Part shown: positions 1 to 63,032 of the stretch, piece by piece
How the letters are laid out: each line of letters begins with the position of its first letter
Position numbering within the stretch: the first letter of the stretch is position 1
NCBI GenBank assembly: GCA_031441465.1
Contig: JANOEP010000064.1
Coordinates: 1 to 63,032 of the forward strand
Source: a bacterium
GTDB taxonomy: Bacteria > Krumholzibacteriota > Krumholzibacteriia > LZORAL124-64-63
Reading direction: 5' to 3'
DNA length: 63,032 nucleotides
Notes under the pieces: model-generated
Seen by the model: only the letters and a program-made list of their open reading frames with translations
What the model was told of the DNA's origin: nothing
Databases searched by the model: none
Made by a program: the position numbers and the translations under genes

Positions 1-116
1 TCCAACGTGCGTATGGCCTGCCTGAGTTCGGGAAGCCGTGGGATCACGGCTTGGGCCTTGACCCAGACTTCATGTGGCATCACGGGAGCCCCTGAGACGA
101 TTTGGTTGGGTTCGAG
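1..116 (-). other. lpxD: Fragment of LpxD C-terminus, apparently foreign/chimeric sequence
   Basis: Minus-strand translation LEPNQIVSGAPVMPHEVWVKAQAVIPRLPELRQAIRTL resembles the LpxD C-terminal helical region. Lower GC than the neighbours; abuts an unrelated gene fragment. Confidence 0.65.
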
Positions 117-575
117 ACCGCCCGGTTGTCCACCCCCGAAGGCGCGGCACCCTACGCCGCGGCGGCCGTGCGCGCGCCGCTGAAGAGCACCGGCCGCAAG
201 CTCGACCTGTTCGACTGCACGAGCTGCCACCTCTGCGTCACGGTCTGTCCGAACGATGCGATGATCCGCCTGGCCCGCCCCGCGGAACACGAGGACCGCC
301 TCGCCAAGCGCTGGCAGTACCTCTGCCTGGCCGACCTGTGCAACGACTGCGGCAACTGCGCGACCTTCTGCCCCGACGACGGGGCGCCCCACCGGGTGAA
401 ACCCCGCCTGCACCTGGCCGGGCGGGAGGCCGCGACGGCCGATTCCGATTATCGTGTCGCGCGCGCCGCCGGCGTCTGGACCGCGAACGGCGCGCGTGAA
501 CCGGAGCTGGTCGCCGCCCTGCTGCGCGACCTGCCCCTGCCGGCCGAGGACCCGGAACCCGAGGGAGCGTCATGA
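111..575 (+). CDS. 5'-truncated 4Fe-4S dicluster protein, C-terminus of a YgfK-like (putative selenate reductase) oxidoreductase
   Basis: LDLFDCTSCHLCVTVCPNDA and DLCNDCGNCATFCP ferredoxin motifs. No plausible native start; sequence upstream of ~111 is unrelated. Confidence 0.6.
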   Translation, partial: FETARLSTPEGAAPYAAAAVRAPLKSTGRKLDLFDCTSCHLCVTVCPNDAMIRLARPAEHEDRLAKRWQYLCLADLCNDCGNCATFCPDDGAPHRVKPRLHLAGREAATADSDYRVARAAGVWTANGAREPELVAALLRDLPLPAEDPEPEGAS

Positions 576-2548
576 CCGCCCGCCCGCCCCTGTTCACGCC
601 GTTTCACCGCGCCGAGGAGACCATCCGGATCAGCCCCGCGCTCGCCCGCGACGGGGGGCTGCTCGCCTGGGCCCGGGACTTCCAGCTGGGCACGGCCGGC
701 TACCGCGACCTGCTCGACCCCGCCGACCTGCACAACACCGAGGTCCCGTTCAACAGCCTGAACGTGGCGGTCATGCTCACCGCGCGCGCCCAGCTGGCGC
801 TCGAGGAAGGTCTGGCCCAGCTCCACGTGGGCGGGGAGGTGCGCCCGCACACGCAGGAGTTCATCGACCTGGCGGCCCGCCTCTACGCGGCCTGCGGGAT
901 CCGCGTCCGCCTGCGCCCTGAGGGTTGCCGCACCACGCCGATCTGGCTGTCGTCATTCGGGGTCAACTACGAGGAACTCGACGGCGGCGAGAACTTCACC
1001 GCCTCGCACAGCCAGAGCTACAAGGGCGGCTGGAAGCCCATGGACGATTCGGGCATGCAGCTGCTGGAGATGGCCGGCCGCATCGCCGACCGCGTCCGCC
1101 TGCTGGCCGAGCGGGCCGCCGAGGAGGGGCTCGAGATCCCGCTGGCGGCCGCGGACGACCCCCTGATCGTGCGCGACTTCGACCCGGTCGCCGCCTACGC
1201 GGACTCGCTGCGGGCCATCGTGCCCGCGGAGATGCTGGACGGGATCGCCGCCGCTGCGGCCCGGGGCTTCCGCACGGCGATCTGCACCGAGGGCGGCAGC
1301 ATGGGCGCCGCCGCGCGCCGGGTGTTCGCCGAACTGGGCGTGGGCGTCGACGGGGACGGGCCCGTCTTCTTCACCCATGAAGCGGAGGCCGCCGACTATC
1401 ACGGCATCGGGATCCTCGACGGCGTGAACCATGGCGTCGATCCCGGCAAGTGGCAGGTGTACAAGCATGTCGGCGCGCAGGACCTGCTGCGGGAGCGCCG
1501 CGCCGACCTCGTGTTCATCTGGGATCCCGACGGCGATCGCTTCAACATGGTGACCACGGCGCCCGTCGAGCTGGCCGCGCACGCACGTGCGGCCGGGCTC
1601 GAGGTCGACCCGCTCGACGACGCGCGCGTGCTGGTCTTCTTCAAGCCGAACCAGATCTACTTCATGCTCGCCGCGGCGCGCCTGGAGTCGCTGCACGCCG
1701 CCGGCACCCTCGGCGACGACGACTGGATCGTGGCGACCAGCTGGCCGACCAGCCGCAGCATCGGCGAACTGGCCGAGGCCTTCAACCGGCGGCACGGCAC
1801 CCGGCTGAGCACCTTCCGCGTGCCGGTCGGCTTCAAGCACTTCGGCAGCCTGGTCGCCGACCTGGAGAACCAGGTGCTCGAGTCGGACCCCGAGGATCCC
1901 GACCTGACCACCCGCGCCGCGGACGTGACCGGGATCGAGACGGAGTTCGGGCCGCGCCCCCGCCTGCTGATCATGGCGGAGGAAAGCGGCGGCGCCGCCC
2001 TCGGTCCCGACGACTGGATGCTGTCGCGCGACGAGGAACGCGCGACCCTGGCGATCAAGGAAAAGGACGCCATGCAGATCGGCCTGGTCGCGCTGGGCCT
2101 CGGGGCGCGCCTGTTCGCCGCGGGGGGCAGCTTCGCCGCCTTCTACCTGGACCGCCTGGACGCCTACGGCATCGTGCACCGGTTCTACGAGCGGCGCGAC
2201 GTCACCCTGTTCGACGAATCGCTGCGCGGCCCGGCCCGCGAGGCGGCCCGCGCCGCGGGCAACCGCCGCAAGGCGGACGTCGTGGCCTTCTTCGCCGCTC
2301 TGGAGGGGCGCCTGCCGGCGGACGTGTCCGCCGCACTGCGCGCGCGCCTCCCGGCGGGGACCGAGCTGCCGGCGGTCACGCGCTGCTTCTGCGCCGGCGA
2401 CGGCACGCTGATCGAGTTCGAGGGCTGCTGGTTCGAGCTGCGGGCCAGCGGCACCGACGCCGTGCTGCGCTATTACTTCGAGGGCGGCGATCCGCAGCGG
2501 GTCGCCGCGCTCAACGCGGCCCTGATCGGCCTGAGCCTCGACGGATGA
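572..2548 (+). CDS. Phosphoglucomutase/phosphomannomutase (alpha-D-phosphohexomutase) family, divergent
   Basis: GTAGYR, TASHS phosphoserine loop, DPDGDR metal loop, VGFK, EESGG, RASGT motifs. Confidence 0.8.
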   Translation: MTARPPLFTPFHRAEETIRISPALARDGGLLAWARDFQLGTAGYRDLLDPADLHNTEVPFNSLNVAVMLTARAQLALEEGLAQLHVGGEVRPHTQEFIDLAARLYAACGIRVRLRPEGCRTTPIWLSSFGVNYEELDGGENFTASHSQSYKGGWKPMDDSGMQLLEMAGRIADRVRLLAERAAEEGLEIPLAAADDPLIVRDFDPVAAYADSLRAIVPAEMLDGIAAAAARGFRTAICTEGGSMGAAARRVFAELGVGVDGDGPVFFTHEAEAADYHGIGILDGVNHGVDPGKWQVYKHVGAQDLLRERRADLVFIWDPDGDRFNMVTTAPVELAAHARAAGLEVDPLDDARVLVFFKPNQIYFMLAAARLESLHAAGTLGDDDWIVATSWPTSRSIGELAEAFNRRHGTRLSTFRVPVGFKHFGSLVADLENQVLESDPEDPDLTTRAADVTGIETEFGPRPRLLIMAEESGGAALGPDDWMLSRDEERATLAIKEKDAMQIGLVALGLGARLFAAGGSFAAFYLDRLDAYGIVHRFYERRDVTLFDESLRGPAREAARAAGNRRKADVVAFFAALEGRLPADVSAALRARLPAGTELPAVTRCFCAGDGTLIEFEGCWFELRASGTDAVLRYYFEGGDPQRVAALNAALIGLSLDG

Positions 2549-2558
2549 GGGGGGATCC

Positions 2559-2828
2559 ATGAGCGGCAGGAACTACCGCACGCTGACGGTCTACAGCGCC
2601 ACCTGGTGCCCCGACTGTCGTGTCGCCAAACGCTTCCTCGACGAGCACGGCGTGGTTTACGAGACCGTGGAGATCGACCGCGACGAAGACGCCGCCCGCC
2701 TGCTGGAGGAGCGGACCGGCAAGCGGGGGATCCCGTACTTCGTGCTGGACGGCGAGCGGTGGGAGCGCGCCTACGTCCCGCGCCGGGGCTTCGACCGCGA
2801 GGGCATGACCGCCCTGCTGGGACTGTAG
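2559..2828 (+). CDS. Glutaredoxin/NrdH-mycoredoxin-like protein
   Basis: YSATWCPDC and GIP motifs, 89 aa, purine-rich RBS. Confidence 0.85.
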   Translation: MSGRNYRTLTVYSATWCPDCRVAKRFLDEHGVVYETVEIDRDEDAARLLEERTGKRGIPYFVLDGERWERAYVPRRGFDREGMTALLGL

Positions 2829-2931
2829 GCGGCTCCGGGGTTGGCAGCACCTCGTGGGCCGTGCTAGCATGCCGCCGCCGGGCGATCGCCCGTCCGGCCC
2901 AAGCGACTTACCGCCGGCAAGAGGAGGATCC

Positions 2932-4002
2932 ATGCGCGGCACGAAGAACGTCCTCGTGGTGGGGACCGGGACCATCGGCGAGCCCCTGATCGGGCTGTTG
3001 AGCCACTTCAAGGATCAGTTGGGCGTCGACGAGGTGCTCTTCCACAAGAACACGCCGCTGGTCACCGACCGCAGCAAGGTCAAGGACCTGATCCGGCGCG
3101 GCGCGCGCATCGTCTCCAACCAGGAGCACGTCGCGGGTTTCAAGGATATCGGCATCCAGGTCGACACGACGATCGAGGACGCGCTGGAGGCCTGCCGGGT
3201 CGTCATCGACTGCACGCCCATGGGCAACGACATGAAGGAGAAGTGGTACCGGGCCTACGAGGGCTCGACCGAACTGTTCATCGCCCAGGGCAGCGAGTTC
3301 GGCTTCGGCAAGCAGTACGCGCGCGGGATCAACGACGAGGTGCTCGACCACGCGACGGACAAGTACCTGCAGGTGGTCAGCTGCAACACCCACAACCTGT
3401 CGCTGATCATCAAGATGCTCGGGCTCGGCGACGAGGGACCCGACAACCTGGTGCAGGGGCGGTTCGTCTGCATCCGCCGCGCCAACGACATCAGCCAGGA
3501 CGGCAAGTTCGTGCCCAGCCCGGAGATCGGCTCGCACGGGGACGCCCGCTTCGGGACCCACCACGCCCGCGACTCCTGGCACCTGTTCAACACGCTGGGC
3601 TACGACCTGAAGCTGTTCTCCTCGGCCATCAAGCTCAACACCAACCTGATGCACACCCTGCAGTTCCATCTGTCGGTGCGCAAGCCCGTGACCCACGCCG
3701 AGCTGATGCAGCGCTGCGAGTCCAACGACCGCGTGGCGATGACCCACAAGAAGACGGCCAACTCGATCTTTTCGTTCGGGCGGGACCACGGTTTCTACGG
3801 CCGCATCCTCAACCAGACCGTGATCCCCTACAACGGGATCCACGTCTCGCAGGACGGCCGCGACATCACCGGGTTCTGCTTCACGCCCCAGGACGGCAAC
3901 AGCCTGCTGAGTTCGGTCGCGGCCACCGTCTGGGCCCTGTACCCGGACACCTACGACAAGATCATCCAGTGCCTGCGGCCCTACTTCTTCGACGAGGTGT
4001 AG
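2932..4002 (+). CDS. Archaeal-type (class II) glyceraldehyde-3-phosphate dehydrogenase-like protein
   Basis: GTGTIG Rossmann loop, VIDCTP, QGSE, VVSCNTH catalytic Cys, RRAND; GAGGAGG RBS before ATG 2932. Confidence 0.75.
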   Translation: MRGTKNVLVVGTGTIGEPLIGLLSHFKDQLGVDEVLFHKNTPLVTDRSKVKDLIRRGARIVSNQEHVAGFKDIGIQVDTTIEDALEACRVVIDCTPMGNDMKEKWYRAYEGSTELFIAQGSEFGFGKQYARGINDEVLDHATDKYLQVVSCNTHNLSLIIKMLGLGDEGPDNLVQGRFVCIRRANDISQDGKFVPSPEIGSHGDARFGTHHARDSWHLFNTLGYDLKLFSSAIKLNTNLMHTLQFHLSVRKPVTHAELMQRCESNDRVAMTHKKTANSIFSFGRDHGFYGRILNQTVIPYNGIHVSQDGRDITGFCFTPQDGNSLLSSVAATVWALYPDTYDKIIQCLRPYFFDEV

Positions 4003-4044
4003 CCGGGAGCGTCACGCACGGCCGAAGGCACGGCTCATCGCCGA

Positions 4045-4076
4045 AAGGGCGCCCGGTCGCGAGACCGGGCGCCCTT
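4045..4076. terminator. Bidirectional intrinsic terminator between convergent genes
   Basis: AAGGGCGCCCGGTC-GCGA-GACCGGGCGCCCTT, perfect 14-bp stem with GNRA loop. Confidence 0.75.
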
Positions 4077-4098
4077 GGTTTATGGTCCGACCGGCGTG

Positions 4099-5574
4099 CT
4101 AATCGGCGGGCGGCGGTGCGAGCCGCGCCATCAGGTCGCGGTAGGTCTGCTGGGCGGGCAGCTTGGCGTCGGCGCGGGCCAGCAGGGGCTGCACCTTCGT
4201 CAGGGCCTGGCCGGCGAGGCCGGCTTCGCCCAGCTCCATCGCGGCCTGCGCCAGCAACAGCAAAGGCCGGATGCGCGCCGGGTTGGACTCGAGGATCAGC
4301 TTCGCGTTCTCGAGGGCCGGTCCCGGCCGGCCGGCGGCGAGGTAGCTCTCGCCCTGCCGCCACAGGTACCACCAACGCTCGTGCGCGGGCCGGGTGCTGT
4401 TGGAGTCGAGCATCAGCTGCCACTCGTCGATCGCCTTTTCGTGGTCGCCGTCCCGGGTCGCCAACATGGCCCGCAGTTGGTGCTCCAGGCTGTCGATCTG
4501 TTCGCGGAAGGCCTTGAAGGCGAATTCGTCCTTCTGGCGCGACGCGGCGAAGAACCCGGCGGCGACGGCGTCCGCCTCGGCGCGGTGGTCCTCCATCGCC
4601 AACTGGATCGCCCTGTAGAAGCCGACCAGGAAGGCGTCCGGGTACTTCGACTGGTAGACGGTCATGGCGCGCAGGGCCTCGTCGTACAGCTCGTGGGTGT
4701 AGTACATCCGGATGAGCGTCTCGTCGAGTTCACGTTCCTGCGGCGAGCCGGCCAGCGCGGTGCGGACGCTCTCGAGGATCTCTTCGCCCCTGGCGATCAT
4801 GCCCTGCTCGAGGTACAGCTCGCCCAGGTTGATCTGCGAGAAGTGGAAGTCGGGCTGGACGTCCAGGGCGGCCTTGAACTCGCGTTCGGCTTCCGCGTAG
4901 TCGCCCTTCCAGCTCAGCACTTCCCCCAGCGAGTCGTGCGGGTTGGCCAGGCCGGGCGCCAGGAAGGCGTACTTCCGCAGATGGGTGACGGCCTGCTCGT
5001 AGTCGCCGCGGCCGGCGGCGAGATAGCCGAGCATGTTGTAGGCGGGCGCGTGGTTGGGTTCGATGGCCAGGATCTGCTCGTAGACGTGCAGGCACTCTTC
5101 CCGCTGACCGATCTGGTAGAGGACGCCGGCCCTGGCCGACAGGGCCATCAGGTCCGTCGGCTGCTCGGCGAGCACGTAGTCGAGCAGCGAGTCGCGGGTC
5201 TGGTCCCCCGGCTTCTTGTAGGCGAGCAGCAGCAGCTCGATCTTCGCGCGTTCGAGCGCGTTGGGCAGGCGGGCGGCGAGGCTGTCGGCGACGGCCGCTT
5301 CGACCTCGCTCCCGGTCTTGTCGCCGAAGCGGATCTTGAGCTGCGAGAGCAGGGCGTGGGCCGCCGCGAACTTGGGATCCAGGGTCACCGCGCGCCGGAG
5401 CGAGGAATCCGCCTGCGTGAACTGGAAAGCGTTCATCTGGGAATAGCCCAGCTCGAACAGGTCGTAGGCCTCCGCCGAGCGCGTGGTGAACTGGCGTTCC
5501 GGCCCGCCCAGGAACAGCAGGGCGAGGGCGACGAGCGCCAGCGCGGCCAAGCCGATCATGACCGATCTCTTCAT
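4099..5574 (-). CDS. Membrane-anchored/secreted tetratricopeptide-repeat protein
   Basis: N-terminal hydrophobic helix; repeated TPR-like helices (AVTLDPKFAAAH, LAIEPNHAPAYNMLG, ANPHDSLG); start overlaps the stop of the upstream phosphatase gene. Confidence 0.8.
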   Translation of the reverse strand: MKRSVMIGLAALALVALALLFLGGPERQFTTRSAEAYDLFELGYSQMNAFQFTQADSSLRRAVTLDPKFAAAHALLSQLKIRFGDKTGSEVEAAVADSLAARLPNALERAKIELLLLAYKKPGDQTRDSLLDYVLAEQPTDLMALSARAGVLYQIGQREECLHVYEQILAIEPNHAPAYNMLGYLAAGRGDYEQAVTHLRKYAFLAPGLANPHDSLGEVLSWKGDYAEAEREFKAALDVQPDFHFSQINLGELYLEQGMIARGEEILESVRTALAGSPQERELDETLIRMYYTHELYDEALRAMTVYQSKYPDAFLVGFYRAIQLAMEDHRAEADAVAAGFFAASRQKDEFAFKAFREQIDSLEHQLRAMLATRDGDHEKAIDEWQLMLDSNSTRPAHERWWYLWRQGESYLAAGRPGPALENAKLILESNPARIRPLLLLAQAAMELGEAGLAGQALTKVQPLLARADAKLPAQQTYRDLMARLAPPPAD

Positions 5575-8219
5575 GAGTCGTTCTCCGCTCGGGTGTGGGT
5601 GGGCAGTCCCGGTTGTGCGTACGCTTCTTCGCCCGCCGGGTTGCCGGCGGCGGCGTGGAGTGCCTTCAGGACCAGCAGGGTCACGTCGTCGTCGGCCTGG
5701 TCGCGCCCCCGGAAGGCGCGCAACTCGGCGTTCATGATGTCGAGCAGATCGTCCGCTCCGAGCCCGTGGTGCTCGGACAGCAGGCGTTCCACGCGCTCGG
5801 TGCCGAATTCCTCGTCGGCGTGGTCGACGGTCTCGGTCAGCCCGTCGGTGTACAGGAAGAGCATGTCGCCGGGATCGAAGTCGATCGTCTCCTCTTCGTA
5901 GTCGCCGAAATCGAAAGCGCCCAGGGGCAGGCCGCCCTTCTCCAGCAGGTGCATGGTCCCGTCGTTCCGGCGCAGGATCGGCGCGTTGTGGCCGCCGGAA
6001 CTGTAGCGCAGCCGACGGCGGGCGGGATCCACGAAGGCCAGGAAGAGCGTGGCGAAGTGCGTCGGGTCGGTGCTCGCGTACAGGTAGAGGTTGACCCGAC
6101 CGAGGATCTCGCCCGGGGAGTCGCTGATGGCGCAGTGGGCGCGCAGCGAGGCCTGGAGACTGGAGGCCAGCAGGCTGGCGGGGATGCCCTTGCCGCTGAC
6201 GTCGCTGATGATGACCACGAGCTGACCGTCGTCCCGCTCGATCAGGTCGTAGTAGTCGCCGCTGACCTCGGCGCTGTTGAGGTTGCAGGCGGCCAGTTCC
6301 AGGCCGCCGACCGCGGGCAGGCGCTCGGGCAGCAGGCGGCTCTGGATCGAGCGCGCCAGCGCGAGCTGCTCCTCCAGCTTCTGCTTCTTCAGTTCCTCCT
6401 CGTAGAGGCGGCTGTTCTCGATCTGCAGCGCCATCTGGCCGGCCACCAGGGTGAGCAGTTCGAGGTCCTGCAGCTGGTAGTCGTCGCTGCCGTGCTTGGG
6501 GGGCAGGGCGATCAGGCCGACCAGGCGGCCGCGCACCAGCATCGGCACCAGCAGCGCGATGCCCAGGCGGGCCAGTTCGTCGCGTTCGTGCAGCCGTTGC
6601 AGCAGTTCGGCCTGCTCGCGGGTGGCGGCCGTCCTGACTTCCAGGCGGGCCTGGCTGTGCTCGATCCAGTACGGTTCGTTGAATTGCGAGAGCCGCAGCG
6701 CCGTGGCCGCGATCTGCAGTTCACCGGGGCATTCGACGCAGTCGCTCGGCCCGGCCCGGGAACCGGCGGCGGCGGGATGCCCCACGACGCCGGCCAGCAG
6801 CCAGGCCTCGCCCGCGGGAGCCGGCCGGTAGACCGTGAGCCGCGGCAGGTCGACCAGCTGGCAGAGCCTGCCGCCGATGCGGGCGATCAGGGCGTCCTGC
6901 TGGATGATCTGGGGGATCTCGAGGCCGAATTCCTGCAGGGCCACGGCCAGATTGCCCCGGCTGCGGAAGAAGCGCCGGTCCAGCTGTCCCTGCAGGTAGG
7001 CGCGGGCGGGCCACAGCGAAGCCGCGGCGGCCAGCGTCGCGGCGACGGTGGCGACCTGGCTCGTCTGCCCGCTGAGGCGCAGCAGCAGCGCGCCGAGTCC
7101 CAGCACGAACGCCAAGTAGAACAGGAACAGGCCGCCGGTCAGCAGGGAGTAGACGAGGCTGCGCTTGAGCAGCACCTCGATCTGCATCACGCGGTAGCGG
7201 GCGATGCAGTAGCTGAACGAGAGCGGCACGGCGATCATCGGCACCGTGCCGATGAAGGCGAGCGTGTCGCCGACGCGGTCGCCGGGCAGCACGGTGAAGA
7301 TCAGGAAGGGCAGGATGCCCGCCAGCGTCCCGACGGTCAGGATGCGGATGCGGCGGCGCTGCAGCGGGTCGCGGAACTGGTAGTAGCTGTGCAGCAGGGC
7401 GACGGCGCCGGCCGAGAAGAAGGTGCCCAGGACCAGCCAGCGCGTGTTGTAGATGCGGGGGGCGTGGGAGCCGAAGAACTGGTCCATGGTGAACTGCAGG
7501 TAGAAGACCAGGGGCAGCACGTAGAGCAGGGGCTCGATCCAGGGGCGCCGCGTGACGACGATCTTCTTGTCCGGGAACACCAGGAAGAAATGCAGGAACA
7601 GCGCCGGGAGCAGGAAACGCGCGAGCGCGCCGGCGTTGCGGGTGATGATGTCGCCCCAGAAGTAGCTCGAGCGGTTCAGGTCGGTCATGAAGAACACCGC
7701 GAACAGCAGGCACATCCGGAAGAACAGCCGCGCGGCCTGGGACTCCCTCCCGCGCAGGAAGATCATCGACCCGATCAGCCAGTAGGCCAGGGCGAGGAAG
7801 CCGTAGTACGGGTAGAAGCGGTCGGCGGTGCGGAACGCGCCGAGCCGCACCGGCACGCGCAGGATCTTCCCGCCGCGGTTGACGAGGTAGGGCACCAGCG
7901 ACCCGACCTTCTGCCGACCCAGAAGCTGGGCGGCCTCCTGGGGCGACTCGACCAGCGTGGTGCCGATGCCGAGGATCTCGTCCCCGGGCTGCAGCAGGTT
8001 GATCCCGCCGTCGGCGCGCGGCGGCGCTTCCAGCACGGTGACCGTCGAACGCCCCAGCAACCAGACGGTGCCGTCGTTGGGGCGGGTCTTCCCGGCGTCC
8101 AGGGCGCAGAACAGACAGAGACCGAGCGTGGCGAGCGCCCCGAGCAGGTGGGCCCAATACCCGACGGAGCCGCTGCGGGGCGCCGCGGGAAACTGGAAGC
8201 TGGACTCTTCCGTCGCCAT
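5571..8219 (-). CDS. Membrane sensor SpoIIE/RsbU-type PP2C phosphatase (PDZ-like, multi-TM, GAF, SpoIIE)
   Basis: LQPGDEILGI PDZ-like segment; multiple TM helices; VSGDYYD, DVSGKG, YTDGLTE, DDVT motifs. Start taken at MATEESS (8219). Confidence 0.85.
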   Translation of the reverse strand: MATEESSFQFPAAPRSGSVGYWAHLLGALATLGLCLFCALDAGKTRPNDGTVWLLGRSTVTVLEAPPRADGGINLLQPGDEILGIGTTLVESPQEAAQLLGRQKVGSLVPYLVNRGGKILRVPVRLGAFRTADRFYPYYGFLALAYWLIGSMIFLRGRESQAARLFFRMCLLFAVFFMTDLNRSSYFWGDIITRNAGALARFLLPALFLHFFLVFPDKKIVVTRRPWIEPLLYVLPLVFYLQFTMDQFFGSHAPRIYNTRWLVLGTFFSAGAVALLHSYYQFRDPLQRRRIRILTVGTLAGILPFLIFTVLPGDRVGDTLAFIGTVPMIAVPLSFSYCIARYRVMQIEVLLKRSLVYSLLTGGLFLFYLAFVLGLGALLLRLSGQTSQVATVAATLAAAASLWPARAYLQGQLDRRFFRSRGNLAVALQEFGLEIPQIIQQDALIARIGGRLCQLVDLPRLTVYRPAPAGEAWLLAGVVGHPAAAGSRAGPSDCVECPGELQIAATALRLSQFNEPYWIEHSQARLEVRTAATREQAELLQRLHERDELARLGIALLVPMLVRGRLVGLIALPPKHGSDDYQLQDLELLTLVAGQMALQIENSRLYEEELKKQKLEEQLALARSIQSRLLPERLPAVGGLELAACNLNSAEVSGDYYDLIERDDGQLVVIISDVSGKGIPASLLASSLQASLRAHCAISDSPGEILGRVNLYLYASTDPTHFATLFLAFVDPARRRLRYSSGGHNAPILRRNDGTMHLLEKGGLPLGAFDFGDYEEETIDFDPGDMLFLYTDGLTETVDHADEEFGTERVERLLSEHHGLGADDLLDIMNAELRAFRGRDQADDDVTLLVLKALHAAAGNPAGEEAYAQPGLPTHTRAENDS

Positions 8220-8326
8220 CGTTATCCTGGTCCTTCGGCGGGGTGACGCCTCGTCGACGCGCACAATATCATAGAGAACGGCGGGTAGCTGCAATTGTTG
8301 CGGGGTGGGCCGTGGATGGCGACCGG

Positions 8327-8722
8327 GTGACGGGGCCCCTGCCTTGGGCCTGTGAGCGGGGCGAAGGGCGCCTGGCCGTCCGGCTGGAGCTGCGCGCCCA
8401 GGGGCGCGACCTGCTGCTGCTGATCGGCGGCGGGGCCGTCCACGCCGGCGCCGTCGCCGTCGTTTCGCCCGCCGGGGGGACCGCCGGCGAGCCCTGCGAC
8501 GAATTGACGGTCGTGCCCGGGCACAAGGAAGGGCCGCTCGCCCGCGAAGGCGCCCGGCGACTGGCCGCCGCTTCGGGCCGCACCTGCGTCGCGGTCGCCG
8601 GCATCCACCAGGACCACGCGACCGCGGCCGAGATCGCCACGATCGTGGGCCACGCCCGCGACGCGCTGCACACCCTGGCCGACGCCCTCGCGCGCCGCCG
8701 GAACGAGGAAGGACCGCCATGA
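8327..8722 (+). CDS. LpdD-like (prenylated-flavin chaperone/PAC-like) small protein
   Basis: GRDLLLLIGGG..HAGAVAV, PGHKEGPLA, VAVAGIHQD motifs; start uncertain (8312 or 8327). Confidence 0.55.
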   Translation: MTGPLPWACERGEGRLAVRLELRAQGRDLLLLIGGGAVHAGAVAVVSPAGGTAGEPCDELTVVPGHKEGPLAREGARRLAAASGRTCVAVAGIHQDHATAAEIATIVGHARDALHTLADALARRRNEEGPP

Positions 8723-9534
8723 CTTGCGACCTGCCGGCGATCGAGGCCGTGCTGCTGAGCTGGACGGACGAGATCGGCGCGATCGCCACCGGCCTGTTCC
8801 GCCGCACGGGTGAACTGCGCTTCAAGCACGGCCAGGAAGCGATCACCGAAGCCGACCACCGCATCGAGCGGCTGCTGGTCGACCGGATCCGCGCGGCTTT
8901 CCCGGGCGACGCCGTCCACGGTGAGGAATTCGGCGATTCGGGGGGCGGGGTCGCCGCCGCCGGCGGGCGCACCTGGTACCTCGATCCCGTCGACGGGACG
9001 CTGAACTTCTCCCTCGGCCTGCCGGACTTCTGCACGTCGGTGGCCTTGATGGAGGGCGACGAGATCCTGGCCGCCCTGGTCTACCAGCCGCTGCACGGCG
9101 AGCGCTTCACCGCCGTGCGCGGCGGCGGCGCCAGGCTCAACGGCGCGCCCATCCGCGTGAGCGAACGCGAGCCGCTGGGTGCGTCGATCCTCAGCCTGCA
9201 GTTGCAGAAGCGCGGCCGCTTCGTGCAGAGCGCGCCGCTGCTGCAGAAGGTGCTGCTCGAGTCGATGAAGGTCCGCCGACTGGGCACCATTGCCCTGGAA
9301 ATGGCCTATCTGGCGGACGGCCGTTACGACGGCCTGCTGGCGGGACGCGGGCAACCGCAGGAACTCTACGACGTGGCGGCGGGCATCCTGCTGGTGGAGG
9401 AGGCGGGCGGCGTGGTGACCGACCACCGCGGCCGCCCCTACGTGCCGGGTTCGACCGATCTGATCGGCAGCAACGGGGCGATCCACGACGAGCTGATCGC
9501 GCTCATCCGCGCGCACGACACCACGAAGGGTTGA
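8719..9534 (+). CDS. Inositol monophosphatase family protein (SuhB-like)
   Basis: TEAD, GEE, WYLDPVDGTLNF, YDVAAGILLVEEAGG motifs. Confidence 0.9.
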   Translation: MTCDLPAIEAVLLSWTDEIGAIATGLFRRTGELRFKHGQEAITEADHRIERLLVDRIRAAFPGDAVHGEEFGDSGGGVAAAGGRTWYLDPVDGTLNFSLGLPDFCTSVALMEGDEILAALVYQPLHGERFTAVRGGGARLNGAPIRVSEREPLGASILSLQLQKRGRFVQSAPLLQKVLLESMKVRRLGTIALEMAYLADGRYDGLLAGRGQPQELYDVAAGILLVEEAGGVVTDHRGRPYVPGSTDLIGSNGAIHDELIALIRAHDTTKG

Positions 9535-9538
9535 CCGG

Positions 9539-10822
9539 CTACAGGTACTGCAGGGCCAGCGCGCCGCTGCCGAGCATCCCGTAGCTGAGCCAGGACGGAT
9601 CGTCCGCGCCGCTGCGGTCGCGGCAGGCGAGGGACGCTGTGCGCAGCGCGCTCGCGACGGTCGCGCCGCAGGCCAGGGCGCGGTAGAAGTCGCCGGCGAA
9701 GGCGCGGGCCCGCGGCTGCGACACGGCCAGGTGCGGCCCCACCACGGCCGAAGCTCCCGACATCAGGAATCGCGGACCGAACGCGGTCAGGCCCAGGTAG
9801 CTGTTGGAGAAGACCAGCGGCGGCGTGGCGGCGTGACGCGCCAGGTCCTCGGGCGCGACGGGACCGTCCTCGAGCTGCCAGCGCGCTTCCGGCGCCGCCG
9901 TCGCCTGTGCGCCGGCACCTCCCGACCACGGGTGCAGCCGGCCCTGCTCGGCCCGCTCGGAGATCCGGTCCAACAGGGCGGTGACCGGGTCCACGCCGAC
10001 GGGCTCCAGTTCCCGCTCTTCCTCAGCCGACATCATGAGGTCGCGCGCCAGCGCCTCCCAACCGGACAGCTGCGTCGTCGCCGCCGGCAGCGGCGGGGAG
10101 GCCGTCGCGCCGCTGAAATGGAATCCCTGATAACGGCGGCCGGTGCGGGCCAGACGGTCCGGGGTCATCGCACCCGTCGGCGACTCGAGCCAGGCCAACC
10201 GCCGCCCGTCCCCGAGTTGGGCCAGGGCTTCGTCGAGCATGGCGCGTTCGAGCCGCGCCTGCATGGTACCGTCGCCGTGGCCGTGGCCGTCGAGGAACAG
10301 CACTCCCGGGTCGGCGCAGTCTTCCGGTCGGAAGCGCCGCACGACCTCGCTCAGCCGCGACGGTCCCTGCACTTGCTCCGCCTGGACCTGGTCCTCCCAG
10401 CGACGCGACCAGGCGCCGCGCCGGGCGGACTTGACGGAGCTGCGCCGGTCGGCGCAGATGGGCGCCGTTTCCAGTACGAAGCGGAGGCCGTTGTGCAGGC
10501 AGGACCAGGGCAGCACGAGGTCGTCGGTCGCCACGATCAGATGGTAGCCGATCGGACTCTCGGCGACGGCGCCGGTCAGGGCGGGGGAGGCGGCGCCCAC
10601 GCTGGGACGATCCGGTGCGAAGGCCGTGGGGTTGCCGGTCTGCGCGGCCCGGAAGAGCAGTTGCCCCAGTTCGGTCACTGCGGCATGGACCGTGGGGCTG
10701 CCGAGCCCCTCGGTCTGCTGGAGGCGCACCAGCCGGTCCCGCTGGGCATGCGCACGGTCGAGCAGGCCACGGCGGGTGACCGCATCCTGGCCGCGGGTCA
10801 GATCGATATCCAGCCACTGCAC
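9539..10822 (-). CDS. CHAT/caspase-like domain protein, probably catalytically inactive
   Basis: LVLPWSCLHNG, FHFSG, PPLVFSNS, FAGDFYRALACGATVASAL, WLSYGMLG resemble the CHAT domain; GGAGGAG RBS before GTG 10822. Confidence 0.55.
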   Translation of the reverse strand: MQWLDIDLTRGQDAVTRRGLLDRAHAQRDRLVRLQQTEGLGSPTVHAAVTELGQLLFRAAQTGNPTAFAPDRPSVGAASPALTGAVAESPIGYHLIVATDDLVLPWSCLHNGLRFVLETAPICADRRSSVKSARRGAWSRRWEDQVQAEQVQGPSRLSEVVRRFRPEDCADPGVLFLDGHGHGDGTMQARLERAMLDEALAQLGDGRRLAWLESPTGAMTPDRLARTGRRYQGFHFSGATASPPLPAATTQLSGWEALARDLMMSAEEERELEPVGVDPVTALLDRISERAEQGRLHPWSGGAGAQATAAPEARWQLEDGPVAPEDLARHAATPPLVFSNSYLGLTAFGPRFLMSGASAVVGPHLAVSQPRARAFAGDFYRALACGATVASALRTASLACRDRSGADDPSWLSYGMLGSGALALQYL

Positions 10823-10963
10823 GGCAGACTCCTCCGCTAAATGCCGCAAACGGGCCCTGTCCCGCCAAGATGCAAGGGACGGACCGGGAAGGCGAAGGTC
10901 GATGGACCTCGCCCCCCTGCTTCCGATATCGGCATGATTCGGGAATGATTGATGAATTCCTGA

Positions 10964-11017
10964 TGGCCGCAAGATTGTCCCTGCCCCGAAGCATGGGTGG
11001 GGACAATCTCGTGGCCA
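10964..11017. mobile_element. 54-bp hairpin mini-element (MITE/REP-like) sharing both ends with the IS at 34938-36147
   Basis: TGGCCGCAAGATTGTCCCTGCCC-CGAAGCAT-GGGTGGGGACAATCTCGTGGCCA. The left arm matches the IS left end 21/22; the right arm matches the IS right end with 2 mismatches. Confidence 0.7.
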
Positions 11018-11108
11018 GAAAAAAATAAGGCGCCTGGCGGCGCCTCATCTCGACCCGGGCGGCTGCACAGCCGCTTCAGGCACTTCTGCTGTCGACTCCG
11101 GCGGTGCG

Positions 11109-11195
11109 TGGTGCCCGAGGGGAGACTCGAACTCCCACGAGGAATCCCTCACTACGACCTGAACGTAGCGCGTCTACCAATTCCGCCACCCGGGC
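11109..11195 (-). tRNA. tRNA-Leu(CAG)
   Basis: GCCCGGGTGGCGGAATTGGTAGACGCG..CTACG-TTCAGGT-CGTAG, long variable arm, GTTCGAGTC, CCA end. Confidence 0.95.
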
Positions 11196-11250
11196 TCCAC
11201 CGTCGAACGCAGGAGCGATGGGCGTAACGCCCGGTGCTCCGCGAGGAGCA

Positions 11251-11279
11251 AATCTAGAGGACGCCCCCGGACCTGTCAA
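11251..11279 (-). promoter_or_regulatory. Sigma70-type promoter for tRNA-Leu
   Basis: TTGACA-17 bp-TAGATT on the minus strand. Confidence 0.6.
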
Positions 11280-11386
11280 CCCCGCAGGCCACAAAATGCG
11301 GCGGGAAATTGCGGATTGTGCCGATCGGGCGCAGATGTTAGCTTCTTTCCCCCGGCGCCCGCGATCCCATCCGGTCAGGAGTGACG

Positions 11387-11857
11387 ATGCCCGCGAACCG
11401 CGCCGAAGGCGGCGTGAAGATCATCGCCAAGAACCGCAAGGCCTTCCACGAGTACGAGATCCTCGATAAGTGGGAAGCCGGGATCGTGCTGCAAGGCACC
11501 GAGGTCAAGTCCCTGCGCGCCGGCAAGTGCAACCTCGGCGACGCCTACGCCGAGATCCGCGACGGCGAGGCATGGCTCGTGAAGGTCCATATCGGTCCCT
11601 ACGACCAGGGCAACCGTGCGAACCACGACCCGTTCCGCCGCCGCAAGCTGTTGCTGACGCGGCGCGAGATCCGCAAACTGAAGCCGCGTCTCGACGAACA
11701 GGGCCTGACGCTGGTGCCGCTGAGCCTGTACTTCAAGCACGGCCTGGTGAAGGTCGAATTCGGGCTCGGGCGGGGCAAGAAGCTTCACGACAAGCGCCAC
11801 GCCACCGCCAAACGCGATTCCGACCTGCGCATCCGGCGCGAGATGGGACGGCACTGA
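11387..11857 (+). CDS. smpB: SsrA-binding protein SmpB
   Basis: NRKAFHEYEILDKWEAGIVLQGTEVKSLR, NHDP..RKLLL, GKKLHDKR. Confidence 0.97.
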   Translation: MPANRAEGGVKIIAKNRKAFHEYEILDKWEAGIVLQGTEVKSLRAGKCNLGDAYAEIRDGEAWLVKVHIGPYDQGNRANHDPFRRRKLLLTRREIRKLKPRLDEQGLTLVPLSLYFKHGLVKVEFGLGRGKKLHDKRHATAKRDSDLRIRREMGRH

Positions 11858-11860
11858 GCC

Positions 11861-13405
11861 GTGGACGCTTCCCGGACACTCCCGGTCCCCGCGAAGTCGG
11901 CGCTGCTCGCCGCGGTCGTGCTGGCGGCGACGGTGCTCGCCGCCGCGCCCGACGTGCGCGGCGGGCCCTTCCCGGCGGCCGACCCCCACGGTCCGGTGCT
12001 GCGCGTCCAGGTCGTCTACCCCGGCGACCGCGCCCCGGCTTCGATCGAGGCGCGCCGTCTCGCCGTGGGCATGGGCGAACCGTTCGTCAGTTCGGCCGAT
12101 GCGGCGCTGATCTTCCGTGCCGCACGCTACTGGGATCCGGACCGACTCCAGATGACGATGCGCGCCGGCGGCCGCAGCGCCGTGGTCACGGTGAACAGCC
12201 GTCACGTCCAACGCGCCGGCGGGAGCCTCCTACTCGCGCTGGCGCCTGTCCACGTCGACGGCGACGTGTGGCTCCCGCTGGAGTTCCTGACCGCCGTGCT
12301 GGCGCCGTCGTCCGGCGACGACGTGGACTGGGATCCCGAACAGCAGGTGCTGATGGTGGGCGGGCGGCGCGCCGACCTGTTGTCGGTGTCGCTCGCGTCG
12401 GCGCCCCACGCCACGACCCTCACGCTCGGTTGCGCCAAGGCCCTGGCCTGGCGGCTCGAGCGGACCGCGCCGGACACGTTGGCCCTGACGCTCGACGAGG
12501 CGAATGCGGCGCCGGCGCTGCTGGGGGCGGTGATCGCCGAGGGCTTGGTCAGCGGCGGCGTGCTCGAGCAGCTGCCCCGCGGCGTGCGCATCGCGGTGGC
12601 GCTGGGGCCGCGCGCCGGCGGCTGGAACGTCGAGACCTCCGTGGACGGCCGTGAGATCCGCCTCGCCCTGCAGGAACGCGAGGGCGACGTCCCGGACGAG
12701 CCCGCGCCGGCCGCCGCGCCGCTCGGCGCCGAGCCGGCTTCGACGGGCCGCGACGTGCGCGTCGTGGTGATCGACCCCGGCCACGGCGGCTCGGACCGCG
12801 GCGCGGTCGGCGACGGCGGCACGCCGGAGAAGGACCTCATGCTGGAGCTGGCCGAGGATGTCCGGCAGCAGCTGCGCCGCCTGGACTTCGACGTGGTGCT
12901 GACCCGCAACGACGATCGCGACCTCGAGCCGGAGCAGCGCGCCGAAGCCGCGAACCGCGCCGGGGGCGACGTCTTCGTCTCCCTGCATGCCGACAGCTGG
13001 TTCGGCGCGGAGGCGTCGGGCGTCACGACGTTCGCGGCGCCGGCCGACAACGAGCCGCTGCCGGAACTGACGGACGGGTTCCTGCCGTGGCACCTCGCGC
13101 AACGCCGGCACGCCGTCGCGAGCGGCGAACTGGCGGCGCTGGTGCAGCCGCGCCTGGTCGCCGCGACCGGCTCGCCCGACCGCGGGATCGTCCGGCTCGA
13201 CGCCCGCGTCCTGCAAGGGCTCGACATGCCGGCGATCATGATCGAAGTCGGCTTCCTGACCGACCCCGGCCAGGAACGCAGCCTGCTCGACGGTGGCCGG
13301 CGGAGCGAACTGGCCACCGCGATTGCCGCGGCCGTGGCCGTCTTCCGCGACGGCTCGGTCAAGGGTGCGGCTCGCCCGGCGTCGAAGTGGGAGGAACCGT
13401 GGTGA
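11861..13405 (+). CDS. N-acetylmuramoyl-L-alanine amidase (Amidase_3)
   Basis: Signal peptide; VVIDPGHGG, EKDL, SLHAD, MIEVGFL zinc/catalytic motifs. Confidence 0.9.
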   Translation: MDASRTLPVPAKSALLAAVVLAATVLAAAPDVRGGPFPAADPHGPVLRVQVVYPGDRAPASIEARRLAVGMGEPFVSSADAALIFRAARYWDPDRLQMTMRAGGRSAVVTVNSRHVQRAGGSLLLALAPVHVDGDVWLPLEFLTAVLAPSSGDDVDWDPEQQVLMVGGRRADLLSVSLASAPHATTLTLGCAKALAWRLERTAPDTLALTLDEANAAPALLGAVIAEGLVSGGVLEQLPRGVRIAVALGPRAGGWNVETSVDGREIRLALQEREGDVPDEPAPAAAPLGAEPASTGRDVRVVVIDPGHGGSDRGAVGDGGTPEKDLMLELAEDVRQQLRRLDFDVVLTRNDDRDLEPEQRAEAANRAGGDVFVSLHADSWFGAEASGVTTFAAPADNEPLPELTDGFLPWHLAQRRHAVASGELAALVQPRLVAATGSPDRGIVRLDARVLQGLDMPAIMIEVGFLTDPGQERSLLDGGRRSELATAIAAAVAVFRDGSVKGAARPASKWEEPW

Positions 13406-14007
13406 ACGCCGGGACACGTCGACGCCTGCCGGTCGAGGGAAGCCGCCGACTGTGGTGGGGACTGGCCCTGCTCGTCTTCGTGGCGGCGGTGGCGGGCGGC
13501 GTTTCGGCCCTCTGGTTGGGCCGCAGCCCGGGTCACAGCCCGGTGGCCGCGCCGCCGGAGTCGGCCCCCGAGTCGATCATCGCCGGCTCGCGCGGCGTCG
13601 TGCTCTTCTTCCCGGACGACGACGGGATCGGCATGGTCACCGAGGAGTTGCTGCTGCCCAGTCGCGACCAGCTCGACGAGGATGTGCTGTCGGTGATGAC
13701 GGTGCTGCAGCGGGGACCCCGCGCCGCACGGACCGCCGCGGCCCTGCCCGCAGGCGCCCGGCCCCTCGGCGTGTTCCTGGACCGCGCCGCCGGCCACGCG
13801 GTCGTGGACTGGAGCCGGGAACTCATCACCGGCCAGCCGGGCGGCAGCGCCGCCGAGCTGGCGACGCTGACGTCGATCCTGCGGACGTTGACCTGGAATT
13901 TCCCCGAACTCGCGACCTGCACGCTGCTGGTCGAGGGCGCTCCGGTCTCGACCCTGGCCGGCCACCTCGACGCCGACCGCCCCTTCATCCTGAAGCGCTG
14001 GCGCTGA
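13402..14007 (+). CDS. GerMN domain protein
   Basis: TM anchor; [28 protein letters not shown] motifs; typical amidase-GerMN-murI-rph synteny. Confidence 0.8.
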
Positions 14008-14021
14008 CCCGAAAGGACGAC

Positions 14022-14867
14022 GTGGGACCCATCGGCGTCTTCGATTCGGGCATGGGCGGGCTGACCGTCCTGCGCGAGCTGCACCGGCGCCTGCCGGCCG
14101 AGGACCTGCTCTACTTCGGCGACACGGCGCGATTGCCCTACGGCACGAAGGGCGAGCGCACGGTACGCGCCTTCGCGCGGCAGGACGCGTCGTTCCTGGT
14201 CAGCCGCGGCGCCAAGCTGGTGGTCGTGGCCTGCAACACCGCCTCGGTGTTCGCGATCGACGACCTGCAGCGCACGTTGCCGGTGCCCGTGATCGGGGTC
14301 ATCGATCCCGGCGTGCGGACGGCGCTGAACAGCACGCGCGGCGGCCGCATCGGCGTGATCGCCACGCGCGGCACGGTGGAGAGCGGTCGCTACCAGCAGA
14401 TGTTGTCGGCGCACGTCGGACCGGAGCGGGTGCTCGCCCGCGCCTGCCCGCTGTTCGTTCCCCTGGCGGAGGAGGGGATGGTCGACCATCCGATCACGCG
14501 CCTGGTGGCCTGGGAATACCTCGCCCCGCTGCGCGATGCGGCGGTCGACACGCTCATCCTCGGCTGCACGCACTACCCGTTGCTGAAGCGGGTCATCTCC
14601 GAATTCATGGGGCCGCAGACCGTGCTGGTGGACTCGGCCGAAGCGCTGGCCGAGGTGGCGTCGCAAACGCTGGTCGACGCCGGTCTGCTGCGGGACCCGA
14701 GCGGCCCGCCCGGCAAGATGGAATTCTTCCTCAGCGACATCCCCTGGTTGTTCCAGGAAATGGGCGCCCGCTTCCTCGGGCACCCCATCGACTCGGTCCA
14801 GACGGTCAACGTGAACGAAGCCGACTGGGACGGGCACCTCGACCTCGCCGGAAAGGACGTCTCGTGA
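14022..14867 (+). CDS. murI: Glutamate racemase
   Basis: [32 protein letters not shown] start after AAAGGA. Confidence 0.95.
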
Positions 14868-15577
14868 CCGCACGCGCCAACGACCGCAAACCGATCCAGC
14901 TGCGCCCCGTCCACATGACCCGCGACTACCTGCCCCACGCGGAAGGATCCGTCCTGATCGAGATGGGCTCCACGCGGGTGATCTGCACGGCGTCCCTCAG
15001 CCACGGCGTGCCGGGCTGGCTGCGGGGGTCGGGGCAGGGCTGGGTCACCGCCGAGTACGGCATGCTGCCGCGCGCCACGTCGGAGCGCACCCGCCGCGAG
15101 GCCACCAACGCGTCGGGCCAGGGCGGCCGCACCATGGAGATTCAGCGGCTGATCGGCCGCAGCCTGCGCTCGGTCACCGACCTCAAGGCGATGGGCGAGA
15201 TCACCGTCACGATCGACTGCGACGTCATCCAGGCCGACGGCGGCACGCGCTGCGCGTCGATCAACGGGGCTTCGGTGGCGCTCTACGACGCGATGAAGCG
15301 CCTGAACCTGCGCCGCCACCCGATGAGCGGCCTGGTCGGTGCCGTCAGCCTGGGCCTGGTCGACGGCGAGATCCTGGTCGACCTGGACTACGCGGAGGAT
15401 TCCCGCGCCTCGACCGACATGAACATCGTCATGGCCGAAGGCGGCGGACTGATCGAGGTGCAGGGGACGGCCGAGGGGCGCCCCTTCGCCCGCGAGGAAC
15501 TCGACCGCATGCTGGACCTGGCCACCAGCGGCATCGCGCGCCTGATCGAATTGCAGCGCAAGGTTCTGGAGGCCTGA
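14864..15577 (+). CDS. rph: Ribonuclease PH
   Basis: [52 protein letters not shown]. Confidence 0.97.
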
Positions 15578-15581
15578 GGCG

Positions 15582-16604
15582 ATGAACGTCGCACGGCGCG
15601 TCCTGGTGCTCGCGAGCCGCAATCCCGACAAGGTGCGCGAAATGCGCGAGTTGTGCGCGGGCGGGCCCTGGGAGGTCCGCTCGGCGGCGGACTATCCAGG
15701 CCTGCCGGAGGTCGTCGAGGACGGCACGACGATCCTGGGCAACGCCGCGCGCAAAGCCGTCGTCGCGGCCGCGTTCACCGGCGAGATCGCCGTGGCCGAC
15801 GATACGAGCCTGTGCGTCCGCGCCTTGAACGACCTGCCGGACGTGTTCGCTGCGCGCTTCGCCGGGCCCGGGGCGACCTACGCCGACAACTGCCGGCTGC
15901 TGTCCGAATTGATGCGCGCGGTGCCCGCCGCGTTCCGGCACGCCGTGTTCCAGACGGCCGCCGTCTGGGTAGACCCCCGCCCGGGCGCCGTGGATCCCGC
16001 GGGCGCGCAGGCCGCCGCGGATGTGCGCTGGATGCACGACCCGTTCCGCCGGGCCGTCCACTTCGCGGATCCCGGCGACGCCGATGCCTACTGGAACGGC
16101 CTGTCCGACCACCGCGCGGTGTGGACGGCCTACCGCGCCGTGATGGGCGCGCCCGGCGTGATCCCGGGCGCGGACCAGGATCTTCTGGCGAAGCTGCTCG
16201 CGGGACTCTGCGACGGGGCCGAGCGCGAGCGCGCGGGATCCGGACCCGCCGGCGCCGGGGTGATGCGCCTGCCCGATCTGCGGATCTGGACGGCGTCCGG
16301 ACCCGGCGACAAGGTGGTCCCGACCCGCGTCAGCCCCGACGGTTTGCCGGCGGACGCGCCCGGCCGCGCCGCGTGCGCACCGGTCTGGCTGGAGCTGTCG
16401 TCGCACGGCCGGCTGCACGGTGCGATCGCGGCGTCACCGGCGGGTCGCGCCGGTTTCGGTTATGATCCGGTGTTCCGTCCCGATGGTCTGGACCGGACCC
16501 TCGCCGAAATGGAGCCCCGGGAGAAGAACGCGATCAGCCACCGGGGCCGCGCGCTGCGGCGGCTGCTCGACGCCGCGCGGAAGGTGTACGGCCAGACGGC
16601 GTGA
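15582..16604 (+). CDS. rdgB: Non-canonical purine NTP pyrophosphatase (RdgB/HAM1) with a ~140-aa internal insertion
   Basis: [45 protein letters not shown]; follows rph. Confidence 0.85.
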
Positions 16605-16783
16605 ACGGGGATTGACGCGCGGGATCGAAGCCCGCGCCGCCGATCGTGCCGCAAACCCCTTGCCGGGGTCACGGTTGGCGCCGTCGGCGTTCCGAGTATG
16701 ACGGGGAGCGAGGCTTGCAGCGCGTCCGGTCGGAAGTGCCGGCCGGGGAGGCGGATCCGGACGCGATCGCGGGGATGAACGGT

Positions 16784-16860
16784 CGGGGCGTGGCGCAGCC
16801 CGGTAGCGCATCTGCTTTGGGAGCAGAGGGTCGCCGGTTCGAATCCGGCCGCCCCGACCA
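16784..16860 (+). tRNA. tRNA-Pro(TGG)
   Basis: CGGGGCG acceptor stem, TCTGC-TTTGGGA-GCAGA anticodon arm, GTTCGAATC, CCA end. Confidence 0.95.
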
Positions 16861-16879
16861 CCAACCACGGTGCCGAGTC

Positions 16880-16908
16880 TTGACACTCCAGGACGCTTGG
16901 ACCATTAT
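16880..16908 (+). promoter_or_regulatory. Sigma70-type promoter for tRNA-Arg/His
   Basis: TTGACA-17 bp-CATTAT. Confidence 0.55.
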
Positions 16909-16949
16909 GTCCGTCCGTGCCTCGACAAGAGCGCGGGCGCACGATACTG

Positions 16950-17026
16950 GCGCCTGTAGCTCAGTTGGATAGAGCACCGGACTTCTAATCCGGCGGTCGC
17001 AGGTTCGAATCCTGCCAGGCGCGCCA
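16950..17026 (+). tRNA. tRNA-Arg(TCT)
   Basis: GCGCCTG acceptor stem, CCGGA-CTTCTAA-TCCGG, GTTCGAATC, CCA end. Confidence 0.95.
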
Positions 17027-17044
17027 GCTTTGCGGATCTCGGGT

Positions 17045-17121
17045 GGTGGATGTAGCTCAATTGGCGGAGCCCCTGGTTGTGGTCCAGGTGGTCGTGGGTT
17101 CGAATCCCATCATCCACCCCA
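17045..17121 (+). tRNA. tRNA-His(GTG)
   Basis: G(-1)GTGGATG acceptor stem, CCTGG-TTGTGGT-CCAGG, C discriminator, CCA end. Confidence 0.93.
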
Positions 17122-17269
17122 CCCCCTTTCCCCATCGCGACGCGAAGTCCGCTGACCCGCAGCAGGCGGCCCCGGACGGGGCCGTTCGTGTCGGCGGGCG
17201 ATCGGTCGCCCCGGTCTGCAAACGGGTTGAAGACTGCGGCCCGCGGGCCGCGCCGACAGGAGGGAACGC

Positions 17270-17746
17270 ATGGCCAGTGTGAACAAGGCGATCGTCGTCG
17301 GGAATCTCGGCCGGGATCCGGAGATCCGCTACACGCAGAACAACACCCCGGTCGCGACGTTCAGCATCGCGACGACCGACCAGTGGAGCGACCGCAACGG
17401 CGAGAAGCAGGAGCGCACCGAGTGGCACCGCATCGTCGCCTGGGGCCGCCTCGCCGAGATCTGCTCGCAGTACCTGCAGAAGGGCAAGCAGGTCTACGTC
17501 GAGGGCCGGCTGCAGACGCGCGAGTGGGAGGACAAGGACGGCAACAAGCGCTACACGACCGAGATCGTGGCGCAGACGATGCAGATGCTCGGCCGTCCCG
17601 GCGACGGGCCGGCCCGCGACCCGGACGCCGCGCCGCGCCCGCCGCGCCCCGCGCAGCCGGGAGGCGCCGCCCCCCGCGGCGGCCAGAGCGATCCCTTCGA
17701 CAGCGGCCCCGTGCCGGGCGTCGAGGACGAGGACCTGCCGTTCTAG
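17270..17746 (+). CDS. ssb: Single-stranded DNA-binding protein
   Basis: [25 protein letters not shown], acidic EDEDLPF tail. Confidence 0.97.
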
Positions 17747-17783
17747 GGTGCGCCGGGCGGCCGGAGACCGCATGATCAGGTCG

Positions 17784-17811
17784 GGGCGCCCGAGGGGGCG
17801 CCCTTTCCTTT
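17784..17811 (+). terminator. Intrinsic terminator after ssb
   Basis: GGGCGCCC-GAGG-GGGCGCCC followed by TTTCCTTT. Confidence 0.7.
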
Positions 17812-17909
17812 GCGAAGTTCCCGCCGGGAGGGAAGTGCACCGTGCCGCCGAGCCCGCCAGGCCCTATCATGAACGCGAGGCTGCCCGGCCCGAAACCGCG
17901 GAGACGACC

Positions 17910-20186
17910 ATGCGCTCGAAGTTCACGCCCTCGGCCACGCTGTGCGCGCTCCTGCTGAGCCTCTGGTGCCTGCCGCGGCCCGCGGCGTCCGCTTGTCTCG
18001 ACTACGCGGACCGGCTGCACTGGGCCGGACGCGCGCTGGTCGGCGGCGCGATCGTGGACGTCGCCGTGGAGGCGCAGCACGCCTACGTCGCGGTGACCGA
18101 CGTCGGCCTGAAGATCCTGGATCTGGCCGACCCCGCGTTCCCGGCCTACCGAGCCACCCTCGCACGTTCCGGCGGCGGCTGGCGGGTCGTCGCGGCATGG
18201 CCTCGTGTGTACCTGCTTTCGACGACGGGCACGCCGCGCCTGGACGTGATCGACGTGACGGTCCCGGCCGAACCCGTGCTGGCCGGCAGCCGCACCCTCG
18301 ACGCGGGCGCGCGCGATCTGGCCGTGGCCGGGCACCGCGCCTACGTGGTCCGCACCGCGGAAGGTGCTGGCGAACTGATGGTCGTCGACGCCACGAACCC
18401 CGCGAGCATGGCGATCGTCGCCCGGCGTCCCCTGCCGGCCGGCGTGCAGGCCGTCGCGATCGACGCCGGCAAGTTGCTGGCGGTCGGCGGTTCGCCCGCC
18501 GCGGTGCTGATGGATCTGCAGGATCCCGACGCGCCGCTGCAGACCGGCAGCTGGACCGATGTCCTGAGCCCGGTCGCGGTCGATCTGGCGGGCGACCTGG
18601 CCGTGGTGACCGGATCGGGCGGGGCGGCGGTCCTGGACCTCGCCGCGGGCGGCGATCCGATCGCGCGCGGTCGGCTGGCAGACCAGGCCGGCTGGACCGG
18701 TGTCGCCTGCGACGGCGTGGGCGGGGTCTGGCTCACGCGCCGTGACGGCGATCCCGCGGGCGGCGAATCACGGCGGGTGGATGTGAGCGACCCCGAGGCT
18801 CCGTGGTCGGTCGGCAGCTTGTCGACCGGCGCCTCGATGGTGGCCGCGGCGGGCGACTGGGCTTGGCTGGCGCGCGATGCCGTCGGCCTGGACGCCGTCG
18901 CCGTCGGCGCGGGCGCGGCGCCGACGCCCGGATCCTGGCCCACCCCCGTTCCCGCCGCGGCGCCCGTCGCGATCGCCGCCCGCGGCGCGACCGCCGCCGT
19001 CGTCCACGACACCACCGCAGACAGCAACCCCCGCGGTCTGTTGCACGCGCTGGACCTGTCCGATCCCGCGCTGCCGCGCGATCGGGGCGGCCTCGAATTC
19101 GCCGGCGCGCCCACCGACATCGCGATCGAGGACGGGTTGGCGGGCTTCACCTGGTACCACGCACGAACCAACCGCGGCGGGGTGAGCCTGGTGAATCTTT
19201 CCGGCGACGGTCCGCCGCAGATGCTCGGCACCGTGACCGTGTACGGCGAACCGACGCGCCTGGTCCTGGCGCCGCCGTGGCTCTACTGCGGCGTGCGCGG
19301 CACCGGCGCCGGGATCGGCCACCACCTGTTGGTGATCGACGTCGCCGACCCGGCCGCGCCGCAGTTGGCGCTGGTGTGGTCGATGTCCTACGCCACGACG
19401 GCCATGACCCTGGAAGGCGACCTGCTGCGGCTGGCCGGCCTGAACGGCGTGCTGCCCTACCTGCAGACGCTCGACGTCACGCAGCCCGGCGACCCGTTCT
19501 CGCAGTCCTTCTATCCTATGTCGCGTGCCTACTCCGACCTGCGCGTGCGCGGCGACCTGCTCTACGGTCTGGAGGCCGGCGGCACGCTGGATTTGATCGA
19601 CCTGTCCGACGACTTCCTGTGGTTCCGCGACGTGCTGGACCTGCCGTCGCCGCCCGCGGCCCTGGTGGTGCGCGGCTCGCAGGTCCTGATCGCCGCCGGC
19701 GACCTCGTGGTGGCCGATGCGACGGACCCCGACGCGATGCGCGCGCGCGGCAGCGTGCGGCTGTCCGGCGCCGTGGACGTCGCTGCGGGAGCCGGATGGC
19801 TGGCGGTCCTGGATGCCGCCGGCGTCGCGGTGCTGCCGCTGCCCTGCGAGGCCGTCGTGCCGATCGAACCGCCGCACGAGCCGCCGCCGCCGCAGGGCGA
19901 GCTGCCGCCGGCGCTGCGCCTGCTGGGCGCCGCCCCGAACCCGTTCAATCCCGAGACGACGGTCCGCTTCGAGCTGCCGCGCCCGTCGACGGTCGCGGTC
20001 GTGGTGTACGCCCTCGACGGCCGGCACCTCCGCACGCTGCTGCGCGCGTCGATGCCCGCGGGCGAACACGCCGCGGACTGGGACGGCCGCGACGACGCAG
20101 GCCGCCCGCAGCCGTCCGGCGCCTACGTGGTGCGGATCGCCGCCGACGGGCGCAGCGACGCCTGCAAGGTGCAGCTCGTGAGGTAG
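17910..20186 (+). CDS. Secreted LVIVD-repeat beta-propeller protein with C-terminal FlgD-Ig/T9SS-like CTD
   Basis: Signal peptide; repeated (L/V)xxxDxxDP units; C-terminal PNPFNPETT..WDGRDDAGR..SGAY..KVQLVR. Confidence 0.8.
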   Translation: MRSKFTPSATLCALLLSLWCLPRPAASACLDYADRLHWAGRALVGGAIVDVAVEAQHAYVAVTDVGLKILDLADPAFPAYRATLARSGGGWRVVAAWPRVYLLSTTGTPRLDVIDVTVPAEPVLAGSRTLDAGARDLAVAGHRAYVVRTAEGAGELMVVDATNPASMAIVARRPLPAGVQAVAIDAGKLLAVGGSPAAVLMDLQDPDAPLQTGSWTDVLSPVAVDLAGDLAVVTGSGGAAVLDLAAGGDPIARGRLADQAGWTGVACDGVGGVWLTRRDGDPAGGESRRVDVSDPEAPWSVGSLSTGASMVAAAGDWAWLARDAVGLDAVAVGAGAAPTPGSWPTPVPAAAPVAIAARGATAAVVHDTTADSNPRGLLHALDLSDPALPRDRGGLEFAGAPTDIAIEDGLAGFTWYHARTNRGGVSLVNLSGDGPPQMLGTVTVYGEPTRLVLAPPWLYCGVRGTGAGIGHHLLVIDVADPAAPQLALVWSMSYATTAMTLEGDLLRLAGLNGVLPYLQTLDVTQPGDPFSQSFYPMSRAYSDLRVRGDLLYGLEAGGTLDLIDLSDDFLWFRDVLDLPSPPAALVVRGSQVLIAAGDLVVADATDPDAMRARGSVRLSGAVDVAAGAGWLAVLDAAGVAVLPLPCEAVVPIEPPHEPPPPQGELPPALRLLGAAPNPFNPETTVRFELPRPSTVAVVVYALDGRHLRTLLRASMPAGEHAADWDGRDDAGRPQPSGAYVVRIAADGRSDACKVQLVR

Positions 20187-20192
20187 GGCGGC

Positions 20193-20840
20193 TCAGGCCC
20201 TCGTCTCGCAGTGTGGGAAGAGGGGGCAAGAGTCGCAGCGCGGTGCGCGCGCCCGGCAGGTCTGGCGCCCGTGCTCGATCAGCAGATGCGCGACCGCGAC
20301 CCAGTCGTCGCGAGGCACGCAGTCGTTGAGGTCGCGCTCGATCTTCACGGCTTCCTTGGGGCCGTGGTCGGTGAGGCCCAGCTTGCCGGCGATGCGCCCG
20401 ACGTGGGTGTCCACGACCACGCCCTCGGGCTTCCCGAAGGCCACCCCGAGCACGACGTTGGCCGTCTTGCGACCCACCCCGGCCAGGGCCGACAGCTCTT
20501 TCATCGTCGCTGGCAGCTTGCCGCCGTGCTTCTCGACCAGGTCGCGGCAACAGCTGCGGATCGACTTGGCTTTCTGCCGGTAGAACCCGGTGGAATGGAT
20601 GGCCGCTTCGATCTCCTCCTGCGAGGCCTCGGCGAAGTCCCGGGGTGTGGGGTAGGCCCGGAACAGCCCCGGCGTGACCTGGTTGACCCGGGCGTCGGTG
20701 CACTGGGCGCTCAGGATGGTGGAGATCAGCAACTGGAAGGGGTCGCGGTGGTCCAGGGAGCAGGCGGCGTCGGGGAACTCCCGTTTCAGGATCGCGAGCA
20801 CCTTGTTCGCGCGGGTTTTACGGGCGGCCGGATCAAGCAT
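20193..20840 (-). CDS. nth: Endonuclease III
   Basis: LSAQCTD, LAGVGRKTANVVL HhH motif, VDTHV, C-x6-C-x2-C-x5-C FeS motif. Confidence 0.95.
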   Translation of the reverse strand: MLDPAARKTRANKVLAILKREFPDAACSLDHRDPFQLLISTILSAQCTDARVNQVTPGLFRAYPTPRDFAEASQEEIEAAIHSTGFYRQKAKSIRSCCRDLVEKHGGKLPATMKELSALAGVGRKTANVVLGVAFGKPEGVVVDTHVGRIAGKLGLTDHGPKEAVKIERDLNDCVPRDDWVAVAHLLIEHGRQTCRARAPRCDSCPLFPHCETRA

Positions 20841-20869
20841 GAGGGCTCGCTTTCAGGGGGCGGGGGAGC

Positions 20870-20898
20870 TTGACACCCCCGCCGCGGGGTGCTAGTTT
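20870..20898 (+). promoter_or_regulatory. Sigma70-type promoter for tRNA-Lys
   Basis: TTGACA-17 bp-TAGTTT with extended TG. Confidence 0.6.
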
Positions 20899-20971
20899 GC
20901 GGGTCCGGTGGGGGAGGATAGCATCCCCGGTCGGGTCGCGCCATCGCGCGGTTCCAGATGACATCTCGGGT

Positions 20972-21047
20972 GCGCCGCTAGCTCAACTGGTAGAGCAACT
21001 GACTCTTAATCAGTAGGTTCGGGGTTCAAGTCCCTGGCGGCGTACCA
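20972..21047 (+). tRNA. tRNA-Lys(CTT)
   Basis: GCGCCGCTAGCTCAACTGGTAGAGC..CTGA-CTCTTAA-TCAG..GTTCAAGTC..ACCA. Confidence 0.95.
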
Positions 21048-21055
21048 ACTAATAC

Positions 21056-21085
21056 AAGGGGTTACGGCGATTGTCGTAACCCCTT
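21056..21085. terminator. Hairpin just 3' of tRNA-Lys (bidirectional terminator or island boundary)
   Basis: AAGGGGTTACGGC-GATT-GTCGTAACCCCTT. Confidence 0.6.
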
Positions 21086-21203
21086 CTTCTAGAAAAACGG
21101 GTCTGGGTTCCTCTGTGGGTTCCATTCGTCTGTGCTTGATCATGCCGCCATCCTCTGAGTAAAGACCTGGTGAAGCTCGAGTTATTGGATCTGCGGTTGA
21201 TAT

Positions 21204-22730
21204 TTATTCATGGGGAGCAGTAATCAATGATGCCAAAAACTGAGTGAACGGAATAACATCATCCTTAATGCTGGATGTTTCTAGCGTCTTCATGTATTCG
21301 CCACGCCTCTCCACGGGAATCACGATCCACGAGTAGCCCCCAGCTGCGAGCATGAGATTCATCAGGAATCGGCCGATACGGCCATTCCCGTCGCTGTAGG
21401 GATGGATGTTGACGAAGAAGAAGTGCCCCAGCACGACTCGCACGGGAGCACACTCTTCTTCGGCAAGCAGTTGGAACAACATGGGCATCAAGTCCCGGAC
21501 AGCCTTGCTCTGTGGTGGCACGTGTCGAGATTGTCCGATGTAGACAGGCCCGTTGCGGTAGCCGGCAAGATCCGCAGCCTTGATGATGCCGGCGGATACT
21601 GACGGCGCGAATAGCATCCTGTACCAGTCTCCGTGGTCTTCTTCTGCCACAGATCCGGAATTCTCGCCGTCAAGCACACGGATGAGGCTCTGCTGCACGC
21701 GTTGAAATGCCTGCCAATAGCCCTTCGCCACCATGGCATTTCGTTCATTTCGGTCGCTGTCGTTATCGTCGGGATCCCATTCATGCAGCCGTACTCGCGC
21801 AATCAGCTCTCGGCTGACCTGGTAGCCTTCGATCGACAACGAGTGATAGGCATCCGTCACATAGGCGTCATCGACAGAGCGCAAATAAGCGGCGTTGTCC
21901 ACGGTGCGGTTTGGTGAGGGAGGAAAGTGGGCGATCACGTCCTTGCGCATCTCCATCCACATGAGTTGCAGGCGATGGACATGAGGAGGGGAAGGAGTAG
22001 GCAGCTGGGGCGTGGCGGACTCATCAGTGAAAGGATCGCTGATACGGACGTTATGCCCCACGGCTTGCATGGCTTTGATGATATCCTCTGCTACCCGCAT
22101 CCTATCGATATTCTTGAAGGCTCCGGCAAGTCGCCCGGCGATTGTCGTTTGTCCTCGCTCCAGTAATGGGGGGAGTACCTCCGATGCGCTTGTGACTTGA
22201 GCAAGAGTGGAACGGGCGGCCGTCGCGTGACTTCTGAAAAAATCCTGTGAGACGGCGATGAAAGCCGCAGCAATCGAGTAAACTCGCAATCCGTCGAGTT
22301 CGGATTGGACTGACTTCTTTGGAACTGAGGCACGTACGGGGAGGAGCGTGGTCTTGTAAGGCAATGAAACGATACTGTTGGTGCCCCTGCCGCTCCGAAC
22401 GATGAGTTGCTGGGGAATGGCGCGGTTCCCGGCATGCAGCAGAAGCGATTGCTCGGGGGACAGGCACCAGTCATCACCAAATCTGGCATTCAGGTAGTCG
22501 CCACAGAAACCCCAGTAAGAGACATACCAGGATGTGCTCTCGCCGTCCGCAAAGTCGGGGCGAGCGCAGATGTACCATCCCTTCATGACTACCTGCAGGA
22601 AACCGGTTGCCAGCAGACGCTCTCTGTGAGTCCGCGTGAGGTCCTTGGACTGGATTGCAGTCCGCCCTCCCTCGCAGAGGCTCTTGAGTACTTCCAGAGA
22701 TTGCGCCAGTTTCTCTGATTGAGTTGCCAT
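21204..22730 (-). CDS. Fic family protein in a lower-GC islet
   Basis: HPYSDGNGRIGR Fic motif, DAYHSLSIEGY; codon usage departs from the host. Confidence 0.9.
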   Translation of the reverse strand: MATQSEKLAQSLEVLKSLCEGGRTAIQSKDLTRTHRERLLATGFLQVVMKGWYICARPDFADGESTSWYVSYWGFCGDYLNARFGDDWCLSPEQSLLLHAGNRAIPQQLIVRSGRGTNSIVSLPYKTTLLPVRASVPKKSVQSELDGLRVYSIAAAFIAVSQDFFRSHATAARSTLAQVTSASEVLPPLLERGQTTIAGRLAGAFKNIDRMRVAEDIIKAMQAVGHNVRISDPFTDESATPQLPTPSPPHVHRLQLMWMEMRKDVIAHFPPSPNRTVDNAAYLRSVDDAYVTDAYHSLSIEGYQVSRELIARVRLHEWDPDDNDSDRNERNAMVAKGYWQAFQRVQQSLIRVLDGENSGSVAEEDHGDWYRMLFAPSVSAGIIKAADLAGYRNGPVYIGQSRHVPPQSKAVRDLMPMLFQLLAEEECAPVRVVLGHFFFVNIHPYSDGNGRIGRFLMNLMLAAGGYSWIVIPVERRGEYMKTLETSSIKDDVIPFTQFLASLITAPHE

Positions 22731-23126
22731 TGCAGGGTCCTTTGTTGCTTCCCTTAGGGGGAAACTCGTAAAATGTGCTGCGGCATAGCTAGGGTATTTC
22801 GTTGTTAGTGAATTAGCCTAACAAGTAGTAGTGCAATTAGTTTATAGTGTCTATATAAACTGCATAATATTTATAACATCATATATTTCAATATAATAGA
22901 GATTATTACGTGAGGCGCATGTCGTGGAATTATACGACAGAAGTCGATCATCATGCTGCCATAGGTTGGAACACGTTCCTATTGCCCGATGGCGTGAATA
23001 TTGATCTACATGCACTACAGTACGGAGCAAGCCGGTTGCTTCGATCGTCCGGACTCCACATGATACCATCACCGTACACTGAGCCCGCTCATGCGACCCG
23101 ACCGACGTCACACTCCCGAGGTCCCC

Positions 23127-23576
23127 GTGCTCCACATCTACGTCGACGCCGACGCCTGCCCCGTCAAGGACGAGATCTACAAGGTCGCCCAGCGCTACGG
23201 CCTGCAGGTCACCCTGGTGGCCAACAGCTACATGCGCTACCCCGGCGGCGGCCAGGTCAAACTCGAAGTGGTGGAGCAGGGGCGGGACGAGGCCGACGAC
23301 TGGATCGTCGCGCAGACCGGCAAGGACGACATCGTCATCACCGGCGACATCCCGCTGGCGGCTCGCTGCCTGGACACGGGCGCCCGCGTGCTCGGCCACA
23401 AGGGCCGGCCGTTCACGCCGGAGAACGTCGGCGACTCGCTGGCCACGCGGCAACTGCTGTCCCAGCTGCGCGATCAGGGCCTCGTGGGCGGAGGCCCGCC
23501 GCCATTCTCGCCGAAGGACCGGTCGCTCTTCCTGCAGCAGCTCGATCAGATGATCCAGGCGATCCGACGGGGATGA
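23127..23576 (+). CDS. YaiI/YqxD (UPF0178) family protein
   Basis: IYVDADACPVKDE, ADDWI, DIVITGDIPLAARCL, GGGPPPF. Confidence 0.9.
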   Translation: MLHIYVDADACPVKDEIYKVAQRYGLQVTLVANSYMRYPGGGQVKLEVVEQGRDEADDWIVAQTGKDDIVITGDIPLAARCLDTGARVLGHKGRPFTPENVGDSLATRQLLSQLRDQGLVGGGPPPFSPKDRSLFLQQLDQMIQAIRRG

Positions 23577-23598
23577 TCCCGCCGGTCGGCGTCGTCGT

Positions 23599-24387
23599 TC
23601 AGCGCAGCAGCATCCCGCGGACCACCACGGGCGGACTGCCGGGTGAAGAGAGCGTGAACAGATAGGCTCCCGACGGCAGGGGCTTTCCCGAGCCATCCTC
23701 GCCGCTCCAGGTCACCGCCAGCGGAACACCTCCGAGCGCCCCACACCAAACGGTGCCCAGGTTGCGACCCGCGACGTCGTGGGCCTCGAGGCGGGCGTCG
23801 CAGGCGATGGGCGAGCTGACGATCAGTTGCGTGCGCGGGTTGAAGGGATTCGGGGCCAGCATCAGCGTGGGTCCGGGACGCAGCGGCTGGGCGCCGGTGA
23901 CGGGGTCGCTCACCACGATGGTCGCCGCTCCCAACGTGAGGTCGGGCAAGGGGTTGGCTTGGGGGTCGGAAAGGTAGACCTCGACCGTGGCCAGCTCGGT
24001 CATGCCTGTCTGCGTGGCGGCTTCGAAGTGCCAGACCAGCAGTTCGCCGGGCCCGGAGGCGAAGCAGGTGCCGCCGATGATCACCACGTAGGCGTGGAAG
24101 AGGCCCGGCGTGGTCTCGTCGTAGTCCTCCCACAGGAAGCAGCCCACCCCGTCGTAGATCGAGCCCGGGGTGGAGGTGACCCCCGTGATCACGTTGGGAT
24201 CGTAGGTGATCCGCACCTCGATCGTGCGGATGTCCACGTCGTCGTCCAGCATCACCGCGACGCTGCCGTCGGCGCCGGGGGCGACCGACTGCCAGCGGGG
24301 TTCCCAGCGCAGGGTAATCGCCTGCGCGATGGACACGGTCGCAAGGACGCACAGTAGGGTAACGGACATGCGGGCGATGGGCTTCAT
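23599..24387 (-). CDS. Secreted cohesin-like domain protein with FlgD-Ig/T9SS-like CTD
   Basis: Signal peptide; IRTIEVRITYDPNVI..GPGELLVWHFEA cohesin-like pattern; PNPFNPRT..W.G.D..G..LPSGAY tail. Confidence 0.7.
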   Translation of the reverse strand: MKPIARMSVTLLCVLATVSIAQAITLRWEPRWQSVAPGADGSVAVMLDDDVDIRTIEVRITYDPNVITGVTSTPGSIYDGVGCFLWEDYDETTPGLFHAYVVIIGGTCFASGPGELLVWHFEAATQTGMTELATVEVYLSDPQANPLPDLTLGAATIVVSDPVTGAQPLRPGPTLMLAPNPFNPRTQLIVSSPIACDARLEAHDVAGRNLGTVWCGALGGVPLAVTWSGEDGSGKPLPSGAYLFTLSSPGSPPVVVRGMLLR

Positions 24388-24455
24388 GGCGACTCCTGTG
24401 GTCCCGGGCTCCGGCGCGAGGCCGGAGCCCGGTTGAACGTGCCTATGCAACGATT

Positions 24456-27341
24456 CTACTTCATCAGGGTCATCTTGCGGACTTCCGTGTCCGCACCCGC
24501 CACGAGCCGGTAGAAATAGGTCCCGGTCGCCGCGCGCTGCCGCGCGGAGTCCAGGCCGTCCCACACGACCGCATGAGGGCCGGCCGTCATCTGGCCGTCG
24601 ATGAGCGTGCGCACGAGGCTGCCGTCCACCGCGTAGACGCCCAGCCGCACGTGCCGCGCCTCGGGCAGCGCGAAGGCGATGGTCGTTCTGGGGTTGAACG
24701 GGTTGGGGTAGTTCTGGCCGGCCGAGAACCGGACCGGCGTCTGCGGTTCGCCGCCGGTGGTCTGCGACACGCGCAGATCGCCGTTGTCGGTGCGGCGCGC
24801 TTCGATCGCGGGGGCGACCGTCACGTCTGCGCTGAAGGTCACGCGCAGCAGTTCGCCCGCGCCGGCGATGGCGCCGCCGCGGCCCAGCAGGGCGAGGCTG
24901 GCGTCCAGGCCGTTGCGGTCGATGTTGGCCACGAAGGCCGGAGAAACCTGGGCGTCGAGCAGCTCACCTGCGCGGACGTCGCAGACCACCCCGTCGGGCA
25001 GGTCGGCGCGGAGACGCAACCCCTTGAAATCAGCGCAAGGCTCGACCAGCTCGAGCGCCCAGGTGTTCCCATCCAGACGGATCCAGGCCAGGACCGCGTT
25101 CGGTGTGCCGCCGGCGGGCTGCCGCGGCAACACGTTGCCGAAGTTCATGGCGAAGATCATCAGGTCCTCGAAGTCGATCACGTTGTCGGTGGTGGGGATG
25201 CCGAAGCTGCTGGTGTCGTCGGTGGGGCCGACGTCGGCTTCGTTGTCGTAGCCGCCGACGCCGTGGACGTAGCCGAAGGCCGAGCCGAGTTCGTCGATGT
25301 CCTGCACGTCGACGTCGCCGTCGTACGTCGGTGGATCGATGTCGCCCAGCCAGTAATTGGTGCAGCGGTTCATCGGGCCGGCGCCGGGGCCGACGTTGCC
25401 GGCAGCGTCCACGGCGTAGACCTCATAGTAGTAGATGCCGCGCGGCGCGTAGCTGTCGACGTACGTCAGGTCCGTACCGGCCACCGAACTGCTCACCAGC
25501 GACCACTCGAGGCTGGCGTCGGCGGCGGCGCGGTTGGCGGGCCACAGGGGCTGGTTCGGGTTGTCGTCGTCGTACTCGGGGTAGGCCGAGACAGCTTCGT
25601 TGCCCACACCGGTGAGGTGCCAGACGGCACGCCACACCTCATAGTGGTGGACGTCCGAGGCGTTGGCCATGGCCCAATCGAGCGTGACCTGCTCGTGGCC
25701 GGGCTCGGTCGTCAGATCGGTCACGCCAGGCGGCGCGGTGCAGTCCACTGTGAACGAGACCCCGCTCATGTCGGCGAAGATGTCCATGTTGGCCGGATCG
25801 CGCATGCGGTAGCTCTCCACCGCCACATCCACGACGCCGTTGCCGCTGGTCGTCAGGACCAGCGTGAACAGATTGCCAGCGACCTTCAGGCCGGGTGTGG
25901 TGCCCAGGATGGACTCGTTCACCGAGTAGACACCGGCGCCCTCGTCCACCACGTAGAAGACCGTGGTGCCGACCGACGACAGGCCGCCGGCCTTGGCGAA
26001 GTGGAGCGTGGGGTTGATGGGGGCCACCGGACCGGTCACCTTCAGCACGATCTCGTAGCCGCGCAGACCGGGCGTGGCGTCGCCGGGCGCGTAGCTGAAG
26101 GTCACGGTCTTGGTCTGGCCGCACTGCACGGGGTCGGGGCCGCTCGCGGCGGCGGTGACCGTGGCGCTGGCGACGGCAGCCAGACCGGCGATGACCTCAC
26201 CGCAGGTTTCCGTGTAGTGGTAGCCGTTATCGTAGACCCAGCCGCCGGAGATGTGCTGGGTGGAGGCCAACCAGATCGCGCCTTGGCGGGCGGCGGCGCG
26301 CGTGGCGACCGTCGAGGGGAGGTTGTCGGCCAGAGACCGTAACGCGAATCCCGTGCCCTGCCAATCGCGGTCGATTTCGGCCGTGGCCCCGTACTGGTCG
26401 CTGAAGGCGCCGTCAGCATACTGGCAGGACAGCAGCAGGGCCTGCAGCCCGGGCAGTTCGGCGGTGTGGGTGCCGGAGGTCGCGAAGGCGTCGATGATGC
26501 CCGTCACGCCGAGGGTGTACCAGTAGTAGAGCGGCGTGTTCCAGGCCGGATCGCTGCCCTTGTTGGCGCCGTTGGGGCGGAAGTAGCCGGGAACGCCGGC
26601 GAAACTGTCCTGGTAGATGACCTCCGCCATGGCCGCGGCTTCGACGACGTGGCCGGCGAGGGGGAAGGCCTCGTCCATCAGCATGGCCGCCTCGACCCAG
26701 GGTGCGATGTCCCAGGGGATGATGCCGTTGCTGTAGCCTTGGCCGTAGCGGAAGTCGCGGATGAATGCGGCGAGGTTCGCCATCGTCCCGTAGACGCCGA
26801 GCTGACGGTTCCAGATCGCCTGTGCACCCGCCCGGTAAGTGGCCGGGGCGGGGCAGTCCGGCAGGTTGGCGAATTCCAGCAGGAAGATCACGTCCGGACC
26901 TGAGCGGATCACGGTGGGGCCGACGCTGACGATATGGTCGGCGGCGTCCTTCATCGCCGTGAAATAGGCGGGTAGCGGGTTCACGAGATAGGCGCGGTAG
27001 ATGCCCTGCACCGTCGCGCCGTAAGTGTTGTTCGGACTGGCAGCCGTGCTGTGGGTGAAGGCCAGGCATTGCCAGTCCCACCCGCCGTCGTCGGGATCGG
27101 TGTCGGCGGCGCCGTTGCCGGCGTTGTCCTCGGTGAAGTCAGCCTGCATGCCGACCAGGTAGTCGGCGCCGGCCATCATCGACGCCGCGAAGTCTGTCGG
27201 ATCGCCGAAGGCTTTGTCGGCGGTGGGGATGATGCCGCGCACGCCGTCAGGCATACCGTCGGCGGGCGTGGCCGGCGGTCCGGCGGCCCAGGCGCCCGCC
27301 GCGATCAGCAGCAGCGCCAGGAACAAAGTCGTTTTTCTCAT
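24456..27341 (-). CDS. Large secreted protein: alpha/alpha-barrel-like N-terminus, cohesin-like, FN3-like, dockerin-like, FlgD CTD
   Basis: Signal peptide; QxxDGG(W/F)-type motifs (DDGGWDW, CQYADGAF, TQHISGGW); GDIDPPTYDGDVDVQD..FG and DFEDLMIFAMNFG EF-hand-like pair; YPNPFNPRTT..RKMTLMK. Confidence 0.7.
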   Translation of the reverse strand: MRKTTLFLALLLIAAGAWAAGPPATPADGMPDGVRGIIPTADKAFGDPTDFAASMMAGADYLVGMQADFTEDNAGNGAADTDPDDGGWDWQCLAFTHSTAASPNNTYGATVQGIYRAYLVNPLPAYFTAMKDAADHIVSVGPTVIRSGPDVIFLLEFANLPDCPAPATYRAGAQAIWNRQLGVYGTMANLAAFIRDFRYGQGYSNGIIPWDIAPWVEAAMLMDEAFPLAGHVVEAAAMAEVIYQDSFAGVPGYFRPNGANKGSDPAWNTPLYYWYTLGVTGIIDAFATSGTHTAELPGLQALLLSCQYADGAFSDQYGATAEIDRDWQGTGFALRSLADNLPSTVATRAAARQGAIWLASTQHISGGWVYDNGYHYTETCGEVIAGLAAVASATVTAAASGPDPVQCGQTKTVTFSYAPGDATPGLRGYEIVLKVTGPVAPINPTLHFAKAGGLSSVGTTVFYVVDEGAGVYSVNESILGTTPGLKVAGNLFTLVLTTSGNGVVDVAVESYRMRDPANMDIFADMSGVSFTVDCTAPPGVTDLTTEPGHEQVTLDWAMANASDVHHYEVWRAVWHLTGVGNEAVSAYPEYDDDNPNQPLWPANRAAADASLEWSLVSSSVAGTDLTYVDSYAPRGIYYYEVYAVDAAGNVGPGAGPMNRCTNYWLGDIDPPTYDGDVDVQDIDELGSAFGYVHGVGGYDNEADVGPTDDTSSFGIPTTDNVIDFEDLMIFAMNFGNVLPRQPAGGTPNAVLAWIRLDGNTWALELVEPCADFKGLRLRADLPDGVVCDVRAGELLDAQVSPAFVANIDRNGLDASLALLGRGGAIAGAGELLRVTFSADVTVAPAIEARRTDNGDLRVSQTTGGEPQTPVRFSAGQNYPNPFNPRTTIAFALPEARHVRLGVYAVDGSLVRTLIDGQMTAGPHAVVWDGLDSARQRAATGTYFYRLVAGADTEVRKMTLMK

Positions 27342-27450
27342 GATCTCTTCCCTCCGAAAAGACATGGCGCTCCGTCGGGTGGCAGGGCGGGGCTCCTTCC
27401 CCGTCGCGGGCAGGGCCCCGGCTTGCAGCCGGGGCCCCTGATGATCGTCG

Positions 27451-30400
27451 CTACTTCATCAGCAGCATCTTGCGGACCTGGCTGTCCTGGCCCGCTTCGA
27501 TGCGGTAGAAGTAGGCGCCGGAAGCGACGCCCTGGCTCTGGCTGTCGAGGCCGTCCCAGACGACGGTGTGCGGACCGGCCGGCAGCGCGCCGTCCACCAG
27601 CATCCTCACCAGCGACCCGTCCAGCGAGTAGACGGCGAGGCGGACCTCGCGGCTCTCGGGCAGGACGAAGGCGATGGTGGTCTGGGGGTTGAAGGGGTTG
27701 GGGAAGTTCTGGTGCGCGGCGAAGCGCAGCGGCGTGACCGGGGTGATCTCGGTGGTCATGTTGACCGTGAGATCGCCGTTCGCGCCGTCGCGGGCCGACA
27801 CCCGGGGCTGGAGTTCGACGTCGGCGCTGAAAACGACGCGCAGCAGTTCGCCCGCGCCGCCGATCGTGGCGCCCTGCCCCAGCAGTGCCACGCCGGCGTC
27901 GAGGCCGTTGCCCGGTGCGTTGGCGGCGAAGCCGGGGCTGCTCTGCCCGGCCAGCAGTGCGCCGGCCGCGACTTCGCAGGTCACGCCTTCGGGCAGGGGG
28001 GCCGTCAGGTGGAGGCCCTTGAGGTTCGTGCAGGGTTCGGCCAGCAGCAGCGACCACGTCGTGGCGTCGATGCGCTGCCAGACCAGCATCGGGTTTTCGG
28101 TGCCGCCGGCCGGCTGCCGGGCCGGTCCGACGACGCCGAAGTTCTGCGCGAAGATCATCAGGTCTTCGAAGCCTACCGTGCTGTCAGTCAGCGGGATGCC
28201 GCGGCCGCCGTGTGTGTCGGTCGGGCCCACGTCGCAGTGGTTGTTGTAAGACGTGTGGTTACCGCCGAAGCCGTATGAGGCGCCGAGGCGGCTGATGTCC
28301 TGAACATCGACGAGGCCGTTGTAGGCAAGGGGCGGGTCCACGTCGCCGAGCCAGTAGTTGGTGGCGCGGTTGTCGGGCGACGAGCCGGGCCCGAAGTTGC
28401 CGGCCGCGTCCACGGCGTAGACCTCGTAGTAGTAAATGCCGCGCGGCGCGTAACTGTTCACGAAGATCGTGGCCGTGCCGGGAAGTGCGGGTGCGACCAG
28501 AGCCCACTCGGGATTGAGCAGGACGGCCGCGTGGTTGGCCGGCCAGGTCGGTTCCTTGTCCGCTACCATGTCATCGTACTCGGGGTAAGCCGAGGTGACG
28601 TTGTCGCCGGTGTGCCAAAGGGCGCGCCACACCTCGTAGTGGTGCACGTCCGTGGCGACGGCCATCGTCCAGCCGAGGGTGACCTTCTGGTGGCCGGGCG
28701 TCGACGTTAGGTTGGTCACGGCTGGAGGCGCCGTGCAGTCGACCGTGATCGTCGCGCCGGCTACCGTGCTGCCGATGTCGCCGTTGGTCAGGTCGCGTAG
28801 CACGACGGTCGGCATCGTCACGGTGCCGGTCCCGTCGCTGACGGGGTGGAAGGTGATCGCGAACAGATTGGCCGCGGTCGTAAGGCCTGTTGTCCCGCCC
28901 AGGATGGCGCTGTCGACGGTGAAGGTGCCGTTGCCATTGTCGATCGGGAAGAAGTAGTGGTTGCTGAAAGCGTCGAAGGCGTGCAGGTCGGCGATGTCGG
29001 CGGCGCCGAAAGCCAACTGATCCGAACAGTCCACCGTCACCGTGAAGCCGCGCAGAGCGGGCGTCATGGCGTTGGGGACGTAGCGGAAGTTCAGGGTGAC
29101 GGTCTGGCCGCAGTTGATCGGGCCGCTGGCGACGGGCAGGGCGGAGACGTCAGCCATGCCTGTCCAGGGCTCGAACAACACGTGGTCACTCACCTTGTCA
29201 CCGGTGCCGTCGGGGTTCAACGAGGCGTGGTAAGGGCCGCTGGCGGCGCCCCACCAGTTGCTGCGCGCATTGAACGCGAATCCGTTGGTGGGAGTGCCGT
29301 TGACCACCACGCCGTAGTCAGCGATGGGGTTGCCGACGGTACCGTTGTCGTAGATCTGGTTGCCGGAAGCCGAGATGTTGTTTGAGCAGTCGTAGCAGGC
29401 GTACTGCCCGTTGGACGGCGGGCTCTCGAACGTCGGGTTCCAGTAATTGCCGACCAGGTCCACCATCACGCCGTTCCACCCATTGTCGCGGATGATGTTG
29501 TTGGTGAGGGAGACCCCGTCGTTCTTGACATCCATGTACACGCCGCTCTTGCTGTTCCCGTAAATCTGGTTGCCGGTGAGGCTGAGATTCACGGGTCCGT
29601 AAGCGGTCGTCGGACCGGCGATCTTGTCCGAGGCGCCGCGGACCAGCAGGATGCCGTGCCCGTACTTCAGGGCGTTGGGGTTGTCGCCGGGCAGGGCCGT
29701 GTTGTTGTAGATCTTGTTGTTGCTGATCGTCAGGTTGGTGAAGCCGCCCGCGGATTCGATGCCGCTGCGGTGCGAGCCGTAGATCTCGTTGTCGCTGATG
29801 ACCGTGCCGGTCATAGGGGCGGGGCTCGGCGCGCCGTAGGCGAAGTAGGACGACCAGATGAAGATGTTGTCACCGTTGCCCTTGCAGTCGAAGATCTTGT
29901 TGTGCGCAAACGTGCTGCCGATGATGCCGTTGGCGCCGTAGGGATGGTTGACCAGGTACAGGCCCATGCGCCCCTTCGTGCCGTCCTGGCTGGCGAGGTT
30001 CGTGTTGGGGCCGATCACGCAGTTGACCACCTGGATGCCGCTGATCGGCCGCGTAAGGGCGTAGACGCGCACCAGCGATGTGTTGAGATTGCCGACCGCG
30101 TTCAACTCGCCCACCACGAAGCCGTCGAACACCACGTTGTCGGTATCGACGATGTCCACGATGGCGTTGTAGGCGACGGTCGGGTTCGGGTGCGTGATGA
30201 CGCTCTCCACGCCGGTGTTCCAGGTGTAGTTTGCCGGGACAGCGTAGCCGTTCTTGTTCACGCCGGCGGTGGCGCCGAGCACGGTGAGGGACTTGTTGAT
30301 GGATATCGCCTCGACGTAAGAGCCGGGGCGCACGAGGATCGTGTCGCCGGGATCGGCTGCGTCGATGGCGGCCTGGATGCTTGAGTCCACCCCCCAGGAC

Positions 30401-31530
30401 ATGGGGGAGGTGCCGGGAGCCGCGCCCAACCATGGGCTGTAGGCGGCGCCACTCGAAACCGGATCCCCGGTTCCGGGGCCGTTGCCCGCCGGTCCGCTCA
30501 CGTCACCCCACCAGTTGGCGTCGGCATCGACGGTTTCCGTCACGAGGGCGGTATTGACGGTGAGGCCGGATGCCGTGTTGCCGGTGATCGTGTTGCCGGT
30601 GATGGACACTCGCTGGGTGTCGATCACGTGGCGGTCGATGATGACGCCGGCGACGCCGCTGCCGGTGACTCGATTGTCGCTGATCGCTATGTCCTGGCCC
30701 TTGACGCTGATGCCGTACCGGACCGAGCTGCCGATCGTGTTGTCGGAGATCGTGATGAAGGTGGTGGTGCCCCAAAGCGACACCCCGTCCCGATTCCCGT
30801 TAAGGACGTTTCCGGTGATGGTGACACCGGAGACAGTGCTGCCGCCGATGCCGCGCGAATTGAAGAATCCGGACGCCGTGTTGCCGCTGATCAGCGCGGT
30901 TGTGACTGAGGTCAGGTACATAGCCGACTCGTCGCCTGCCCCCAAGTTGTTCAAGGTGATGATGTTGTCGCTAATGGTGAGATCCGTGGATGCCCCTGGC
31001 TGGGCGACCACACCCTGCTTGGTGACCGCCAGACGGTTGCGCAGGATGTCGAGACCGTCGACGCCCTTGCACAGCACGGCGGTGTATCCGTCGATGATGT
31101 TGTCCTGGATGATGATGCCGTCGTCCCAGCAACGCAGGACCGATTCGTCCGCGTAATGGAAGGTCGCACTGCCCATCAGGGTGAATCCGCTGATCGTCAC
31201 GTTCGTAATCCCGAGCGGAATTTCCACTGCGACGTTTGGATTGCTGACCGCAAGACCCGTGATGTCGACGATCGATTCCGCAGCCGGGATGCCCCTGGCA
31301 CCCGTTTGTGTCGGGTCGACACCATACTGGGCGCCCCGCAGATCGATCGACTTGCCGATCACGAGCCGCTCCGTGTAGATCCCCGCGGCCACATCGATCG
31401 TGTCGCCGGGGTTGGCCGCGTTGATGGCGGCCTGGATCGTGCCGTACGGGATCGGCACGTTGAGCGTAGCGGCCCAGCCGCCGGAAGCGACCAGCAGGAC
31501 CAGTCCAGCACAGATGAGGATTCGTCGCAT
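27451..31530 (-). CDS. Large secreted tandem right-handed beta-helix (pectate-lyase/NosD-like) protein with cohesin-like, FN3-like, dockerin-like and FlgD CTD
   Basis: Two TIQAAI.AA.PGDTI caps, I.GN.I repeats, NWWG..SGP closers; C-terminal region paralogous to 24456-27341. Confidence 0.75.
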   Translation of the reverse strand: MRRILICAGLVLLVASGGWAATLNVPIPYGTIQAAINAANPGDTIDVAAGIYTERLVIGKSIDLRGAQYGVDPTQTGARGIPAAESIVDITGLAVSNPNVAVEIPLGITNVTISGFTLMGSATFHYADESVLRCWDDGIIIQDNIIDGYTAVLCKGVDGLDILRNRLAVTKQGVVAQPGASTDLTISDNIITLNNLGAGDESAMYLTSVTTALISGNTASGFFNSRGIGGSTVSGVTITGNVLNGNRDGVSLWGTTTFITISDNTIGSSVRYGISVKGQDIAISDNRVTGSGVAGVIIDRHVIDTQRVSITGNTITGNTASGLTVNTALVTETVDADANWWGDVSGPAGNGPGTGDPVSSGAAYSPWLGAAPGTSPMSWGVDSSIQAAIDAADPGDTILVRPGSYVEAISINKSLTVLGATAGVNKNGYAVPANYTWNTGVESVITHPNPTVAYNAIVDIVDTDNVVFDGFVVGELNAVGNLNTSLVRVYALTRPISGIQVVNCVIGPNTNLASQDGTKGRMGLYLVNHPYGANGIIGSTFAHNKIFDCKGNGDNIFIWSSYFAYGAPSPAPMTGTVISDNEIYGSHRSGIESAGGFTNLTISNNKIYNNTALPGDNPNALKYGHGILLVRGASDKIAGPTTAYGPVNLSLTGNQIYGNSKSGVYMDVKNDGVSLTNNIIRDNGWNGVMVDLVGNYWNPTFESPPSNGQYACYDCSNNISASGNQIYDNGTVGNPIADYGVVVNGTPTNGFAFNARSNWWGAASGPYHASLNPDGTGDKVSDHVLFEPWTGMADVSALPVASGPINCGQTVTLNFRYVPNAMTPALRGFTVTVDCSDQLAFGAADIADLHAFDAFSNHYFFPIDNGNGTFTVDSAILGGTTGLTTAANLFAITFHPVSDGTGTVTMPTVVLRDLTNGDIGSTVAGATITVDCTAPPAVTNLTSTPGHQKVTLGWTMAVATDVHHYEVWRALWHTGDNVTSAYPEYDDMVADKEPTWPANHAAVLLNPEWALVAPALPGTATIFVNSYAPRGIYYYEVYAVDAAGNFGPGSSPDNRATNYWLGDVDPPLAYNGLVDVQDISRLGASYGFGGNHTSYNNHCDVGPTDTHGGRGIPLTDSTVGFEDLMIFAQNFGVVGPARQPAGGTENPMLVWQRIDATTWSLLLAEPCTNLKGLHLTAPLPEGVTCEVAAGALLAGQSSPGFAANAPGNGLDAGVALLGQGATIGGAGELLRVVFSADVELQPRVSARDGANGDLTVNMTTEITPVTPLRFAAHQNFPNPFNPQTTIAFVLPESREVRLAVYSLDGSLVRMLVDGALPAGPHTVVWDGLDSQSQGVASGAYFYRIEAGQDSQVRKMLLMK

Positions 31531-32058
31531 GGGATTCCCCCCGTTTGATGGTTTCAGGTCATGACATCGACGGTCGCCGGCATTGCCCGGCAGACTTCCA
31601 CCCTCCTCGCAGATCCCACGCGCCTGTGATCCCCCTTCCCGGCGGGTGAGATCCGATCGATCATCGTGAACGGATCTCTGCAACCTCGCGGTCGCGACGA
31701 CTCATGTTCACGACAGGATTGCCGACCGTCAGTGACAGCGGCGCTCCGGTCCGAATGGGCGAATCGGGCGAGAGGAACGAATTGGGCGATGAAAACAAAA
31801 TGGGCGAATCGAACTTCATGGGGCGAGTCATGATTGGTGCGAACGAACGGCTATCGTGACACGAATATTCCAACAAGTCAATGGGGGTGACTATTAATAC
31901 TATTATTGTCGCCAATTGATCATAGGAGGTGATCATCCTTATGATCTCGGGGTGGAATCATTGATCAATCTGTGCCATACTCACCGTCCATCTCCGGCGA
32001 TCTTCGCCCGTCGCCCCATGTGGATATATTCGCCTGGGCACGTGCGAAAGGACCCTCC

Positions 32059-32592
32059 ATGTATTTCCTGCCATTCCGCTCGGTCCCGGTGGTGTTGACC
32101 GTGTTGCTGTTCGCTGCGTGCGCCTGGTCGCAGACCGTCTCCTTCTCGCCTCCTGTCTCCATCCCCATCACCCTGACCTTCGATGTGGAGATCGACCTCG
32201 CCGCCACCGGCGCCGCCGTGATGGGAACGGAGATCGCCGTGACCTTCGACGAGGACATTGTCCGGCTGGACGGGATCACCGCCGGCGACTGGTACACCAC
32301 TGCGGGACAGAGTTACTATTTCCACGACTACACGACCCCCGGCACCGCCACGATCCACTTCGCCGCCGCCCTGCTCGGCAGTGACCGTGTCGCCGACGGC
32401 ACCCTGGCTGTTTGCCACTTCACGGCGCTCGCGGTCGGCGTCAGCCCGCTGGTCTTCGTGGATGTGGACGTGCGCGACGGGACCAACCTCGACCTGGGCG
32501 CCGCGCACAGCGTCGGTGACCTGATCATCATCCAGCGGGCTATCCCCAACGGGTCTTCTGCTTGGGGAGACTTGAAGTCGCTCTGGCGCTGA
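32059..32592 (+). CDS. Secreted stand-alone cohesin-like protein with C-terminal WGxxK tail
   Basis: Signal peptide; GTEIAVTFDEDIVRL..DGTLAVCHFTALAVG.SPL cohesin-like pattern; ends SSAWGDLKSLWR. Confidence 0.7.
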   Translation: MYFLPFRSVPVVLTVLLFAACAWSQTVSFSPPVSIPITLTFDVEIDLAATGAAVMGTEIAVTFDEDIVRLDGITAGDWYTTAGQSYYFHDYTTPGTATIHFAAALLGSDRVADGTLAVCHFTALAVGVSPLVFVDVDVRDGTNLDLGAAHSVGDLIIIQRAIPNGSSAWGDLKSLWR

Positions 32593-32631
32593 GGTCGGGA
32601 ACTTGCGGTCTGGCCGGGGTCAGCTGATCGC

Positions 32632-33966
32632 TCAATCGTCCGTACAGCAGTAAAAAACATGGCGGCGGTCCACCCTGTAGGGCGCCACGGTGCCGACGTG
32701 CCGGCAGTGCGGGTAACCGCATGCCGAGTGGATCAGGTCGGCCATGCGGCAGAGCTCCAACCCCGGCGCCGCCAAGAGCTGCGGGTTCCCGCAGTTGACC
32801 GGGATGTCGATGAGCAGGGCCTTGCTGCGCCCGCGGATCGCCTTCAGCAACTCGACGGCGAAGTCCTCGCCGTGATCCCTGACCACCCACTGCAGCGTGG
32901 AGAAGCACGTGACCAGGTCCCAGGCGGGGCGGGAGCCGCCGAGGACCCCGTCGGTGGCGAAGAGCGCCGGTTCCAGCGGCGCGGCGATGAACTCGGCCGC
33001 CACGCCCTTGATCGCGGCCACGCGCCTGGCGGTGGTGATGCACCGTTCGTCTCGGTCCAGTCCCGTGGCCAGGGCGCCGCGCCTGGCCAGCGAGAAGTCG
33101 TAGAAGCCGAGGTTGCAGCCAAGGTCCAGGTACCGCATTCCGTCCGGGTCGGGGCACAGGTTCAGGATCATGCCGAGCCGTTGGTAGGTGGCGAGGTCGT
33201 CGGCCTGGCTGGATAGGCCCGCGAACTCCGGAAAGGGCAGGGGCTGGTAGACGTGCCCGTGGCCCACCAGGGGTGCGGCTGCGATCTCGCGCGCCATCTG
33301 CATGGCATCTCGATGCAGGCAGTTGGGTGGGCTGCCGAGCGCCTCGGCCAGGGCCAGGTTCCGCCTGAACCACGGCCGCGGCGTGAGTTGCCCGAGATGC
33401 TGGCGAACGCCGGCGCGCACCTCGTTCTCGGGTGCGATCTGCACCGCCAGCCGGGTCCGGCCGAGGGTGATGGTGGCCGCCAGGACGCGCAGTCCCGACA
33501 GCACCATGTGGCGCCCGTCGCGCAGCTCGGCGAGGACGACGGGTTCCTGTTCGCCGGGCTCGCACCAGCCCTGCTGCAGGCACCGGATCAGGTAGGCGAA
33601 TTCCGCGCAATCCTGGTCGGGACCCCAGGTCAGGCCGGCTTCCGAATGTTCGGGCAGATGTTCGGCGATCCGGTGATACTCCGTTTCGGCGTGGACCAGA
33701 CCAGGCTCGGCGAGGACCCTGCGCGCGAAGTCCAGGTAAGGAGACGCGGCCAGGGTGACGCCGGCGAAGCTGCGCGAGTCCCGCAGCATGTCCATCGGCA
33801 GCAGCAGCGCGTCGGGCGAGAGGGACCTCACTTCCACAGGCAGGCGCAAGCGGCGGAAATCCATGCCGTTGGGGAGAGGCAGCGCCGGCGCCTTCGCCGT
33901 GAACGCGGTCCAGGTGGTCTGCACTTTCGTACCGGGGAAATGGAGCCTGGTCGTCAGATGATCCAT
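32632..33966 (-). CDS. Class I SAM-dependent methyltransferase with extra N-terminal domain
   Basis: YQPLPFPEF, RYLDLGCNLGFY..ARRGALATGLD, WDLVTCFSTLQW. Confidence 0.7.
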   Translation of the reverse strand: MDHLTTRLHFPGTKVQTTWTAFTAKAPALPLPNGMDFRRLRLPVEVRSLSPDALLLPMDMLRDSRSFAGVTLAASPYLDFARRVLAEPGLVHAETEYHRIAEHLPEHSEAGLTWGPDQDCAEFAYLIRCLQQGWCEPGEQEPVVLAELRDGRHMVLSGLRVLAATITLGRTRLAVQIAPENEVRAGVRQHLGQLTPRPWFRRNLALAEALGSPPNCLHRDAMQMAREIAAAPLVGHGHVYQPLPFPEFAGLSSQADDLATYQRLGMILNLCPDPDGMRYLDLGCNLGFYDFSLARRGALATGLDRDERCITTARRVAAIKGVAAEFIAAPLEPALFATDGVLGGSRPAWDLVTCFSTLQWVVRDHGEDFAVELLKAIRGRSKALLIDIPVNCGNPQLLAAPGLELCRMADLIHSACGYPHCRHVGTVAPYRVDRRHVFYCCTDD

Positions 33967-34148
33967 GGAGCGTCCGACCTCCCGAGATCATGCGAATCCG
34001 TGTAGGGGTCTCTCCTCGTGGGGGGATCCCGTGGCTGGGCCGCCGGGCATGTGTGGCCGCACGGAGTATACACCCACGCAGCGTGGATGCAGAGAAGAAG
34101 CACAGGAGCGACCACGTGGTCGCCCCTGCACCTGCGTTCGGCGGCCGG

Positions 34149-34829
34149 TCAGCGCTTGGAGATCCCGCCGATGCCCGTGACTTTTGTCTGCACCTTCGCG
34201 GGATCGCCCCGGTAGGTGATGTCACCCACGCCCTGCACGGAGCCGTCGAAGCTGTCGCTGGCCGACACGTCGACGTCGCCGGCGCCCGCGATCACGACCT
34301 CGACGTTCCTGGCCGCCAGAGCTGCGGCGTCGATATCGCCGGCCCCTTCGACCCGGATGTCCAGGTCGTCGACCCGGCCGGCGAGGTCCACGTCGCCGGC
34401 GCCGCGGATCTTCAACCCGAAGCTGCCACCCACGAAGCCCGTCGCCGTCAGGTCGCCGGCGCCGTTGACCTCCAGTGAGGCGAAGCTCGGCGCCGTCAGC
34501 GCCAGGCGGGCGTGGTCGTCCGCATCGAACTCCTTGCGCCAGTCGACGACCAGCGTGCCATCGCGCACCTCGAGCACGAGGTTGTCGAAGAGGTTGTCGT
34601 CCAGGGTGACGCTGGCCGCGTGGTCGCCGCCGACCTTGACCTCGATGTCCATGGACCCGTCGAGCCGCAGGCCGTCCCATCCCCGCAGGTCGAAGCTGCG
34701 GGTCTCGAGCTTGCCCGAGCCTTCGAGACGGTCGCGATCGTGGTGCCGTGAACGGGCCGAAGCCGCCGAAACAAGCCCGCAAGCCATCACGACCGTCGCG
34801 AACACCAGCAAACATCTGCGCAGGAACAT
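34149..34829 (-). CDS. DUF2807/GIN-domain (adhesin-head-like) secreted protein
   Basis: EGSGKLETRSFDL, DDNL, repeated GAGD(V/I) beta-helix turns, GDITYRGDP. Confidence 0.8.
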   Translation of the reverse strand: MFLRRCLLVFATVVMACGLVSAASARSRHHDRDRLEGSGKLETRSFDLRGWDGLRLDGSMDIEVKVGGDHAASVTLDDNLFDNLVLEVRDGTLVVDWRKEFDADDHARLALTAPSFASLEVNGAGDLTATGFVGGSFGLKIRGAGDVDLAGRVDDLDIRVEGAGDIDAAALAARNVEVVIAGAGDVDVSASDSFDGSVQGVGDITYRGDPAKVQTKVTGIGGISKR

Positions 34830-34937
34830 GTCATCCTCCGATCAGGGATGGGCCCACACCGCTCTTGCCGGTGTGCAATCCCGTCTTGGACGTATCCGGC
34901 AGGCCGAAAGTTTAGGCTGTGCCCGCGAAAATGTTCA

Positions 34938-36147
34938 GTTCTAGCCGCAAGATTGTCCCTGCCAAAGTCGAGGCCCCGCGGCCTCGCCTCTGCCGTCTCC
35001 TCAGAACGCGTACTTCAGCCGGTGCCGCTGGTTCACCGGCAACGCAGCTGTCTCCACACTACGCGCGTAATACCGATCCCAGCTCTGTGGCAATTCGATC
35101 CGCGTCCGGAACAGCCGCTCGCGCAGGATGTCCCGCACCGTCAGCACCCGGTCGGTCGCCCCCCGCAGCATCGCCGGTGTCACCGGCGGCCCGTTCTCCC
35201 ACCGCCGCTTGATGTTGTTGCGCCACACTTGCAATACGGCCAACTTCTCCGCCGACGCCTGCCGACGCTTCGCCCAGGCGATTGTCTCGCGCCTGTGCGC
35301 CGCCGTGCCGTGACGGATCAGCAGATCCAGCAGGTTTATCTCCCACAACGAGTTGCGCTGGTCGCGATGCTCCTTCCCCGGGGTGATCCGGTGCTCGACC
35401 TCACAGGCCAGGTCTTTCATGGCTCGCGGGTACGCCGGGTGATCGTCGCTGCGGACCACCACCTTGCCGACACCCTGGGTCACCACCTCGAGGAGTTCCG
35501 CCATGCCCTTGCGGACGGCCTTCGGGTCAGGGCGGCCCAGGGTCGCTTCAAGTTCGGCCCGCCGCTGCTTCTGTTGTTCGGTCATGCGTCCCTTGCGGCG
35601 CAGCGGGCTGTCGGTGTGGTAGAGGAAATAGCTGGTCTCGGGGTCGACGGCCACGTTGTGGTGGAAGGGGAAGTACTGGCTCCACTCGAAGGACTCGAAG
35701 CCGTCGACGACGACCTCACGGGTCGGGCCGAGCTGCTGCAATTGATCGGCGTGGAACAGCAGGCAGTGGCGACCGAGGCGAGAGGCCTGGTGCTGGACGG
35801 TGCTGGGGGCGATGCCCTTGGCTCTTGCTGCTTGGCGGTTGGCCATCGAGCCGACCAGCAGCAGCAACAGGCGGGGCATCAGATCGGGGCGTTTCTGCCA
35901 GTAGGAGGTGGAGAAGGTCTGTGTGCTGAAGTTGCGTCCACAGTGGAGGCATGTGAACCGCTGGATACGATTCGGAGCGCAGCGGCGGGTGAAGTAGCCT
36001 TTGCGCTTGAAGCGCCAAGCAGGGGTAACCTGTTGGTGGAACTTGCAGTCGTGGTTGGGGCAGTGGGGCGGTTGCCAGCCTGGGGTGTTGGTGGTCATGT
36101 CCCTGGCGCGGCAATCACCGCGCCAGGGACAATTTCATGGCCAGAAC
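34938..36147. mobile_element. Insertion-sequence-like element with imperfect ~24-bp terminal inverted repeats
   Basis: Left GTTCTAGCCGCAAGATTGTCCCTG versus reverse complement of right GTTCTGGCCATGAAATTGTCCCTG; encloses a transposase; no target-site duplication seen. Confidence 0.7.
35001..36098 (-). CDS. IS1-like single-ORF transposase (Zn ribbon, HTH, DDE-like)
   Basis: PHCPNHDC..QRFTCLHCGRNFS zinc ribbon; RQAARAKGIAPSTV HTH; VVDGFESF, RSDDHPAY, LLIRH..RRETIAWAK, VTPAM. Confidence 0.7.
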   Translation of the reverse strand: MTTNTPGWQPPHCPNHDCKFHQQVTPAWRFKRKGYFTRRCAPNRIQRFTCLHCGRNFSTQTFSTSYWQKRPDLMPRLLLLLVGSMANRQAARAKGIAPSTVQHQASRLGRHCLLFHADQLQQLGPTREVVVDGFESFEWSQYFPFHHNVAVDPETSYFLYHTDSPLRRKGRMTEQQKQRRAELEATLGRPDPKAVRKGMAELLEVVTQGVGKVVVRSDDHPAYPRAMKDLACEVEHRITPGKEHRDQRNSLWEINLLDLLIRHGTAAHRRETIAWAKRRQASAEKLAVLQVWRNNIKRRWENGPPVTPAMLRGATDRVLTVRDILRERLFRTRIELPQSWDRYYARSVETAALPVNQRHRLKYAF

Positions 36148-36154
36148 CCAAGAC

Positions 36155-37639
36155 TCAGGGACGGAGGGCGACCTGTTTCCCGAGCCGCGCCAGGCTCAAC
36201 CGCCCCTGGTGGGCGAAGTCGATCGCCTCGCCGAGGATCCTGGCTGCTTCCTGGGGGGCGTGGAAGCCCATCGAGTTCTCGGCGTTGATGAAGTCCACCC
36301 GGAACTGCGCCTTGCGCTGCAGCGCGCGGGCTTCCTGCAACTGGGCGTCGGTGGCGCCGGCGGCGATGGCCTGTTCGGTCTCGGCGATCAGGGCGACGAC
36401 GGCGTCCATGGCGCGGTCCATCAACTTCTTGGTGCGGTCCTGGATGGTGTGCACCCGCGCGACCAGCTCCTGCTCGCTGTCGCGGTGGCAGACCTGGCAG
36501 GCCTTCGCGGAATTCAGCAGGGGGCTGCGCACGTGGTGGTCGCTGACCTTGAGCGCGCCTTCGCGCAGGTAGGGCATGTGGCAGTCCGCGCAGGCGACGC
36601 CGGCGCGGGCGTGGATGCCCTGGCTCCACAGCTCGAACTCGGGGTGCTGGGCCTTGACGACCGCGGCGCCGGTCGTCTTGTGCTTCCAGTCCATGAACGG
36701 GGAGCCGTCGGGGAAGGTGTAATCGTCGTAGACCGCCTCGATGTCCTCGACCTGCAGGCCTTTGCTCCAGGGGAAGAACAGGGTGGCCTTCGCGGCGCAG
36801 TAGTACTCCACGTGGCACTGCGCGCAGGCCAGCGACCGCAGCTCCTGCCGGCTGGCCAGCGTGTTCGGGTTGTACGGCGTCAGACGGTTGCCGGTGCGCC
36901 ACTTCTCGACCGAGGCGAGGTGCGGCACGGGGTCGTCGCTGGCGGCCAGCGCGGCGAGGCCGATGAGCAGGCCGGGACGCGTGATGCGCAGCTGCATCGA
37001 TTCGGGGTCGTGGCAATCCAGGCAGGTGACCGGGTGCTCCACCTTGGCCGCCGCCTCGGCGTAGGGCAGGGCGGACACGAGCGGGAAACCGGTCAGCAGC
37101 TGCCGCTGGCCGTTGTCGCCGAGCAGGGGGTCGTCCAGCGTGCCGGGCGCGCCGGCGGCCAGGCCGGCCTCGCGGTAGGCGACCGTGATCGAGGCGTGGC
37201 AGTGCAGGCAGGCGCCGACCTGGGGCTTCTGCAGGACGCGCTCGGTCTCCTGCTGGTCGTGCAGCATGTAGGCGTGGCCGCGCTCCTCGCGGAAGTCGAT
37301 GGCGAAGGCGTAGCCGTTCCACATGGTCTTCAGGCGCGGGTCCTGCTCGATCCGGCTGGTCGATTTGTGGATGCTGTCGCGGCCCACGGCGAAGGGGTCG
37401 GCCTCGCTGCCGCCGTAGCGCGTGCGCTCCATGTCCACGGTGCGCCGGTAGCTGTCGTACTGGCGGGGGAAGTTCCGGCCCCACACGGCCGGGTCGGTGG
37501 TCTGCTCGTCGACGTCGGCGACCTTGAAGACCGTCGTCTTCGCCTCGGTCTTGCGCTCGGCGATGTTGTCCCGCAGAGCGAAGAGGGCGACGACGGCCAG
37601 CGCCGTCACGACCGCGACCAGGACATAGCGGATCTTCAT
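36155..37639 (-). CDS. nrfA: Ammonia-forming pentaheme cytochrome c nitrite reductase, catalytic subunit
   Basis: Five heme motifs (CLHCH, CLDCH, CAQCHVEYY, CADCHMP, CQVCH); ERGHAYM, KAQHPEFE, ENSMGFHAP. Confidence 0.92.
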   Translation of the reverse strand: MKIRYVLVAVVTALAVVALFALRDNIAERKTEAKTTVFKVADVDEQTTDPAVWGRNFPRQYDSYRRTVDMERTRYGGSEADPFAVGRDSIHKSTSRIEQDPRLKTMWNGYAFAIDFREERGHAYMLHDQQETERVLQKPQVGACLHCHASITVAYREAGLAAGAPGTLDDPLLGDNGQRQLLTGFPLVSALPYAEAAAKVEHPVTCLDCHDPESMQLRITRPGLLIGLAALAASDDPVPHLASVEKWRTGNRLTPYNPNTLASRQELRSLACAQCHVEYYCAAKATLFFPWSKGLQVEDIEAVYDDYTFPDGSPFMDWKHKTTGAAVVKAQHPEFELWSQGIHARAGVACADCHMPYLREGALKVSDHHVRSPLLNSAKACQVCHRDSEQELVARVHTIQDRTKKLMDRAMDAVVALIAETEQAIAAGATDAQLQEARALQRKAQFRVDFINAENSMGFHAPQEAARILGEAIDFAHQGRLSLARLGKQVALRP

Positions 37640-37652
37640 CGTGTTCTCCCTT

Positions 37653-38096
37653 TCAGCGGGCGGGGCCGTGCCCGGACGTGATGTGGCAGCGGATGCAGTC
37701 GAACTGGCTCTCGTCGCGGCCGTGCGCGGCGACGACGTCGCCGACCAGTTCGCGGTGGCACTCCATGCAGTTGTGGTTGAGGGTCCGCCGGTTGTGCGGG
37801 CGGATGCGGATCGGCTCGGGGAAATCCTGTAGCGTGAAGCCCTTGGAGTGCCAGAAGCCGTTTTCCGCCTTCGTGAGGTACTTCGGAAGCAGGCTGTGCG
37901 GGGTGTGGCAGTCGTTGCAGGTGGCCACGGCGTGGTGGCTGGACTTGAGCCAGCTGTCGTACTGGTCGTTCATGACATGGCAGTTCTTGCAGGCCTGCGG
38001 GTCGTTGGAGAGGTAGGCGAAGCCTTCCCCGTAGAGGAAGGTGGAGCCCCCGAGGCCGACCAGCCCGCCCAGCAGGATTGCCAGAATCAGCGCCAT
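37653..38096 (-). CDS. nrfH: Cytochrome c nitrite reductase small subunit (tetraheme NapC/NirT family)
   Basis: TM anchor; YLSNDPQACKNCH, CNDCH, CMECH, CIRCH; directly upstream of nrfA. Confidence 0.92.
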   Translation of the reverse strand: MALILAILLGGLVGLGGSTFLYGEGFAYLSNDPQACKNCHVMNDQYDSWLKSSHHAVATCNDCHTPHSLLPKYLTKAENGFWHSKGFTLQDFPEPIRIRPHNRRTLNHNCMECHRELVGDVVAAHGRDESQFDCIRCHITSGHGPAR

Positions 38097-38314
38097 GTTC
38101 CTCCCGTGCCGGCGCTCAGCGCCGGTGCCGCCGTCCAGATCAAATACTATACCAACTGGTGTAGAATATCACTCTTCCTCGGGAAAGCAAGTAAAAATTA
38201 ACAAACCCCCCGGCGATCCCTCCACACCCGACATGGGGCTGGATTGACAGGTCGGTCACCGGGGAGGGATGATGCTGTCGTCCCGATCGTCACTCCGCAT
38301 CCGACGAGGTTGTC

Positions 38315-38713
38315 ATGAGCCTGCTGCACCACTCCGGCTTGCCTCCGTCCAAGCGCGATCGGACCATCCCCTACACCTACGAGGCGCAGGTCGACCGGCT
38401 GCTCGGTGCTGGATCCGCGCCGCTCGCGGCTTCCTACTTCGCGGACACGCTCTGCGGGTTGGTGGAACTGCTGGCCGAAGAGGGGATCGCGCCGGCGCAG
38501 GCGCGGCTGTTCGCCGTCTACCAGCGGGAGCAGACGGCCCTGGAAGCGGAGCGCTGCCTCGGGGAGAACGGGGACTGGCTGCGGCCGCCGCGACTCTGCC
38601 GCGCTCTCGAGCGGCACTTCCACGCGACCGGCGACGAGCGCTACCGCGGGCACGTTGAGGGCGGGAACTGCGCCTACGATGACCGGGACAAGGCCGGGCA
38701 CGGCCCTTACTGA
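38315..38713 (+). CDS. Hypothetical protein (132 aa)
   Basis: Host-like codon usage, GAGG RBS; conserved-looking Cys/His residues but no recognised family. Confidence 0.6.
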   Translation: MSLLHHSGLPPSKRDRTIPYTYEAQVDRLLGAGSAPLAASYFADTLCGLVELLAEEGIAPAQARLFAVYQREQTALEAERCLGENGDWLRPPRLCRALERHFHATGDERYRGHVEGGNCAYDDRDKAGHGPY

Positions 38714-38753
38714 ATCGGATCGGGCCGGATCGTTCCACGAGGGGGGGGCAACC

Positions 38754-39290
38754 ATGAAACCGAGGTTCATCTTCGCCGCCGCCGCCGTACTCTGGGCGGC
38801 AGGAGCCGCCGCGGCGACGCCGCCGCCGATCTACGATTTCTGCGATTCCGTCGTCGCGGTCGTGTTCGACGAGCTGGGCCATGCCGCCGATGCGGGCGAC
38901 ACGTGCGACGGGTTCAATCTGGTCATCGACCACGCGTGCGGGGAATTCGCGTCGCACAACGGCTGCGAGGACTACTACGCGATCGTCGTGCCGACGGCGC
39001 ATTCCTTCACGGCGATGGTCGTTCCCACGGGTGATGCCGCGCTGATGGTGACCTCCGAGTGCATCGTCTACGGCACGACGTTCACCTGCCTGGCGAACGC
39101 CGACGAATCGGGCCCCGGCGGCTACGAGTCGGTCACCTACGGCAACTGGGGCGATGATCGCACGGTCTACCTCGTCGTCGACAGCCACACCGCGGCAGGC
39201 TGCGGCGCCTACACGCTCGAACTGTCGATCCAGATCGAGGTGGCGGCGGAGCGGGCGAGTTTCGGCGGGATCAAGGCCGCGTACCGCTGA
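38754..39290 (+). CDS. Secreted Cys-rich PPC-like beta-sandwich protein with WGxxK-type tail
   Basis: Signal peptide MKPRFIF..; CLANAD..GYESVTY..VYLVVD..CGAYTL; ends RASFGGIKAAYR. Confidence 0.7.
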   Translation: MKPRFIFAAAAVLWAAGAAAATPPPIYDFCDSVVAVVFDELGHAADAGDTCDGFNLVIDHACGEFASHNGCEDYYAIVVPTAHSFTAMVVPTGDAALMVTSECIVYGTTFTCLANADESGPGGYESVTYGNWGDDRTVYLVVDSHTAAGCGAYTLELSIQIEVAAERASFGGIKAAYR

Positions 39291-39309
39291 TCGCGGCCGG
39301 GCGCACGGG

Positions 39310-40386
39310 TCACACCCGTTCCACGGCCCCCAGCAGGGCGGTCTTGTTGAGTACCTTGATCCCGGAGTACCCGGCGTTGGTGATCTCGCCGATGCTGGTG
39401 ACCCCGAAGATCCGCGGCCCGGCCGCGCCGGCGCCCTCGCAGAAGCCGTCGAGTTCGCGCGCGAAGTCCTCCTCCAGAAACAGCACCCGCGAGATGCAGT
39501 CGAACAGGAAGGCCTGGTCGATGCCGCCGCCGGCGAAGGTGTCGCGCGAAAGGGTCCGCGAGGAGTCCAGCAGTTGCTGGCGGACGCCCCTCATGATGAA
39601 GAGCCCGTCCAGGCGGCGGACCGAGGAGACGATCGTCAGCGATCCGTCGGGATTGGCGCGGATGGGGTCACGTACGACGATTTCGCTGCCCTTGATCGAG
39701 GCGACGCCGAAGGGATAGGACTTGGCCACGGAGAGGAAGTTGTCGGGACGGATGCCGACGCCCTCCTGCTCGGACAGGATCCGCCGGTACACGCCGAACG
39801 CCGGCTCGCCGTTGAGTTCGTGCAGCACGTTGCCCTCGGCGCGGGTCACCACCAGCGGTCCGTGGATCGGCTCCCAGCCGTGACGGGCCGCGGCGCGCAG
39901 GTGCAGGCTGGTACCCACGAGCAGGGCTGCGTCGGCACGGATCCCCGACTTGTCGAAAACGACCGGTCCGGGTGTGAAGTCCTTGGTGCCCACGCCGGTC
40001 CCCAGCACGGTGCGCTCCCGTACGGGACCCTCGAGCGCGACGACGAAGTCGTCGAGGTGGCGGGATAGTCCGTCGGCGAACAGCAGCAGGGACGTGAAGT
40101 CGCGGTGGTCGAACGCGCGCTGGATCGTCGCCGCGTCCGCGGTCATCGGCAGGACCGTGGCGAAGGCGCTGCCGTGAGGCAACGCCAGGCAGGCGATGCC
40201 GCTGGCGATCGTGCGGCGGTCGGCGATGAGGTAGGGCACCACGGCGCCGTAGACGGCGTGGCCGTGAAGCACCTCGCGCATCCTGGGCAGCGACGGCGCC
40301 TGGTCCTCCGTGATCAGCAGGACGTAGTCGTGGCCGGGCTTTCCCGCGAGGGATTCGGGTGATAGGTGCAGCGTGACGTCGATCAT
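39310..40386 (-). CDS. FIST signal-transduction domain protein
   Basis: HGWEPI, VTRAEGNVLHELNGEPAF.VY, YPFG, VRDP, FDCISR..FL, SIGEI, NKT. Confidence 0.85.
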   Translation of the reverse strand: MIDVTLHLSPESLAGKPGHDYVLLITEDQAPSLPRMREVLHGHAVYGAVVPYLIADRRTIASGIACLALPHGSAFATVLPMTADAATIQRAFDHRDFTSLLLFADGLSRHLDDFVVALEGPVRERTVLGTGVGTKDFTPGPVVFDKSGIRADAALLVGTSLHLRAAARHGWEPIHGPLVVTRAEGNVLHELNGEPAFGVYRRILSEQEGVGIRPDNFLSVAKSYPFGVASIKGSEIVVRDPIRANPDGSLTIVSSVRRLDGLFIMRGVRQQLLDSSRTLSRDTFAGGGIDQAFLFDCISRVLFLEEDFARELDGFCEGAGAAGPRIFGVTSIGEITNAGYSGIKVLNKTALLGAVERV

Positions 40387-41048
40387 CGGACCTCCTGGGC
40401 CGCCGGGTGATACCGGGGCAGCCCCAGTACGCGCCGGATCTCCGCCTGGACCTCCGCGACCGGCAGCGTGCCGTCGACCCGCACGACCAGTTCCTTGCGG
40501 GCGAACAGGTCCAGCGCCGGTTTGGTCACGGAGTGGAAGTCGGCCAGCCGGGCCCGCAGGGCGGTCTCGGTGTCGTCGGGTCGCGCGACCAGGCTGCCGC
40601 CGCACACGTCGCACCGGTCGGCGACGGCGGGGCGGTGGTGGATCAGGTTGTAGTCCAGCCCGCAGCCGCTGCACAGGCGCCGCGACATCACCCGCTCCAG
40701 CACCACCTGGTCGGGCACCTGGATGTCGATCACCGCGTCGATGTCGAACCGCTCCAGGAAGAATTCGGCCTGCGTGCGGTTGCGCGGGAATCCGTCCAGG
40801 ATGAAGCCGTAGTTCCAGTCGTGCTCGTCGAGCCGGGCGTGGATGATGTCGGCCACGATCTCGTCGGACACCAGTTTCCCGTCGGCGACGATCCGCTTGA
40901 TGCGCGCGGCGAGCTTGGTGTGTTGCTGGATGTTCCAGCGGAAGATGTCCCCGACGCTGATGTGGGCGAGGTCGAGGTCCTGCGCCAGCAGCTTGGCTTG
41001 CGTGCCCTTGCCGCAGCCCTGGACGCCCATGATCACGTACTTGTGCAT
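40383..41048 (-). CDS. adk: Adenylate kinase (zinc-lid type)
   Basis: GVQGCGKGTQA P-loop, HISVGDIFR, GFILDGFPR, CxxC..CxxC lid, RPDD. Confidence 0.9.
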   Translation of the reverse strand: MHKYVIMGVQGCGKGTQAKLLAQDLDLAHISVGDIFRWNIQQHTKLAARIKRIVADGKLVSDEIVADIIHARLDEHDWNYGFILDGFPRNRTQAEFFLERFDIDAVIDIQVPDQVVLERVMSRRLCSGCGLDYNLIHHRPAVADRCDVCGGSLVARPDDTETALRARLADFHSVTKPALDLFARKELVVRVDGTLPVAEVQAEIRRVLGLPRYHPAAQEVR

Positions 41049-41223
41049 CGCAGTGCTCCCTGCCGAGACGGCTCTGGAACGGGACCGGTTCGTACGTTGC
41101 TTCGACCGAGGATGCCGCCACTGTGGCTTTTTTTCCATGCCCGACCGCTGCGGCCCGCTTTTCCTTGACGGACTGAGCCTCGATGGCGCACGATCCGGCC
41201 GGATATCTACCAGGAGGTCAAGG

Positions 41224-43596
41224 ATGACCCGCCGTAGCCTGCTGCTCGCCTGCCTTGCCGGCGCCCTCGGCGCCGGAATCGCGCAAGCCCAGGACGCTCA
41301 ACACGTCAGCGAACTCGCCCACTGGTTCAACGGTCCGTGCCGGGTCGTGCGGCTCGCGGACGGGATCGTCCACGTGGGCAACGGGTCGGCGCTCGACCTC
41401 GCGGATCTCAACGACGGCGGCGCGCCGCGGCCGTTGGGCAAGGTCGCGTTGCCGGCGACGGTGGAGGACCTGGCCGTCGACGCCGGGCTGATCGTGGTCG
41501 CGCTCGGGACAGCCGGCATGTGCGTGATCGATGCGAGCGATCCGGGCGAGCCGCACATCGTCGGCACATTTGTCGAGACCGGCGGCGACGTGCGCGGCGT
41601 GGCGCTGGGAGGCGGCGTGGCCTACCTGGCCGATCTGGCCCTCGGCCTGCGCGTGGTGAGCCTGGCGGATCCCGCGTCCCCGGCCCTGATCGGCGGCCTC
41701 GACCCCGACGACGACCTGTCGCGTCTGGTCCTGAGCGGCAGCACGCTCTACCTGTGCGACTTTTCCGGCGATCTGCGCGTGATCGACGTGTCGTCGCCCG
41801 CGCACCCGGTCCAGCTCGGCTACTTCGGCTCCTGGGGCGGCGTCTACGGCGTGGCCGTGTCCGGCACCCACGCCTACCTGGCCGACGGCGTGCTGGGCCT
41901 GCGGGTCGTCGACGTCGCGGACCCGGCGCATCCCCGCGAGGTCGGTTCCCTGGACACGACCGGTTGGGCCTACGGCGTCGCGGTCGACGCGGGCAAGGCG
42001 TACGTGGCCGACGGCACGGCCGGGCTGCGCATCATCGACGTCACCACGCCGGCTGCCCCGGTCCAGCTGGCCGTCATGGACACCGAGGGCCACGCCTGGA
42101 ACGTCGCCGCCGCGGGCGGCCGGGCCTACGTGGCGGACTCCTGGCCCGGGCTGCGGATCGTCGACGTGTCTTCACCGGCGGCGCCCACCGAAGTCGGCGG
42201 GTACCTCATGCGGGGCAATGCCGTGGCGACGGCGCGCCGCGACAGCCTCATCGCCGTCGCCGACCTCGAGCACGGTCTGCGCCTGCTCGTGCTGCGCGAC
42301 GGCTCGCGCCTGTTCGAGGTCGCATCGGTGGAACTGGGCGCGCCGGTGGCCGACGTGGCCATCCGCGGCACCCAGGTGTACGCCGCGGTGCGCAACTCGG
42401 GCCTGGCGGTGGTCGATGCGGGCCTGCCCTCGGCGCCGGTCGTCTCCGGCGTCTACGACACCGGCGGGGACGCGCGCGCCCTGGCCCTGGAGGGCGGCCG
42501 CCTCTACGTCGCGGCGGGGACCGGCGGCTTGCGGGTGCTGGACGTGGCCAACCCGGCCGCACCCTTCGAGATCGGCCAGGCGAACCCGCCCGGTGCCGCG
42601 GTGGATGTCGTGGCCGACGGCGACGACGTCGTCGTGGCGGTCGCGTCCGTGGGGCTGGTCTCCTACGACCTGCTCAATCCGGGTGCACCGGCGCCGCGCG
42701 ACACGCTGGCGCTGACCGGAGAGACGCTGGCGGTCGCGCGCTCCGGCCAAGCGATCTTCGTCGCGGCCGGGGCGGCCGGCGTGCGCGTGGTCGACGGGAC
42801 GGACGGTGCCGCGCTGGCCCTGCACCACACCGTCGCCCTGCCCGGCTACGTGCAGGGGCTGGGCGTCGCCGACGGTCATCTCTACGCCGCCGCCGGCAGC
42901 GCGGGCCTCCGGGTCCTGGACGTCGGCGTCGTGCTCGATCCCTACCAGGTCGGTTGGTTCGCGACCGCGTACGCGGCCGGGGTCGCGCCCGACGGCCGCG
43001 ACGTCGTGCTGGCCGACGGTTACGACGGCGTGCGGCTGCTGCGCAACGCCCTGGTCGTGCCGTCGGTGGTGGAGGAGTTCGCGGCGGTCTGGGAAGAAGG
43101 CGTCGCGTGCGTGAGCTGGCGGTTGCGCGGCCTGCCGCCGGGCGGGGACCTGCGCCTGATGCGCCACGACCCCGACGGCGGCGACCGCGATCTGGGCCCG
43201 CCGGCGGATCCCGCGGACGGCCGCCTGCGCGATGCGGCGGCGCCGCGGCGGGGGGCCGTCTATCGGCTGGCCGACGGGCCGCTGATCCTGGCCGAGGCCG
43301 TGCTGACGCCGGCGCCCGTCCTGAACCTCGGTCTGGCCGCCGCCCCGAACCCGTTCAACCCGCGGCTCGCGATCCGCTACGAGTTGCCCGCGCCAGGCCC
43401 CACGCTCCTGACCGCATACGACCTGCGCGGCCGCCGCGTCGCCGTGTTGATGGACGGCGAACAGCCGGCCGGCGCCGGCGTCGCGATCTGGGAGGGCCGG
43501 GACGATGCGGGCCGTCCGCTCCCTTCGGGCACATACATGCTGCGCCTGGAACACGCCGGACGCGTGCGCTCGCTCGCCGTCCGACTCGTGCGCTGA
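41224..43596 (+). CDS. Secreted LVIVD-repeat beta-propeller protein with FlgD-Ig/T9SS-like CTD
   Basis: Signal peptide; many AYxAD..GLRVVDVxxP repeats; PNPFNPR..WEGRDDAGR.LPSGTY tail. Confidence 0.85.
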   Translation: MTRRSLLLACLAGALGAGIAQAQDAQHVSELAHWFNGPCRVVRLADGIVHVGNGSALDLADLNDGGAPRPLGKVALPATVEDLAVDAGLIVVALGTAGMCVIDASDPGEPHIVGTFVETGGDVRGVALGGGVAYLADLALGLRVVSLADPASPALIGGLDPDDDLSRLVLSGSTLYLCDFSGDLRVIDVSSPAHPVQLGYFGSWGGVYGVAVSGTHAYLADGVLGLRVVDVADPAHPREVGSLDTTGWAYGVAVDAGKAYVADGTAGLRIIDVTTPAAPVQLAVMDTEGHAWNVAAAGGRAYVADSWPGLRIVDVSSPAAPTEVGGYLMRGNAVATARRDSLIAVADLEHGLRLLVLRDGSRLFEVASVELGAPVADVAIRGTQVYAAVRNSGLAVVDAGLPSAPVVSGVYDTGGDARALALEGGRLYVAAGTGGLRVLDVANPAAPFEIGQANPPGAAVDVVADGDDVVVAVASVGLVSYDLLNPGAPAPRDTLALTGETLAVARSGQAIFVAAGAAGVRVVDGTDGAALALHHTVALPGYVQGLGVADGHLYAAAGSAGLRVLDVGVVLDPYQVGWFATAYAAGVAPDGRDVVLADGYDGVRLLRNALVVPSVVEEFAAVWEEGVACVSWRLRGLPPGGDLRLMRHDPDGGDRDLGPPADPADGRLRDAAAPRRGAVYRLADGPLILAEAVLTPAPVLNLGLAAAPNPFNPRLAIRYELPAPGPTLLTAYDLRGRRVAVLMDGEQPAGAGVAIWEGRDDAGRPLPSGTYMLRLEHAGRVRSLAVRLVR

Positions 43597-43787
43597 CCGT
43601 TACGCTTCCGGCGACGAAATCATCCCTGCCCCGCCCCATGCCACTGTTCGACTTGGGCCAGCACTTCCTGCCGGGACAGGGGTGTCCTGCAGGCCTTGGA
43701 GCCAGGATGGCGGAAAGGCCGGAAGGCCAAGCGCTCCGGGCACACGAGGTGCCCGGAGCGCGTCCCCTGTCCCGGCAGGAAGTGCGT

Positions 43788-44786
43788 CTACATGCCCCGC
43801 CAGCACTTCTCCGGCTGGGGACGGTTGCCGAGGATCTCCTCGATGCGCTCCAGCACCTCGGGGGTGAGCTTCGCCGCCACTTCCAGCGCCTTCATGTTTT
43901 CGGTCACCTGCTCGGGGCGCGAGGCCCCGGTGATCACCGTGCTGACGTCCTCGTTGGACAGGCACCAGGCGATGGCGAGCTGGGCCATGGTGCAGTCCAG
44001 CTCCCGCGCCAGGGGCGCCAGCAGCTTGACCTTCGCGATCTTCTGGCGGCCCTCCTCGCCGTCGAGGTGGGGGCGCAGCCACTGGTAGTTCGGCAGGGAC
44101 ATGCGCGAGCCCTCGGGGATGCCGTCGTTGTACTTGCCGGTCAGGATCCCGCTGGCCAGCGGCGACCAGATCGTCGTGCCCAGGCCGATCTCCTCGTAAA
44201 GCGGCGCGTACTCGACCTCGACGCGATGACGGTGCAGCATGTGGTACTGCGGCTGCTCCATGGTCGGCGGGATCAGGTGCTCGGCGCGCGCGACGTCGTA
44301 GGCGCGGCGGATCTGCTCGGCGCTCCATTCGCTGGTGCCCCAGTAGAACGCCCGGCCGCTGTCCACGACCCGGTGCATGGCCCGCACGGTCTCCTCGATC
44401 GGCGTCTCGATGTCGGGGCGGTGACAGAAGATGAGGTCCACGTAGTCCAGGCCCAGGCGCCGCAGCGCGGCGTCGGTGCCCTCCAGGATGTGCTTGCGCG
44501 ACAGGCCGCGGTCGTTCGGTCCCTGGCCGCCCCAGAAGATCTTGGTGGAGATGACCAGGTCGCTGCGCTTCCAGCCCGCGCGGCGCAGGACTTCGCCCAT
44601 GATCTCCTCGGAACGCCCGGCGGCGTAGACCTCGGCGTTGTCGAAGAAGTTCACGCCGGCGTCGACGGCGGCCTTCATGCAGGCGTGGGCGTTGTCGACG
44701 TCCATCTGGTCGCCGAAGGTCACCCACGAGCCGAACGAGAGGGCCGAGACCTTGAGGCCCGACTTGCCGAGAAATCTGTACTCCAT
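43788..44786 (-). CDS. Aldo/keto reductase (Kv-beta/AKR6-like)
   Basis: [50 protein letters not shown]. Confidence 0.92.
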
Positions 44787-44828
44787 CGTTCCCTCCTACG
44801 GGATTGGTGTCGGATCGTTCGCGTTCGG

Positions 44829-45674
44829 TCAGGCTCGCCGCCTGAGGGCGGCGGCGGCGGCGCTGGCCAACACGTAGACCAGCGCCGCCAGGAGAATCGT
44901 CACCGCGCCGGCCGGCAGGTCGGCGGCGTAGGCCAGCGCCAGGCCGGCCGTCGTCAGCACCGAGCTGAGGGCGGCGGCCAGCAGCATCATCTGCCACAGC
45001 CGCCGCGAGAAGCGCCCCACGGTCGAGACCGGCAGGGAGATCAGCGCGATCACCAGCACCACGCCGACCACGTAGATCAGCGTCACGATGGTCAACGCCA
45101 CCAGCAGCAGCAACAGCGTGAACACGGCGTCGGTGCGCACGCCCCGCAGCCGCGCGAATTCCTCGTCGTAGCAGACCGCCAGCAGCGGGTCGTAGAACAG
45201 CGCGACCACCAGCAGGATCACCCCGTCCAGCAGCAGCAGCAGGCGCAGGGTCTCGGGGTCCACCATGACGATGTTGCCGAACAGGTAGGTCATCAGGTCG
45301 GCCTTGTAGCCCGGTGTCAGGAACAGGAACAGCACTCCGACCGCCATGCCGACGGCCCACAGGGCCGAGATGACCGTGTCCTCGCGGTCGCCGCCGCGGG
45401 TGCGCGCCACGCCGATGATCACCGCGCCGAGCAGCGCCGCGAACACCGCCCCGTGCAGGGGCGTCAGCCAGGGCCAGCCGTGCACCGTGCGCAGCCAGAT
45501 CGCCAGGCCCATCCCGCCCAGCACGGCGTGGGCGAGGCTGCCGGCGATGCCGGTGATGCGGCGCGTCACGACGTAGGTCCCCACCACGCCGCTCGCGATG
45601 CTCGCCAGCACGCCGGCCAGCAGCGCGTGGCGCAGGAAGGCGTGGCGGCCCAGGGCGTCGAGGAACTCAATCAT
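44829..45674 (-). CDS. znuB: Zn/Mn ABC transporter permease
   Basis: GSLAHAVLGG, YLFGNI, DEEFARLRGV; multiple TM helices. Confidence 0.88.
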   Translation of the reverse strand: MIEFLDALGRHAFLRHALLAGVLASIASGVVGTYVVTRRITGIAGSLAHAVLGGMGLAIWLRTVHGWPWLTPLHGAVFAALLGAVIIGVARTRGGDREDTVISALWAVGMAVGVLFLFLTPGYKADLMTYLFGNIVMVDPETLRLLLLLDGVILLVVALFYDPLLAVCYDEEFARLRGVRTDAVFTLLLLLVALTIVTLIYVVGVVLVIALISLPVSTVGRFSRRLWQMMLLAAALSSVLTTAGLALAYAADLPAGAVTILLAALVYVLASAAAAALRRRA

Positions 45675-46443
45675 GGCAGGCGCCGCCGGCGGGGGGGTGG
45701 TTGGTGTGGTCGTGGTCGTGGCGGACCAGGCGCAGGTCCTCGCGGGCGTCGAAGAGCAGGGACAGCTCCCGGGGGATCTCGGTCACGCAGTGCTCCACGC
45801 AGGTGCGGTTGACGCAGAGGACGCGGTTCACGAAGCGCGAGACCATGCTCACGTCGTGGGAGACCATCAGGATCGTGCGCGTGGCGTTCAGCCGGTTGAG
45901 CAGGGCGTAAAGGTCGTCCTGGACCGCCGGGTCGAGGCTGGCGGTGGGCTCGTCCAGCAGCAGGATCTCCGGCTCGCCGGCCAGGGCGCGGGCGATCAGC
46001 ACCTTCTGGCGCTGGCCTCCGGACAGCTCGGAGAAGGGCCGGTCGCGCAGGTCGGCGGCGCCGGTCGCCTCGAGGGCGGCCAGGGCGGCCGCGCGGTCGC
46101 GTCGGCGGTAGGGTCCCAGGGTCGGGCGCAGGCCCAGCCGGCCCATGAGGGTCACATCCATGACGGTGACCGGGAAGCGCGGGTCCAGCTCGACGCGCTG
46201 GGGCATGTAACCCAGCTTCAGGCGCGTCTTCGACGGCGGGCCGCCGAACACCTCGACCGTGCCCCGTCGCGGCGAGAGCAGGCCGAGCAGCAGCTTCAGC
46301 AGGGTCGACTTGCCGCCGCCGTTGGGTCCGATGACCGAGACGAAGTCCAACACGTTGACGTCGAAGTGCACGTCCTGCAGCACGGGTTGGCGACCGTAGG
46401 CGAAGTCCAGGTCGCGGACGCGGATCGCCGGGGCGGCGCTCAT
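45667..46443 (-). CDS. znuC: Zn/Mn ABC transporter ATP-binding protein
   Basis: GPNGGGKST, LSGGQRQ, LDEPT, SHD, His-rich tail. Confidence 0.9.
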   Translation of the reverse strand: MSAAPAIRVRDLDFAYGRQPVLQDVHFDVNVLDFVSVIGPNGGGKSTLLKLLLGLLSPRRGTVEVFGGPPSKTRLKLGYMPQRVELDPRFPVTVMDVTLMGRLGLRPTLGPYRRRDRAAALAALEATGAADLRDRPFSELSGGQRQKVLIARALAGEPEILLLDEPTASLDPAVQDDLYALLNRLNATRTILMVSHDVSMVSRFVNRVLCVNRTCVEHCVTEIPRELSLLFDAREDLRLVRHDHDHTNHPPAGGACHD

Positions 46444-47351
46444 GGCGCGGATGCCGGCGATGCCGGGGCCATCGCGGCGAGCATCGCCGCGGCCATTCCG
46501 CGCAGGTTCGTCGCGTAGTCGCGGGCCGTCGGGTCCAGCACGCCCACCGTGAAGCCGGCCTCGCGGGCGACGGTCCGGGCCTGGTCCGGAGAGGTCTGCG
46601 GCTGCAGGAAGAGCGTGCGCACGCCGCGGGCGCGGGCGCGTTCGAGGATCGCGGCGAGGTGGCGGGGGCTCGGCGACTGGCCGCCCTGTTCCACGGCGGT
46701 CTGGGTCAGGCCGTAGCGTGCGGCGAACCAGCCGAACGCGGGATGCATGACGAGCAGTTCACCGCCGCGCACCGGGGCGAGGGTCGCGGCCAGTTCGCGG
46801 TCGAGTTCGGCGAGTTCGCGTTGCAGCGCCGCCAGCCGCTCGGCATAGTGGGCGGCGCCGGCTGGGTCGAGCCGGCTCAAGGCGTCGGCCATCCGCGCGG
46901 CCGCGTCGGCGGCCATGAGCGGGTCGAGCCAGACGTGGGGATCGTGCTCGTGCTCGCCGTCATGGTCGCGCCCAGCGTCGTGAGGGCCGGCGCCGGCCGG
47001 CCGGCCGACCGCTTCGTCGGCGGTGGGCACGATGCGCAGGTCCGGCAGCATCCGCTGCAGCTTGGGCTGCAGGGCCTGTTCCATGGTGGCTCCCACGGTG
47101 AACCACAGCGCGGCCCCGGCGGCGGCGGTCAACTGCCGGGGCGTGGGGTCGTAGGCGTGAGGAGAGGCGCCCGGGGGCACGAGTTCCAGCACGGCGACGC
47201 GTTCGCCGGCCAGGCGTTCCACGAGCCAGGTCTGCGGTGGTATGCTGACGAGCACCAAGGGGCGGGTGGCGGTATCGTGGGTGCCGGCGACGGATGTCGC
47301 GGCCACGCAGAGCAGCAACAGCGTCGTGGTGATCGTAGCGCGTCTCGGCAT
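46440..47351 (-). CDS. znuA: Zn/Mn ABC transporter substrate-binding protein
   Basis: SPHAYDPTP, His-rich loop, DPHVWLDP, HPAFGWF. Confidence 0.88.
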   Translation of the reverse strand: MPRRATITTTLLLLCVAATSVAGTHDTATRPLVLVSIPPQTWLVERLAGERVAVLELVPPGASPHAYDPTPRQLTAAAGAALWFTVGATMEQALQPKLQRMLPDLRIVPTADEAVGRPAGAGPHDAGRDHDGEHEHDPHVWLDPLMAADAAARMADALSRLDPAGAAHYAERLAALQRELAELDRELAATLAPVRGGELLVMHPAFGWFAARYGLTQTAVEQGGQSPSPRHLAAILERARARGVRTLFLQPQTSPDQARTVAREAGFTVGVLDPTARDYATNLRGMAAAMLAAMAPASPASAP

Positions 47352-47457
47352 CGGCTCTCTCCATCGTTGGACCCCCACCATGGAAAGCCAATCCGGGTGC
47401 GAATGCAACCCCGCAGGTGCGGCGGCGTAAGGATCCCCCCCAACCCGAGGAGAAGAG

Positions 47458-48762
47458 ATGCGCCTGACGATCGCCCTGACGGTCCTGCTCTGCCTGGCGG
47501 CGGTGTCGCCGGCTTTCGCCGATGCGGTCCGGCTCGCCGCCCCCGAGCCCGGTTCCCTGCTGAGCGCCGACTTCCGCGTGACGACGGCGGGCGAGGTCGA
47601 GATCGCGGCCGTCGGCCTGCGCCGCAAGTTCACCGGGAGCGACGCCGTCCGCGCCTGGTTGATGCGGCGGGGCGCCGTCGAGCCGGTGTGGTCCCTGGAT
47701 CCCGACGCCGGTGAACCGGTCGGCGCCAGCCGGCTGTTGCGGCGCAGTGCGGCCCGTGTGCGGCTGGAACCCGGCGACTACGTCCTGCACCTCGCCGCGA
47801 GCCGGGGCGCGCGCGGCGGGAAGGCGTTCCACCACTGGCAATCGGTGCTGAACGACGTGGCCGACCTGCTCAACCGCGAGGACCCCCAGGCCCGTCCCGC
47901 GGATTACTTCGGCAAGTGCGAAGCCTCGGTCACCCCCCTGGACGGCCTCGTGTTCCAACCCGCACCGGTGGCGGCCTCCATCTGGCCGGTCGAGGCGCGG
48001 CCGGCCGCCGGCGGTCACCTCGTGACCGTCCCGTTCCGCCTGACGCGCACCGCGCGGTTGAAGGTGCTGGTGACGGGGGAAGTCGATGAAGCCGAGGGCG
48101 TCGCGCTCGATTACGGCTGGATCGAAGACGCGCGCACCGGCCGGACCGTCTGGAGCGCCGAAGACGAGTCACCGCAGCCGGCCGGCAACGCGGCCGTCAA
48201 CGTGTATTGGGTAGGGGAGCTGGCGTTGAACGCGGGCGACTACCTGGCCGGCTACCTCAGCGACGCCGTCCACGGTCCCGGCGACTGGCACGATCTGCCC
48301 CCGTACGATCCGGACGCCTGGGGCTTGCGCCTGGCGCCGCTCGCCGCCGATACGGTCGCGCTGGTCGCCACGCCCGCGGACCTCGTCGTGGCGCGCGCGC
48401 CGGAACTGCTGGTCCGGCTGGTGCGCCCGGGGAACGACGCCGCCTTGCGGGAGGAATTCACGTTGTCCCGCCCGTCCCGCCTGCACGTGCTCTGCCTCGG
48501 CGAGGGCGGGCGCGAGGTGTTCGACCGGGGTGAGATCACGGACCTCGGCAGCAACCAGGAAGTCTGGGCCTTGACCGGCAAGACGGCCCGGCCCGCCGGG
48601 GGCGCGGGAAAGAACCTGCGCTTCGACGGCGAGATCACGCTGCCCGCCGGCCGCTACCGGGCGACCTACGTCACCGACGACAGCCACACCTGCGGCGACT
48701 GGAACGCGACGCCGCCGCCCGGGGCGCAGAACTACGGCCTGACGGTCCGGCTCCTGCCCTGA
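47458..48762 (+). CDS. Secreted hypothetical protein with three internally repeated beta-sandwich domains
   Basis: Signal peptide; repeats VW..A.G..N..LxxGxY..Y.(S/T)D..H..GDW..PP..(W/Y)GL. Confidence 0.7.
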   Translation: MRLTIALTVLLCLAAVSPAFADAVRLAAPEPGSLLSADFRVTTAGEVEIAAVGLRRKFTGSDAVRAWLMRRGAVEPVWSLDPDAGEPVGASRLLRRSAARVRLEPGDYVLHLAASRGARGGKAFHHWQSVLNDVADLLNREDPQARPADYFGKCEASVTPLDGLVFQPAPVAASIWPVEARPAAGGHLVTVPFRLTRTARLKVLVTGEVDEAEGVALDYGWIEDARTGRTVWSAEDESPQPAGNAAVNVYWVGELALNAGDYLAGYLSDAVHGPGDWHDLPPYDPDAWGLRLAPLAADTVALVATPADLVVARAPELLVRLVRPGNDAALREEFTLSRPSRLHVLCLGEGGREVFDRGEITDLGSNQEVWALTGKTARPAGGAGKNLRFDGEITLPAGRYRATYVTDDSHTCGDWNATPPPGAQNYGLTVRLLP

Positions 48763-48787
48763 ACCGGGCGCGGGTCCGCACGAGCGA

Positions 48788-48815
48788 AAGGCCCCTCCCG
48801 GTCGGGAGGGGCCTT
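48788..48815. terminator. Bidirectional terminator between convergent genes
   Basis: AAGGCCCCTCCCG-GT-CGGGAGGGGCCTT inverted repeat. Confidence 0.7.
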
Positions 48816-48858
48816 CGCCGTGCGGGCCCGAAGGGCTCGCGCTGATCGGGGAGATGAT

Positions 48859-49848
48859 CTACTTGAACATCGCCTTCACGCCGCCCCACTGCTGATACTC
48901 GTTGGCGACGGGGGCGTCGATGGTCACGGTGGCGACGTTGCACGCGCCGGCGCCGTAGCCGTCGATGATCAGGTAGTACCAGCCGGCGGCGGCGGCGCTG
49001 TAGGTGATGGTCTCGATGCCGTTGGCGACGGTGTCGTCGGCGCCGGCGACGCAGGTCGCGGCGGCGGCGGCGCAGTCGGTCACGAGCCAGATGGCCGAGT
49101 CGTGGGCGCTGACCATCGAAGCGGTGATGTTCTCGCCTTCGGCCAGGTAGACCTTGTAGGTGGCGTCATTGCCGAGGGTGGTGTAGCCGGTGCAGCCCGT
49201 GGCGCCGCCGGCGTCGTAGTTGTTGGTGTAGCCGGCGCAGAGGTCGACCGTGAAGACGTTGGTCTCGAAGCTCTGCAGGTCGATGGCGCCCGCGCACACG
49301 TCGTTGGCCGGCGGCGGCGGCGGCGGCACGTCCTCGGTGATGGCCAGCGTGAACGACGGGATGCAGGTCGGCGTCGGCCACGTGTCGACCATGATCCAGT
49401 AGCTGCCGGCGGCCAGCGTCTTGTCGTTGATGGCGCGGTTGCCGGCGCTGCCCGTGTTGAAGGCGATGCAGCCGCTGGCGTCGGGCGGGCAGTTGTTGTC
49501 CAGCAGGATGCCGGTCCAGGTGGCCGTCGTGCTCATCAGGATGTCGATCGTCGTCTCGACGGCCAGGTCGAGGCGGAAGATGATGTCCTCGCCGCCGTCG
49601 TAGCTGCCCAGGCAGGTCGCGGCGTAGTCATTGACCAGGCCGCAGTTCGTCAGGCCGCTCACGTTGTAGGGCAGACTGGAGATGACGATGGGATCGGCGC
49701 AGTTCTGGCCGACCACCAGCATGGGGCTGGTCGATTCGGGCACGAAGACGGTCGGGCCGTGCGCGGCCTCGTCCTTGTCCATGGCGCTCGCCACGACGGC
49801 GAGGCTCAGGATCATCAGGATCGCGAGCATCAGTTTGCCTGTCCTCAT
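48859..49848 (-). CDS. Secreted protein with two Cys-rich PPC-like domains, poly-Pro linker and WGxxK tail
   Basis: Signal peptide; PPPPPPANDVC; GWYYLIIDGY; ends EYQQWGGVKAMFK. Confidence 0.75.
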   Translation of the reverse strand: MRTGKLMLAILMILSLAVVASAMDKDEAAHGPTVFVPESTSPMLVVGQNCADPIVISSLPYNVSGLTNCGLVNDYAATCLGSYDGGEDIIFRLDLAVETTIDILMSTTATWTGILLDNNCPPDASGCIAFNTGSAGNRAINDKTLAAGSYWIMVDTWPTPTCIPSFTLAITEDVPPPPPPANDVCAGAIDLQSFETNVFTVDLCAGYTNNYDAGGATGCTGYTTLGNDATYKVYLAEGENITASMVSAHDSAIWLVTDCAAAAATCVAGADDTVANGIETITYSAAAAGWYYLIIDGYGAGACNVATVTIDAPVANEYQQWGGVKAMFK

Positions 49849-50134
49849 GAAATGTCCCCCTCAAGGTTGTTGACGCCAAACCACCGCGGGCGTGCGCCGC
49901 GTGCGGCCTCGGACTTCTGTCCGAAGTCCTTATTTCCTGCTCTCATGGCACGAAAGAGCAAGAAACATCTTGGGTATGCTGCCATTCTAGCATAACCGTA
50001 ACCTGACGAGAAAGTTAATTTTCATCAGAATCATGGGATCCCCCACAATTTGAAGGATCGTTTGCTGAAACGTATAACTCGATGCTATGATTCAAGAAGA
50101 TGTCACCCGCGCCCCGTGTCCCGGAGGAGGCCCC

Positions 50135-52729
50135 ATGAAACCCCGGCTCCGTTCCCACCGCCTCGTGCTCGTCCTGGTGTCCGGCCTGATCCTGGCGGGG
50201 GGTCTCGCTGATCCGGCCCGTGCGGTCCCCCGCACGGTCCTGGGGGAGCTGTTCTCCTCGGCCGGCTGACCCTACTGCCCTTCCGCGGTCGCGGGATTCC
50301 ATGATCTGCTCGCCGCCTACGACAGCACCGAGTTCGTGCCGCTCACCTGGGACACCGGCACCGGCAGCGGCAGCACCCGTTTCAACTACTACGGTTTTTC
50401 GGGGACGCCGACGGCCGTGTTCGACGGGCTGGTCAGCTCCGTCGGCGGTTTGCCCAGCGGCAGCATGTTCGACAGCTACCAGCCGCTGGTGCAGAACCGT
50501 TTGGGCGCCGTCTCGCCCCTGACGATCACCGCGAGCTTCCTGGTCGCCGGGGTGAACGGATCGGTGACCGCCACCATCGAGGTGGCCTCGACCGTGACCA
50601 CGGGAGCCAACCAGGTGCGTTTTTACGTCTATGAGGCGTTGCCCCGGCCCGAGTACCCCAACTACGTGCGCGCGGTCCTGGCGAGCGAACCCTTCGCGCT
50701 GACCGTGCCCGGACAGTCGGTCACCGTCCAGCGCCCGTTCACCGTCGACCCGACGTGGGACCCCGAGCGCCTCGGTGTGATCGTCTTCGTGCAGAGCGAC
50801 GCGAACCGCGCGGTGCTGCAGGCCGTCGAAGCCGAGGCCGACTACGCCGGCGTCCTGACGGTCGACGCCCAGCCGGACGGGCTGGCGGCGCCGTGGACCC
50901 TGAGCGGGCCCGGCGGCTTCTCGCTCGCCGGCGTGGAGGACCGCGTCGTGCGCGTGTTCCTGGCCGGCGAGTACTCCCTGGCCTGGGGCGAGGTGCCCGG
51001 CTGGTCTTCGCCCGCGCCCGCGGTGACGACGGTGCAGCTGGCGCCGGACGACGAGATCACGCTGACGGGCCTCTACACCGACGGCCCCTTCGCGGCCGCG
51101 GCCGATGCGGACCTCGCCATGGCCGGCGCCGCGGCCCGCGGCGTGGCGATCGTCGACGCCGACGAGGACGGCGACCTGGACGTCTACGTCTCGGTCCACG
51201 GTGGCGCGAACGCGCTGCTGATCAACGAGGGCGGCCTGGCCTTCACCTCCGGCGGCCACGCCCTGCTGCGCGGTGTGGGCGCCGGCATGTCCGCGGTCTG
51301 GGCCGACGTGACCGGGGACGGTCACCGCGACGTCTACCTCGTGCGCGACGGCCAAGCCAACCTCCTGCTGCGCGCCGACGGCGCCGGCGGCTACCTCGAC
51401 GCGACCTTCGGCCCCGCGGGCGACACCGGACCAGGGACCTCGGTCGCCGCCGCCGACTACGATCGCGACGGCCTGCTGGATCTCTACGTGGTCAACGGCG
51501 GCACCGCGAACGTCCTGCTGCGCGGCGTGGCCGACATGGGCGTCGCCTGGTTCATGATGAACCAGATGGGGATCATCGCCGACACCGGCAACGGCGCCGG
51601 CGCGGCCTGGGGCGACTACGACAACGACGGCGACCAGGACCTCTACCTGACGAACCGCTTCACCGCCAACCGCCTCTTCCAGAACGGGGGGACCCTCGGC
51701 TGGTACAACGCGACCGGCACGGGCGTGCTGGCCGACACCGGCAACGGCGCCGGCGCGGCCTGGGGCGACTACGACAACGACGGGGACCTCGATCTCTACG
51801 TGGCCAACGACGGCCAGGCCGACCTGCTGATCCGCAACGACCGCGGCACCTGGGCGCTGATCGTCGGGTCGGCCCTGGGAGACGTCGGGCACGGCCGGGG
51901 CGTTGCCTGGGGCGACCTGGACAACGACGGGGACCTGGACCTGTACCTGGCCCGGCACGACGAGCCCGACCTCACGTTGCGCAACGACGGCGGCGGTGTG
52001 TTCACCCGCATCCCCGTGGGCGTGGCGACGGCCGCCGGCGTCGCCGAAGGCGTCGCCCTGGGCGACCTCGACGGCGATGGCGACCTGGACGTTTACATCG
52101 CCAACGACGGGGGACCGAGCGGCCTGCTGCTGAACGAGATGGCCGGCGGCAACCACTGGCTCCACCTGGACCTCACGGCGTCCGGCGCGAACACGTCGGC
52201 CGTAGGCGCCCGCGTCTGGCTGACCGCCGGCGGCGTGCGCCAGATGCGCGAGGTCAACGCCGGTTCCGGCTACCTGTCCCAGGACTCGCCGACGGTCGAG
52301 TTCGGCCTGGGCGGCGCCGCGATCGCCGACACCGTGCACATCCGCTGGCCCGACGGCCAGCAGCAGGTCGTCACCGGTTTGGCCGCCGACCGACGGCTGA
52401 ACGTGCGCCAGGGCGTTCCCGTCGTGGCGCCGCCCCAGGCGGCGGCGTTGCGGCTGCGGCTGGACGAGCCGTTCCCGAACCCGTTCAATCCCGCCACGAC
52501 CCTGCGGTACGAACTGCCGCGGGCCGGGAGCGTCGAACTGCGGATCTACGATGTCGCTGGCCGGCTCGTGCGCTCCCTGCGCTCGGGTGAGGTCGAGGCG
52601 GCGGGACGCCGCGAAGCCGTGTGGGACGGCCGGGACGACGCGGGGCGCGCCGCCGCCGCCGGCGCCTACGTCGTGCGCCTGTCGGCGGGCGGGGAGGCCC
52701 GCAGCCGGCGACTGCTGTTGGTGAAGTAG
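50135..52729 (+). CDS. Predicted secreted selenoprotein: Omp28-like thioredoxin domain (U-P-Y-C), FG-GAP repeats, ASPIC/UnbV, FlgD CTD
   Basis: ORF 50087-50269 and ORF 50336-52729 are in frame across TGA 50267-50269, giving VLGELFSSAG-U-PYCP. GGAGGA RBS and signal peptide lie upstream of the TGA; a hairpin follows it. Confidence 0.85.
50281..50296 (+). promoter_or_regulatory. Candidate bacterial SECIS element
   Basis: TTCCGC-GGTC-GCGGGA hairpin after an 11-nt spacer from the TGA, with GGUC apical loop. Confidence 0.65.
51578..51783 (+). repeat. 53-bp perfect direct repeat (51578-51630 and 51731-51783) within the FG-GAP repeats
   Basis: GCCGACACCGGCAACGGCGCCGGCGCGGCCTGGGGCGACTACGACAACGACGG occurs twice, period 153 bp. 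Confidence 0.85.
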
Positions 52730-52752
52730 GAGCCCGGCTCCGGAATCACCCC

Positions 52753-52784
52753 GGCCCCGCGCACCGCCGGTGCGCGGGGCCTTT
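52753..52784 (+). terminator. Intrinsic terminator after the Omp28-like gene
   Basis: GGCCCCGCGCACC-GCC-GGTGCGCGGGGCC followed by TTT. Confidence 0.65.
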
Positions 52785-52877
52785 CCCGTCGTCGCCGTCG
52801 CGTGCGCGGTTGTGCGCGCGGCTTCCGGCGCTTATCCTGTCGCCGCACCGCGTCCCACCCGAACCTGCGAGGAGCCC

Positions 52878-54557
<1,680 letters not shown>

Positions 54558-54584
54558 TCCGGTGATCGGTTGGGTCCGAAAACA

Positions 54585-54620
54585 AGAGCCCGCGTCCACG
54601 GGGACACGGGCTCTGTTTTT
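54585..54620 (+). terminator. Intrinsic (probably bidirectional) terminator after ettA
   Basis: AGAGCCCGCGTCC-ACGG-GGACACGGGCTCT then GTTTTT; preceded by an A-run. Confidence 0.7.
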
Positions 54621-54636
54621 CGGGACCGGCCGGCGG

Positions 54637-55452
54637 TCAGCGCCAGGCGGCCTTGACCTCGCCCCAGCTGCTGTCGGCGTTCGGGGTCACGCTGCCGGCG
54701 ACCTCGATCAGGAAGGCGGCGAAAACCGGCCCGACCGCCTGGTTCGCAGCGGCGTTGGGGTGGGAGTCGTCGCTGCTGTGCGAACGCTCGTACTCCCAGC
54801 GCAGCATGTTGGCCGTCGCGGTGCCGTCGTCGGGCTTGGCCAGGCGGCCGAAGAGGTCGAAGAAGCGCACGTTGTCGTGGCCGGCCAGGAAATCCGCGCT
54901 GCCCAGCCAGACGGCGAAGGCCCGGGCCCTGGCGGCGTCGTCCTGGTCGGTGATCAGGCGGTGCCGGGGCGGTTGCGAAATGACGACGAAGATCTTGTCG
55001 GGGTGCTCGTCGAACACGTCGCGCATCGCCAGGTACCAGGTCTTGTACTGGGCCAGTTCGGCGGCGCTGCCGATATCCGAAGCCGGGTAGCAGGACTTGA
55101 AGGCGATCACCTGGTGGTTCTGGAGGATCTGCGCGCGCGCCGCGTTGGCGGTGGTCCACAGGGTGTAGAGCCCGTCGGGGTCGGTGTTGTCCCCGGGGAT
55201 GTCGTAGCTCTCCCCGGTGTAGCCCCCGGCGGGATTGCGCAGGCCGATCGCGTTGTAGTCGTGGTCCCAGAACTGCACCGGCACGCCGCGGCTCTGGTTG
55301 AGCTGGGCGATGGCGGTGCGCATGCCGCCCTCGTCGACGAGGTTGCGGCCGGTGGAGTGGTGCAGGAACAGGACATTGTCCAAGGCTGCCACGGGCGAGG
55401 CGACGGCCGTCGCGAGCAGGATGGACAGCAAGATCGTGCGGATCAGGTGCAT
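54637..55452 (-). CDS. Secreted SGNH-like alpha/beta protein with WGxxK tail
   Basis: Signal peptide; LFLHHSTG, FKSCYP, DDSHPN; ends DSSWGEVKAAWR. Confidence 0.7.
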   Translation of the reverse strand: MHLIRTILLSILLATAVASPVAALDNVLFLHHSTGRNLVDEGGMRTAIAQLNQSRGVPVQFWDHDYNAIGLRNPAGGYTGESYDIPGDNTDPDGLYTLWTTANAARAQILQNHQVIAFKSCYPASDIGSAAELAQYKTWYLAMRDVFDEHPDKIFVVISQPPRHRLITDQDDAARARAFAVWLGSADFLAGHDNVRFFDLFGRLAKPDDGTATANMLRWEYERSHSSDDSHPNAAANQAVGPVFAAFLIEVAGSVTPNADSSWGEVKAAWR

Positions 55453-55692
55453 GGGAATCCTCCTGGATGCATCGGATTCGGCATGATAGCGGAAAACTTG
55501 AGGAAAAACCACTTATAAAACAGTCAAGGGGGAGCCGGAGCCCCCCCAAGGCTGTCGCATTGACTGGAAATGCGCGGAAACGAAAGGGTCGATGAAGAAG
55601 TTGTTGCACCTTCCCGTCGTGCTGTCAGCTGCAGGCAACGTACGGATTGCCGAACCGCGGCACAAGAGCAGGTGCGATGTTATTTTTCGGAC

Positions 55693-56520
55693 TCAAGACC
55701 CGAGGTGGAGGTTCAGCAGCGGCAGCCAACGGGTGCCGCTGCGGTTGTTGCCGGCGTAGTTGAGCAGGCCGAGCTGGACCCCGTGCAGTTCGGCGGCGTA
55801 GTTGACGATGCCGATCTGCAGCCCTTGCACGCCGACATCGAAGCGGTTGTACGCCCCGACTCCGACCCCCGCCAGGACCTCGCCGCGCAGGTACGCCCCG
55901 CAAGCGGCCAGACCGGCGAAGCGGTCGGCGCGCAGGCCCCCGCCGGCGAGGGCGAGCCCGGTCAGCTCCTGGCCGCCGACGCCGAGTCCGCCGATGAACA
56001 CACCGGTCATCCGTCCACCGCCGACGCCGAGCCCGCCGGCGAACACGCCGGTCATCCGTTCGCCGCCGACGCCGAGGCCCCCGGCCACGATGCCCGTCAT
56101 GTCCTCGCCGCCGAACCCCAGCCCGCCCAGGCCGAGGCCCGTGAAGTCGTCGCAGCCGGCGCCCAGGCCGCCGACCGCCACGCCCCGCATCCGATCCGCA
56201 CCGCAGCCCAAGAGGTTCAGCGTGACGCCGTCGATCTCGTCGGCGGCCGTGCCGGCCAGACCGAGGCTCAGGCCCTGGATGCGGCCGCCGGGTTCGTCGG
56301 CGGGGGCCCACAACGAGACGGTCACGCCCCGGATCGTCTGCAGGTCACGGTCGCGCAGGTTGAAACGCAGTCCTGTGAACGTCTGCGAATTGCCGAAGGA
56401 CAGACCGGCGCCACGCACGGGCAGGTCCAGGGAACCCGCGACGGCGGGCACGGCCGCCGCGAGCGACAGCAGCAGCGCGGCAAGCAAGGGGTGGGCGCGG
56501 GGGGCACGAGGCATGGGCAT
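55693..56520 (-). CDS. Glycine-rich 15-aa repeat surface protein (LA_2272-like)
   Basis: Signal peptide; MTG(V/I)FxGGLGVGG repeats; GLQIGIVNYA.ELHGVQLGLLN..LPLLN tail. Confidence 0.7.
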   Translation of the reverse strand: MPMPRAPRAHPLLAALLLSLAAAVPAVAGSLDLPVRGAGLSFGNSQTFTGLRFNLRDRDLQTIRGVTVSLWAPADEPGGRIQGLSLGLAGTAADEIDGVTLNLLGCGADRMRGVAVGGLGAGCDDFTGLGLGGLGFGGEDMTGIVAGGLGVGGERMTGVFAGGLGVGGGRMTGVFIGGLGVGGQELTGLALAGGGLRADRFAGLAACGAYLRGEVLAGVGVGAYNRFDVGVQGLQIGIVNYAAELHGVQLGLLNYAGNNRSGTRWLPLLNLHLGS

Positions 56521-56633
56521 GACGGACCTCCGGGGGCGGCATCGGGCAACCAGAGCAGCGATGATTGGTGTTGAGACGCAATGCGGATCGGCGAGTTGCT
56601 CCCGCATGATGGGAATCCCGGGCCTCGGTCAGC

Positions 56634-56667
56634 AAACGGCCCCGATCCGCAGGGACCGGGGCCGTTT
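56634..56667 (-). terminator. Terminator after the RNA-binding protein gene
   Basis: AAACGGCCCCG..CGGGGCCGTTT inverted repeat. Confidence 0.7.
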
Positions 56668-56691
56668 CAGGTCGTGCCGACGGCGGCGCGA

Positions 56692-56961
56692 TTACCAGCC
56701 CGACCGCTCCTGGCGCGGCTCGCGCGGGCGCGCTTCGTTGACGGTCAGCGCGCGACCGTCGAAGTCCTTGCCGTTCAGTTCGTCGATGGCGCGGCGGCCG
56801 GCGTCGTCTTCGGCCATGATCACGAAGCCGAAGCCGCGGGGGCGGCCGGTCTCCTTGTCGGTGATCAGGGTCACGTCCTCGACCTGGCCGTAAGGGACGA
56901 AGAGAGCCTTGATCTCTTCCTCGGACGAACGGAAATTGAGATTGCCCACATAGATCTTCAC
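56692..56961 (-). CDS. RRM (RNP-1) RNA-binding protein
   Basis: KIYVGNL RNP2, TGRPRGFGFV RNP1, LTVNEARPR; GTG start after AAGGA. Confidence 0.93.
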   Translation of the reverse strand: MKIYVGNLNFRSSEEEIKALFVPYGQVEDVTLITDKETGRPRGFGFVIMAEDDAGRRAIDELNGKDFDGRALTVNEARPREPRQERSGW

Positions 56962-57140
56962 TTGATCATCCTTTTGCTGGCCGGGACCGACGGCGGGACC
57001 ACTCGCGGGAACCGGAACGCCGTCGCTGGCGGAATCGGGAACGCGGCGGAGCCGCGGGATCGTCACGAAATCTATCGTGCTGAACGGCAATCCACAAGCC
57101 GCAGGGATGAAAAAGAGATAGGGACGTTACCTCGGTCGGG

Positions 57141-58748
57141 TCAGAATCGACTGACCAAGCGCAGTTCGACTCCGGTGAAGTCCGGCACCAGGTAACAGGT
57201 ACCCGAGGTGCAGGCGGTGCCGCCGCGCCGGCTGCCGGCGAACAGCGCGGCTTCGTGGTGACGGTTCAGAGGCGCCACCGCCACGGCTCCGATCCAGTGG
57301 CGGGGCTCCGTCTCGACGACGTCGAAGGTCAAGGGATCGTCCTTCTCGTCCGGATCGTTCGAGAATTCGGCCTGCAGGGCCAGCGTGCCTTGGCCCGCCC
57401 GGTCCACCCCGAGACCCAGGAAGATGTTTTCGAAGGCTGACACCTCGCCGAAGGTCGTTCGTTCCGCGCGCTGGTGCTCGGCGTTCAGGCGGAGGCTCAG
57501 CCCCCCACCGAATTCCCGGCCCACGGCGAGGCCCGCCGTGCAGTGGTCGGTGAGCCCCTCGACCTCGTCGCAGCCGGTGGCGGCGAAGACTTCCCAGTGC
57601 CAGAGTGCGAGCGGGTCGCCTTGCAGGGCGACGACGTCGAGTCGGTATTGCTTCAGGCCGTTGACTTCGTTGGCGGCCCGGGCTGATTCGACCTGGAGGG
57701 CCAATTCGCCGGGCAACGAACCCATCAGCGAGATCTGGCGGCCGTGCTCGCCGCCGGCGAGCAGGAAATGGGACATGCGGTTCAGCAGGTGCTGGCTCAT
57801 CTCGGGCACGAGGTTGGGCGGATCGTTCCAGCCGAGGGCGAATCCGTCGTAGTCCTTGGTCTCGAAGCTGGCTCCCCAGCGCCCGACGCTGATCTGGGTC
57901 GCCGTGTAGAAGGCGTGCGGGGTCGTCGCGCCGGTGTCGAGCCCGTCGCCCAGGGGATCCCAGGACTGGCCGGCGTACTCGGCATAAGCCTGCAGATCGA
58001 GGCCGCGCGCCGCCAGCGACGGCGCCAAGCGGGCGGCGCGCAGCGTCAGGTCGGTCGACGCATACTCGGCGAGTTCCGGCGATGAACCCGGGAGCTGGCG
58101 TTCGCTGCGCAGGTAGCCGGCGCCCAGGTCCAGCGCCGGGTGGAGCGTGAAGGTCGCGTGGCCGCCTCCGACGTGGCCTTCGCGGCGGGGCAACGCGACG
58201 ATCCCCGGTGGAACGTCGGGGTAGCGCACCGGTTCGCCGCCGAACAGCAGCGCCGAAACCGGTCCCCGGTTCGCCTCCAGGATCACGCCATCGAGGCTGC
58301 GGGCATCGGCGTACTGGGACGGCGGGAAGACGGCGTCGCGCACGACGCCCCCCAGTTCGAAGGCGCGGAACAGCAGCCCGCGGCCGAGCGTGGCGAAGCC
58401 GTCGCCGAGCCGCAGGCGCAGCCCCTCGTCCTCCCACTCGGCGTACTTCAGGGTGACTTCGTCGTAGCGGGCGGGCAGGAAGCCCTCGTCGCGGGATGGC
58501 TGGTAGCTCTCGGCGCGCAGCCCCGCACGCAGTCCGTCGCGGCTGTACACGAGGTCGAACCGGTCGTAGATGCCCGTCATGGCGTTCGTTTCGGTCAGGG
58601 GGTCCCGTCCCGCCTGCCAGAGCAGGAGGTTCGAGGCCTGCACCGAGCCCGACGAATCGCCGGCGCCGGCGAGCGTTGCCAACGGGTGGACCAGTCGTGA
58701 GCACAGCAGCGAGGCGACGCCGAGCGCGACGAGCCGTGACGTCTTCAT
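57141..58748 (-). CDS. DUF6029-like outer-membrane beta-barrel with C-terminal CxxGxC motif
   Basis: Signal peptide; LGDGFATLGRGLLFRAFE..D..LDG; C-terminal GSRRGGTACTSGTCYLVPDFTGVELRLVSRF ending in Phe; start overlaps the TlpA stop. Confidence 0.75.
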   Translation of the reverse strand: MKTSRLVALGVASLLCSRLVHPLATLAGAGDSSGSVQASNLLLWQAGRDPLTETNAMTGIYDRFDLVYSRDGLRAGLRAESYQPSRDEGFLPARYDEVTLKYAEWEDEGLRLRLGDGFATLGRGLLFRAFELGGVVRDAVFPPSQYADARSLDGVILEANRGPVSALLFGGEPVRYPDVPPGIVALPRREGHVGGGHATFTLHPALDLGAGYLRSERQLPGSSPELAEYASTDLTLRAARLAPSLAARGLDLQAYAEYAGQSWDPLGDGLDTGATTPHAFYTATQISVGRWGASFETKDYDGFALGWNDPPNLVPEMSQHLLNRMSHFLLAGGEHGRQISLMGSLPGELALQVESARAANEVNGLKQYRLDVVALQGDPLALWHWEVFAATGCDEVEGLTDHCTAGLAVGREFGGGLSLRLNAEHQRAERTTFGEVSAFENIFLGLGVDRAGQGTLALQAEFSNDPDEKDDPLTFDVVETEPRHWIGAVAVAPLNRHHEAALFAGSRRGGTACTSGTCYLVPDFTGVELRLVSRF

Positions 58749-59302
58749 TCGGCGGTCCCAGGCGCCGGGTCCAGCAGCGGCAACAGTTCCTGTTCCAGCA
58801 ACCGGACGTCGCCCTCCCGGTAACCACGGTGCAGAGAGCGGATCCGGCCTTCGCGATCGATGAGGAAGGTCATGGGAATGGCCTCCGCCCGGTAGAGCTG
58901 GGACGCCCGCTTCTCGGTATCGATCAGGATCGGGAACGTCAGGCCCAGCGCGCGGGCCGTGGCGCCGATCTTGGGGCGGTTGCGCGGCTCGTCGGTGCTG
59001 ACCGCCAGGACGGTCAGACCGCGCGGCGCGTAGCGGTCGTGCAATTGCTGCAGCTCCGGCAGGGCCTGACGGCAGGGGCCGCACCAGGTCGCCCAGAAGT
59101 CGAGGATCACCGGCCCCCGCTTCAGGGCCTCGCCCAGGACGACGCGATCTCCGGCCACGGTCTCGAGCGAGAACGCGGGGGCCGGCCCGAGGTCCGGTTC
59201 GGCCGTCGTGGCGTCTGCCGCACACCGGGACGCCACGGCCAGGGCGAGCAGCGCGGCGATGATGCTGGCGGAGCGCAGCTGGCCGGAGCCTGACGATGCC
59301 AT
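58745..59302 (-). CDS. TlpA-family thiol-disulfide oxidoreductase
   Basis: N-terminal hydrophobic segment; APAFSL, VILDFWATWCGPC, IPMTFLIDREG. Confidence 0.92.
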   Translation of the reverse strand: MASSGSGQLRSASIIAALLALAVASRCAADATTAEPDLGPAPAFSLETVAGDRVVLGEALKRGPVILDFWATWCGPCRQALPELQQLHDRYAPRGLTVLAVSTDEPRNRPKIGATARALGLTFPILIDTEKRASQLYRAEAIPMTFLIDREGRIRSLHRGYREGDVRLLEQELLPLLDPAPGTAE

Positions 59303-59310
59303 GCGACCTC

Positions 59311-60132
59311 CTACTTCAACAGGGTGACGAAACGCGACTGGCTCCGGCCGTCGACCGTGAGTTCGACGAGGTAATTGCCGCTGACCAGAGTACGGCCGCC
59401 AGCATCACGACCGTCCCAGTCGGCCACGTAGTCCCGCGCGCCGTCGTGGTGCCCGTCGACGAGCGTGCGCAGGACACGCCCCTGCACGTCCAGGATCCGC
59501 AACCGCACCTGCCGGCTGCCGTCGCCGTCGATCCGGTAGGCCAGGGTCGTGCTCGGATTGAAGGGGTTCGGGTAGCCCGGCCGCAGGCTGAACCCGTCGC
59601 GCGACGGTGTACCGGCAGCGGTGGGCAGGTCCGCCAGGGCGAGGTTGATCGCGGCGGTCGTCAGGGCCAGGTTCCAGCCGCTGCGGCGGAAGGTGATCAG
59701 CCCGTCTCCGCCGACGACGAAGAAGATGTCGTAGGTGCAGGCGTAGCTCGAGCCGATGCCGGCGGCGGCCGCGCCCATCAGTGCCGGGTAGGTGATGCCG
59801 GTGACCGAGAGGAAGGAATTGGTCTGGCTGAGGTTGCCGCCCCACATTTCCAGGCCGAGAGCCTGGAAATCCGGTCCGGCGAAGCTGTTGGCCATCGTCT
59901 GCGTGGACGGACCCGCCGCCCGGCAGCTGCTTCAGCCATGGCCGAACATGAACAGGAATTTCACCCTGCCGTCGTAGTCGGACAGGCTGTGTGTCTGGCC
60001 GGTCGTGCTCTGGAGGGTGAAACCGGCGGCGACGTCGCCGACCTGTCCGGTCGCTCCCGCAGTGCCGGCCACCAGCGCCAGCGCGGCGACGCCCAGCGCG
60101 GCCGCTCTCGTGAGGGGAGATCTGGTATTCAT
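59311..60132 (-). CDS. Predicted secreted selenoprotein: AhpC/TSA-TlpA-like redoxin (U-S-S-C) with FlgD CTD
   Basis: ORF 59932-60186 and ORF 59311-59895 are in frame across TGA 59934-59932: QVGDVAAGFTL..HSLSDYDGRVKFLFMFGHG-U-SSCRAAGP. AAGGA RBS and signal peptide; YPNPFNPSTT tail. Confidence 0.85.
59905..59921 (-). promoter_or_regulatory. Candidate bacterial SECIS element
   Basis: GGGCGG-CGGGT-CCGTCC hairpin after a 10-nt spacer from the TGA, with G-rich GGU loop. Confidence 0.6.
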
Positions 60133-60324
60133 GGCCAGTCCTTTCAGGATCAGTGCTTGCCGCACGCCTAATACAAGATAAAACACATCCTTAATATAGA
60201 TTCATAGTTCCACTGTGGCAATCGCCCCAATTCTCGGTAGGAGTAGGGATGACGGCTTCTGGAAACCGGAGTATCTTTCGCCTTCATTCTGGACGCCCCC
60301 CCCTCGGACCACGTGGAGGAACCC

Positions 60325-61875
60325 ATGTCCGGCGACCGCGATCTCATCCAGCCGAAGCCCGACATCGTCGCGCGCGCCCACATCTCCTCGATGCAGGAGT
60401 ACCGGCGCCTGTACCGTCTCTCGCTCGACGATCCCGAGACGTTCTGGGGCCGGCAGGCTGCGATCCTGGACTGGTTCCATCCCTGGCGGACCGTCTTCGA
60501 CCACGACTACGAGAACGTGGACTTCGGGTGGTACCTCGGCGGCCGGCTCAACGCCTGCTACAACTGCGTGGACCGGCACCTCAAGGAACGCGGCGACCGC
60601 ACGGCCATCATCTGGGCGAAGGACGAGCCGGGGGAGTACGAGCACATCTCCTACCGCGACCTCAAGCACCGGGTCGCCCGGGTGGCGAACGTCCTGCGCC
60701 ACCACGGCGTGCAGAAAGGCGACCGGGTCTGCCTGTACATGCCGATGATCCCGGACCTGGCCGTCGCCATGCTGGCCTGCGCGCGCATCGGCGCCGTCCA
60801 CTCGATCGTCTTCGGCGGCTTCAGCAGCGAGGCCATCCGCGACCGGATCCTCGACGCCGGCGCCAAGGTGGTCATCACCGCCAACGAAGGCCTGCGCGGG
60901 GGCAAGCGGCTGCGCCTGAAGGAGACCGTCGACCGGGCCGTCGACGGGCTGGATCTGGTCACGACCGTGCTGGTCGCCCGGCGCACGGACGCCGAGGTCG
61001 CCATGAGGGCGGGCCGCGACTTCTGGCTGGACGAGGAGTGCCGCAAGCAGCGGTCGACCTGCACGGTGGAGTGGATGGGGGCGGAGGACCCGCTGTTCAT
61101 CCTCTACACCTCCGGCTCGACGGGCAAGCCCAAGGGTGTCCTGCACACCACCGGCGGCTACCTGGTCTACGCCGCGATGACCCACAAGCTGGTCTTCGAC
61201 TACCACCCCGGCGACATCCACTTCTGCGCCGCGGACATCGGCTGGATCACCGGCCACTCCTACATCATCTACGGCCCGCTGGCCAACGGAGCCACCACGG
61301 TCATGTTCGAGTCGATCCCGACCTACCCCGACGCGGGGCGCTATTGGCAGATCGTCGACGACCTGGGCGTGAACATCTTCTACACCGCGCCCACGGCGCT
61401 CAGGGCGATCCACCGTTGCGGCGACGGCTTCCTGGCGGGCAGCCGCCGCGACTCGCTGCGGATCCTGGGGACCGTCGGCGAGCCCATCAACCCCGAGACG
61501 TGGCGCTGGTACCACGACCAGGTCGGCGGCGGGCGCTGCGCCGTGGTCGACACGTGGTGGCAGACCGAGACCGGCGGCGTGCTCATCTCGCCGCTGCCCG
61601 GCGTCACGCCGTTGAAGCCCGGCTCGGCCACGCTGCCCTTCTTCGGGATCAAACCCCTGCTCATGGACGAGCAGGGACGGCCGCTAACCGGCGACGGCGT
61701 CGCCGGGAACCTCTGCATCGAGCAGACGTGGCCGGGCCAGGCCCGCACCGTCTACGGCGACCACGAGCGTTTCCACGAGACGTACTTCACGCAATACCCG
61801 GGCTATTACTTCACGGGCGACGGCTGCCGCCGCGATGAGGACGGCTACTACTGGATCACCGGTCGTGTCGACGAC
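60325..61875 (+). CDS. acs: Acetyl-CoA synthetase, 3'-truncated at a chimeric junction
   Basis: [53 protein letters not shown]; homology is lost after that. Confidence 0.9.
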
Positions 61876-62751
61876 GCGCGCGACGACTTCGGTCGGCAAA
61901 TAAGCGAAGGGAACCTGTGCATCGAGACGGTTGCGGAATTCCGGCGCGAACAGCTTCTTCACCGCTTCTTCGCCAGCATCTTCCTTGCTGATATTATTGC
62001 CGAAGCCGATGCCTTCCTTGGCCATGTCGCTGGCCCCGGCATTGGTTGTCATAATCAGGATGACATTGCGGAAATCAACGGTCTTGCCATGATGGTCGGT
62101 CAGGCGGCCATTATCCATCACCTGCAACAATATGTTGAACAGATCAGGATGCGCCTTTTCAATTTCGTCGAGCAACAGCACACAATGCGGGTTCTGGTCG
62201 ACCGCGTCGGTCAGCAGACCGCCCTGATCGAAGCCGACATAGCCCGGAGGCGCACCGATCAGGCGCGATACCGAGTGCCGTTCCATATACTCGCTCATAT
62301 CAAAGCGCTTGAGCGGTATGCCCATGATCGAGGCAAGTTGCCGAGCAACTTCGGTCTTGCCAACGCCGGTGGGCCCGGAAAACAGATAGTTGCCAATCGG
62401 CTTGTCGCCATCGCGCAATCCGGCGCGGGACAATTTGATGGCGCTTGTCAAAACCTCGATGGCTTTGTCCTGTCCGAATACCACCCGTTTCAGATCCGCT
62501 TCGAGTGTACCCAAAGCCGTCTTGTCATCCTTGGATACATTTTTCGCCGGGATGCGGGCAATTGTTGCGATGACGGCTTCAATTTCGCGTGCGGTTATCA
62601 ACTTGCGGCGTTTGGACGGTGCGACAAGCATCTGCATCGCGCCAACCTCGTCAATGACATCGATGGCCTTATCAGGCAATTTACGGTCATTGATATAGCG
62701 CGCGGACAGCTCCACCGCGGCTTTTAAGGCGTCGGGGGTATATTTGACCTT
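61867..62751 (-). pseudogene. clpA: Internal fragment of ATP-dependent Clp protease ATPase ClpA, foreign codon usage
   Basis: [74 protein letters not shown]; no start or stop. Confidence 0.85.
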
Positions 62752-62892
62752 GAGCTGAAACTGCTCGACCTGGAGTTCGCCAACGAGATCCTGACCGGCG
62801 ACGGGCAGGACGTCGATGCGTCAGCGCCGAAGCGGTGGCGCAAGGAGGCGCAGGCGGAGGCGCAGGAGCGGTTCAGGAAGGGACGGCTCTGA
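62746..62892 (+). other. 3' end of an unidentified CDS joined to the clpA fragment
   Basis: High-GC open frame DLELKLLDLEFANEILTGDG..RFRKGRL-stop, followed by a hairpin. Confidence 0.4.
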
Positions 62893-62893
62893 C

Positions 62894-62919
62894 CCCTCTC
62901 CCGGTGGGAGAGGGTTTTT
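62894..62919 (+). terminator. CCCTCTCCC/GGGAGAGGG hairpin with U-tract (terminator or REP-like)
   Basis: CCCTCTCCC-GGT-GGGAGAGGG-TTTTT. Confidence 0.6.
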
Positions 62920-63032
62920 CTCTTTCGACATCCACCGGCAAGCCGCGCCTTCGCGGCGCAGACCGGGGGACCCCTCGACATCCTCCGGCCGATCGAAGAT
63001 CGGACCGGGGGAGGCGCCGTAGCGATGCGAAG

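Follow-up and report, generated by a model that had tools for sequence, protein, structure and literature searches.

A selenoprotein family predicted from ocean metagenomes in 2008, "hypothetical protein GOS_C" (Zhang and Gladyshev, PMC2398784), combines a thioredoxin-like fold with a conserved UxxC motif and is displayed there as short marine fragments with no FG-GAP or ASPIC part. The main text of that paper, from which the terms "omp28" and "signal peptide" are absent, names for GOS_C no relation to Omp28 or HBP35, no signal peptide, and no secretion tail. NCBIfam holds a model for an "Omp28-related selenoprotein" (NF045500). HBP35 of Porphyromonas gingivalis (5Y1A) joins a thioredoxin domain, a beta-sandwich, and a type IX tail. 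As described in PMC2907840, HBP35 binds hemin, is required for growth under scarce hemin, and acts as a thioredoxin in vitro, for which it needs its two Cys residues. Literature searches found no work joining Omp28 to a selenoprotein and nothing relevant joining a selenoprotein to type IX secretion, and a broader search returned nothing on the family in titles or abstracts.

The window (the whole stretch of DNA analyzed, 63,032 nucleotides) carries at 50135-52729 a gene that very probably encodes a secreted selenoprotein, with Sec45 inserted under the guidance of a SECIS-like element, export by the type IX system, and a function in thiol/selenol redox chemistry. We base this reading on sequence comparison, a structure model, and analogy with described proteins. 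Its features are as follows.

50123..50129, plus strand: Shine-Dalgarno-like GGAGGAG, 5 nt ahead of the ATG, read from the sequence
50135..52729, plus strand: whole coding sequence, 864 codons plus TAG (52727-52729), with UGA45 as Sec
50135..50224, plus strand: putative signal peptide, residues 1-30, from reading the translation
50225..50503, plus strand: thioredoxin-fold domain, residues 31-123 (AlphaFold pLDDT 93.5, PDB profile matches)
50267..50269, plus strand: UGA, predicted Sec codon 45, first position of the U-P-Y-C redox motif
50276..50278, plus strand: TGC, Cys48, resolving Cys of U-P-Y-C, invariant in 71 of 71 aligned sequences
50281..50296, plus strand: SECIS-like hairpin UUCCGC-GGUC-GCGGGA, 11 nt past the UGA
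50519..50845, plus strand: Omp28/HBP35-type beta-sandwich, residues 129-237 (5y1a and 2r2c matches, weak Pfam Omp28 match)
50846..51124, plus strand: beta-rich linker, residues 238-330, no Pfam match, limits approximate
51155..52090, plus strand: FG-GAP/VCBS repeats, six D-x-[DN]-x-D-G-x-x-D motifs, residues 341-652
52199..52399, plus strand: UnbV/ASPIC domain, residues 689-755 (Pfam 81.9 bits versus a cut-off of 23.4)
52472..52726, plus strand: type IX type A C-terminal sorting domain, FlgD-Ig-like, residues 780-864

A first-pass annotation had described a ribosome-binding site, a signal peptide, and an in-frame TGA upstream of a 797-codon open reading frame, giving an 864-aa product with Sec at residue 45, and these statements were reproduced. 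GGAGGAG (50123-50129) precedes the ATG at 50135, and the N terminus, MKPRLRSHRLVLVLVSGLILAGGLADPARA-VP, is signal-peptide-like as judged from its letters, the translation showing a basic n-region, a hydrophobic core, and A-R-A ahead of V31. Downstream of the signal peptide lies RTVLGELFSSAG-TGA-PYCP, whose TGA is in frame with the 797-codon ORF at 50336..52729 and is the only TGA in the reading frame. The motifs YYGFSGTPTAVFDG and W..ERLGVIVFVQ..VLQA, earlier read as Omp28-like, are present and occupy nearly invariant columns of a 71-sequence alignment. The genes nearby (an ABC-F ATPase downstream and unnamed ORFs upstream) give no hint of function.

The gene belongs to the selenoprotein family predicted in 2008, and its novelty is modest, since a UxxC thioredoxin-fold family with U-P-Y-C-P was published in 2008 and the NCBIfam model exists. 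Two GOS_C sequences in Dataset S2 of PMC2398784 share the same U-P-Y-C-P and, compared by eye, read ...DFTGLN-U-PYCP[AS]AS... followed late by ...VQN...[IF][LQ]QA..., like this protein. NF045500 aligns over model positions 39-279 with head residues 33-249 (E 5.3e-8), but the score of 32.6 bits versus a cut-off of 200 marks a distant relation; none of the 208 phylum genomes reached that cut-off, the best score being 71.8. A word-based protein search with the 260-aa head found only two proteins, of 143-455 aa.

The structure model of the head (AlphaFold pLDDT 93.5, pTM 0.87) shows a thioredoxin fold, with a strand at 5-11, the motif at residues 15-18, and a helix at 18-31 in model numbering. The motif lies just ahead of the first helix, in agreement with alignments to 1fo5 and 1nho. 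The top structural matches were HBP35 (E 1.1e-10, TM 0.68), 2axo, and the Omp28 domain 2r2c. HBP35 was also matched by profile (E 9.3e-7, positions 3-211), and its layout is matched exactly by 347-aa paralogues in this phylum. The present protein differs from HBP35, which has Cys (CGYC) in place of Sec and no propeller, and identity between the two is ~16%. The proposed Omp28-like character holds at the level of the beta-sandwich, which matches 2r2c (TM 0.74 on the target), but not by Pfam Omp28 (PF11551), for which this protein scores 22.9 bits, below the cut-off of 34.9. Two of four relatives tested, L137 and L138, pass that cut-off (35.5 and 36.3).

Pfam confirmed the three domains that had been assigned to the rest of the protein, i.e., the FG-GAP propeller, the ASPIC/UnbV domain, and the FlgD-type C-terminal domain. 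FG-GAP_3 scored 137.3 bits versus a cut-off of 26.9 over seven stretches. The sorting tail scored 46.2 bits versus 27 for FlgD_ig and 24.2 versus 23 for TIGR04183, a narrow pass, and it resembles the tail of PorU itself. As in CRTAC1-like proteins, FG-GAP and UnbV/ASPIC are both present, each far over its Pfam cut-off. Propeller-only relatives with 25-33% identity occur in metagenome-assembled genomes (MAGs) labelled Gemmatimonadota, in Bacteroidota isolates (Zobellia and Aequorivita), and elsewhere; unlike the present protein, they lack the Sec head and match only from about residue 300 onward.

Conservation of the TGA was analyzed by a search of 208 genomes of the phylum, which yielded 146 matches. 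Exactly one TGA fell within the match in 125 of the 146, and none in the other 21. Among the 66 orthologue-level matches (E <= 8.9e-42), 64 contained the TGA, and the remaining two begin at query residues 58 and 66, past the TGA site. Mapping by tblastn placed a TGA at the aligned site in all 34 loci of orthologues in other genomes; of the 20 paralogue loci fetched, 19 also have it there, and the mapping does not cover the site in the remaining one (L092). Orthologues with the TGA and coding sequence kept on both sides reach down to ~40% identity. Up to five head paralogues were matched per genome, some of them in tandem arrays. The motif reads U-A-Y-C and U-T-Y-C in loci L037 and L039. Among assembled reads, the single contig identical over the stretch stems from a run flagged as a possible source of the sequence and is not independent. 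The TGA is also spanned by divergent contigs, one set from a DNA run (X4) and one from an RNA library (X20); the 40 of 152 differences listed include none at 50267-50269, and the RNA-library contig is no proof of transcription. The reading given here takes no support from these contigs.

Homologues lacking the TGA encode Cys at this position. All 18 that were fetched (from 19 such matches in the phylum search) carry a Cys codon, TGC or TGT, at the aligned place, and in the 71-sequence alignment no column is invariant other than the Sec/Cys site and the Cys three residues later. Sec was expected to align with the first Cys of CxxC, and it does so in these 18 homologues and in the solved thioredoxins, HBP35, and Atu2684, the site pairing with the first Cys of CPHC, CPYC, CGYC, and CASC in 1fo5, 1nho, HBP35 (5y1a), and 2axo, respectively. 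The 44 residues upstream of the TGA, whose failure to align would have counted against the gene model, can be aligned with homologues read as one continuous frame.

The genome encodes the machinery for Sec insertion, the absence of which had been named as an argument against a selenoprotein: selB (359 bits), selA (437 bits), selD (343 bits), and tRNA-Sec (67.8 bits) were all identified over curated cut-offs, and selD carries a TGA of its own. Because selA is present in 88 of the 91 genomes of the taxonomic family, there is no contrast for testing its co-occurrence with the gene. TGA is the commonest stop codon, closing 21 of the 31 GC3-filtered ORFs of the window, which indicates that the codon is not reassigned.

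In the E. coli fdhF SECIS, a bulged U together with the G and U of the loop contacts SelB. Reading the fdhF sequence as TGA, 11 nt, and GGTTGCA-GGTC-TGCACC bears out the earlier comparison of geometry and GGUC loop, the 11-nt distance from the UGA to the upper stem and the loop letters being identical here (TTCCGC at 50281-50286, GGTC at 50287-50290, and GCGGGA at 50291-50296). The present hairpin differs in having a 6-bp stem and in lacking both the bulged U and a lower stem. Its stability is not unusual relative to shuffled sequence (z of +0.94, -0.40, and -1.21 for 76, 40, and 23 nt), the minimum-energy fold of 40 nt favors a competing hairpin, and the minimum free energy over 45 nt past the codon does not split Sec from Cys forms (means of -11.4, -14.6, and -10.3 kcal/mol). 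Rfam searched over 50200-50400 with E up to 10 gave chance matches only and no SECIS family. Support for the hairpin is therefore comparative, not thermodynamic.

That comparative support is as follows. Counting a hairpin if it reached -4 kcal/mol or lower and started 9-13 nt past the codon, we found one in every one of the 30 distinct orthologues, in 11 of the 19 paralogues with a TGA, and in 4 of the 18 forms with Cys, versus a background of 7-10%. The closing pair, formed by the last bases of a Pro codon and a Gly codon, is UA in 17 of the 30 orthologues, GC in 3, AU in 2, CG in 2, and other in 6, thus covering four Watson-Crick types, and one inner stem pair switches from CG to UA. Shuffle and resampling statistics overstate significance here because the sequences are related; with this limit, the covariation score was 0.129 versus 0.043 in shuffles (0 of 500 reached 0.129) and exceeded every slid control, and synonymous resampling gave expectations of 8.6 hairpins for the orthologues, 7.2 for the TGA paralogues, and 4.5 for the Cys forms. 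As judged from these alignments, the hairpin is position-specific among orthologues, and the TGA paralogues show a weak positional signal (11 of 19 seen versus 7.2 expected). In 8 of the 30 orthologue sequences, the stem forms only if its register is moved by one base. The hairpin is too short to inform a covariance model. Being so small and lying wholly within conserved codons, it would serve well for probing how little SelB requires of its RNA outside E. coli.

The functional SECIS might instead be a competing stem, ACUGC/GCGGU (50274-50278 with 50285-50289), or a longer structure. RNAalifold and single-sequence folding both pick this stem, which lies nearer the UGA, and across 34 sequences its pairs are all kept or altered on one side only. 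It shows no two-sided change and no covariation, and its loop would fall 9 nt past the UGA, nearer than in fdhF, whereas the UUCCGC-GGUC-GCGGGA hairpin has the four closing-pair types, does better than slid controls, and recurs at the same offset in paralogues of differing sequence; we consider the competing stem improbable as the functional element. A doubt that goes further accepts decoding of UGA45 but not as Sec, by near-cognate Trp or Cys or by local recoding that is free of SelB. The small, thermodynamically unexceptional hairpin would fit such read-through, as would the fact that the Sec reading is comparative throughout. We nevertheless judge it very unlikely, given the full Sec machinery here and the distribution of selA in the family, the fdhF-like placement of the hairpin, and the fact that the related GOS_C was predicted to be a selenoprotein family for the same reasons (PMC2398784). 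The site is moreover the catalytic Cys of CxxC and is Cys in every TGA-less homologue, a classic Sec/Cys pair.

That the TGA genuinely ends translation or reflects a defect (a pseudogene, an assembly error, or a 44-codon leader followed by a separate protein starting at GTG 50336) is scarcely credible. Public records of this gene and its orthologues do start downstream, with products of 797, 796, 769, and 810 aa, and TGA ends more ORFs of the window than any other stop, but conservation contradicts a stop: the codon and both flanks are kept in every one of the 34 orthologue loci, and the 18 homologues without it have an open frame with Cys at this position. Starting at 50336 would also delete the signal peptide and cut the confidently modelled thioredoxin fold. 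A different question concerns the function of the head, which might serve mainly in ligand binding (haem or metal capture as in HBP35), with Sec and Cys acting as ligands or forming a structural selenenylsulfide. The top structural match, HBP35, binds hemin (PMC2907840), and the D-x-D-x-D-G motifs of the FG-GAP repeats resemble calcium sites. Invariance of the U/C-x-x-C pair alone across 71 sequences points instead to redox chemistry, as does the need of HBP35 thioredoxin activity for its two Cys (PMC2907840), so that a chiefly ligand-binding role seems unlikely to us.

On the favored reading, a redox-active secreted selenoprotein, SelB with Sec-tRNA(Sec) would decode UGA45 as Sec under the guidance of the minimal hairpin 11 nt downstream. 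The signal peptide would carry the chain across the inner membrane, with cleavage probably after Ala30, leaving a mature N terminus in which the thioredoxin-fold domain is predicted to pack on the Omp28/HBP35-type beta-sandwich. In the predicted active site, U45-P-Y-C48, alignment and model place Sec at the position of the attacking first Cys of CxxC. Pfam matches show a seven-bladed FG-GAP propeller next, followed by the UnbV/ASPIC domain. The type A sorting domain would then target the chain for type IX secretion to the cell surface, where it would probably stay attached, as the tail and the machinery genes suggest. SprA was identified in this genome (470.8 bits summed versus a cut-off of 200); a PorU-like protein (403 bits versus 420) and a PorV-like protein (95 bits versus 250), encoded by adjoining genes on contig C10, fall below their curated cut-offs. 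By analogy with HBP35, the likeliest activity would be selenol/thiol-disulfide exchange, acting on substrates outside the cell that the propeller would bind; the adhesin-like role proposed earlier is conjectural.

A wider proposal, which we hold to be doubtful, is that the type IX system of this uncultured phylum exports a set of Sec enzymes, placing selenium redox chemistry on the cell surface, with the propeller capturing a substrate that the Sec head reduces. Besides the head paralogues noted above, a Sec-containing AhpC/TSA-like protein with the same tail is encoded 9-11 kb away in several genomes. If the proposal were true, the protein would be a selenoenzyme of the cell surface carrying its own platform for binding substrate, reducing power would have to cross the outer membrane, and candidate substrates would include a disulfide-rich polymer or an oxidized metal or metalloid. 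The gene also raises the question of what keeps an extracellular selenol reduced.

Gene callers cut the gene at codon 45 across a lineage known only from metagenome-assembled genomes, so the first 67 residues, including the signal peptide and the active site, are missing from public records, where the remainder is named "VCBS repeat-containing protein" or "T9SS type A sorting domain-containing protein." Correct models would give this gene and its paralogues in the phylum (125 TGA-bearing matches) back their secreted redox head and would improve estimates of selenium use by these sediment and sludge bacteria. The gene extends a 2008 family published as a bare "hypothetical" fragment, ties it to HBP35/Omp28 structures and type IX secretion, and shows a GOS_C-like head fused to a propeller.

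A second UGA-at-Cys case had been reported in the window, and the gene exists, on the minus strand at 59311-60132 with its TGA at 59934-59932 (FLFMFGHG-U-SSC). Scans of the genome for TGA-split frames with GC3 filters returned mostly adjacent genes sharing one frame; the stricter filter missed the gene at 50135-52729, which the other filter listed. Beyond the two genes of the window and selD, only C61:13270 (..GCVG-U-GHG..) and C66:66082 (..EPCG-U-HG..) were candidate-like in these scans.

We re-read the gene at 50135-52729 (+), for which the first-pass annotation had proposed a selenoprotein with selenocysteine (Sec) at residue 45, and found its statements on the frame, TGA, hairpin, and ORF all correct. 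The frame from ATG 50135 reads MKPRLRSHRLVLVLVSGLILAGGLADPARA-VPRTVLGELFSSAG, then TGA, then PYCPSAVAG..., and this upstream part is in frame with a 797-codon ORF (table 11 start GTG 50336) ending at TAG 52727-52729. The read-through product has 864 residues. The relevant features are as follows:

50123-50129, + strand, Shine-Dalgarno-like GGAGGAG, read in the sequence, with ATG 50135 five bases on
50267-50269, + strand, in-frame TGA, codon 45
50281-50296, + strand, hairpin TTCCGC-GGTC-GCGGGA, 11 nt after the TGA

Public protein records for this gene and its orthologues are only 797, 796, 769, and 810 aa long and carry the name 'VCBS repeat-containing protein' or 'T9SS type A sorting domain-containing protein'. 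Because these records are truncated, the selenoprotein is hidden in public databases.

The Sec machinery on which the proposal depended is present in the window's genome (3.49 Mb, 74 contigs, 96.8% complete): selB (359 bits), selA (437), selD (343), and tRNA-Sec (67.8) all exceeded their curated cut-offs. The selD gene (G000:C25:35277-36200, in this same genome) has one in-frame TGA, making selenophosphate synthetase itself a selenoprotein.

Conservation of the TGA was analyzed by a six-frame search of 208 genomes of the phylum, using the 260-residue N-terminal part as query. The search returned 146 match rows from 91 genomes, 125 with exactly one TGA and 21 with none, and no stop other than TGA occurred inside any of the 146. 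We took as orthologues the 66 rows with E <= 8.9e-42, which are 39-100% identical and mostly have open frames of 800-1100 aa; 64 had the TGA, and the remaining two start at query residues 58 and 66, leaving codon 45 uncovered. Site mapping by tblastn on 72 fetched loci placed a TGA at the aligned codon in all 34 orthologue loci, within the motif U-[P/A/T]-Y-C-P, and in 19 of 20 paralogue loci drawn from 61 TGA-bearing paralogue rows (the remaining locus, L092, was uncovered by the alignment). TGC or TGT occupied this codon in each of the 18 fetched TGA-less homologues, which represent all but one of 19 such rows, the omitted one being a 62-residue match. The site is kept as TGA or Cys in the mapped loci, and the 44 residues upstream of it align with homologues that read straight through, as the first reading required. 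In a 71-sequence protein alignment, the sole invariant columns were the Sec/Cys site and the Cys three residues on.

TGA has not been reassigned in this organism: 21 of the 31 window ORFs passing a GC3 filter end in TGA (the other 10 in TAG). Of 91 genomes in the taxonomic family, 88 yielded selA, and the three that did not are 72-88% complete. Since the TGA is conserved across homologues and unreassigned, TGA-less homologues carry Cys, and selA is widespread, a sequencing error, a pseudogene, and two separate genes are all ruled out for 50135-52729. Judged from sequence, TGA45 very probably encodes selenocysteine. The coding and architecture described here are, taken together, only slightly less probable, and an enzymatic role, suggested by analogy, would be much less certain.

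The downstream hairpin, a SECIS candidate, is real, though weak when taken on its own. Folding gives -8.1 kcal/mol (z -1.21) for the 23-nt hairpin and -9.5 kcal/mol (z -0.40) for a 40-nt piece, which favours a competing stem; a 76-nt piece around the site has z +0.94. RNAalifold also picks the competing stem, which has no two-sided change, and an Rfam search of the region returned nothing for the hairpin. Comparison between sequences supports the hairpin better than stability does: across 34 sequences (30 distinct), 81% of hairpin cells are paired, compared with 22-63% in slid controls. The closing pair lies in fourfold-degenerate third positions of Pro and Gly codons (UA 17, GC 3, AU 2, CG 2, other 6), and one inner pair switches from CG to UA. 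Covariation scores 0.129, whereas shuffled alignments give 0.043 +/- 0.015 and none of 500 reaches the observed value. Eight sequences have the second Ala replaced by Arg or Ser and form a 5-bp stem, one base off in register, with a 5-nt loop.

A simple hairpin of <= -4 kcal/mol starting 9-13 nt after the codon was present in 30/30 distinct orthologues, 11/19 TGA paralogues, and 4/18 Cys homologues (background elsewhere in the same genes, 7-10%), whereas synonymous-codon resampling with each gene's own usage expects 8.6, 7.2, and 4.5, respectively; kinship among the sequences means that these numbers overstate independence. The comparison indicates that the hairpin is maintained by codon choice in orthologues and is at chance in Cys forms. 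E. coli fdhF reads TGA, 11 nt, GGTTGCA-GGTC-TGCACC, so the claimed identity of spacing and loop was borne out. E. coli SelB is bound by the SECIS loop G and U plus a bulged U; unlike the E. coli SECIS, the window hairpin has no bulged U.

Pfam matched the FG-GAP, UnbV/ASPIC, and FlgD-type parts of the first-pass annotation:

seven stretches, FG-GAP_3, 137.3 bits
residues 689-755, UnbV_ASPIC, 81.9 bits
residues 791-851, FlgD_ig, 46.2 bits

The middle of the gene comprises a linker, FG-GAP repeats with six clear D-x-[DN]-x-D-G-x-x-D motifs, and the UnbV/ASPIC domain. At the N-terminus, the Pfam match to Omp28 was sub-threshold (22.9 vs cut-off 34.9), as were those to DUF1223 and Thioredoxin_3. 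An AlphaFold model of residues 31-260 from the 71-sequence alignment (pLDDT 93.5, pTM 0.87) predicts with confidence a thioredoxin fold at model residues 1-93 and, after it, a beta-sandwich at 99-207, with U-x-x-C at model residues 15-18, directly before the first helix. The top Foldseek match in the PDB was HBP35 of Porphyromonas gingivalis (5y1a; E 1.1e-10, TM 0.68); Atu2684 (2axo, DUF1223 type) scored E 7.1e-8, and a domain of P. gingivalis Omp28 (2r2c) ranked seventh (TM 0.74 on target). By sequence, the alignment profile matched archaeal thioredoxins 1fo5 and 1nho, HBP35, and 2axo, and the Sec column coincided with the first Cys of CxxC in each of the four alignments printed, as anticipated. 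As described for HBP35, a thioredoxin motif is joined to a C-terminal domain for surface attachment; its thioredoxin activity is abolished by mutating both Cys, and it also binds hemin (PMC2907840).

Four fully read relatives (689, 347, and 693 aa with TGA; 684 aa with Cys) share a layout of signal peptide, U/CxxC head, variable middle, and FlgD-Ig-like tail; two pass the Omp28 Pfam cut-off, and the 347-aa relative has the HBP35 layout of head and tail only.

The gene is a divergent, mis-annotated member of a selenoprotein kind already known. Zhang and Gladyshev (2008) describe 'hypothetical protein GOS_C' as having a Trx-like fold, SECIS-like elements, and a UxxC that is conserved; they list 74 sequences with Sec alongside 312 homologues with Cys and give no known function (PMC2398784). 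Dataset S2 of that paper includes ...DFTGLN-U-PYCP[AS]AS... and a late ...VQN...[IF][LQ]QA... motif (PMC2398784), whose counterparts here are ...LFSSAG-U-PYCPSAV... and ...VFVQSDANRAVLQA. Compared by eye, these stretches suggest one superfamily. NCBIfam NF045500, 'Omp28-related selenoprotein', matched residues 33-249 at 32.6 bits (cut-off 200), a cut-off reached in none of the 208 genomes (best 71.8 bits). Literature searches joining 'Omp28' and 'selenoprotein' found none, and those on 'selenoprotein' and 'type IX secretion' nothing relevant. New traits are the FG-GAP/ASPIC propeller fusion, a SECIS candidate that is very small and sits within conserved codons, and links to HBP35/Omp28 structures and to type IX secretion.

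TIGR04183 (type A sorting domain, type IX secretion) scored 24.2 against a cut-off of 23. The genome encodes an SprA homologue (470.8 bits summed, cut-off 200) and, directly adjoining on contig C10, PorU-like (403 bits over the whole model, cut-off 420) and PorV-like (95 bits, cut-off 250) genes. The PorU C-terminal tail is matched at about fifty further places, including this gene (52472-52687). Because of these genes and the shared tail, it is reasonable to infer that the protein is exported by type IX secretion. The FlgD-Ig-like tail occurs about fifty times in this genome, with at least 58 scored matches per genome in relatives, a recurrence that suggests a large set of type IX cargo proteins in these bacteria. 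The window holds at least four such tails, including:

24492-24728, - strand, FlgD-Ig-like tail
27490-27804, - strand, FlgD-Ig-like tail

The closest public records (proteins 83-84% identical) are metagenome-assembled genomes labelled Fibrobacter sp., Gemmatimonas sp., Candidatus Latescibacterota, or 'bacterium'; given these varied labels, the lineage has no settled name. Genes beside 50135-52729 gave no functional hint. A second TGA-at-Cys gene with a hairpin, also claimed for this window, was found nearby:

59311-60132, - strand, second Sec gene, TGA 59934-59932, with signal peptide, AhpC/TSA-like match (33.3 bits), and the same FlgD-Ig-like tail
57141-59225, - strand, 694-aa ORF with a DUF6029 match (51 bits), directly downstream of the second Sec gene

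This is presumably the 'first' hidden selenoprotein of the first-pass annotation. Its Sec motif is FLFMFGHG-U-SSC, a 6-bp hairpin (GGGCGG-CGGGU-CCGUCC) lies 10 nt after the UGA, and, among the matches listed from relatives, all 22 that extend to the Sec site (query residue 91) carry one TGA. At least five further genomes (G002:C358, G003:C7, G004:C1, G001:C15, and G018:C2), one of them from a different genus, have the two Sec genes on one contig, 9-11 kb apart; the proximity is conserved.

Elsewhere in the phylum, head paralogues form tandem arrays of three:

G023:C7:309893-315082
G040:C14:78925-81740
G045:C5:45981-48801

Most array copies have TGA and a few match without it, as if the genes had duplicated locally and switched between Sec and Cys. 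In the window's genome, two more coding-like frames contain an in-frame TGA with Cys nearby and may mark additional selenoproteins:

G000:C61:13270, + strand, ..HVLGCVG-U-GHGDD..
G000:C66:66082, + strand, ..KFEPCG-U-HGNPRGG..

What the first reader, a model, noticed from the sequence alone, without database searches (positions are those of the whole stretch)
57141..60132. Candidate thiol/selenol relay across the outer membrane: secreted Sec-redoxin + TlpA + DUF6029 CxxGxC barrel
Seen: three tightly coupled minus-strand genes (8-bp gap with GGAGG, then a 4-bp overlap). (i) A signal-peptide redoxin whose active site reads G-TGA-S-S-C (UxxC) and which ends in a FlgD/T9SS-like CTD. (ii) An envelope TlpA with WCGPC. 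(iii) A beta-barrel-like protein ending in Phe with CTSGTC near its C-terminus. Known: as I recall, TlpA-DUF6029-Omp28 clusters occur in Bacteroidota and DUF6029 is uncharacterised; T9SS CTDs route proteins beyond the outer membrane. Inference: periplasmic TlpA passes reducing equivalents through the barrel's dithiol loop to surface or extracellular seleno-redoxins, acting as an outer-membrane counterpart of DsbD. The Omp28-like selenoprotein at 50135 could be a second client.
Basis: partly seen in the sequence, partly recalled or inferred. Interest (0 to 1): 0.92.

Follow-up and report, generated by a model that had tools for sequence, protein, structure and literature searches.

The report
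Outer-membrane barrel with dedicated thiol/selenol redoxins
Three tightly packed genes encode a periplasmic thiol reductase, a large outer-membrane barrel with an invariant cysteine pair and a surface-sorted selenocysteine redoxin; this trio is kept together across several bacterial phyla, has never been studied, and may carry thiol chemistry across the outer membrane.

Summary
On the minus strand lie three genes. The first is a signal-peptide thioredoxin-fold protein with an in-frame TGA (G-U-S-S-C) and a C-terminal sorting domain (60132..59311). The second is a soluble TlpA/ResA-like WCGPC protein (59302..58745). The third is a DUF6029 barrel ending in Phe (58748..57141). They are joined by an 8-nt gap and an ATGA overlap.

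The TGA is very probably selenocysteine. The genome has tRNA-Sec and SelB. All 23 listed homologues that span the site keep exactly one TGA. A covarying hairpin follows the codon.

The trio is a conserved module.
- A TlpA gene sits directly upstream of DUF6029 in 30 of 30 loci of the window's phylum.
- It does so in 75 of 80 Bacteroidota, Rhodothermota and Balneolota loci; the other 5 are cut by contig ends.
- A homologue of the redoxin is adjacent in 76 of 80.
- These redoxins are either lipoproteins with acidic post-Cys tails or carry a secretion tail, so both kinds point to the cell surface.
- The barrel's Cys-x4-Cys is kept in 97 of 100 full-length relatives.
- The barrel model (pLDDT 91.9) resembles 24-stranded usher pores.

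Electron relay through the barrel is plausible but not shown. A redox-assisted translocon is a serious rival. No paper found describes the module. This scan has noted the same module in at least eight other genomes.

The parts
60193..60221 (-). sigma-70-like promoter candidate (TTGCCA-17-TATATT) about 60 nt upstream of the first gene
   Evidence: 1 site found against 0.2 expected from shuffles. It is a consensus match only.
59311..60132 (-). Gene 1: secreted thioredoxin-fold selenoprotein. It has a signal peptide, a ResA/TlpA-like redoxin domain with U67-S-S-C70, a linker and a C-terminal beta-sandwich sorting domain.
   Evidence: AhpC-TSA 33.6 bits, FlgD_ig 27.6 bits; AF2 pLDDT 88.2, Trx fold plus sandwich at 181-271; ResA chains, TM 0.85-0.89, rmsd 1.7-1.8 A
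59932..59934 (-). In-frame TGA read as selenocysteine (codon 67)
   Evidence: all 23 listed homologous matches that span this codon carry exactly one TGA; tRNA-Sec 67.8 bits and SelB 359 bits in the same genome.
59896..59913 (-). Conserved hairpin 19-36 nt after the UGA (bSECIS-like, G-rich loop)
   Evidence: 85% of cells paired against 70% in shuffles, and 4 of 5 pairs have compensatory changes among 12 orthologues.
59314..59574 (-). C-terminal sorting domain of gene 1 (FlgD_ig / T9SS type A-like)
   Evidence: this domain matches the 62 scored places (the scoring cap) in most of the 41 related genomes searched. SprA (470.8 bits summed) and a PorU-like protein (403 bits, cut-off 420) in the genome.
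58745..59302 (-). Gene 2: soluble periplasmic TlpA/ResA-like thiol-disulfide oxidoreductase; W-C74-G-P-C77 lies at 59072..59083
   Evidence: (PDB relatives 3kcm, 3gl3, ResA, 2m72)
57141..58748 (-). Gene 3: DUF6029 outer-membrane beta-barrel with a C-terminal Phe
   Evidence: AF2 pLDDT 91.9, pTM 0.88; FimD 3ohn_B Z 18.8, PapC Z 17.7, MtrB Z 14.7
57195..57212 (-). Invariant C513-T-S-G-T-C518 hairpin tip of the barrel, flanked by conserved R-R-G-G and F-x-G
   Evidence: each Cys kept in 97 of 100 full-length relatives; invariant G505, C513, G516, C518, G526; strands 510-514 and 517-521
50135..52729 (+). Separate gene about 7 kb away: a secreted multidomain protein. It has an N-terminal thioredoxin-like domain with U45-P-Y-C, FG-GAP/ASPIC repeats and the same sorting domain. 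It is a possible further member of the surface redox set.
   Evidence: TGA kept in 14 of 15 listed homologous matches, at the same distance from the Sec-redoxin in genus relatives.

Best explanation
The three genes form one operon and belong to an undescribed, widely conserved envelope module.

Shown:
- (a) A small soluble periplasmic TlpA/ResA-like reductase is translationally coupled to the barrel.
- (b) The partner is a large, roughly 24-stranded outer-membrane barrel (DUF6029). Its last inter-strand connection, inferred to face outward, is a glycine-flanked hairpin with an invariant Cys-x4-Cys.
- (c) One or more thioredoxin-fold proteins with a CxxC motif (here UxxC) carry a surface-sorting device.

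Inferred mechanism:
1. An inner-membrane CcdA/DsbD, present in the genome, supplies reducing equivalents.
2. The soluble TlpA carries them across the periplasm to the barrel.
3. The barrel passes them to the surface redoxin, which would otherwise have no reductant outside the cell. It could do this through its cysteine hairpin, or by letting the two thioredoxin folds meet in or at its wide lumen.
4. The redoxin then reduces an external oxidant or surface disulfides.

Selenocysteine at the attacking position makes the window's version a more reactive nucleophile. The electron path and the final substrate are not shown.
For: Operon anatomy: an 8-nt gap with GGAGG, an ATGA overlap and a single promoter-like site.

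Conservation of the pair:
- TlpA lies directly upstream of DUF6029 in 30 of 30 phylum loci, in the second own-genome locus L018 and in the window's own locus L019.
- It does so in 75 of 80 loci from Bacteroidota, Rhodothermota and Balneolota. The other 5 have fewer than 210 nt of upstream sequence.
- In the 7 of 12 loci where both ORFs were called, stop and start lie within about 10 nt of each other.

Conservation of the third partner:
- A homologue of gene 1 is adjacent in 76 of 80 loci.
- All 100 aligned active sites read C/U-x-x-C: 96 Cys and 4 TGA.
- The flanking genes differ from locus to locus (44 ORFs from 8 loci). The trio is therefore the unit.

Surface sorting by two unrelated devices:
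- Of 87 adjacent redoxin ORFs, about 52 have a lipobox Cys, mostly followed by D/E-rich residues.
- 23 have a [YF]PNPF sorting tail.
- 5 more are 258-268 aa with a signal peptide and a C-terminal extension.
- The rest are truncated. Pfam Por_Secre_tail reaches 41.3 bits in L077.

The TlpAs of the module are about 160 aa with cleavable signals and no lipobox or anchor. That suits a diffusible shuttle.

Barrel: the Cys pair is kept in 97 of 100 relatives, and glycines are invariant on both sides of the hairpin. The model is confident. It is most like 24-stranded usher pores and also resembles MtrB.

Genome: DsbD_TM 161 bits, SprA and a PorU-like protein.

Precedent for TlpA feeding an envelope peroxiredoxin: the ScsB-TlpA-PprX pathway of Caulobacter (abstract of PMC3322552).
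Against: - No result shows contact or electron transfer between any two of the three proteins.
- The Cys pair lies at a tight hairpin tip where the two cysteines are cross-strand neighbours. That is also what a purely structural disulfide looks like.
- One of 100 relatives has lost both cysteines together (P0136, Y and F), as happens with structural pairs.
- The hairpin precedes the last strand, so it should face outward. A periplasmic TlpA could reach it only through the lumen, and I could not inspect coordinates.
- In 5 of the 12 closest relatives of the Sec-redoxin, no TlpA or DUF6029 lies within 1.5 kb. The redoxin is therefore not obligately linked.
- In 3 of 8 phylum loci examined, the protein upstream of TlpA has no CxxC thioredoxin domain. 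It has only an Ig-like domain with Cys-x4-Cys.
- No CcdA/DsbD gene is part of the cluster.
- The central dipeptides of the surface redoxins (CPHC, CPSC) resemble oxidising DsbA-type sites. The redox meaning of the motif is recalled, not tested.
Confidence: 0.4

Rival explanations
1. Redox-assisted dedicated translocon. The usher-sized barrel exports the neighbouring small Cys-pair proteins to the surface. These are the redoxin and, in other loci, Omp28-like and Ig-like tail-bearing proteins. TlpA keeps their cysteines reduced in the periplasm. The outward Cys hairpin, or the oxidising outside, traps them by disulfide formation. That would be a ratchet like the mitochondrial Mia40 relay (comparison recalled).
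For: - The best structural matches are the pilus-usher pores FimD and PapC, which pass folded 15-kDa domains. The model shows no plug domain.
- Neighbours always carry a Cys pair, as CxxC or Cys-x4-Cys.
[quoted passage not shown] The pathway is unknown (passages of PMC7712824; 'alternative secretion pathway' in PMC8754138).
- Its neighbours by locus tag are Omp28 (PG2173), an uncharacterised vesicle protein (PG_2174) and a thioredoxin-domain protein (PG2175).
- Earlier scan notes say PG2174 is DUF6029. I could not verify that.
Against: - The partners already carry general export signals, either a T9SS tail or a lipoprotein signal with an acidic tail.
- The phylum's canonical partners are 640-860 aa multidomain proteins, too large for such a pore if folded.
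- A thioredoxin fold does not need its CxxC oxidised in order to fold (general knowledge).
- That P. gingivalis PG2174 is DUF6029 was not confirmed. No Porphyromonas protein appeared among the 120 best hits.
Confidence: 0.22
2. The barrel is the client, not the conduit. It is a porin or channel whose outward Cys hairpin is a redox switch or a disulfide that needs help to form. TlpA (reset or keep reduced) and the surface redoxin (oxidise or sense peroxide) control its state. The module would then tune outer-membrane permeability or simply mature the barrel.
For: - The Cys pair is invariant, glycine hinges flank it, and many charged residues are invariant in loops (E296, K298, E316, R324, H327, E334). 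That pattern suggests a specific gated site.
- The surface redoxins have DsbA-like CPHC or CPSC dipeptides.
- TlpA and the barrel are translationally coupled.
Against: - A module whose enzymes only service their own barrel does not explain duplicated or tandem redoxins, or the Sec versions.
- No transported substrate is suggested by any conserved neighbour.
Confidence: 0.13
3. DUF6029 is a polysaccharide-export or Wzi-like porin, and the thioredoxin genes are unrelated neighbours.
For: - The only paper found that names DUF6029 reports HHpred similarity between plug-less Wzi-barrel homologues and DUF6029, and suggests a polysaccharide role (passages of PMC9603273).
- Wzi (2ynk) matches the model at Z 14.1.
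- One UniRef name reads 'Capsule assembly protein Wzi'.
Against: - None of the 44 flanking ORFs scanned in 8 loci belongs to a polysaccharide synthesis or export family (one is a polysaccharide lyase, a degradative enzyme). TlpA is adjacent in every locus with flank.
- Wzi ranks below ushers and several porins.
Confidence: 0.05

Closest known systems
Periplasmic reducing pathways: CcdA/DsbD/ScsB to TlpA, ResA or CcmG, and the Caulobacter ScsB-TlpA-PprX peroxide pathway (PMC3322552, abstract seen)
   Same: A TlpA/ResA-fold reductase with W-C-x-P-C outside the cytoplasm, paired with a second thioredoxin/peroxiredoxin-fold protein. A DsbD-type membrane protein is present in the genome.
   Different: Here the TlpA is a free soluble protein, obligately paired with an outer-membrane barrel. 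The second redoxin carries surface-sorting signals. No known pathway includes an outer-membrane component. Curated TlpA and ResA models are far below cut-off (46.5 against 230 bits; 92.9 against 170 bits).
DsbD
   Same: The idea of a membrane protein whose own cysteine pair hands electrons from one compartment to thioredoxin folds in the next.
   Different: DsbD is an alpha-helical inner-membrane protein with two flanking thioredoxin-like or Ig-like domains. DUF6029 is a stand-alone beta-barrel: 120 of 120 listed relatives in each of two searches are 398-554 aa and carry no thioredoxin domain. Access to its Cys pair from both sides is not shown.
MtrCAB porin-cytochrome conduit (PDB 6r2q)
   Same: A large barrel flanked by a periplasmic and a surface redox protein. 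MtrB aligns to the model over 383 residues at Z 14.7.
   Different: Mtr uses haem chains and the periplasmic partner is threaded into the barrel (recalled). Here the redox centres would be thiols or selenols, and no insertion is shown. Ushers match the barrel better.
Surface thioredoxin lipoproteins Etrx1/Etrx2 of Streptococcus pneumoniae (PDB 4hqz, 2yp6; PMC3914529, listing and start of abstract seen)
   Same: Surface-exposed, ResA-like thioredoxin-fold lipoproteins. Etrx2 is among the structural matches of gene 1.
   Different: Those sit on the single membrane of a Gram-positive cell and need no outer-membrane step.
Porphyromonas gingivalis PG2172-PG2175 region (PorA, Omp28, PG_2174, thioredoxin-domain PG2175)
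   Same: By locus tags, a thioredoxin-domain protein, an uncharacterised vesicle-borne protein, Omp28 and a tail-bearing surface protein lie side by side. The PDB entry 2m72 is the best solved relative of a Bacteroidales module TlpA (78.8 bits) and matches the window's TlpA (61.3 bits).
   Different: I did not confirm that PG_2174 is DUF6029 or that 2m72 is PG2175; both come from earlier scan notes. The partner there is Omp28-type and not the gene-1 type, and no selenocysteine is reported.
Chaperone-usher pores FimD and PapC
   Same: These are the closest solved folds to the barrel: Z 18.8 and 17.7, about 360 aligned residues, rmsd 4.5-5.0 A.
   Different: No plug, N-terminal or C-terminal usher domains. 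About 9-10% sequence identity. No chaperone or pilin genes nearby.

Membership tests
DUF6029 (PF19494) | Score above Pfam's gathering cut-off | tested here: met
   52.6 bits against 27. The window's copy is a divergent paralogue: only profile positions 59-127 form the best stretch, and it shares 23-28% identity with the canonical copies of the phylum.
DUF6029 (PF19494) | C-terminal signature G-x-R-R-G-G-x-x-C-x-x-G-x-C-Y ... F-x-G-x-E-x-R and an aromatic C-terminus | tested here: met
   Present in P0003. The Cys pair is kept in 97 of 100 full-length relatives. The signature is defined here from the alignment, not from a published description.
TlpA / ResA / CcmG class of extracytoplasmic thioredoxins | Thioredoxin fold with W-C-x-x-C and a signal or anchor | tested here: met
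   WCGPC, AhpC-TSA 89.7 bits, Redoxin 70.5 bits, Thioredoxin 38 bits; ResA and DsbE structures at E 1e-19 to 1e-24
TlpA / ResA / CcmG class of extracytoplasmic thioredoxins | Equivalog-level match to curated TlpA, ResA or DsbE models | tested here: not met
   NF047696 46.5 against 230 bits; NF002854 92.9 against 170; TIGR00385 48.8 against 123. It is therefore called TlpA-like, not TlpA.
Bacterial selenoprotein | In-frame UGA conserved among orthologues, aligned with Cys in other homologues | tested here: met
   All 23 listed matches that span the codon have one TGA (150 of 2,503 rows were listed). 96 of 100 distant homologues have Cys there.
Bacterial selenoprotein | Sec decoding machinery in the genome | tested here: met
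   tRNA-Sec 67.8 bits (cut-off 47) and SelB 359 bits (cut-off 242). SelA and SelD were not searched.
Bacterial selenoprotein | SECIS hairpin shortly after the UGA | tested here: inconclusive
   A 5-pair hairpin shows compensatory changes and beats the shuffled and slid controls. The single-sequence fold is no better than shuffles (z 0.11). The structure was derived from the same alignment.
T9SS type A cargo | C-terminal domain matching TIGR04183 / PF18962 | tested here: inconclusive
   TIGR04183 22.3 against 23 bits; PF18962 14.4 against 27; the related FlgD_ig scores 27.6 against 27. Balneolaceae homologues reach PF18962 41.3 bits.
T9SS type A cargo | T9SS machinery in the genome | tested here: met
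   SprA 470.8 bits summed (cut-off 200). A PorU-like protein scores 403 bits over positions 4-1093, just under its cut-off of 420.
Peroxiredoxin (AhpC/TSA, catalytic Pro-Thr-Cys-Arg) | Conserved Arg before the V-V-I-D strand and Thr three residues before the peroxidatic Cys | tested here: not met
   The family has a near-invariant Y-D-R, but the window's protein reads Y-D-I (Ile136) and has G-H-G before U67. ResA-type folds match better than AhpE or Bcp. The tetrad itself is recalled.
Omp28 (PF11551), for the protein at 50135 | Score above the gathering cut-off | tested here: not met
   22.9 bits against 34.9; the related L067 protein scores 16.9 bits
DsbD-like transmembrane thiol relay | Membrane-embedded Cys pair alternately accessible from both sides, with demonstrated electron transfer | not testable with these tools
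   Only secondary structure and confidence of the model are returned; no coordinates and no biochemistry.
Wzi-type polysaccharide porin | Genomic link to capsule or exopolysaccharide genes | tested here: not met
   None of the 44 flanking ORFs from 8 loci belongs to a polysaccharide synthesis or export family; one is a polysaccharide lyase. Structural Z to Wzi is 14.1, below ushers.

The most novel reading that the evidence does not exclude
The module is a thiol/selenol wire across the outer membrane. A diffusible periplasmic TlpA delivers electrons to a roughly 24-stranded barrel. The barrel's glycine-hinged Cys-x4-Cys hairpin acts as a shuttle disulfide to CxxC/UxxC redoxins on the cell surface. 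This would be a non-haem counterpart of the Mtr porin-cytochrome conduit and an outer-membrane counterpart of DsbD. It would give Bacteroidota-related bacteria enzymatic reducing power, here selenium-based, outside the cell.
Probability: 0.3. Interest if true: 0.92.

Novelty: new variant of a known kind. Interest (0 to 1): 0.78.

Why it matters
Known thiol-reducing pathways of Gram-negative bacteria all end in the periplasm. How a thioredoxin-like protein on the cell surface could be recycled is an open question.

A three-gene module kept together across several phyla makes that question testable by genetics and thiol trapping. The module includes relatives in cultivable Flavobacterium, Carboxylicivirga and Gracilimonas. 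According to earlier scan notes it may also occur in the oral pathogen Porphyromonas gingivalis, next to porA.

Whichever reading is right (electron conduit, redox-driven export or redox-gated pore), an outer-membrane barrel obligately paired with a thiol reductase is not in the literature that I could search. The window adds a secreted selenoprotein version. Secreted, tail-sorted selenoproteins have not been described in the papers I found.

Tried and rejected
- Complex prediction of a Cys-form barrel with its redoxin domain (L104 proteins, with alignments A3 and A4). ipSAE was 0.29 and 0.03 against a mark of 0.32, so there is no verdict. It counts neither for nor against binding.
- The search for related loci with the broad alignment A1 failed for lack of a conserved stretch. 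A narrower alignment A2 worked.
- Search for fused forms. No relative of 882-2,515 aa was found (weak evidence, as that call itself says). The 120 best relatives of near length in each of two searches are 398-554 aa and carry PF19494; none has a thioredoxin domain. No TlpA-barrel fusion was seen.
- Attempt to confirm that P. gingivalis PG2174 is DUF6029. Papers give only 'uncharacterized protein PG_2174'. No Porphyromonas entry is among the 120 best hits of a Bacteroidales DUF6029. This stays unverified.
It does not appear among the 21 sequence matches of gene 1 to solved structures, so I did not use it as a relative.
- Foldseek against the PDB gave only generic large barrels with TM 0.5 or less. 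VIA-align gave the usher ranking that I used instead.
- The single-sequence fold after the UGA is no better than shuffles in this GC-rich DNA. The comparative hairpin was used instead.
- I considered a peroxiredoxin reading of gene 1 and rejected it for the window's protein (Ile at the Arg position).
- The strand count and membrane side of the hairpin could not be settled from secondary structure alone. I count 25 strand segments plus the hairpin, so one segment is not a wall strand.
- Literature searches for a description of the module: 'DUF6029' (2 papers, 1 work), Omp28/thioredoxin/TlpA, PorA/PG217x, and T9SS/thioredoxin/selenoprotein/outer membrane/surface-exposed. None describes it.
- Supplementary tables of the P. 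gingivalis vesicle papers were not opened. They may annotate PG2174.

Full report
**1. The observation**

The minus strand between 60132 and 57141 holds three consecutive open frames.

Gene 1 (60132..59311) is open only if the TGA at 59934..59932 is read through. It then gives 273 residues, in this order:
- a signal-like N-terminus;
- a thioredoxin-fold domain whose active site reads G-H-G-U67-S-S-C70;
- a linker;
- a C-terminal beta-sandwich.

Pfam gives AhpC-TSA 33.6 bits and FlgD_ig 27.6 bits, both above cut-off. NCBIfam's T9SS type A sorting domain scores 22.3 bits against a cut-off of 23.

Gene 2 (59302..58745) is a 185-residue thioredoxin-fold protein with W-C-G-P-C (AhpC-TSA 89.7 bits, Redoxin 70.5 bits). 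The curated TlpA, ResA and DsbE equivalog models are far below their cut-offs, so I call it TlpA-like.

Gene 3 (58748..57141) is a 535-residue protein ending ...ACTSGTCYLVPDFTGVELRLVSRF. Pfam DUF6029 scores 52.6 bits against a cut-off of 27.

The stop of gene 1 overlaps a GGAGG and lies 8 nt before the ATG of gene 2. Genes 2 and 3 overlap by ATGA. One sigma-70-like site lies about 60 nt upstream of gene 1 (1 found against 0.2 expected).

**2. Is the TGA selenocysteine?**

- The assembly holds a tRNA-Sec (67.8 bits, cut-off 47) and a SelB (359 bits, cut-off 242).
- I searched 41 related genomes with stops read through. Every one of the 23 listed matches that span codon 67 carries exactly one TGA, down to about 30% identity. 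Listed matches without a TGA all begin at or after residue 67, or cover only the tail (150 of 2,503 rows were listed).
- In distant homologues from other phyla the aligned position is Cys in 96 of 100 segments and TGA in 4 (L088, L095, L111, L120).
- Downstream of the UGA, 12 orthologues share a short hairpin. Four of its five pairs show compensatory changes. 85% of cells are paired, against 70% in shuffles and 50% or less when the partner is slid.
- The single-sequence fold is no better than shuffles.

I take the selenoprotein reading as very probable.

The AF2 model of gene 1 (pLDDT 88.2) puts U67 at the start of helix 68-83 of a thioredoxin fold, followed by a separate sandwich at 181-271. 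Its nearest solved folds are ResA chains (TM 0.85-0.89 normalised to the target, rmsd 1.7-1.8 A). The pneumococcal surface lipoprotein Etrx2 and the peroxiredoxins AhpE and Bcp rank lower.

**3. The trio is a conserved module**

(a) Close relatives. Among the 12 closest loci of the Sec-redoxin (own locus included), 7 have TlpA and DUF6029 directly downstream. In the other 5 neither lies within the 1.5-kb flanks.

(b) The window's phylum.
- DUF6029 is found in 99 of 201 sampled genomes of the phylum, and in 3 places in the window's own genome.
- In the 30 best-scoring phylum loci, a TlpA homologue lies directly upstream of the barrel in 30 of 30.
- A protein ending in the same sorting tail lies upstream of that in 29 of 30; the remaining locus is cut.
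- I extended eight of these loci. In 5, the upstream protein starts with a thioredoxin-like domain reading T-F-T-N-V-S-C-x-G-C (Omp28-like, below the Pfam cut-off). All 8 contain an Ig-like segment with W-x-x-S-x-C-x-G-x-x-C-Y-P-P or a close variant.

(c) Other phyla.
- In 80 loci from Bacteroidota, Rhodothermota and Balneolota, TlpA lies directly upstream of DUF6029 in 75. The other 5 have fewer than 210 nt of upstream sequence.
- A homologue of gene 1's redoxin domain is adjacent in 76 of 80, either upstream of TlpA or downstream of the barrel, and is often duplicated or a tandem two-domain protein.
- Pfam scans of 44 flanking ORFs in 8 of these loci show no other recurrent family, no CcdA/DsbD and no polysaccharide synthesis or export genes.

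The unit is therefore TlpA plus barrel plus a surface redoxin.

**4. Where the parts should sit**

The 74 module TlpAs that I extracted are mostly 158-165 residues long. A few are longer or truncated. They have cleavable-looking signals and no lipobox, so they look like soluble periplasmic proteins.

Of the 87 adjacent redoxin ORFs (two lipobox calls were corrected by eye):
- about 52 have a lipobox cysteine, in Bacteroidia usually followed by S-K-D-D/E or similar acidic runs;
- 23 have a [YF]PNPF tail;
- 5 more are 258-268 residues with a signal peptide and a C-terminal extension;
- 5 are truncated.

Acidic residues after the lipid-modified Cys are the Bacteroidota lipoprotein surface-export signal. 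That is recalled knowledge, not a call. Balneolaceae carry both forms in tandem, and the tailed one scores 41.3 bits on Por_Secre_tail. Two unrelated sorting devices thus point to the cell surface.

The window's genome has SprA (470.8 bits summed), a PorU-like protein (403 bits, cut-off 420) and a DsbD-type membrane protein (161 bits).

**5. The barrel**

An exhaustive HMMER search of 1.84 billion representatives finds only 334 relatives at E <= 0.001.

Among the 100 full-length relatives (470-560 aa) of the query plus the 150 best:
- C513 and C518 are each kept in 97.
- Two exceptions have frame-shifted-looking C-termini.
- One has lost both cysteines together, to Y and F.

Invariant glycines (G505, G516, G526) and near-invariant R507 and G510 surround the pair. 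Many charged residues in loops are also invariant or nearly so.

The AF2 model is confident (pLDDT 91.9, pTM 0.88). It places the pair at the tip of a short hairpin (510-514 and 517-521) between strand 498-507 and the last strand 524-534. Outer-membrane barrels end in the periplasm (established knowledge), so this connection should face outward or fold into the lumen from outside. That is an inference; I could not see coordinates.

The best solved matches are the 24-stranded usher pores FimD (Z 18.8, 359 residues, rmsd 4.5 A) and PapC (Z 17.7). MtrB follows at Z 14.7 over 383 residues and Wzi at Z 14.1. No plug domain is apparent in the model. Relatives are stand-alone barrels.

**6. How it most likely works**

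Shown: a conserved, translationally coupled pair of a soluble periplasmic reductase-type thioredoxin and a very large barrel with an invariant cysteine hairpin, always accompanied by surface-sorted CxxC/UxxC proteins.

Inferred: TlpA ferries reducing equivalents from the inner-membrane CcdA/DsbD to the barrel. The barrel passes them to the surface redoxin, either through its hairpin as a shuttle disulfide or by letting the two thioredoxin folds meet within its wide lumen.

The known ScsB-TlpA-PprX pathway (abstract of PMC3322552) shows that TlpA proteins do feed second redoxins in the envelope. The new element is the outer-membrane step. I put this at 0.4.

Points against it:
- the hairpin geometry equally fits a structural staple;
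- the hairpin should face outward;
- 5 of the 12 closest Sec-redoxin loci lack the pair nearby;
- some upstream partners have no CxxC domain;
- the CPHC and CPSC dipeptides look oxidising.

**7. Rivals**

(i) A redox-assisted translocon (0.22).
- The barrel is usher-sized, and the neighbours are small Cys-pair proteins.
- In P. gingivalis the tail-bearing PorA reaches the surface without the T9SS, by an unknown route (passages of PMC7712824; PMC8754138).
- By locus tags PorA lies beside Omp28, an uncharacterised vesicle protein and a thioredoxin-domain protein.
- Earlier scan notes state that PG2174 is DUF6029 and that PDB 2m72 is PG2175. I confirmed only that 2m72 is the best solved relative of a Bacteroidales module TlpA.
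- Against this rival: the partners already carry general export signals, and the phylum's canonical partners are 640-860 residues.

(ii) The barrel as client or redox-gated pore (0.13).

(iii) A Wzi-like polysaccharide porin, the only published suggestion (passages of PMC9603273). This is contradicted by the neighbourhoods (0.05).

**8. Comparison with the known, and novelty**

The parts belong to known fold classes. The combination is not described in the papers I could search.

This scan has flagged the same module in at least eight other genomes. My results agree with those notes and were obtained independently on this window.

I rate it a new variant of the known extracytoplasmic thiol-reducing pathways. 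If thiol transfer across the outer membrane is real, it would be categorically new.

**9. Limits**

- No coordinates, no expression data and no biochemistry were available.
- The complex prediction gave no verdict and is not used as evidence.
- The lipoprotein export signal, the redox meaning of CxxC dipeptides, and the comparisons to Mia40, Ero1, LptDE and Slam are recalled.

Noticed in passing
window 50135-52729 (+): A second secreted selenoprotein candidate. It has a signal peptide, a thioredoxin-like domain with U45-P-Y-C (weak Omp28 match, 22.9 bits), FG-GAP/ASPIC repeats and the same sorting tail. The TGA is kept in 14 of 15 listed homologous matches, and the gene keeps its roughly 9-kb distance from the Sec-redoxin in genus relatives.
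   Followed up: partly
window 61684-63032: The contig end looks chimeric or foreign. The acetyl-CoA synthetase frame (from 60313, +) loses its sense near 61880. A ClpA-like fragment runs on the opposite strand (61684..62715). GC falls from about 0.70 to about 0.55 after 61850.
   Followed up: partly
L062-L069 (phylum loci, proteins upstream of TlpA): All 8 tail-bearing proteins upstream of the canonical TlpA-DUF6029 pairs carry an Ig-like segment with W-x-x-S-x-C-x-G-x-x-C-Y-P-P-W or a close variant. This is a Cys-x4-Cys followed by Tyr in 7 of the 10 motif instances across the 8 proteins, like the barrel's own C-x-x-G-x-C-Y hairpin.
   Followed up: no
L088, L095, L111, L120: In 4 of 100 redoxin segments from other phyla the first active-site Cys is replaced by TGA, in both the tailed and the lipoprotein forms. 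This suggests repeated Cys/Sec switching in this family.
   Followed up: partly
window 56692-57090 (-): A small RRM-type RNA-binding protein gene lies directly downstream of the barrel gene. It is not found next to the module in the other loci scanned.
   Followed up: no
window 55693-56607 (-): A secreted protein made of many Gly-rich repeats (G-G-L-G-V-G-G-x-x-M-T-G-V-F type). Its family was not examined.
   Followed up: no
L084, L092, L106, L108, L124 (Marinilabiliales-type loci): The lipoprotein redoxins carry 40-60-residue, highly acidic, low-complexity linkers between the lipid-modified Cys and the thioredoxin domain. These look like long tethers.
   Followed up: no

Follow-up and report, generated by a model that had tools for sequence, protein, structure and literature searches.

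The minus-strand region between positions 59311 and 60132 of the window, by which we mean the whole analysed stretch of 63,032 nucleotides, raises the question of whether a TGA codon lying within an otherwise open reading frame ends a gene or is read as an amino acid. ORF calling under translation table 11 yields two pieces here, an 84-aa ORF (59932..60186) and a 194-aa ORF (59311..59895) that starts at the internal ATG 59895, and this is the split that the first-pass annotation had taken to conceal a selenoprotein. We regard it as highly probable that the two pieces belong to a single gene, which would encode an exported, UGA-decoded selenoprotein that combines a ResA/TlpA-like domain with a tail of the type found on cargo of the type IX secretion system (T9SS).

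The reading frame and its single TGA codon

On the minus strand the frame opens at ATG 60132 and closes at TAG 59313-59311 (ATG ... GGC CAT GGC TGA AGC AGC TGC ... TAG), giving a putative full selenoprotein gene (59311..60132, minus strand) of 273 codons plus the TAG stop. The sole in-frame TGA is codon 67 (59932..59934, minus strand), a conserved column and the predicted U67, which would form the first residue of a UxxC motif (U-S-S-C) within G-H-G-U-S-S-C. The codon is present exactly where the first-pass annotation had placed it, at 59934-59932, and the read-through product has the length (273 aa) and the position of selenocysteine (residue 67) that had been predicted. We counted the claimed 206 open codons behind the TGA, and their host-like usage was borne out as well: GC3 is 0.83 on the 5′ side of the TGA, 0.89 on the 3′ side and 0.88 in the two neighbouring downstream genes, and because both sides match the neighbours, both halves are read as coding frame.

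The TGA is not the product of an assembly error, since a 158-nt contig from the run of another study spans positions 59822-59979 with 0 differences and an in-frame TGA is found in 85 homologous matches. The contigs of two further runs cover the whole stretch with 0 differences; these runs are possibly the source of the DNA and are not counted as independent support. As for RNA, a metatranscriptome contig of a relative aligns to 59693-59941 with 11 differences and stops 8-10 nt past the TGA; it was set aside, as it shows neither the transcription of this gene nor the codon.

The public annotation reflects the split. All close database entries that were found are a fragment of 193-195 aa, seen as 18 near-identical clusters in one search and in 20/20 matches of another, and where these truncated entries are named they are labelled 'hypothetical protein'. 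Since the close entries are truncated and no selenoprotein-specific NCBIfam model matches at E ≤ 0.1, the annotation of this gene throughout the lineage looks systematically wrong. The related contig records themselves are mostly labelled 'bacterium' or Candidatus Krumholzibacteriia.

Conservation of the UGA codon, decoding machinery and the downstream hairpin

The TGA codon was followed among relatives. When the read-through protein was compared with 61 related genomes in six frames, full-length matches were obtained, every one of them with a single TGA. In all 20 loci that were read through (L022-L041) it lies in the same place, within the motif G-[HYFW]-x-U-x-x-C, and the TGA column is kept among orthologues down to about 30% identity. 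The alignment A4, which has 19 rows and omits L027 with its frameshifted tail, is invariant at G64, U67, C70, W97, G99, P116, L118, Y130 and F138; the Met that opens the annotated 194-aa ORF is not conserved in it. The phylum was then covered more broadly with the redox domain alone (residues 28-172) as the query against 208 genomes at E ≤ 1e-10, which gave 87 matches in 69 of the 208 genomes, 84 of them with one TGA, one with two and two without any.

The exceptions to the single TGA are informative about the position itself. Both TGA-free matches have Cys at the U position and read GYACAPC (G057) and GYACSPC (G062), the gene with two TGA codons (L136) reads U-W-R-U, a UxxU motif, and the databases hold a Cys form of full length, P0020, which has CPHC and the same tail and is 34% identical over 254 columns. 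The Cys homologues that had been proposed as a check were therefore found in three instances, as CPHC, CAPC and CSPC. The claim that the TGA falls on the first redox Cys of a thioredoxin fold was upheld from a separate direction, as a profile alignment places U67 on the first Cys of W-C-P-P-C in PDB entry 3kcm. As far as these comparisons of sequence reach, the occurrence of TGA and Cys at one column is the classic pattern of a selenocysteine/cysteine pair, the reading of codon 67 UGA as selenocysteine is strongly supported, and the predicted selenoprotein family is conserved within its candidate phylum.

The source genome (3.49 Mb, 96.8% complete) also holds the machinery for selenocysteine, for which the first-pass annotation had suggested a search. 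The tRNA-Sec scores 67.8 bits (cut-off 47), with the anticodon TCA according to ARAGORN, and selB (359 bits), selA (437.3 bits) and selD (342.7 bits) were found as well, all four exceeding their curated cut-offs; selD itself has one in-frame TGA. Each of the outcomes named by the first-pass annotation as speaking against its reading (missing machinery, a sequence error, homologues lacking Cys or Sec at the position) was looked for, and the result favoured that reading in all three cases. A genome-wide reassignment of TGA was considered and is excluded, because TGA is an ordinary stop in this organism: it terminates 20 of the 31 long ORFs in the window whose GC3 is ≥ 0.80 and, in several relatives, the orthologous gene itself.

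Downstream of the UGA a SECIS-like hairpin is located (59905..59921, minus strand) after a 10-nt spacer, with six base pairs, one of them G-U, and a CGGGU loop (GGGCGG / CGGGU / CCGUCC; alignment columns 14-30); a possible outer stem would extend it to 59899-59926. In E. coli fdhF the minimal element is a hairpin of 17 nt that lies about 11 nt downstream of the UGA. According to the description in PMC1088965, the bacterial SECIS is a stem-loop just 3′ of the UGA whose small apical loop contains G, and the loops of the hairpins seen here likewise contain G. The hairpin had been claimed in precisely this form, and its six core pairs are identical in 6/6 close orthologues, from the same genus and two further relatives, without covariation. 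In 13 more distant orthologues a hairpin lies about 8 nt further downstream, over the G-P-G-T-E-A codons, and 3 of its 5 predicted pairs show two-sided, pairing-preserving (compensatory) changes; both comparisons, with the 6 close and the 13 distant sequences, exclude L041. As to its function as a SECIS element, the hairpin is thus real and invariant among the close orthologues, but its folding energy is statistically unremarkable: the single-sequence z-score is 0.11 and 103 of 200 shuffles fold equally well, in this GC-rich DNA 41% of the 36-nt windows of the same gene are equally stable, and over 20 genes the within-gene energy percentile has a median of 0.26, with 0/20 in the top 10%. Synonymous sites past the TGA show a trend only in 7 close orthologues (5 of 8 codons invariant vs 21 of 63, Fisher p = 0.11). 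Energy as proof of selenocysteine was rejected on the basis of the z-score of 0.11 and the percentile of 0.41 within its own gene; the hairpin fits and supports the selenocysteine reading, without proving it.

Two other readings of the codon have to be weighed against this evidence. If the TGA were a true stop, the locus would be either a pseudogene or a pair of genes, one for a leader peptide of 66 residues and one for a protein of 194 residues that starts at ATG 59895, and this is exactly what calling with table 11 produces and what every close database entry repeats (18 clusters; 20/20 matches). We give this reading almost no credence, as the TGA stays at one column in orthologues down to about 30% identity, the two sides are conserved as protein and jointly make up one thioredoxin fold, the downstream Met is not conserved and the Cys homologues read straight through. 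Also very improbable is a UGA that is read through without selenocysteine, be it by near-cognate insertion of Trp or Cys or by a local recoding unrelated to SelB. The full selenocysteine machinery of the genome, with selD itself a TGA gene, stands against it, as do the position of the codon at the catalytic Cys of CxxC, where TGA-free homologues have Cys, the UxxU of one homologue and the use of TGA as a common stop elsewhere; the hairpin, unexceptional by energy, is the observation in its favour. For selenocysteine decoding, our preferred reading, SelB and tRNA-Sec would decode the UGA at codon 67, aided by the hairpin that starts 10 nt downstream.

The redox domain, predicted export and the gene neighbourhood

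The product of the read-through gene is predicted to consist of a signal peptide, a ResA/TlpA-like domain with the thioredoxin fold, a short linker and a FlgD-Ig/T9SS-type C-terminal domain. Its redox domain (59623..60042, minus strand; residues ~31-170) matches Pfam AhpC-TSA with 33.6 bits over residues 31-120 (cut-off 26) and the NCBIfam ResA and TlpA models weakly, with 25-26 bits compared with cut-offs of 170-230; from the Pfam match that passes and the weak NCBIfam scores it follows that the domain is a member of the superfamily and not a specific ResA/TlpA equivalog. When the A4 profile was compared with PDB sequences, 3kcm, a thioredoxin-family protein of Geobacter, was matched at 1.3e-19 and ResA at 2e-13. 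The AF2 model (pLDDT 87.8 overall, 94-98 in the redox domain) shows a thioredoxin fold followed by a beta-sandwich tail and places U67 directly before helix 68-83, i.e., at the helix N-terminus. Its best Foldseek matches are ResA structures (E 1.4e-10, TM(target) 0.88), and the peroxiredoxins AhpE and Bcp are also among the matches.

The peroxidatic motif of peroxiredoxins, P-x-x-x-T/S-x-x-C(U), as quoted in PMC13188914, is absent: F-M-F-G-H-G precedes U67, there is no Pro at -7, and every row of A4 has Gly at position -3 from U, which breaks the motif. The AhpC/TSA-like label of the first-pass annotation therefore holds at the level of the superfamily, where the Pfam AhpC-TSA match of 33.6 bits passes, but not below it, as profile and fold are of the ResA/TlpA type and not those of a peroxiredoxin. 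From sequence and model, the domain is best described as a predicted ResA/TlpA-type UxxC thiol-disulfide oxidoreductase. Its active site would be U67-S-S-C70, with selenocysteine in the position of the attacking Cys, and its most likely chemistry would be thiol/disulfide exchange via a U67-C70 selenenylsulfide.

Peroxide chemistry is the main competitor to this assignment, in the form of a peroxiredoxin-like peroxidase that would detoxify peroxides outside the cell rather than act as a disulfide oxidoreductase. Selenocysteine makes a good peroxidatic residue, the best Pfam match is AhpC-TSA, and AhpE and Bcp occur among the fold matches. We nevertheless consider a peroxidase unlikely and rate disulfide/thiol exchange above peroxide reduction, given the missing P-x-x-x-T/S-x-x-C motif with its invariant Gly at -3 from U, the thioredoxin-like UxxC arrangement in which the resolving Cys follows three residues on, and the best profile and fold matches, which are of the ResA/TlpA/DsbE type.

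Both ends of the protein point to export. A Sec-type signal peptide is predicted for residues 1-27 (60052..60132, minus strand), ending in AGA before TGQVG; the sequence shows a basic n-region, a run of hydrophobic residues and an end that resembles A-x-A. The complete A4 orthologues have a comparable N-terminus, and the AF2 model has a low-confidence helix at residues 7-19. The fusion to a secretion-type C-terminal domain, which the first-pass annotation had called unusual, proved correct as far as the domain is concerned: a FlgD-Ig/T9SS type-A-like sorting domain (59314..59574, minus strand; residues 187-273) begins near PNPFNP, matches Pfam FlgD_ig with 27.6 bits over residues 206-260 (cut-off 27) and resembles the C-terminal domains of PorU and PorZ. 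TIGR04183 reaches 22.3 bits, below its cut-off of 23, and Pfam Por_Secre_tail 14.4 vs 27. The architecture with this tail recurs throughout the selenoprotein family, and most of the 79 related loci that were found with the single read-through protein match the tail domain only.

The genome contains counterparts of the type IX apparatus. SprA scores 470.8 summed bits against a cut-off of 200, a full-length PorU-like match reaches 403 bits against 420, and the PorU-like gene is adjoined by a PorV-like gene with a weak match (95 bits vs 250). A C-terminal domain like that of the selenoprotein is found in about 45 further ORFs of the genome. No match to GldM was obtained in the genome; this is uninformative, because the model also matched 0/14 control genomes. 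Taking together the tail, SprA, the PorU-like and PorV-like genes and the roughly 45 similar tails, it appears likely from sequence that the protein is exported through a type IX-like system. The protein would most likely reach the periplasm by Sec export and would then be carried by the T9SS to the surface of the cell or into the medium, losing its tail in the process.

The selenoprotein gene has conspicuous neighbours. On the same strand, 8 nt 3′ of its stop, lies a gene for an exported TlpA/ResA-like thioredoxin with the motif WCGPC (58745..59302, minus strand), and the stop of this gene is overlapped (ATGA) by the ATG of a gene for a DUF6029 protein, predicted to be a large outer-membrane beta-barrel (57141..58748, minus strand). 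The latter matches Pfam DUF6029 with 51 bits and 0 families in a search of NCBIfam; its AF2 model (pLDDT 60, pTM 0.58) consists of a signal peptide and about 26 beta-strands and ends in ...SRF, and its Foldseek matches are large outer-membrane barrels (ushers, AlgE, porins). An acetyl-CoA synthetase gene lies divergently upstream of the selenoprotein gene.

Of the 20 loci, 11 have the TlpA-like gene next to the selenoprotein gene and 10 have the DUF6029 gene; L032 is cut by the end of its contig, and an apparent match in L035, which lies over the selenoprotein gene itself, was left out of the count. Both neighbours are missing in the clade L033-L040 (35-44% identity). The complete trio was found in 5/5 further loci and at one locus with a Cys form (L134), and forms without the tail occur in the same trio (L134, L041). 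A fusion of the TlpA-like and DUF6029 proteins, seen as a single ORF in L137 but not in its congener L145, was not treated as reliable. As judged from gene order, the selenoprotein gene is predicted to head a conserved operon-like trio, the other two members of which encode a TlpA-like CxxC protein and a DUF6029 barrel. The neighbouring TlpA-like protein, a periplasmic CxxC protein, is a plausible reductant and would recharge the selenoprotein.

This proposed partnership bears directly on where the selenoprotein works, as a location at the surface would part the enzyme from its periplasmic reductant. It is conceivable, and at the same time a good deal less probable than not, that the protein remains in the periplasm, with the FlgD-Ig tail serving as a structural or binding Ig domain, and acts beside the neighbouring TlpA-like protein on the inner side of the DUF6029 barrel. 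Such a location suits a TlpA-like reductant that is encoded 8 nt downstream, and it would fit with TIGR04183 staying just below its cut-off, with PorU and PorV matches that are likewise below theirs, with GldM not being found (by a model that matched 0/14 controls) and with the tail-less forms in the same trio (L134, L041). Speaking for secretion, on the other hand, are the match of the tail to the C-terminal domains of PorU and PorZ themselves, the score of SprA above its cut-off, the adjacency of the PorU-like and PorV-like genes and the dozens of other proteins that share the tail domain. If the selenoprotein is secreted, the trio could form a redox relay that spans the outer membrane, with a selenoenzyme at the cell surface as its last member, a reading that we regard as quite unlikely. 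The periplasmic TlpA-like protein would then dock on the DUF6029 barrel, and reducing power, or a small thiol/selenol substrate, would cross the barrel to the UxxC selenoprotein displayed by the T9SS.

Relation to known systems and implications

Selenocysteine at a UxxC site is in itself unsurprising, because redoxins with UxxC form a well-known group among the selenoproteins predicted in bacteria. Table 1 of PMC13188914 lists a 'Prx-like thiol:disulfide oxidoreductase' (PF00578; UxxC, UxxU) that was predicted with high confidence, and also names a 'Thiol-disulfide isomerase-like protein' and a 'Redoxin family protein' among the predicted families. In PMC1088965 the members of the Prx-like family are said to be remote relatives of the peroxiredoxins and to have a UXXC site like that of thioredoxins. 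Going by these descriptions, the gene studied here resembles the Prx-like selenoproteins in its PF00578-type fold, in UxxC instead of TxxU, in the occurrence of a UxxU variant (L136) and in having Cys homologues, a likeness judged by the shared Pfam family and the UxxC/UxxU motifs. It differs from them, as they are described there, by adding a predicted signal peptide, a FlgD-Ig/T9SS-type tail and the trio with the TlpA-like and DUF6029 genes. With the other redoxin selenoprotein families listed in PMC13188914 it shares the fold class, selenocysteine in or next to the redox motif and the status of a computational prediction, points of likeness that are judged from their descriptions. The NCBIfam WAxxUGC model matches the Cys-containing TlpA-like neighbour and not the selenoprotein. 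Our verdict is that the gene probably represents a secretion-tagged variant of the known UxxC redoxin selenoproteins.

The comparison can be extended to the two other systems that the protein appears to unite. Like ResA, TlpA and CcmG (DsbE), proteins of the cd02966 type that are also its best profile and fold matches, it is predicted to be exported, carries its active site where helix 1 begins and has a conserved Pro in the loop facing the active site (P116 here, presumably in cis). Unlike these Cys enzymes, it would have selenocysteine in place of the attacking Cys and an extra C-terminal Ig-like sorting domain, and the motif context is G-[HYFW]-x-U-x-x-C here vs W-x-x-W-C-x-x-C there. With T9SS type A cargo (TIGR04183/Por_Secre_tail; FlgD_ig-like tails, FCB group) it has in common a predicted signal peptide at the N-terminus and, at the other end, an Ig-like domain of ~85 residues. 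Known T9SS cargos are mostly hydrolases, adhesins and similar proteins. Full-text searches that combined selenoprotein with type IX secretion or T9SS found no selenocysteine redox enzyme described in print as T9SS cargo, and equally nothing on selenoproteins in Krumholzibacteriota or on selenocysteine in Eisenbacteria. The main text of PMC13188914 contains neither FlgD nor sorting nor Krumholz, and its lone 'extracellular' belongs to a reference on cartilage.

Several aspects of the family appear to be new. One is its size within a single candidate phylum, with at least 85 TGA-containing matches (of the 87 matches in 69/208 genomes). Another is the combination of a predicted selenocysteine enzyme with a type IX-type tail, an indication that selenium chemistry takes place on the cell surface or beyond it. 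The neighbourhood with the TlpA-like and DUF6029 genes gives DUF6029 a first functional context and offers a testable hypothesis for how an exported redoxin may be recharged. If the relay across the outer membrane were true, this would be a bacterial selenoprotein that works outside the cell and has an electron supply of its own, of which no case was found in the literature searched. Finally, the selenocysteine forms, the Cys forms and the one UxxU form belong to a single family, and they provide a natural set in which the advantage of selenocysteine over cysteine in an oxidising, extracytoplasmic setting may be studied.

Active-site and copy-number variants of the Sec redoxin

A single family member, locus L136 (contig C164 of genome G174, at about 678-1055), carries two in-frame TGAs within the active site, which would read G-F-G-U-W-R-U, and on this sequence it is predicted to be a UxxU double-Sec form of the Sec redoxin. 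The FlgD-Ig/T9SS-type tail is retained in L136. Copy number also varies, and tandem pairs of the Sec redoxin gene were observed in several genomes (locus L041 on G051:C27, as well as G155:C78, G145:C12 and G146:C3; genome:contig).

C-terminal variants and merged frames

The redoxin family members at loci L040, L134, L135 and L138 lack the FlgD-Ig tail; in its place their C-termini finish with a short motif, W-x-G-[IL]-K-x-x-Y-[RK], which is conserved in Sec and Cys forms alike. At locus L027 (G001:C15), a frameshift in the part of the selenoprotein gene that encodes the tail carries the open frame on into the downstream TlpA-like gene, and a similar run-on was seen in a database protein of 454 aa (P0017). 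In one genome, a single open frame of 692 codons (locus L137, about 2215-4290) spans the TlpA-like protein and DUF6029, which are encoded in separate frames in a congener (L145); the single frame may represent a true fusion or result from an indel in the assembly.

Further tails and a low-GC stretch in the window

The FlgD-Ig/T9SS-like tail of the selenoprotein recurs at the end of other ORFs in the window, with coordinates 50336-52729 (forward strand) and also 24492-24728, 27490-27804 and 52472-52687; an FG-GAP/ASPIC repeat protein is one of these. Between 61800 and 62800, GC falls to 0.55-0.57 from about 0.70. The acetyl-CoA synthetase ORF (starting at 60313) extends beyond the AMP-binding domain into this stretch and, as called, constitutes an implausible frame of 804 aa. 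Foreign DNA, or a misjoin close to the end of the contig, might explain this.

Selenocysteine machinery of the genome

In the genome of the window, a GTPase with a weak match to the selB model (72 bits) is located ~1.7 kb from the tRNA-Sec gene (contig C24, 72400-73056 and 74727-74821, respectively), and the real selB is found on C8, away from this pair. The selD gene (locus L019, contig C25, 35277-36200) contains one in-frame TGA, which makes the selenophosphate synthetase of this genome a predicted Sec protein as well.
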